A DNA stretch of 14,239 nt from Candidatus Helarchaeota ASGARD archaeon Hel_GB_B. Its GTDB lineage: Archaea; Asgardarchaeota; Lokiarchaeia; Helarchaeales; HEL-GB-B. This document shows, piece after piece, positions 1 to 14,239 of the stretch. The stretch spans positions 1 to 14,239 of the forward strand of contig SUPR01000089.1 of NCBI GenBank assembly GCA_005191425.1. Direction: 5' to 3'. The translations under genes and the position numbers were made by a program. How positions within the stretch are numbered: the first letter of the stretch is position 1; every line of letters starts with the position of its first letter. The notes under the pieces are model-generated. The model saw only the letters and a list, made by a program, of their open reading frames with translations. It ran no database searches and had not been told where the DNA came from.

Positions 1-947
1 CCAGCACCCCATTGAGCGTTTTCAATTTGCTGTTCGGTGGACGGATATTGCCATGTGGGATATTTTGCGTCCCAGAAGATACCATAATAGGCACTTAAAC
101 TAATAACGGGTATAAAAATTATAATTGCAATTATAATAATAGCCCCAATCCCTTTAAAACGATTAATTTTACTCCCAAATTCGTCACTACCGTATTTTTT
201 TACTTTTTGAATAATAGCGAAAATAAAAGTACCAAAAAGACATACAATTATTGAATACCATATCAACCAAAATACTGTAGGACTTGCTGCATTTATTTCC
301 GAAAAAGGTAGCCATAATGTCCAATTAAACAAGAAAATCGAAATCACCAGAAATATCTTACTTATAGCTGCTGGTGGTCTTGCATATCCAATATCTAAAA
401 TTATAGAAATAATGAGAGGGATAATGATACTAATCAGTATAATCCCAATGATGGACACTTCGTACATATAGTAAAATTGCAATGCCTCTAAAACTGATGG
501 TGTGACCGCTGATGGACTACCTGTGGGAATTAAATATACTGAAATAAAACTCATTGCATTAGTATTTGGTAAATAAAATAAAATTGGTGCCAGTGAATAA
601 ATTCCAGCAAAACCATATATAACACTATAGATGAGAAATATTATTATAAACGTCTTTTTGTGCTTCTTTACTGACTTTTTCATCGCTTTATCAAAAGAAG
701 CTAACAAAAATGTAAATCCAATTGAAGAACAAGCTGCAATTCCAAAAGTTATAAAGAACGCTAGAAATACATTACCGTTTAAAAATAGTATCGATAAATA
801 GTCAACTAGTGCTTTATCAGAATACATTTGTCGTAGAATTTTTAATTGTAATAAAAAACCGTATAGAATAAACCACGCAATAAGTACACCAATTAAAGCT
901 ATGATTATACCGCCAATCCAATTCTTTTTTCTCGATGATATAGCCAT
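1..947 (-). CDS. Polytopic membrane protein, N-terminal ~315 aa only (runs off the left edge); possibly UPF0182-like
   Basis: Not in the ORF track. My translation of the minus strand from ATG at 947 is open to base 1: MAISSRKKNWIGGIIIALIGVLIAWFILYGFLLQ...IIIIAIIIFIPVISLSAYYGIFWDAKYPTWQYPSTEQQIENAQWGAG. It has about 7-8 hydrophobic segments and a GAAGGT SD-like motif upstream. The final 'EQQIENAQWGAG' loosely recalls the UPF0182 'I..TR.A.GL' motif. The CDS is well supported; the family call is weak (~0.35). Confidence 0.85.
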   Translation of the reverse strand, partial: MAISSRKKNWIGGIIIALIGVLIAWFILYGFLLQLKILRQMYSDKALVDYLSILFLNGNVFLAFFITFGIAACSSIGFTFLLASFDKAMKKSVKKHKKTFIIIFLIYSVIYGFAGIYSLAPILFYLPNTNAMSFISVYLIPTGSPSAVTPSVLEALQFYYMYEVSIIGIILISIIIPLIISIILDIGYARPPAAISKIFLVISIFLFNWTLWLPFSEINAASPTVFWLIWYSIIVCLFGTFIFAIIQKVKKYGSDEFGSKINRFKGIGAIIIIAIIIFIPVISLSAYYGIFWDAKYPTWQYPSTEQQIENAQWGA

Positions 948-1229
948 TTATAAAACCTTCTTTAAATTTTTATTTCAAATTGAAAATTTTAACTTATTTT
1001 TTATATAAATCAATATAATATTTAATTCTTTTATATATATTCTCATTATTTTTAATTAATTTTCTATATTTATAAAACTCATTAAAATTTGTTCATTCAA
1101 CAAAAATTAGAAAATCTGATCCACCAATTTTTTAAATATTGAAAACTTTTTAATAATAATATTCAGTTTTTGAATTTAATTAAAATTGAATTGATAAATT
1201 TAAGACATAATAAATTTTCCGAGTAAAAT

Positions 1230-1931
1230 ATGAGAGAAAAAGTTAAAAATAAATATCATGTCGATGTAAAGATATATAGTAAAGAGCATTGGTCTCTTTT
1301 TCGCAAATTGAGAGAGAAATCATTTAATTATATGCAATTGCTAAGTAGATTTGACCCGATTATATATGGAAGTATCGCAAGAGGCGATGTCCACCCAAAA
1401 AGTGACATAGATATAATGTTCTTAAAGCCAATCAACGAATTTCATATTACAAATATTTTAGGAGATCCATTTCAAAAGTGGATTGTCCAAGCAACTCCTT
1501 TGTCAGCTATTAAAGGTGTTTTAGTATATTATGATATAAACATTTCATTCCCATTAATCCCGTTATATCCACGAGAAGAAGAATTCTATTATTTTGGTGG
1601 ATCATTGTCATTTGATAAAATTAATTCAGACAAATTTATTAGAACTCCAGGAATTAATAAGCAATTACTGTATATTTATCCTACAGAAAATGGGCATAAA
1701 GAGCTCAGGATAACGACAGATAATGCAAGCATAATAGCCAAAAATTTAAAAATAAAAATTGATACGATCTTGGAAAGAATTAGAGTTCTTGAAAGAAGAG
1801 ACAAAATCGGTCGAACTGGAATATTTCTTAAAAGACTTTTAAGACCGGACGATTCTTTTGGTACTATATTAAACCAAATTAAAAGTACAAATCCAGCTAC
1901 CAGAAGAAGGATTAAAAGGCAAAAAATTTAA
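1230..1931 (+). CDS. Archaeal predicted nucleotidyltransferase (Pol-beta superfamily, COG2413-like)
   Basis: Carries the NTase signature IYGSIARGDVHPKSDIDIMF (GSxxRG...SDxD). It also has the downstream blocks GINKQLLYIYPTENGH and ERIRVLERRDKIGRTGIFLKR...DDSF...NPATRRR, which I recall from this archaeal family. Confidence 0.85.
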   Translation: MREKVKNKYHVDVKIYSKEHWSLFRKLREKSFNYMQLLSRFDPIIYGSIARGDVHPKSDIDIMFLKPINEFHITNILGDPFQKWIVQATPLSAIKGVLVYYDINISFPLIPLYPREEEFYYFGGSLSFDKINSDKFIRTPGINKQLLYIYPTENGHKELRITTDNASIIAKNLKIKIDTILERIRVLERRDKIGRTGIFLKRLLRPDDSFGTILNQIKSTNPATRRRIKRQKI

Positions 1932-2040
1932 CTATTTATTGAAGTTTTGTTATTTATTCAAATCTTTTTTTGTCCTAATACTTATCTAATAACCGGATAT
2001 TTTACAATTTTCAATTTAAAACTATTTGGCTAAATTTTAT

Positions 2041-3105
2041 TCATCTATTTTTAAAAAATCTTTTATTTATTTCCGTAAATAAAAATTCAAATGGCGGATA
2101 AAAATGGTATTGAAAATCATGGGGCACAAAATATTGAAAATGAAGAAATCGTTTCCAGAAATTTACTTCTTTCATATAAATCGATTTTTCTTTAATTAAA
2201 TCCAAGATTTCCTGCGACATTTCAGAAGATTCCGGGTGTAATTTATAGGAAACATCAACATTATTAGTATTTATCATTGCATATTTAACAAATTTATATG
2301 GATATCCAAATATTTCCGAGCATAATTTATCCCCATAGACCATATCTTCTGAAATTATTAATTTATTGAAAGGGACAGGTTCTCCAAAGTGAGGTCCAGT
2401 CCCAACACATAAATTTTGACACCCTAAAATATTGATATCAGGAGACATTAACCTTGCTGCTGCAGCTACTGTTTTATCAATCCGATCAAATTTTCGGTGA
2501 TAGATACTTTTTCGTCTCTCTGCAATTGCACCATACATATTTTTCTGGGAGCAGCTAATTCCGCATTCCCAGTGCGGTTTTGGGGGTGCGAAACTAATAA
2601 TTTTTACGTTATCATGGAATAAAATCTTAGGTAATAACAACTTTACGTCCAGACCAATACATTTCATCTCTATTATCCCTACGTAAGAGAGGTTCACAAA
2701 TTTTGTTTTATTTCTATGTAACATATCATAATATCCACGTATTTTTAGCATTTTATCGTCCATTTTATGAGCTCGCATATTAGCTTCACAAACAAAAGGA
2801 ATGCCACCAAGTTCCTTTACTGCGAGAATAATAGCTTCACAAATTTTTGGATCGGAATACGTTGAAGGGATATGGTGTATTCCACCACCAAGATTAATTT
2901 TTATAGCAACATAATCTCCCGGATTAATTATATGATCGGCTTTAATCTTATTAAAACCATCTAAAACTGATTTATAAAAATCATTACCTAAATCTTGTAT
3001 AAGAACTTCGTTATTGTTTTTTAATACATGGTGTTCTTTTTCATAACCAATAAATTTGCCGTCAATTTCTTCTATTTTGTATTTTTCTGTTTCATATTTT
3101 AACAA
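2041..3105 (-). CDS. DUF362 domain-containing protein
   Basis: Motifs VAIKINLGGG...STYSDPKICEAIILAVKELGG.PFVCEA, ISFAPPKPH..CGISCSQKNMYG and ISEDMVYGD match the DUF362 pattern (V.IKPN / T.P..v.a / v.E; PxxKxH; KNxxG; D.va.D). TTG start with GAGGT 9 nt upstream. Confidence 0.8.
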   Translation of the reverse strand: MLKYETEKYKIEEIDGKFIGYEKEHHVLKNNNEVLIQDLGNDFYKSVLDGFNKIKADHIINPGDYVAIKINLGGGIHHIPSTYSDPKICEAIILAVKELGGIPFVCEANMRAHKMDDKMLKIRGYYDMLHRNKTKFVNLSYVGIIEMKCIGLDVKLLLPKILFHDNVKIISFAPPKPHWECGISCSQKNMYGAIAERRKSIYHRKFDRIDKTVAAAARLMSPDINILGCQNLCVGTGPHFGEPVPFNKLIISEDMVYGDKLCSEIFGYPYKFVKYAMINTNNVDVSYKLHPESSEMSQEILDLIKEKSIYMKEVNFWKRFLHFQYFVPHDFQYHFYPPFEFLFTEINKRFFKNR

Positions 3106-3278
3106 ATCATATTTACCTCTTTCTCATAGTACCTTAATAGAATTTATTTGTAAATAGGATAGTAATAATATTGAATTAATAGAATTTAAAGAATTATACT
3201 AATCTATCAATACCCTAGACATTTTGATTAAACACTTCTAATTTAATGATAAATCTAAAATTAATTAAAAAATTATTT

Positions 3279-3310
3279 TGGGCTATTTTTAAAACTACAA
3301 AAAGAGCCCA
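3279..3310. other. Imperfect inverted repeat / hairpin in the deacetylase-DUF362 intergenic region
   Basis: TGGGCT-A-TTTTT-[AAAACTAC]-AAAAA-G-AGCCCA: 6 bp plus 5 bp stem with one mismatch and an 8-nt loop. GC-rich arms in otherwise very AT-rich DNA. Function unknown (terminator or operator). Confidence 0.35.
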
Positions 3311-3428
3311 TTAATAGGCAATAACATTTTTCCTTTTAAGAAAACTAGTTTAGTGCAGAAAATTGAGTATTATTATTCAAATATAGAAACAACATATTAA
3401 ATTATAGGGATTTAAAAGATGGTTTGGG

Positions 3429-4163
3429 TCATAATTGATCTTCTTCAGCCGCCCAAGGTCTCTCAAAAATCTTACCAATTTTTAATGCATTAAAAATAAT
3501 TTTATATATGAACGGTAATTTTAATTGCAATTCGTTTTCAAAATCAACTTCACGGACAGCTTCAGCAAATAGGAGTTTTTTTGACCGTATTCCATTGAGC
3601 AGGTCGATTATGGGACGGAGTGCTATGAAAAATCCGATTATTAAAATTTGAGTTTTGTGTTTCATAATTGCCTTTTGAGTCCGTCGCATATTTACTCTTA
3701 TAAACCGATTATTATAAATTGAATGGTAAAAAAATAACCTTGGCCTAGAGTGTTTATTTAACTTAAAAATATTATAAAGAAAAATTTTCCCCAAATTCAT
3801 ATGATCTGGATGAAAATAATAGGTATAATAATATTCAGGGGCAAAAATTGCGTCAAATTTATTTTCTATGATAAATGTATTTAGTTCGTTGATAATCTGA
3901 TTTTGAAATTTAATACCACCGTCCACATAATTGAAAAATTTCACTTTTTTAGATTCTACGCCATGGACAGATGCAGCATCCTTTAACTCATTTTCACGTA
4001 TTTTTGCTAACCATTTACCTTTTAACTTATTATTAACAGTCCCCCATTCTCCACGTGTAGCACTTACTATCAAAATATCATGGATTTTATTTAACCGATA
4101 TATAAATTCTCCAATACATAATTCTAAATCATCTGGATGAGCACTAATAAACAAAATTTTCAA
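3429..4163 (-). CDS. PIG-L/LmbE family N-acetyl deacetylase
   Basis: Motifs ISAHPDDLE, SATRGEWG, IRENELKDAA, NYVDG and HPDH (metal/catalytic motifs of the family), plus KHKTQ. TTG start with GGTG SD 7 nt upstream. Confidence 0.9.
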   Translation of the reverse strand: MKILFISAHPDDLELCIGEFIYRLNKIHDILIVSATRGEWGTVNNKLKGKWLAKIRENELKDAASVHGVESKKVKFFNYVDGGIKFQNQIINELNTFIIENKFDAIFAPEYYYTYYFHPDHMNLGKIFLYNIFKLNKHSRPRLFFYHSIYNNRFIRVNMRRTQKAIMKHKTQILIIGFFIALRPIIDLLNGIRSKKLLFAEAVREVDFENELQLKLPFIYKIIFNALKIGKIFERPWAAEEDQL

Positions 4164-4328
4164 ATAAAAACACCAATTTGCGTGGATTTATTTTTATTTT
4201 TCAAAAAGAATATTAAAGAATAAATAGTTAAAGTACAAAAATTAAATTAATATATCTATATCTTATATAAAATTCTTTGTAAAAATAAAGATAGGTTGAA
4301 ATAAAAAAATAACATTAATGGGATTAAA
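4164..4328. promoter_or_regulatory. Divergent promoter region (deacetylase / 4-TM protein)
   Basis: 165-bp AT-rich gap between divergent starts, with TATA-like TTATATAAAA at about 4263-4272. The positions of individual elements are uncertain. Confidence 0.4.
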
Positions 4329-4826
4329 ATGACCGAGAAAAAAAAGAAATCGAATACTTGTGAATATAATGCATATTGTAGATATCATTTTAAGGATATA
4401 AATGATATTCCCGATAGTAATGAGCTTTTAAATGCCTTTTTAATAATTCTTGGTGGTATTTATGTGTTTCAAGCAATCACTCAATGGTTCGGTGCATTTT
4501 TACCAGGGTGGATAACTGGGATAACTGCTTATCCAGGGATTTCTGATGTGTTGACCATATTATCTACACTCGGTGGGACATATCAGATTATAATTGGAGC
4601 CGGAGCCCTAATTTCTGGTATTGGCTTGAATGCGGAACAAGAGTGGGCATGGGGAATGGGCTTATTGGTATTAGTATTCATTGCTATAACATCAATTACA
4701 GGGATGATAACTGCAATTACTACCAACACTTGGATTTCATTATTATTCTTTATACAAATAGTTTGCGTAATAGGTAGTGTATTAGGTATTTTCTGGCTAT
4801 TAGGGACTAAAGAGCGATATTATTAA
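4329..4826 (+). CDS. Hypothetical 4-TM membrane protein
   Basis: 165 aa with four hydrophobic segments, a GLNAEQEWAWGMG loop and a charged N-terminus containing C-x5-C-x2-H. No family recognised. Confidence 0.8.
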   Translation: MTEKKKKSNTCEYNAYCRYHFKDINDIPDSNELLNAFLIILGGIYVFQAITQWFGAFLPGWITGITAYPGISDVLTILSTLGGTYQIIIGAGALISGIGLNAEQEWAWGMGLLVLVFIAITSITGMITAITTNTWISLLFFIQIVCVIGSVLGIFWLLGTKERYY

Positions 4827-4840
4827 AATATTTAACTTCA

Positions 4841-4854
4841 TTTTTTATTTTTTT
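4841..4854 (+). terminator. Oligo-T tract, probable archaeal terminator
   Basis: TTTTTTATTTTTTT starting 15 nt after the stop at 4826. Confidence 0.45.
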
Positions 4855-5126
4855 CATAGAATTAGAATTTTATTTATAACAGCTCTCTCATCTAACGGTT
4901 ATTTATTTAAGTAAAAATAATATAAAAACATCTTTTCTTTTCAGAAATCAGTTTTATTTTAAAAAAGTATTTATAAAAATTTGGTCCTAAAAAATTAATA
5001 AAAAAATATTAAAGGAATAAGACAAACTTTAATTTAAGGAACTAAATATTAGGCTAAAAGAAATATTTTAAGATAAAATTATATGCATAATTTAATCAGA
5101 AATTTAAGATTAAGGATGAGATTAGA

Positions 5127-5882
5127 ATGGCAGATTTAAACCAAGATCTATATATGATAATATTTAAAGTGATTGAAGTTTTTGTTTATTTATTTTGTGC
5201 AATTACGATATACCGGAAAAAGAGAGGCTATATTTTAAATAGAACATATTTTATTGCTCTTAGTGGCTGGGTTGTATATATACTTTTAGATGCGATATTA
5301 TTTCCTATTGGACATATCGAGCTATTTAGTTTTGGATATATAAGCGTGAATTCAGGCTTGGCGACGATACCTATGATTGCAAATATTCTCAGAGATATTG
5401 CTGTCGCTGCAGGTGGTGTTTTAGCGTTTGGGTTTTTATATGCAAGTATAATAATTAGGTTTGGAGAAGCTCGAGCTAAAGAGAAGAGGACTTTGCTTAT
5501 AATGTTAGGAGGATATTTTCTTTTAGTAATACCGACCATTATATTTGACCAAATAATTAAAGAGATAAATTTAAATCCAGTAACAGTCCATACACAATTT
5601 AATATTCCATCTGCAATTATGATATTAGCTCAAATAATAGTTTATTTTATTGGTGTCTATGAGTTATTTGTAATTTATCGAAAAATCTCGGATAAAAACG
5701 AAAAACGAAGGATTTTATTTTTTATTTTAGGCGTAATTATCATTGCCATTGGTGTGCTGTTCTTTGTGATTATTGGGCTCGTTAATTTGGAGGGCTCTGC
5801 TTTTATCACAGGTCCTATAGGCCACATAATTTGGATTTTAGCACCTATCTTTATTTTAATAGGTATTAAAAGAACTGAATAG
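5127..5882 (+). CDS. Stand-alone seven-transmembrane protein (HisKA_7TM-like sensor fold, no output domain)
   Basis: 251 aa with seven hydrophobic helices. The basic cytoplasmic loops YRKKRG, EARAKEKR and YRKISDKNEKRR fit N-out/C-in topology. AGGATGA SD upstream. No kinase or other cytoplasmic domain follows. Confidence 0.75.
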   Translation: MADLNQDLYMIIFKVIEVFVYLFCAITIYRKKRGYILNRTYFIALSGWVVYILLDAILFPIGHIELFSFGYISVNSGLATIPMIANILRDIAVAAGGVLAFGFLYASIIIRFGEARAKEKRTLLIMLGGYFLLVIPTIIFDQIIKEINLNPVTVHTQFNIPSAIMILAQIIVYFIGVYELFVIYRKISDKNEKRRILFFILGVIIIAIGVLFFVIIGLVNLEGSAFITGPIGHIIWILAPIFILIGIKRTE

Positions 5883-5894
5883 ACAAAACACCTC

Positions 5895-5913
5895 TTTTTT
5901 CTTTTATTTTTTT
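5895..5913 (+). terminator. Oligo-T tract, probable archaeal terminator
   Basis: TTTTTTCTTTTATTTTTTT starting 13 nt after the stop at 5882. Confidence 0.5.
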
Positions 5914-6121
5914 ATTAAAAAATTATTAACATTTATTCTATAAAATATGAAGATGTTTCGCTTTATTTTTTAACTTAATATCACTGATCCCTTCTGAATT
6001 GAAATTATTCAACTAATTTATTAAAAAATAATACTTTTTTTGGAAAATGAAATAATTAAAAATATACATACGATTTCTTTAAAATAGATAAATAAATGAT
6101 ATCAAATAATAGATGTAAAGA

Positions 6122-6159
6122 TTATATAATTATTATTAGAATTATAAGATTGTAAGGCG
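6122..6159 (+). promoter_or_regulatory. TATA-like box and SD-like motif upstream of the oxidoreductase
   Basis: TTATATAA at 6122-6129, preceded by purine-rich GTAAAG. AAGGCG at 6154-6159, 5 nt before ATG 6165. Confidence 0.4.
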
Positions 6160-6164
6160 TTAAT

Positions 6165-7220
6165 ATGAAAAAGATTAAAATTGGTTTTATAGGGACTGGG
6201 TTGATTGCAAATGTTCATATGCGAAGTTTAATGTCCCTAATAGAAGATGAAATATTTCCAATTGAAGTAATTGCAGCAACAGATGTAGACAAAGATAGAT
6301 TAGAGAAGTTTTGTATAAAAAATAATATTGAAAAAATATGCAATGACCCAATGGATGTTATTAAGGACAAAACTATTAATACGGTGTATATTTGTACTCC
6401 GACAAAGTTTCACAAAGAATATGTATTGAAATTACTAAAAGAAGGTAAAAATATTTTTTGTGAGAAACCGTTAGCAACAAACTTGAATGATGTAAAAGAA
6501 ATGTGTAATGCTGCTAAACATTCAAGTCCTATTTCACAAGTAGGTTTTGTGATACGATATTCGCCTATTTTTGAGTTTCTTAAAGATGAATTATTAAATA
6601 ATGAAGAATTGGGCAAAATGATGACAATAATGTTCAGAAATGATCAGACATTCCCTATTGGAGGTAAATATGGAAGTTTTTGGAGGTCTGATAAAAATGT
6701 TTCAGGTGGAGGTACTTTAATTGAACATTCAATCCATGATATAGATATTTTAATGGCAATTGGTGGTAAATTTAAGTCTGTTTATTGTAATACAAGATAT
6801 TTTTCAAAATATAACGTAGAAGATTTGGGAATATTAAGCTATGAATTAGAAAATAATGTAATAGGTACTTTAACAAGCTGCTGGCATAATATTCCGAGAC
6901 GAGATGAACGACTTATCGAAATATTTTTTGAAAAAGGATGGATAAAAATTGAAATATCAGAAATAATTAAAATTATAACCCGGATCAATAGAAAAACAAA
7001 AAAGTTAGACCCAAATAAAGTCCAAAAACAAATTTGTGAGAAAAAAGGGATTAATCCAAATTATCTGTTGTTTCCGTATTATTATGAAGACCTTGAATTT
7101 ATTCGAGCAGTTTATGAAATGAAAAAATCAAAAACAGGCTTTGAATCGGCATTAAAAGCACATGAGGTAATCGATGCAGCTTATAGATCTGCAAAAGAAG
7201 GTAAGATAATAAAATTGTAA
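6165..7220 (+). CDS. Gfo/Idh/MocA family NAD(P)-dependent oxidoreductase
   Basis: Rossmann motif IGFIGTGLIA, VYICTPTKFH, CEKPLA, QVGFVIRY and WRSDKNVSGGGTLIEHSIHDID. Confidence 0.93.
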   Translation: MKKIKIGFIGTGLIANVHMRSLMSLIEDEIFPIEVIAATDVDKDRLEKFCIKNNIEKICNDPMDVIKDKTINTVYICTPTKFHKEYVLKLLKEGKNIFCEKPLATNLNDVKEMCNAAKHSSPISQVGFVIRYSPIFEFLKDELLNNEELGKMMTIMFRNDQTFPIGGKYGSFWRSDKNVSGGGTLIEHSIHDIDILMAIGGKFKSVYCNTRYFSKYNVEDLGILSYELENNVIGTLTSCWHNIPRRDERLIEIFFEKGWIKIEISEIIKIITRINRKTKKLDPNKVQKQICEKKGINPNYLLFPYYYEDLEFIRAVYEMKKSKTGFESALKAHEVIDAAYRSAKEGKIIKL

Positions 7221-7294
7221 GAAAATAAAATTTAAATTGTATTTATAAAATTCTTCATTGATATTACGAAATAAAATATGAGAAATGATGAAAT

Positions 7295-8557
7295 TTGCTA
7301 AATATATTGTTAATAAACCCAAATGATATGAAACACCCACCTGTAATTCCAATTGGCTTAGAATATTTAAAAACCTATCTCATGAAAGACGGCTATTCTG
7401 TGAAAATTCTTGATTTATGTTTTGAAACTCGTCCACTGAAAAAATTGCAGAATATTTTACAAGAAAATACCTATGATATCGCAGGGATTACAATCAGGAA
7501 TATAGATTTGAGCTCATATTATAGAAATAAGTTTTATTTACCCAGAATTAAAAAAATTGTAGAAATAATAAAAAATTACGGTATTCCAGTTATATTAGGG
7601 GGAGCTGGATTTACTGCTATGCCCGAGGAAATTTTAAGTTATTTAAGAGCTGATTATGGAATTGTAGGTCCAGGAGAAAAAGCTTTTACAGATTTTTTAG
7701 ACAAATGGAAAAAAAATAAACTAGAAAAAAATATATTAAATGGCTGGCAATTTAACCCGGATTATGATTTAATACATTATCGTGGAAAAGATGTCGATTA
7801 TAAAAAATACATTTCAGATGGGGGTATAGTAGGGTTTGAAACTCATAAAGGATGTTCCGGTTTGTGCCCATATTGTATAGAAGCAAAGAACCCACTCCAT
7901 TTTAAAAAAATACCCAATATAATTGAAGAATTAAAGTTTTTAATAACGAATGGTTTTGACCATTTTCATCTATGTGATTCTGAATTTAATGACGATTTGG
8001 CTTATTCTATAAAATTTTGTGAGAAATTAATAGAAGCAAGGTTAAAATTGAAATGGACATTGTATATGAAACCATCACCTTATAATGAACATTTATTTCG
8101 TTTATTACATGATTCAAATGCCTATCTAATAACATTATCAGTTGATAGCTATGAAAAATTTCATAAATTAAATAATTATTCTTATCAAGATCTTGAAAAC
8201 ATTATAAATTATTGTAAAAAATATAACATACAATTAGATATTGATTTATTATGTGGTTATCCAGGTGAACCAAAAGAATCAATAATTAAAATGATAAAAT
8301 TCTTTAAAGAAACGCGACCAAATAATGTCGGGATCACTTTTTATTACCGAATTTATAATCATACACAACTTGCAAATATTATCAAAAACAATTTTAAATT
8401 TCAAAAAAGATTAACAAGAAAACTTCAAGATCCCGAGGATTTTTTGGAGCCAATTTTTTATTCAAATTACGATATTAAATTTTTTAAAAAATTAATTGAT
8501 AAAGACAAAATATTCAGGATTTCAGGGCTTAAACCAGGTGTGAATTATCAATTATAA
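7295..8557 (+). CDS. Cobalamin-binding radical SAM enzyme (class B methylase), TsrM-like
   Basis: N-terminal B12-binding domain (LLINPN..HPP..P.GL, ILDLCF, GITIRNID, PVILGGAGF..MP, YGIVGPGEK). CxxxCxxC at C187/C191/C194 (7853-7876), then HLCDSEFN, YMKPSPYNE and LLCGYPGE. TTG start. Confidence 0.92.
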   Translation: MLNILLINPNDMKHPPVIPIGLEYLKTYLMKDGYSVKILDLCFETRPLKKLQNILQENTYDIAGITIRNIDLSSYYRNKFYLPRIKKIVEIIKNYGIPVILGGAGFTAMPEEILSYLRADYGIVGPGEKAFTDFLDKWKKNKLEKNILNGWQFNPDYDLIHYRGKDVDYKKYISDGGIVGFETHKGCSGLCPYCIEAKNPLHFKKIPNIIEELKFLITNGFDHFHLCDSEFNDDLAYSIKFCEKLIEARLKLKWTLYMKPSPYNEHLFRLLHDSNAYLITLSVDSYEKFHKLNNYSYQDLENIINYCKKYNIQLDIDLLCGYPGEPKESIIKMIKFFKETRPNNVGITFYYRIYNHTQLANIIKNNFKFQKRLTRKLQDPEDFLEPIFYSNYDIKFFKKLIDKDKIFRISGLKPGVNYQL

Positions 8558-8576
8558 ATTAAATTTTGAGGAGCAT

Positions 8577-9536
8577 CTAAATTTTATACACTTTTTCCCC
8601 ATTTCTTAGAATTTTACCTTCTTTTTCTAATTTTATTAAATGACTTTCAATAATTGCAACTCCTGGAAAGATCTGGATGAGAGAATCATTATAAAATAAT
8701 TTGACCAAATCAATTAATTTTTGTGGAGATTTCTCGAGTTTTTCCATGATTTTCTGGTCTTTTAATAATATTTTATTACGAATTTGAGTGATACGCTCTT
8801 TGATGTTGTAAAATTTATTTCCATGGGCAGGATAGACACTACTTACACTTAATTTTTCAATTTTTTTTAGACTGTCAAGATAACCAATAGCTCCACCCGA
8901 GCTGGGACTGTACCATGCAGTCCCTTTTTCACCAATTAAATCACCAGAAAGGAGAAAATGTCTATCAAGTTCAAAAAAAGAAGTGTGACCGGGAGCATGT
9001 CCAGGAGTAGTCAATATTTTAAATTTATAATCGCCAAAATTTAGTATATCATCATCGTCAAAAGTCTGGATATTGCAATCTTCCGGTAATTGAGACATCG
9101 CACATAGAATTTTGAAATTATCGTTTATATCAGAAATTTTCTTTAAATTATGCTCTGAATCTGAATTGTAGTATTTGGATATTAATGGGACATCAAAATA
9201 TAAATTTAATAAGTTAATATTTTGAGCGATTTTTTTTTCTATTTTATTGATATATATTTTTATATCTGAAAATTCAATATTAAATCTCTTCAAATCCTTA
9301 AATATCCACGAAATTCCACCCATATGGTCAGGGTGCGCATGTGAAATTACTATTGAATGAATATCTTTTATGTCTAAATTATTTATTTTAAATTGTTGAT
9401 ACAATTTACGAATAAATTTTTTAAGACCGCACCCAACATCAATTAAGATTAAGCCTTCACTGTCTTTAATTACAAACACATTAGCTGAAGCAGGCCACAT
9501 AGGTTTATCTGCTTTTAAGAAAAAGAAATTTTGCAT
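8577..9536 (-). CDS. Metallo-beta-lactamase-fold hydrolase with probable C-terminal winged helix
   Basis: Motifs LIDVG, SHAHPDHMGG (HxHxDH), TPGHAPGH, LSGDL and YPAHG. The C-terminal 'LIDLVKLFY...IIESHLIKLEKEGKILRNGEKVYKI' is wHTH-like, as in LACTB2-type enzymes. Confidence 0.92.
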   Translation of the reverse strand: MQNFFFLKADKPMWPASANVFVIKDSEGLILIDVGCGLKKFIRKLYQQFKINNLDIKDIHSIVISHAHPDHMGGISWIFKDLKRFNIEFSDIKIYINKIEKKIAQNINLLNLYFDVPLISKYYNSDSEHNLKKISDINDNFKILCAMSQLPEDCNIQTFDDDDILNFGDYKFKILTTPGHAPGHTSFFELDRHFLLSGDLIGEKGTAWYSPSSGGAIGYLDSLKKIEKLSVSSVYPAHGNKFYNIKERITQIRNKILLKDQKIMEKLEKSPQKLIDLVKLFYNDSLIQIFPGVAIIESHLIKLEKEGKILRNGEKVYKI

Positions 9537-9560
9537 TCCGATTTATCACTTAAAAAAACT

Positions 9561-10667
9561 TTATAATTCTTCTATTTCTTGTAGTTTTTTATTGATAACT
9601 TTTAATGAATGCTCATATAAATATTTTCCTAAATCATGTCTAAAAAGGCTATCTGCAATTGGAGTTATTTCTTTTTTTATAGGTATCAATAAAGAATTGA
9701 ATATTTCACAAAAAATACTCTTCAATTTGTCCGTGAAATTAATACTATAATTATAGATTGGGGTTAATTTAAACGGATTATGAGCATTATTTTTGAAAAA
9801 CAAAATATTCTCAGCGCCAGCCATCCAAGAAGGGCCAAAAAATTGTTCTTTATTAAAATCAATTATAAAGAGGTATTTGTTTTTTAAGATGAACTCTTTA
9901 AATGATTCTATTCCATCTAAGATTATATTTAAAATTTCATTTCCAATTTCTTTAACAGTTCTTTTAGGTATTAACTCAGTCAATTGCTTCAAAATAATAA
10001 ATCCAAACAAATTTTTAAGACAATTTATGGAATAAAGTTTACCGTCCTTATTTTCATCGACAATTTTTTCGAGTCTGGACCTTAAATTACAATGTCTCTC
10101 ATAGAAATTTTCATAAACAGATTGGGATATATATTTATTGAGCAATTCTCTTTTTATCTTTGGAATTTCGTTAAATTTTGTTAACGATGTAAACTCGCTT
10201 GTCATTGATTCTTGATAAATACTTATGTTTAAATCAAGATTTTTAATCCTACTATTAATAAGCTCTAAAGCTTGACCTAAGTCCAAATTTCTGAAACTAC
10301 TTGGATAAATTTTTTCCTGAAATAAATTAGATAAATTATTGGTAAATTCGCTGGATTTTAAGAGTACCCAATCAAAGAAAATAGTTTTAAACTTATGAGG
10401 AGAAATTAAATTATAGCTATTTTTCTCAACATTTTTATTAATTAACCCATTTAGATATAGGATTCTTAATACTTTTGAAGCTTTCATTTTTGTTATGTTT
10501 AAAACTTTAGATAATATACGGTTATCTATAATGTTATAATTATCAAAATTACCATTTAAAACCTCAAAAATAAAACGAGATACCTCATCATAATATTGAA
10601 TAGAATCCTTTTTTGCTTTTAAAAGATCCATAATAATATTAAGCTTTTGAATTTTCTCGGGGTCCAT
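9561..10667 (-). CDS. TrmB-like winged-helix transcriptional regulator, paralog B
   Basis: HTH 'NRILSKVLNITKMKASKVLRILYLNGLI', wing 'NSYNLISP', a long dimerisation-type helix and an alpha/beta C-terminal region. Colinear with the neighbouring 362-aa protein. The CDS is certain; the TrmB-like call is moderate. Confidence 0.7.
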   Translation of the reverse strand: MDPEKIQKLNIIMDLLKAKKDSIQYYDEVSRFIFEVLNGNFDNYNIIDNRILSKVLNITKMKASKVLRILYLNGLINKNVEKNSYNLISPHKFKTIFFDWVLLKSSEFTNNLSNLFQEKIYPSSFRNLDLGQALELINSRIKNLDLNISIYQESMTSEFTSLTKFNEIPKIKRELLNKYISQSVYENFYERHCNLRSRLEKIVDENKDGKLYSINCLKNLFGFIILKQLTELIPKRTVKEIGNEILNIILDGIESFKEFILKNKYLFIIDFNKEQFFGPSWMAGAENILFFKNNAHNPFKLTPIYNYSINFTDKLKSIFCEIFNSLLIPIKKEITPIADSLFRHDLGKYLYEHSLKVINKKLQEIEEL

Positions 10668-10718
10668 TCATAATGTACTTCCAAAATTATTTCTATACAA
10701 TAATTGTTTCTAATCTGT

Positions 10719-11807
10719 TTATTGTTCTTCAATTTCCGAAATTTTATTTGAAATAGTTCTTAAACAGTGATTGTACAATTTCTCTCCTAAATCTTTTTTA
10801 ACAATTATTTCGGACAAATTATCATAAATAGAATATTTAATAAGTAGGTTATTAAAAAATTTATTAAAAATCCTGACCATATTATCACAATAACTATTAC
10901 CAGATGTAATATGTAATTCCATAAGGTCGCTTTCAGAGGTGCTACTATAATACATACGAAATACATAGGGCGGTAAAATAGAAATAGGGCCATTAAAACA
11001 AGTACTATCGAAATCTAATAAGACCATTAATTCATTTTCTAAGAAATAATCTTTAAATTCTATGATAATATTTTTAAATCGTTCTAAATAAGCAATTAAA
11101 ATATGGGACAGGGTTTGCTTTGTATAGCCTTTTGAGATTAAGGTATCGATCATTCTTTGATAATCACGCTTTAGAAATAAAACATAGAAAAATTTTCCTT
11201 CAGAATTAGAGTTATGAATTTTTTCCAGTCTAGATTTTATTATTTGAAATCTTTTATATCTATTTTTATAGTTAATTTTGAACATAATTGAATTATAAGC
11301 CTTTTTTTCAAAATTGGGTAATTTAGACCATTCAATTGGAGTTGTTAAAGCTGATACTGGTGATTCTTGGTAAACATTTGTATTTAAATTAAGAAATTTA
11401 AGTTTATTATTGAAAAATGCCAAACCATCAAGTGGATTGAGTTTAATATAAAAATTTGGGTATATATTTTTTCCGATTATTGATTTTATTGTATTAGCAG
11501 CTGATTTCATGTGTGTCTCAATTGAATTTATAAAAATATTCTCAAATTCATTCTGGTCAATAAGATAATATAGATTTTTATTAGGAGAACCTTTTATGAG
11601 ATGAAATTTTTTTAATTTTCTTAAAATAGAGCTTGCTTTTACTTTAGAAATGTTTAGTGTCCTGGCAATTATTTCATCATTTAAGAATTTGTAATCATTA
11701 TACTCGCCATCTAAATATTTAGTAATAAAGGAACAAATATCTTGATAATTACCAATTCTTAACATCTTCAAAAAAGTGTAAACCGCAGTTTTCTTCTTTT
11801 TTTCCAT
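10719..11807 (-). CDS. TrmB-like winged-helix transcriptional regulator, paralog A
   Basis: HTH 'DEIIARTLNISKVKASSILRKLKKFHLI', wing 'NLYYLID' and a following long helix. Shares blocks with paralog B over its full length. Confidence 0.7.
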   Translation of the reverse strand: MEKKKKTAVYTFLKMLRIGNYQDICSFITKYLDGEYNDYKFLNDEIIARTLNISKVKASSILRKLKKFHLIKGSPNKNLYYLIDQNEFENIFINSIETHMKSAANTIKSIIGKNIYPNFYIKLNPLDGLAFFNNKLKFLNLNTNVYQESPVSALTTPIEWSKLPNFEKKAYNSIMFKINYKNRYKRFQIIKSRLEKIHNSNSEGKFFYVLFLKRDYQRMIDTLISKGYTKQTLSHILIAYLERFKNIIIEFKDYFLENELMVLLDFDSTCFNGPISILPPYVFRMYYSSTSESDLMELHITSGNSYCDNMVRIFNKFFNNLLIKYSIYDNLSEIIVKKDLGEKLYNHCLRTISNKISEIEEQ

Positions 11808-11958
11808 CGATCAACCCATTTGAATTAGTTATAATTTATAGATAGTAATTTATCATCATATAGGTATATAAATTGAATCTTTTTATAAAATTTAAAAATT
11901 AAAACTAAAATTAATCTGAACTATTATAGAGAATATTTATCAAAATAGTGTTGCTAAA
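11808..11958. promoter_or_regulatory. Divergent promoter region between the regulator operon and the GNAT operon
   Basis: 151-bp gap. Perfect palindrome TTTTATAAAA at 11881-11890, almost centred. TATATAAA at 11865-11872. Direct repeat TAATTTAT at 11832-11839 and 11846-11853. Confidence 0.5.
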
Positions 11959-12390
11959 ATGAATATTAAACATGTAAAAGTAAAAGATGCCCCGGTTATT
12001 ACGCACATTGCAGAAAATTGCGCACCATTATTAAGGGCCAGTGTAGAAGGTACTTATGAATTTCTTGCTCGTTGTTTTTCAAATACTTTTTTCGTTTGTG
12101 AAACAGATAATAAATTGATTGGATATATAGTAGGGTTTCCAAACACCGCCATAAAAGGTGAATTCTGGATTTACCAGGTAGGTGTTTTAAAAGATTACAG
12201 AGGTAAAGGAGTTGGTTCTAAACTATTTGAAGCTCTTTTTGACCAGGTTAAAAAGGAAAATTATCTACGAATAAGGTCTCATTATATCTTTACAAATAAA
12301 CATTCAGCAAATTTACATGCAAAATTTGGAATGAAAGTTTGTGGTCAAGATGATAGAGGATATTTTGTTGAAATAAATTTAAATGAATAA
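11959..12390 (+). CDS. GNAT family N-acetyltransferase (EctA-like features)
   Basis: Acetyl-CoA motif A 'IYQVGVLKDYRGKGVGSKLF', motif B 'NKHSANLHAKFGM' and 'FFVCETDNKLIGYIVG'. The segment 'TYEFLARCFSNTFFV' resembles the EctA N-terminal region as I recall it. Confidence 0.88.
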   Translation: MNIKHVKVKDAPVITHIAENCAPLLRASVEGTYEFLARCFSNTFFVCETDNKLIGYIVGFPNTAIKGEFWIYQVGVLKDYRGKGVGSKLFEALFDQVKKENYLRIRSHYIFTNKHSANLHAKFGMKVCGQDDRGYFVEINLNE

Positions 12391-12451
12391 AAATTTAAAA
12401 AAAACCTAAAAAACCGTTATTAACATAAATGACAAAAAATTGGGAAGAATT

Positions 12452-13795
12452 ATGGAAAATGAAATTTTGTTTAAAACAACTCTTTTATTTTGGAGATTAT
12501 ATGAAACTTATTTAAGCTATTCTAATGATGAAATGCTTAAAGTTCTCCAAAAAAGCAAATATAAACTCTACGACAAATATTTTTTTGTAAATAATAAAGG
12601 TGAAAAAATCCCTTTAAAATGGATAGCCACTACAGGAAAGTTTTTTGTCCCTCATTGTTTTGAATTAGAAGTCCTAGAATTTAAATGTCGAGACCACGAA
12701 TCAGAAATTTATGGAAAAATACAAATTGATTGTCATATATTTCCTGAAGGGGTATTATTATTACAATCTAAATTGGATTTTGAAAATTTCAATTCAGTAA
12801 ATCAACTCATTACAGCTTCAATACCAACAAATATAATTTTATCAAATGGTAAAGATATGGCACAAGAACTTGACGACTTAGCAGATGATATTATTAATTA
12901 TTTACAATCTAAAATTAATAGGAAAAAGAAAATTTTAGGTGAGAAACCCAAACCATGGCACCACAATTGGGTCTGGTGGGAATCTAAACCAAAAGTTCCG
13001 ATAAATGAATTTGATATTAATGGCAAACATTTTAAATATGCGTTAGGGATGTGTACTCGTTCCGATAAGTGGAATGTTTTAAATCCAGAAAATTACGTCA
13101 CCATTATAGAAGACATTTTTAATTTAAGTCCATATTCAGGTAATTGCGTCTATCTAACACATCCAGGTAATTGTATTATACCCAGTAAAGATTTCTTAGA
13201 CCCAAAATCTATTAAAAATACTATTGTTGATGTAATTTTTGCTGCAGAAATAGGTAATGTCCAGAGATATTTGATATTAAACCATTTACAAGATATTAAT
13301 TTTAAGTCTCTCGAAATTCAGGAATTATTATATAAATATTCTCAAGATAAATTAAAAACTAAAGAACTTATTAACAAACTAGAAGAAACTGAGCAAATGT
13401 TAAATGAGATAGTCCTTGAAATTAATAGAAACTTACAAATTACAAGGACACCAAGATTGATTTTTACAAGCGTTTTTAAAACTAAGTTGATGAAACAGAT
13501 GATACACGTATTACATGGAGACCTGTTTTTGAATAGCCTAGAACTAATTATTGACAAAATGAAGGATGCAATTGACAGACAGAGAAATATAATTACAATG
13601 AAAGTTAATGCAGAAGAAAATAGCTTTTTAAGAAACCTTCAAATCGTATTTATTATTGGCCTAATTGCTCAGATGGTAACATTGTTCTATATAGATACTA
13701 CCACTGGTTTTAATCTTGAGGGAGGTGCCTTTTTCATTGTTATTTCAATAATTCTCTCAATATTAATATTATACGTATTAAGGCGCTTTAAATGA
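12452..13795 (+). CDS. CorA-like architecture membrane protein (soluble alpha/beta domain, long helices, two C-terminal TM helices)
   Basis: The ORF track starts at TTG 12440; ATG 12452 has GGGAAG upstream and is preferred. Heptad-like helices (LQDINFKSLEIQELL...KLEETEQMLNEIVLEI; LELIIDKMKDAIDRQRNIITMK) run into TM1 'LQIVFIIGLIAQMVTLFYI' and TM2 'GGAFFIVISIILSILILYVL', ending RRFK. There is no canonical GMN motif. Confidence 0.6.
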   Translation: MENEILFKTTLLFWRLYETYLSYSNDEMLKVLQKSKYKLYDKYFFVNNKGEKIPLKWIATTGKFFVPHCFELEVLEFKCRDHESEIYGKIQIDCHIFPEGVLLLQSKLDFENFNSVNQLITASIPTNIILSNGKDMAQELDDLADDIINYLQSKINRKKKILGEKPKPWHHNWVWWESKPKVPINEFDINGKHFKYALGMCTRSDKWNVLNPENYVTIIEDIFNLSPYSGNCVYLTHPGNCIIPSKDFLDPKSIKNTIVDVIFAAEIGNVQRYLILNHLQDINFKSLEIQELLYKYSQDKLKTKELINKLEETEQMLNEIVLEINRNLQITRTPRLIFTSVFKTKLMKQMIHVLHGDLFLNSLELIIDKMKDAIDRQRNIITMKVNAEENSFLRNLQIVFIIGLIAQMVTLFYIDTTTGFNLEGGAFFIVISIILSILILYVLRRFK

Positions 13796-13834
13796 CTTTA
13801 TATTTGAAAAGATCGCTTCTATACACAAAAAAAT

Positions 13835-13846
13835 TCTTTTTTTTTT
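13835..13846 (+). terminator. Oligo-T tract after the CorA-like gene
   Basis: TTCTTTTTTTTT about 40 nt after the stop at 13795. Confidence 0.45.
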
Positions 13847-13988
13847 CACGATTTTAATGCAATTTAAAAATTATTAAAATATACATTATTTGATAACCTT
13901 TTAACGATTGATAATAGTTTATGTTGAAAGTAAATTAAAACGAATTTATTTCACTCCACATTCATTATATTCTTTTAATTTCTATTAT

Positions 13989-14019
13989 AAACAAAAAAGG
14001 AACAAAAAAAAGAAAAAAA
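13989..14019 (-). terminator. Oligo-T tracts (minus strand) after the basic ORF
   Basis: Plus-strand AAACAAAAAAGGAACAAAAAAAAGAAAAAAA reads as T-tracts on the minus strand, about 40-65 nt downstream of the stop at 14056. This supports a minus-strand transcript ending here. Confidence 0.45.
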
Positions 14020-14055
14020 TTTTTTAATTAAATATAACAAGTCATAAATTAAAGA

Positions 14056-14238
14056 TCATTTTTTCTTTCTTTTTAATTTCCTTTTTACTCTTTTCATTCT
14101 TTTTTTCTTAGTCTTTTTGGTCATAGCAGGGTGTCTGTGTTTTCCCATTATAATCGCCTGATTTTTAATAGGTTTCCATTTATCAATTATTAACTTAATT
14201 TGTCCGGAAAAATTACGATTATACCAACAAATTTTATA
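14056..14238 (-). CDS. Lys/Arg-rich ORF at the right edge: either the C-terminus of a truncated gene or a 30-aa basic peptide starting at ATG 14148
   Basis: Not in the ORF track. The frame is open from 14238 to TGA at 14056: YKICWYNRNFSGQIKLIIDKWKPIKNQAII-MGKHRHPAMTKKTKKKRMKRVKRKLKRKKK*. AGGCG lies 6 nt upstream of ATG 14148. Confidence 0.6.
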   Translation of the reverse strand, partial: YKICWYNRNFSGQIKLIIDKWKPIKNQAIIMGKHRHPAMTKKTKKKRMKRVKRKLKRKKK

Positions 14239-14239
14239 T

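Follow-up and report, generated by a model that had tools for sequence, protein, structure and literature searches.

A compact relative of TsrM from an Asgard archaeon falls in a Glu-bearing clade of cobalamin-binding radical-SAM proteins

Introduction

An Asgard archaeal gene encodes a 420–amino acid cobalamin-binding radical-SAM (B12-rSAM) protein that, judged by its sequence, is an uncharacterized relative of TsrM and a member neither of the TsrM family nor of the lipid-linked family TIGR04072. TsrM is usually regarded as an oddity of antibiotic biosynthesis, and to our knowledge it is the only member of the very large B12 radical-SAM class for which non-radical operation has been demonstrated. 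We find that TsrM sits within a much larger clade, marked by a Glu and by a coherent five-part residue signature. This clade includes a compact form whose gene stands alone, away from natural-product clusters, in Asgard archaea, Nitrospirota, and other anaerobes. If the signature marks polar chemistry, non-radical “radical SAM” methylases would be a common feature of general metabolism in anaerobes, and the 420–amino acid form would be an attractive minimal system for the polar/radical switch. If not, another explanation must be found for the signature residues, and that too would help function prediction across the class.

Results and Discussion

A complete gene with the domain order of the class

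The gene spans positions 7295 to 8557 of the window, by which we mean the whole 14,239-nucleotide stretch that was analyzed, and lies on the plus strand, as do all features given below. The open reading frame list and translation show it to be complete, with a TTG start and a stop codon at 8555 to 8557. This TTG is the earliest possible start 3′ of the preceding in-frame stop, and the start point is supported by homologs that begin at the same position. An identical record exists, together with more than 100 orthologs at 50 to 63% identity; we refer to these proteins of about 420 residues as the short clade. The protein carries a cobalamin-binding Rossmann domain (residues 17 to 134; 7343 to 7696; Pfam PF02310, E = 7e-17), which aligns to TsrM residues 5 to 135, and then a radical-SAM core domain (residues 183 to 336; 7841 to 8302; Pfam PF04055, E = 5.8e-12). 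This order, a B12 Rossmann domain leading into a radical-SAM barrel with a CX3CX2C motif, is shared with TsrM and is that of the cobalamin-binding radical SAM proteins (class B / class 1 fold).

TsrM is the closest match in sequence and fold

The original prediction had recognized a TsrM-like protein from its motifs, and this identity was borne out by sequence, profile, and predicted fold. Among all PDB chains, the sole phmmer match is TsrM of K. setae (6wte/6wtf; E = 3.3e-34). A short-clade profile matches TsrM at E = 1.6e-70 and 241 bits, with the next entry at 64 bits. The AF2 model of the protein (pLDDT 89) has TsrM as its best match in both Foldseek (E = 2.7e-29; next entry, 3e-15) and VIA-align (Z 34.5, rmsd 2.8 Å over 417 of 420 residues; next entry, Z 26). 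The predicted fold also matches AprD4, OxsB, and MgmA.

By its score, the protein is nonetheless not a TsrM ortholog: It reaches 133.9 bits against TIGR04428, the TsrM model, whose curated equivalog cut-off is 500 bits. In raw score, TIGR04072 proteins match TsrM at least as well, with a bit score of 137 for one such protein versus 122 here and a profile score of 267 bits for the TIGR04072 side versus 241 bits for the short clade. In the structure-based alignment, about 24% of residues are identical to those of TsrM. The protein is also much shorter than TsrM, as had been noted (420 versus 575 residues, a difference of 155). Its linker is shorter by about 38 residues, and only 60 residues follow the radical-SAM core, compared with about 155 in TsrM. 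Approximately 95 residues of the C-terminal substrate-capping domain are thus absent, with the terminal Asn-Tyr alone kept. The shortened C-terminal domain speaks against a Trp pocket like that of TsrM, and the shorter linker and cap suggest that the enzyme probably deals with its substrate somewhat differently from the way TsrM deals with Trp.

Cofactor-environment residues align with those of TsrM

All of the motif pairs named in the original prediction were recovered in the alignment with the K. setae protein (LLINPN, ILDLCF, GITIRNID, GGAGF, YGIVGPGEK, GG...GCxxxCxxCxE, H..DSEFN, and Y..PSP). With the open reading frame, the domains, and the TsrM alignment also found, that observation stands as a whole. 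The HMMER/phmmer alignment pairs R68 with TsrM R69, E230 with E273, and Y257 with Y308, and C187/C191/C194 with the TsrM CX3CX2C motif. The two correspondences on which the prediction had rested, R68 with Arg69 and E230 with Glu273, therefore hold. Their codons were also correctly placed, at 7496 to 7498 (read as AGG) and, from the translation, at 7982 to 7984.

The predicted residue below cobalt, R68, ends the motif G64-x-T66-x-R68 (7484 to 7498), which aligns with TsrM G65-x-T67-x-R69, named the downstream Cbl-binding motif (PMC9204698). It is invariant in 26 of 26 Asgard sequences. Among the 130 nearest representatives of 50%-identity clusters, which form our alignment set, Arg occupies this position in 128, the TIGR04072 lipid family included; in ordinary B12-rSAM paralogs from the source genome, the residue is T, S, N, M, or L. 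A hydrophilic (Arg) lower face goes with enzymes that do not carry out radical methylation, whereas solved radical methylases have a hydrophobic residue beneath the cobalt (PMC12931638). In TsrM, the lower-face Arg is needed for methyl transfer to Trp (PMC8992657).

The [4Fe-4S] Cys triad and a clade-specific acidic residue lie in C187-x3-C191-x2-C194-x-E196 (7853 to 7882), aligned with TsrM C227/C231/C234 and E236. All three Cys are invariant. An acidic residue (E or D) occupies position 196 in all 76 rows of the Glu-bearing clade, and Tyr does so in 40 of the 54 other rows. The equivalent of the GGE motif is F-H225-L-C-D228-S229-E230-F-N232 (7964 to 7990), aligned with TsrM H268 and D271-S272-E273. 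TsrM Glu273 is the ligand of the unique iron (PMC9204698), and E230, by alignment, is its putative counterpart. Short-clade proteins all have E230; in the TIGR04072 clade, this position is V or I. At the counterpart of TsrM Y308, Y257 (8063 to 8065), Tyr is found in 73 of 76 Glu-clade rows versus 22 of 54 others.

Motifs associated with SAM binding are likewise shared with TsrM. They comprise D284 (8144 to 8146), counterpart of D335 in the ribose motif (motif name from PMC9204698); L319-C-G321-Y-P-G-E325 (8249 to 8269), the GXIXGXXE SAM-binding motif (TsrM L379...E385), in which G321 and E325 are invariant; and the invariant R352 (8348 to 8350), counterpart of R412 in the beta-6 motif.

The C-terminal tail, “GVNYQ,” contains N417-Y418 (8543 to 8548), invariant in 29 of 29 short-clade sequences. 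It aligns to “YNYN” in longer relatives of the Glu-bearing clade (hhalign), which in turn aligns to “DNNYADN” in TsrM (HMMER). In TsrM, a mobile substrate-contacting loop is formed by N527-N528-Y529 (PMC9204698). N417-Y418 is its probable counterpart, with the residue mapping drawn from these alignments; residues 412 to 420, including both, form a low-confidence segment of the model (pLDDT < 50). The acidic residue at 196, H225, Y257, and the C-terminal Asn-Tyr are common to TsrM and co-vary with Glu230.

The original prediction described the non-radical hallmark residues as intact. They are indeed present and aligned, but “hallmark” is too strong a word: Arg occurs in 128 of 130 relatives, and the radical enzyme OxsB also has Glu at the GGE-motif position (PMC8992657). 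Furthermore, in several B12-rSAM enzymes the protein supplies a fourth ligand to the cluster, a feature linked to nucleophilic/radical switching (PMC12931638). As reviews show, neither residue by itself proves non-radical chemistry.

A Glu-bearing clade unites TsrM and the short clade

Glu is present at position 230 in 76 of the 130 aligned cluster representatives. These form a monophyletic clade (SH-aLRT 96; IQ-TREE, LG+C20) in a tree that includes a genuine TsrM ortholog (P0279; TIGR04428, 621 bits). The lower-face Arg is common to the whole subgroup, while the Glu marks one clade, whose members are TsrM, a tryptophanase-fused relative, and the short clade. Within it, TsrM lies inside a subclade of long proteins, and the short subclade holding the 420–amino acid protein has a support of 97. 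Without the TsrM ortholog, the Glu-bearing clade is supported at 97, and at 93 when the motif columns are removed. The tree that had been proposed as a check therefore places the protein in the same clade as genuine TsrM. Neither a misalignment of R68 and E230 nor a position far from TsrM, the two computable grounds for abandoning the original prediction, was found.

The short clade is distinct and uncharacterized, and it is sister to the lineage of TsrM and its tryptophanase-fused relative. Long Glu-clade proteins (about 470 to 500 residues), the sister group in our trees, share the signature residues and match the short clade in profile-profile comparison at E = 3e-109 over 425 columns. They are 50 to 80 residues longer and mostly have Asp at position 196. 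These proteins are likewise uncharacterized, and they are also present in Asgard relatives of the source genome. Our literature search on TsrM-like and TsrM-homolog families found only reviews, none of which describes the short clade. Matches in the ESM Atlas are generically named B12-rSAM clusters, mostly from Nitrospirota.

The protein lies outside the lipid-linked family TIGR04072

The best-scoring curated model for the protein is TIGR04072, at 188.1 bits against a curated cut-off of 360 bits. Members of this ladderane-cluster type (e.g., Kuste2803) share with it the R-N-x-D lower-face motif, the Cys triad, the D-S-x-F-N frame, and R352. Their signature, D-S-[V/I]-F-N plus a Tyr two residues after the third Cys, is replaced in our protein by D-S-E-F-N and E196. 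They also mostly have F or Y at position 225 and lack the C-terminal Asn-Tyr. In the trees they form a separate V/I clade, 27 of whose 42 members match TIGR04072 at E ≤ 1e-100, and the 420–amino acid protein is placed outside it (SH-aLRT 96 to 97). Its score and its position together rule out membership in TIGR04072. The alternative of lipid modification, raised in the original prediction through a related lipid-linked group, is weakened by these same differences at positions 230 and 196 and in the tail.

Archaea use many B12-rSAMs on lipids (bioRxiv 10.1101/2025.10.20.683597). Such enzymes (GrsA/B, Gmm, Cgm/Pgm, and Ted) have B12-binding and radical-SAM domains and archaeal hosts in common with our protein. 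They are set apart here through the paralogs of the source genome rather than through the named proteins themselves. These other B12-rSAMs (about 460 to 480 residues), candidate lipid-type enzymes, give no match to the query stronger than E = 1e-15.

The short clade is patchily distributed and its gene neighborhoods vary

Short-clade orthologs occur in 27 of 301 sampled Asgard-phylum genomes (E ≤ 1e-90), mostly in one family, and the clade extends to Nitrospirota and other anaerobic bacteria. The label “archaeal-type” in the original prediction therefore does not fit, as the family has bacterial members and is patchy within Asgard archaea. With orthologs in just those 27 genomes, a core Asgard gene was also rejected.

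In the source genome, the gene stands alone among unrelated genes. Its window neighbors are a Gfo/Idh/MocA oxidoreductase and an MBL hydrolase, detected by a Pfam and NCBIfam scan of the other open reading frames of at least 80 amino acids, minus two short antisense-nested ones. Within that scan, the earlier statement that the window holds no thiopeptide genes is correct, and none (quinaldic acid genes) were found in 80 related genome loci either. In the Pfam/NCBIfam annotation, no lipid genes appeared in the window or in related loci. We clustered and annotated the neighbors in the 80 loci and read six further metagenome and assembly contexts; no neighbor was shared across lineages, and a conserved operon partner was rejected. 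Contexts varied and formed no consistent pathway.

Two neighbors recur within lineages, and neither is found in the window. A gene resembling methyl-tetrahydrofolate:corrinoid methyltransferase (MeTr-like; NF005719, 126 bits) adjoins the ortholog in 11 Nitrospirota loci and on a metagenome contig (L089). In 11 of these 12 it immediately precedes the ortholog in the same orientation, often at a distance of 1 to 18 bp, and in 1 it is downstream. A flavodoxin-like FMN reductase gene neighbors the ortholog in 16 Asgard loci, directly upstream and divergent in 13. The Nitrospirota MeTr-like query found no homolog in the source genome, which encodes other Pterin_bind proteins elsewhere. PF01717 and PF02574 have no match in this genome (93.7% complete). 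Across the 301 sampled genomes, 18 of the 27 gene carriers have a weak PF01717 match, in a pattern that follows genera. The idea of a methionine synthase was unsupported, as carriers are not depleted in PF01717-type proteins.

Polar methylation is the favored but tentative reading

The original prediction read the protein as a non-radical methylase. The TsrM likeness, the shared clade, and the aligned residues stand; the mechanism and substrate stay conditional. We favor methylation of an electron-rich substrate by a polar, TsrM-like route, a reading that we hold with about as much doubt as confidence. SAM would serve only as methyl donor to cob(I)alamin, and the methyl group would then pass as a cation equivalent from cobalamin to a nucleophilic substrate atom. 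The most plausible acceptor is an sp2 carbon in a small, electron-rich molecule of aromatic or heteroaromatic type. E230 on the unique iron would mean that no 5′-deoxyadenosyl radical is formed.

Several observations sit uneasily with polar methylation: the Arg is subgroup-wide and includes TIGR04072, raw scores are no nearer to TsrM, and neighborhoods form no consistent pathway.

An ordinary radical B12-rSAM is possible, if rather doubtful. The protein would then be a methylase, or a non-methylating enzyme of rearrangement or cyclization such as is proposed for TIGR04072 of the ladderane type, directing a 5′-deoxyadenosyl radical from cleaved SAM at an unactivated carbon, which might belong to a lipid. 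In that case, E230 would be only the usual Glu of the GGE motif or a resting-state ligand. Reductive SAM cleavage may still occur, given that every canonical SAM-binding motif is preserved, as is the Cys triad. The top rank of TIGR04072 among curated models, the Glu of OxsB, the protein cluster ligands of several enzymes (PMC8992657, PMC12931638), and the many archaeal lipid enzymes point the same way. Against this stand the shortfall from the TIGR04072 cut-off, the separate clade with its different residues, the lack of lipid genes in the window and related loci, and the hydrophobic residue under cobalt in solved radical methylases. Moreover, the probable lipid-type paralogs of the source genome are distant and lack the Arg. 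A true functional TsrM, that is, a minimal methyltransferase acting on C-2 of free L-tryptophan, would explain the shared cofactor-environment signature, the terminal Asn-Tyr loop motif, and the common clade. It is very improbable given the low TIGR04428 score, the low identity, the missing cap and linker residues, the lack of thiopeptide or quinaldic acid context, and the position of TsrM itself in the long subclade.

The recurrent neighbors suggest a different role, that of a corrinoid methyl carrier fed by methyl-tetrahydrofolate. Its cobalamin would be charged by a MeTr-like, pterin-binding partner, in MetH/CFeSP-like logic on a radical-SAM scaffold, leaving SAM and the [4Fe-4S] cluster with reductive reactivation as their main task. 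The MeTr-like and flavodoxin-like neighbors fit this role, as does the unclear role of the cluster in TsrM itself (PMC12931638). We consider it very improbable, since the MeTr link is seen only in a single bacterial lineage and may be inherited synteny, the source genome yielded no homolog to the Nitrospirota query, neither partner gene is in the window, and gene carriers are not depleted in MetE-type proteins. Extended to the short clade as a whole, with flavodoxin-like electron supply and as an independent re-invention of MetH/CFeSP logic that Asgard archaea and anaerobic bacteria would both have, it would be a long shot.

For polar methylation of an aromatic substrate, the sister clade is informative. 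Its contexts include an HPPD-like gene, an aminotransferase, MsrA, and a tryptophanase fusion, none of which was seen for the short clade. The fused protein (P0276, from Paraburkholderia monticola) joins a B12-rSAM to a tryptophanase/tyrosine phenol-lyase domain and adjoins aromatic amino acid catabolic genes. The wider clade is thereby linked to aromatic substrates, and the fusion counts as indirect support for the aromatic-substrate idea.

The gene and its host genome

In the AT-rich window (G+C ~27%), the ORF at 7295-8557 (+) opens with TTG, the first possible start after an upstream in-frame stop. It encodes 420 residues (hereafter, the query), with a B12-binding domain at residues 17-134 (Pfam, E 7e-17) ahead of a Radical_SAM domain at residues 183-336 (Pfam, E 5.8e-12). 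The gene is real and under selection, because an identical protein is already on record and >100 orthologs of ~420 aa, at 50-63% identity, come from Asgard archaeal MAGs named as Hel-, Loki-, Thor-, Hermod-, Hod-, Odin- or Promethearchaeota. One ortholog in another Asgard genome (G210:C28:276655-277902) has one in-frame TAA, which may reflect pseudogenisation or an error in assembly. Among 301 sampled genomes of the phylum, just 27 have orthologs at E <= 1e-90, and 24 of these belong to one family, which makes the gene accessory rather than core Asgard. Sister sequences (~40% identity) are from Nitrospirota/Thermodesulfovibrionales, Bacteroidales, Latescibacterota, Gemmatimonadales and others.

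The host genome (G000) is a 3.5-Mb Asgard MAG, 93.7% complete. [quoted passage not shown] At this completeness, G000 has no match to MetE-type PF01717 or MetH Hcy-binding PF02574, and no methionine synthase recognisable with these models.

Family placement

We show the residue environment, fold and clade membership of the query. By curated HMM score, it lies outside both named families: it reaches 188 bits against TIGR04072 (lipid biosynthesis B12/rSAM, ladderane-cluster type; cut-off 360) and 134 bits against TIGR04428 (TsrM; cut-off 500), with 87 bits against the BzaD HMM. When 1.84 billion cluster representatives were searched exhaustively with HMMER, 229 relatives emerged at E <= 1e-30. 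We aligned 130 near-full-length proteins (122 listed representatives and 8 Asgard orthologs) and added seven ordinary B12-rSAM paralogs from G000.

The original prediction treated the Arg below the cobalamin as a non-radical hallmark. This lower-face Arg is present in the query; however, it also occurs in 128 of the 130 relatives, and the seven paralogs, which lack it, carry T, S, N, M or L. The Arg is thus characteristic of the entire subgroup, the lipid family among it, rather than of TsrM specifically. Position 230, on the other hand, divides the subgroup cleanly: 76 rows have Glu, and almost all the rest have Val, Ile, Thr or Leu. The V/I clade is the TIGR04072 family: that HMM matches 27 of its 42 members at E <= 1e-100.

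The Glu rows are monophyletic in both FastTree (support 95) and IQ-TREE LG+C20 (SH-aLRT 97), and support is 93 once motif columns are taken out. Limiting the search to longer proteins yielded a genuine TsrM ortholog (P0279; TIGR04428, 621 bits). In the tree that includes it and the lipid-associated proteins, the query and TsrM fall in one Glu clade (support 96), as the predicted kinship implied. TsrM sits on a long branch inside a long (~470-500 aa) subclade, while the short (~420 aa) subclade of the query is monophyletic at 97. Four more positions co-vary with Glu 230 and are common to TsrM: an acidic residue at 196 (76/76 in the Glu clade; Tyr in 40/54 other rows), H225 (61/76 versus 7/54), Y257 (73/76 versus 22/54) and a C-terminal Asn-Tyr (about 60/76 versus 0/54).

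By raw score, the short clade is no nearer to TsrM than are the lipid-family proteins. Against TsrM, individual sequences score 122 (query), 137 (the TIGR04072 protein P0190) and 214 bits (long-clade P0163), and profiles score 241 (short clade), 267 (V/I clade) and 385 bits (long clade). It is the trees and the shared signature that group the short clade with TsrM. We regard the query as representing a sister lineage of TsrM, compact and widely scattered, that bears the TsrM signature. We found no description of the short clade in the searchable literature. Known archaeal lipid B12-rSAMs are Grs, Gmm, Cgm/Pgm and Ted; the comparison here was with the G000 paralogs. The short clade is mainly of interest to radical-SAM enzymologists, and the finding is directly testable.

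Residue correspondence and predicted structure

In a phmmer search of all PDB chains, K. setae TsrM (6WTE/6WTF) was the sole protein matched (E 3.3e-34). By residue count in the printed alignment, R68 (codon 7496-7498) and E230 (codon 7982-7984) correspond to TsrM Arg69 and Glu273, exactly as predicted, and all the motif pairs listed for TsrM recur. Further equivalents are C187/C191/C194 (TsrM CX3CX2C), E196 (Glu236), H225 (His268) and Y257 (Tyr308). Under the motif names of PMC9204698, the alignment also places D228-S229-E230 at the GGE motif, D284 at the ribose motif (TsrM D335), L319..E325 at GXIXGXXE (L379), R352 at the beta-6 motif (R412), and G64-x-T66-x-R68 at the "downstream Cbl-binding motif" (G65-x-T67-x-R69).

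The AlphaFold2 model, for which 26 Asgard sequences served as input (mean pLDDT 89), looks like a trimmed TsrM. Foldseek ranks TsrM top (E 2.7e-29, TM 0.83) and CysS second (3e-15); in VIA-align, TsrM again leads with Z 34.5 (rmsd 2.8 Å over 417/420 residues), ahead of AprD4 (Z 26) and OxsB (Z 25). The predicted shortness relative to TsrM lies in the inter-domain linker (~38 residues less) and the C-terminal domain (~95 residues absent), which in TsrM closes over the substrate (PMC9204698). The query Asn-Tyr sits in the tail of the model, where confidence is low, and lines up, via the long-clade profile, with TsrM N528-Y529 in 'DNNYADN'. A TsrM C-terminal loop shifts 16 Å onto the substrate, with 'Asn257 and Tyr259' named (PMC9204698, Figure 6 legend). 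In K. setae TsrM as printed by HMMER, 257 is Glu and 259 is Leu, while 527 is Asn and 529 is Tyr; we suspect a digit transposition.

Mechanism

Non-radical chemistry, as originally proposed, would begin with methylation of cob(I)alamin by SAM. A nucleophilic atom of the substrate would then attack the resulting pentacoordinate methylcobalamin, destabilised by the Arg below, and E230 would keep SAM off the unique iron so that no radical forms. For this polar reading count the requirement for the Arg in TsrM's second methyl transfer (PMC8992657) and the hydrophilic lower face of enzymes not doing radical methylation (PMC12931638). Against it, the query retains every canonical SAM motif, and OxsB, a radical enzyme, likewise has a Glu in the GGE motif (PMC8992657). 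Moreover, several B12-rSAM enzymes are reported to have a protein residue as fourth cluster ligand, which is thought to help switching between nucleophilic and radical chemistry (PMC12931638). We give a polar methylase an even chance and regard a conventional radical enzyme as rather unlikely.

The truncated C-terminal cap suggests a mode of substrate binding other than that of Trp in TsrM, and a true Trp methylase is very improbable. Rosetta-stone-type evidence links the broader Glu clade with the chemistry of aromatic amino acids. In the 987-aa Paraburkholderia monticola protein P0276 (L101:8001-10964), a long Glu-clade B12-rSAM domain is joined to a tryptophanase/tyrosine phenol-lyase (NF009709, 637 bits). 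Neighbouring genes encode an HPPD-like protein, an aminotransferase, an amino-acid permease and an AsnC regulator. The fusion may be a so far uncharacterised enzyme that methylates or cleaves aromatic amino acids.

A corrinoid carrier fed by methyl-THF seems highly doubtful for the query. A methyl-THF:corrinoid methyltransferase-like gene lies directly upstream on the same strand, often 1-18 bp away, at 10 of 11 Nitrospirota/Thermodesulfovibrionales genome loci (L055, L056, L062, L066-L068, L071, L073, L074 and L079; downstream in L075), and directly upstream in metagenome contig L089. Its ~261-aa product scores 126 bits against NF005719, under the cut-off, and is therefore not canonical AcsE.

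Gene neighbourhoods

Recurrent neighbours of the orthologs are confined to particular lineages. In the window, a Gfo/Idh/MocA oxidoreductase gene precedes the query gene on its own strand, with 74 bp between them, and a convergent MBL-fold hydrolase gene lies downstream; neither recurs at other related loci. Adjacent ORFs of 368 and 362 aa (9561-10667 and 10719-11807, both -) have no Pfam/NCBIfam match, the ORF at 12440-13795 beside them has a weak DUF2207_C match, and all three are unrelated to the finding.

A flavodoxin-like FMN reductase (PF03358, 184 aa), which could be an electron donor, is encoded upstream on the opposite strand at 16 Asgard loci (L010, L011, L013-L015, L017, L018, L021, L022, L024, L025, L033, L035, L039, L042 and L058). 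In 13 of these it is the immediate, divergent neighbour; in L011, L017 and L058 it stands two or three genes off. The window lacks this gene, and G000 holds just paralogs at ~40% identity. Elsewhere the neighbours are unrelated and mostly housekeeping genes (UvrB, MgsA, MurC-like, TrmO, Obg, LplA, ABC transporters, a glycoside hydrolase).

Four genomes of the same order as G000 (G002, G004, G005 and G006; loci L097-L100) carry a long-form Glu-clade gene (481-493 aa; TsrM-HMM matches of ~275 bits in total), adjoined by msrA in two and by CCG-domain (HdrD-like) genes in two. Among the genomes tested, G002 has this long form instead of the short one. On a contig of GCA_020047475.1 (L090:1-7290), the gene for the short-clade relative P0123 stands beside two other B12-rSAM and three class-I SAM methyltransferase genes, in what looks like a methylation-rich biosynthetic cluster.

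Follow-up and report, generated by a model that had tools for sequence, protein, structure and literature searches.

A divergent five-gene block in a Helarchaeota genome is probably a lineage-specific juxtaposition that includes a conserved GNAT and membrane-protein gene pair

The window analyzed here, a 14,239-nucleotide stretch of DNA from Candidatus Helarchaeota archaeon Hel_GB_B (contig SUPR01000089.1), carries a 5.2-kb block of five genes. Three genes on the minus strand, encoding an MBL-fold metallo-hydrolase (MBL; 8577-9536, 319 aa) and the regulators RegA (9561-10667, 368 aa) and RegB (10719-11807, 362 aa), face away from two genes on the plus strand, which encode a small GNAT (11959-12390, 143 aa) and a membrane protein (12452-13795, 447 aa, with an alternative TTG start at 12440). 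The two groups are separated by an AT-rich divergent intergenic region of 151 bp (11808-11958), and the gaps along the block are, in order, 24, 51, 151 and 49-61 bp. An ORF check confirmed the five reading frames, the gaps and the divergent region as they had been laid out in the preliminary description, which also had the block closed at both ends by convergent genes. This was correct on the left, where a radical-SAM gene lies on the plus strand (7295-8557). On the right, only a 30-aa ORF (60 aa if open-ended) was found, 91 bp from the contig end, and the genes downstream of the block in two syntenic relatives were co-directional, not convergent. Nor was the block found to be self-contained, because synteny with these two close relatives runs on into the flanks, with GFO/IDH/MocA and radical-SAM genes on the left and an ABC ATPase on the right.

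The product of the first gene is an MBL-fold metallo-hydrolase whose di-metal motif is intact and which carries an extra domain at its C-terminus, in agreement with its earlier annotation. It matched the Pfam profile Lactamase_B (PF00753) at 1e-21 with 78 bits, the cut-off being 22.7, and all metal ligands were present, namely H66, H68, D70 and H71 of the HxHxDH motif (residues 66-71), H180 and H238. The closest solved structure was human LACTB2 (PDB 4ad9, 1.3e-18, residues 159-314), with which MBL, its HxHxDH site intact, shares the catalytic core and the C-terminal extra domain. However, the similarity was low and no NCBIfam equivalog cut-off was reached; against the lactonase and beta-lactamase equivalogs of NCBIfam, MBL stayed far under every cut-off. 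Orthologs were detected in 15 of 400 Asgard genomes and their neighbors were not conserved. Across 13 other genomes there was no common neighbor beyond the genus level, and no GNAT, membrane-protein or regulator gene was present among the neighbors of the orthologs elsewhere.

RegA and RegB were 30% identical over 345 aligned aa (E 1e-42), confirming that they are paralogs, and their proposed role as regulators was supported by a confident TrmB/TrmBL2-like fold. The structure model (pLDDT 88.6) showed an N-terminal wHTH, a linker helix and a PLD-fold domain. Based on this model, both are predicted to be TrmB/TrmBL2-like DNA-binding proteins of the same architecture, and their PLD-fold domain is probably non-catalytic; the HKD motif (HxK(x)4D) of the catalytic PLD superfamily was absent in both. 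Neither protein matched a Pfam or NCBIfam family, PF01978 (TrmB) included, and the family profile gave marginal wHTH matches to PDB sequences (E 0.011-0.6), with wHTH domains of the MarR/ZitR/RbkR type matched at residues ~37-82 (E 0.01-0.3). In the TrmB family, an N-terminal wHTH DNA-binding domain is followed by a dimerization helix, and effectors are bound by the C-terminal domains (PMC4158304). These archaeal transcription regulators and chromatin proteins (TrmB and TrmBL2; PF01978; PDB 3qph, 2f5t, 5bpd) share with RegA and RegB the wHTH, the dimerization helix and a C-terminal domain with a PLD-like first subdomain. By contrast, RegA and RegB, at 362-368 aa, are ~100 aa longer than TrmBL2, and their model ends in helices (309-367) without the second beta subdomain, which binds sugar in TrmB and is absent in TrmBL2. 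They further differ from both in occurring as tandem paralogs that diverge fast and have been found in only a few Helarchaeales-type genomes. Orthologs of the regulators were only 39-44% identical, compared with 61-76% for the neighboring enzymes in the same genomes, and the invariant columns of the family were limited to L70, Y85, Y151, E153, F323 and G347. The regulator profile found matches in 3 of 400 Asgard genomes; when a 5.8-billion-protein database was searched, only Helarchaeota- or Helarchaeales-named proteins matched.

The fourth gene had rightly been called a GNAT. Its product matched Acetyltransf_1 (PF00583) at 3.7e-16 with 59.9 bits (cut-off 20.7), and the R-x-x-G-x-G acetyl-CoA motif was intact (R81-G-K-G84-V-G86, residues 81-86), with R81, G84 and G86 invariant among seven orthologs. 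Conservation was strong: the orthologs were 56-76% identical, with a mean column identity of 70%. The closest solved relatives were YqjY (1mk4) and Naa50; resemblance to EctA/RimI-like families was also observed, below cut-off.

The fifth gene encodes an uncharacterized membrane protein, matching no Pfam family. It has a conserved domain in the cytoplasm, then a coiled-coil stalk and, at the C-terminus, a membrane hairpin of two helices. Hydrophobic segments were found only at ~400-418 and ~426-447. In the structure model (451 residues, moderate confidence, pLDDT 68.7), helices ran from 349 to 417 and from 426 to 449; the database record of the protein has 447 aa and starts at MENEI. In an alignment of 29 homologs, several motifs were invariant and the TM1-TM2 loop varied. 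The family was present in 71 of 400 Asgard genomes and its profile had only 21 matches among 1.84 billion representatives; it is apparently confined to Asgard archaea.

This protein had been taken for a CorA-like channel. CorA proteins (Mg2+/Co2+ channels; CRISPR-associated effectors) do resemble it in gross layout: a large N-terminal part lies in the cytoplasm, a long helix continues into TM1, and a short loop leads to TM2, after which the C-terminus is basic. However, its TM1-TM2 loop is variable and carries no GMN-type motif: no conserved GMN/GxN motif was found at the end of TM1 across the 29 homologs, and a 'GFN' in this loop was seen only in the window's protein and its nearest relatives. 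The CorA profile (PF01544) matched neither the window's protein (E up to 0.01) nor any of the 29 family members (E up to 1). A six-frame scan of the window's genome with this profile gave no match, this locus included, while 13 of 14 control genomes were matched. Among the top Foldseek/VIA-align matches listed, which were dominated by the helical hairpin 274-341 of the pLDDT 68.7 model, there was no CorA chain, and there was none among the top Atlas structural matches. A CorA identity was thus not supported by the HMM scans, the loop motif or the top fold matches. The nearest shape was that of the membrane-anchored MJ0711_N/DUF155 proteins (RMND1-type; PF27233, PF02582). In Atlas, where predicted models were compared with predicted models, the best match was an MJ0711_N cluster (TM 0.54/0.59, 299 residues), and eukaryotic DUF155 reached a TM of 0.44 against the pLDDT 68.7 query. 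The same family was the top sequence-feature lead, with a score of 0.82. No match was seen at the sequence level, however; the DUF155 profile (PF02582) did not match any of the 29 members at E up to 1, and searching 1.84 billion proteins with the membrane-protein profile revealed no DUF155-type relatives.

The intergenic region at 11808-11958 presumably holds both promoters and any operator. When the region was aligned among three genomes, one short common block was observed (~11866-11880). Its motif was not over-represented in the window, with 6 matches compared with 4.5 expected.

According to one reading, which develops an earlier suggestion of a small-molecule detoxification module, the five genes would make up a single regulon of the Helarchaeales lineage serving an acyl-modification/detoxification cycle. 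The GNAT would acylate a compound, MBL would hydrolyze the same or a related ester or amide, and the membrane protein would handle the compound at the membrane; the TrmB-like pair would sense it via the PLD-fold domains and govern both divergent operons. The layout is that of a classic divergent regulator and its target, and the binding of effectors by C-terminal domains in the TrmB family (PMC4158304) is consistent with such sensing, but the second, sugar-binding subdomain of TrmB is missing from the regulator model, which also shows no identifiable ligand site. The five-gene order was found only in G001, which belongs to the same genus, and on one JGI contig, where the membrane protein was 72% identical. 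The block was intact in these two and in the window's own genome while the flanks had changed (G001 lacks the radical-SAM gene, and L018 carries an inserted tRNA-synthetase gene), which hints at some cohesion. However, the three genomes are closely related, and the synteny in G001 and the JGI contig also extends outside the block. Linkage of all five homologs was not found beyond these three relatives, which is largely the pattern that the preliminary description had named as counting against its module. In G003, for example, MBL (C83), five regulator paralogs (C87, C131) and the GNAT (C58) were on separate contigs, and MBL orthologs elsewhere had unrelated neighbors. The GNAT-membrane-protein pair also occurred without MBL or regulators in at least five other loci. 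Comparative support was obtained for the link between the GNAT and the membrane protein and none for the rest of the five-gene module, and we regard a single regulon as possible but unlikely.

A GNAT gene lay within 1.3 kb of the membrane-protein gene in 30 of 32 assessable loci. Eight of these GNATs, from several Asgard families, were of the small, co-directional type and preceded the membrane gene by 30-45 bp, and the other 22 were non-orthologous GNATs of ~210 aa, mostly divergent. Both types were present in both deep clades of the membrane-protein tree, where well-supported branches forced at least two changes of the small-GNAT label. Because a GNAT stays near the membrane gene in nearly all loci while its type has switched, we take GNAT plus membrane protein to be the conserved module. 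Wherever a genome had both the small GNAT and the membrane protein and the contigs permitted the test, the two were adjacent. Four genomes (G002, G003, G005 and G006) had the small GNAT but no membrane protein, so pairing is not obligatory for the GNAT. In the large f4 clade, most loci had a co-directional C45 Ntn acyltransferase/hydrolase (2.5e-44) just 3' of the membrane gene, and a PlsC-like acyltransferase also sat with the membrane gene. The C45 enzyme indicates that a theme of GNAT, membrane protein and hydrolase recurs, which would favor the single regulon, with MBL as a possible counterpart of that hydrolase in this block.

The preliminary description also suggested a circuit that makes, senses and destroys a signal, analogous to LuxI, its receptor and AiiA. 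The general fold classes, GNAT-fold and MBL-fold with regulators adjoining, are what speaks for it, but the idea fails on family membership and is very improbable. The GNAT matched acetyltransferases, with YqjY and Naa50 nearest, and the LuxI autoinducer-synthase family was absent from its 9 Pfam (E up to 0.01) and 8 NCBIfam matches. MBL, whose best solved relative is LACTB2, scored 25-32 bits against AHL-lactonase equivalogs with cut-offs of 360-425 (AiiA, 25.6 against 375; AidB, 31.8 against 360; YtnP, 24.7 against 425; AttM, 27.7 against 390), and the GNAT-MBL link was missing outside the close relatives. A conflict or defense module, with the membrane protein as a CorA-like second-messenger-gated effector, is hardly credible, for although the gross topology (soluble N-domain, long stalk helix, two C-terminal TM helices) and the fast-evolving, tandem-duplicated regulators would suit it, there was no CorA signal in the genome-wide scan, the TM1-TM2 loop or the top PDB/Atlas structural matches, PADLOC-DB 2.0 returned no significant match for any of the five proteins (best, Csa3 at E 0.016 in the wHTH region and LmuA at 1.5e-4 in the generic MBL core; no match at all for the membrane protein or the GNAT), no CRISPR/cas genes were nearby, and homologs lay among housekeeping genes (such as those for ribosomal proteins, NDK, IF-2 and tRNA synthetases).

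We consider it probable that three modules, each with its own evolutionary history, came to lie side by side in the 5.2-kb block in this lineage, and that they do not form a dedicated five-gene system. The conserved core of the block would be a two-gene operon, the small GNAT followed 30-60 bp on by the ~450-aa membrane protein. The GNAT may acetylate or acylate an amine substrate at the membrane, with the membrane protein as its obligate partner, which would either scaffold or sense this substrate or itself be the target. RegA and RegB would be tandem, fast-evolving DNA-binding regulators, so far seen only in Helarchaeales-type genomes. Judging by their position, they may autoregulate and, in this lineage, control the divergent GNAT operon by binding in the 151-bp region. 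The gene for the LACTB2-like MBL follows the regulator genes after 24 bp and probably shares their transcript.

A fuller version of the juxtaposition reading is, taken as a whole, improbable. The GNAT and the membrane protein would form a membrane-anchored acyl- or acetyl-transfer system, Asgard-only so far, with the membrane protein distantly related to the DUF155/RMND1-type fold though unrecognizable as such by sequence. The need for a GNAT partner would be so strong that two unrelated types were recruited repeatedly, and the lineage of the window would have put the module under a newly expanded TrmB-like regulator pair. On this version, the PlsC-like and C45 Ntn neighbors in f4 would suggest that N-acyl amines or aminolipids are metabolized at the membrane.

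Labeling the locus a new five-gene system would set people chasing a unit that the comparative data do not support. The membrane-protein family is well delimited, with very strongly conserved motifs and no Pfam model, in 71 of 400 genomes, and its near-constant GNAT neighbor offers a tangible starting point for initial functional work. RegA and RegB represent a Pfam-invisible, fast-evolving TrmB/TrmBL2-like branch confined to a few Helarchaeales-type genomes. The membrane-protein family and the regulator branch are modest additions to the Asgard-specific gene catalog rather than a new kind of system.

The source MAG comprised 3.54 Mb in 182 contigs at about 27% G+C, and the window was its complete contig C173 of 14,239 bp. 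The names on the closest database proteins (Helarchaeota, Hodarchaeota, Lokiarchaeota and Promethearchaeota) placed the source among the Asgard archaea. Reading of the ORFs in the window returned the same five genes and the same gaps as the preliminary description, exactly. On the minus strand lay an MBL hydrolase gene (8577-9536; Pfam Lactamase_B, 1e-21) and two paralogous genes with a TrmB-like predicted fold, RegA (9561-10667) and RegB (10719-11807). A 151-bp divergent spacer (11808-11958) between RegB and GNAT separated these from two plus-strand genes, the GNAT (11959-12390; Acetyltransf_1, 3.7e-16) and a membrane protein with no Pfam family, ending at 13795. For the latter, the ATG at 12452 was the more likely start over the alternative TTG at 12440, because the family alignment and a 447-aa database record both agreed with it. 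The block had been described as closed at both ends by convergent genes. This held on the left, where it met a B12-binding radical-SAM gene (7295-8557, plus strand); on the right the "convergent gene" was only a 30-aa ORF (14056-14148, minus strand) near the contig end, an eL41-like basic peptide with Lys/Arg at more than half of its residues. Downstream genes were co-directional in both syntenic relatives, the same-genus genome G001 and the JGI metagenome contig L018. The top NCBIfam matches of the radical-SAM gene, a lipid-biosynthesis ladder type and a TsrM-like tryptophan methyltransferase, were both below cut-off; the gene was kept in L018 and missing from the same position in G001. Upstream context in the window consisted of an NTP_transf_2 nucleotidyltransferase (1230-1931), DUF362 (2041-3105), a PIG-L/BshB-like deacetylase (3429-4163), two family-less ORFs (4329-4826 and 5127-5882) and a GFO/IDH/MocA oxidoreductase (6165-7220). 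In both relatives this oxidoreductase gene kept its synteny with the MBL side of the block.

The full five-gene order was found again in G001 and in L018. Synteny ran past the block at both ends, taking in GFO/IDH/MocA and radical-SAM genes to its left and an ABC ATPase to its right, so conservation of the block was indistinguishable from general collinearity; the flanks showed one insertion and one loss among the relatives and the block itself showed neither. In G003, another Asgard genome, the orthologs of the MBL (52% identical, contig C83) and the GNAT (65% identical, contig C58) were on contigs other than those of the regulators (C87 and C131). MBL orthologs in 13 other genomes had no common neighbour beyond the genus level, and the regulator profile matched only 3 of 400 Asgard genomes (the window's genome, G001 and G003). 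The linkage thus dissolved beyond close relatives, and the idea of a self-contained system found no support. We read the block, with moderate confidence, as a lineage-specific juxtaposition of three modules with separate histories and not as a dedicated five-gene system.

The GNAT and the membrane protein formed a conserved core. Of 400 Asgard genomes, 71, belonging to eight families, encoded the membrane protein; 34 of its loci were examined, and a GNAT lay within 1.3 kb in 30 of the 32 that were assessable. Eight loci, from several families and including one Lokiarchaeote and one Hodarchaeote record, carried a small GNAT of 143 aa, encoded 30-130 bp upstream of the membrane gene and in the same direction. 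The other 22 carried a non-orthologous GNAT of about 200-228 aa (22% identity to the small one), mostly divergent and upstream. Each of the two deep clades in a maximum-likelihood tree of the membrane protein held both GNAT types, and well-supported branches forced at least two changes of the small-GNAT label (since kin share labels, this does not amount to a formal test). Without a functional tie between GNAT and membrane protein, it is hard to see why one GNAT type should have taken the other's place more than once. The tie was asymmetric, as four genomes carried the small GNAT without the membrane protein. A third conserved member did not emerge; the small ORFs that follow the membrane gene in L018, L019 and L020 were Pfam-less and mutually non-homologous. 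In f4, a large Asgard clade, the layout comprised a PlsC-like acyltransferase (PF01553), a divergent GNAT of about 210 aa, the membrane protein and, directly after it, a C45/Ntn autoproteolytic acyltransferase-hydrolase (NF040521, 2.5e-44). It was seen at L028:13-4092 and at 17 or more similar loci (L029, L032, L034-L045, L048 and L049) in genera g7 and g10, and this acyl-transfer-rich neighbourhood might reflect N-acyl amine or lipid chemistry. A hydrolase thus adjoins the membrane gene in another clade too, keeping alive the proposal that the five genes are a lineage-specific regulon for a small molecule; given the loss of linkage among more distant genomes, we consider that rather unlikely.

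RegA and RegB were clearly paralogous, sharing 30% identity over 345 aa (E 1e-42), and matched no Pfam, NCBIfam or PADLOC family. Since a word-index search with RegB alone returned only RegB, a family profile was used instead. The model folded from the family alignment A2 (13 sequences) was of high confidence (pLDDT 88.6, pTM 0.77), and Foldseek placed TrmBL2 on top (5bpd, E 8e-7, prob 1.0), with TrmB at prob 0.99. The HKD motif was absent from both proteins, indicating that their PLD-fold domain is non-catalytic, a trait common to TrmB. The architecture of the TrmB family as reviewed (PMC4158304) was the same as that of the model; the sequences, however, escaped the family HMM. The predicted fold supports calling them regulators, and they may bind a ligand. 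Orthologs of RegA (35-42%) and RegB (39-44%) were less identical between the window and G001 or L018 than those of the MBL, GNAT and membrane protein (61-76%), indicating that the regulators diverge much faster, at an apparent rate roughly twice that of their neighbours. G003 carried a tandem array of four regulator genes (C87, L015:2190-7278) and a singleton (C131), with the block's other genes not nearby. Three of the four tandem copies were near-identical over long stretches, pointing to a recent duplication in tandem; just upstream of the array lay a gene of the AsnC HTH type. A third paralog was syntenic in the window's genome (C116, L017:5178-7878) and G001 (C116, L014:273-3429); in both it came immediately after an acyl-CoA dehydrogenase gene. 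A second B12/radical-SAM gene occurred near it in the window's genome.

The MBL had an intact metal site (H66-x-H68-x-D70-H71/H180/H238), and its closest solved relative was human LACTB2 (4ad9, 1.3e-18), the match taking in the C-terminal extra domain. The GNAT retained the acetyl-CoA motif R81-x-x-G84-x-G86 and resembled YqjY, Naa50 and RimI/EctA-type acetyltransferases. A signalling circuit had been proposed by analogy with LuxI synthases and lactonases, and we give it very little weight, as every quorum-quenching lactonase or beta-lactamase equivalog scored about an order of magnitude under its cut-off and the GNAT bore no resemblance to LuxI. Another MBL, shorter (262 aa; Lactamase_B/Anti-Pycsar_Apyc1 families) and non-orthologous to the window's, was located at L020:12381-13169 in a distant lineage, 3 kb downstream of a membrane-protein homolog; this closeness is probably a coincidence.

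The cytoplasmic part of the membrane protein was very strongly conserved, with invariant motifs around PLKWIA, PWHH.W, R[ST]DKW, LSPY..C.Y, DP..KNT..DV, GNVQR and HLQ; after it came a coiled-coil stalk and, at the C-terminus, two hydrophobic helices. The CorA HMM matched neither the protein, nor 29 homologs (E up to 1), nor a six-frame scan of the window's genome, when 13 of 14 control genomes were matched by PF01544 in such a scan. In the family alignment the TM1-TM2 loop was variable with no GMN-type motif, and no CorA chain was among the listed Foldseek, VIA-align PDB or Atlas shape matches. The label of CorA-like channel was therefore dropped, and the defence module built on it became highly improbable. 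The window's genome, a 93.7%-complete MAG, had zero PF01544 matches genome-wide. A genuine CorA lay a few kb downstream of a membrane-protein homolog on a Lokiarchaeote contig (L019:12726-13793), in the same stretch as two MscS-type channels and a CitMHS transporter. Searched against 1.84 billion representative proteins, the family profile recovered only 21. The model was of moderate confidence (pLDDT 68.7), and its closest Atlas shapes were MJ0711_N/"putative DUF155" clusters (TM 0.54/0.59 over 299 residues), with eukaryotic DUF155 at TM 0.44. MJ0711_N/DUF155 was also the top sequence-feature lead, though weak, and this resemblance is treated as a pointer rather than as family membership. No PDB structure reached an E-value under 1e-3 in Foldseek, matches in a wide VIA-align search were confined to a generic helical hairpin (274-341), family profiles against PDB sequences returned noise only, and literature searches on DUF155 or RMND1 combined with CorA turned up nothing relevant. 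Overall, the preliminary description was largely correct in its observations and good in its regulator call; its CorA label and its self-contained framing lacked support.

The analysis itself establishes which genes are present, that the enzymes' catalytic motifs are intact, which folds are predicted and how the genes are linked. A three-genome alignment of the divergent spacers revealed a short common block around 11866-11880, which as a motif was not over-represented (6 matches versus 4.5 expected). Inverted repeats in these AT-rich spacers were imperfect and not conserved, and no operator could be named from either feature. A sigma-70 scan gave 51 sites against 41.6 ± 6.4 in shuffled sequence, not above background, with a model that is inapplicable to archaeal promoters. 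RegA and RegB may bind the 151-bp spacer and, in the window's lineage, would regulate both their own expression and that of the GNAT operon; the MBL would be co-transcribed with them. The GNAT and membrane genes would be an operon encoding partners that work jointly at the membrane. In this scheme the GNAT would acetylate or acylate an amine substrate, with the membrane protein as its scaffold, sensor, exporter or target. Complex prediction for the GNAT with membrane protein residues 1-395 scored 0.00, which speaks neither for nor against binding. RegA and RegB are of interest as a Pfam-invisible expansion of putative TrmB-like regulators, and the GNAT with its Pfam-less membrane protein as a family pair observed to date in Asgard archaea alone.
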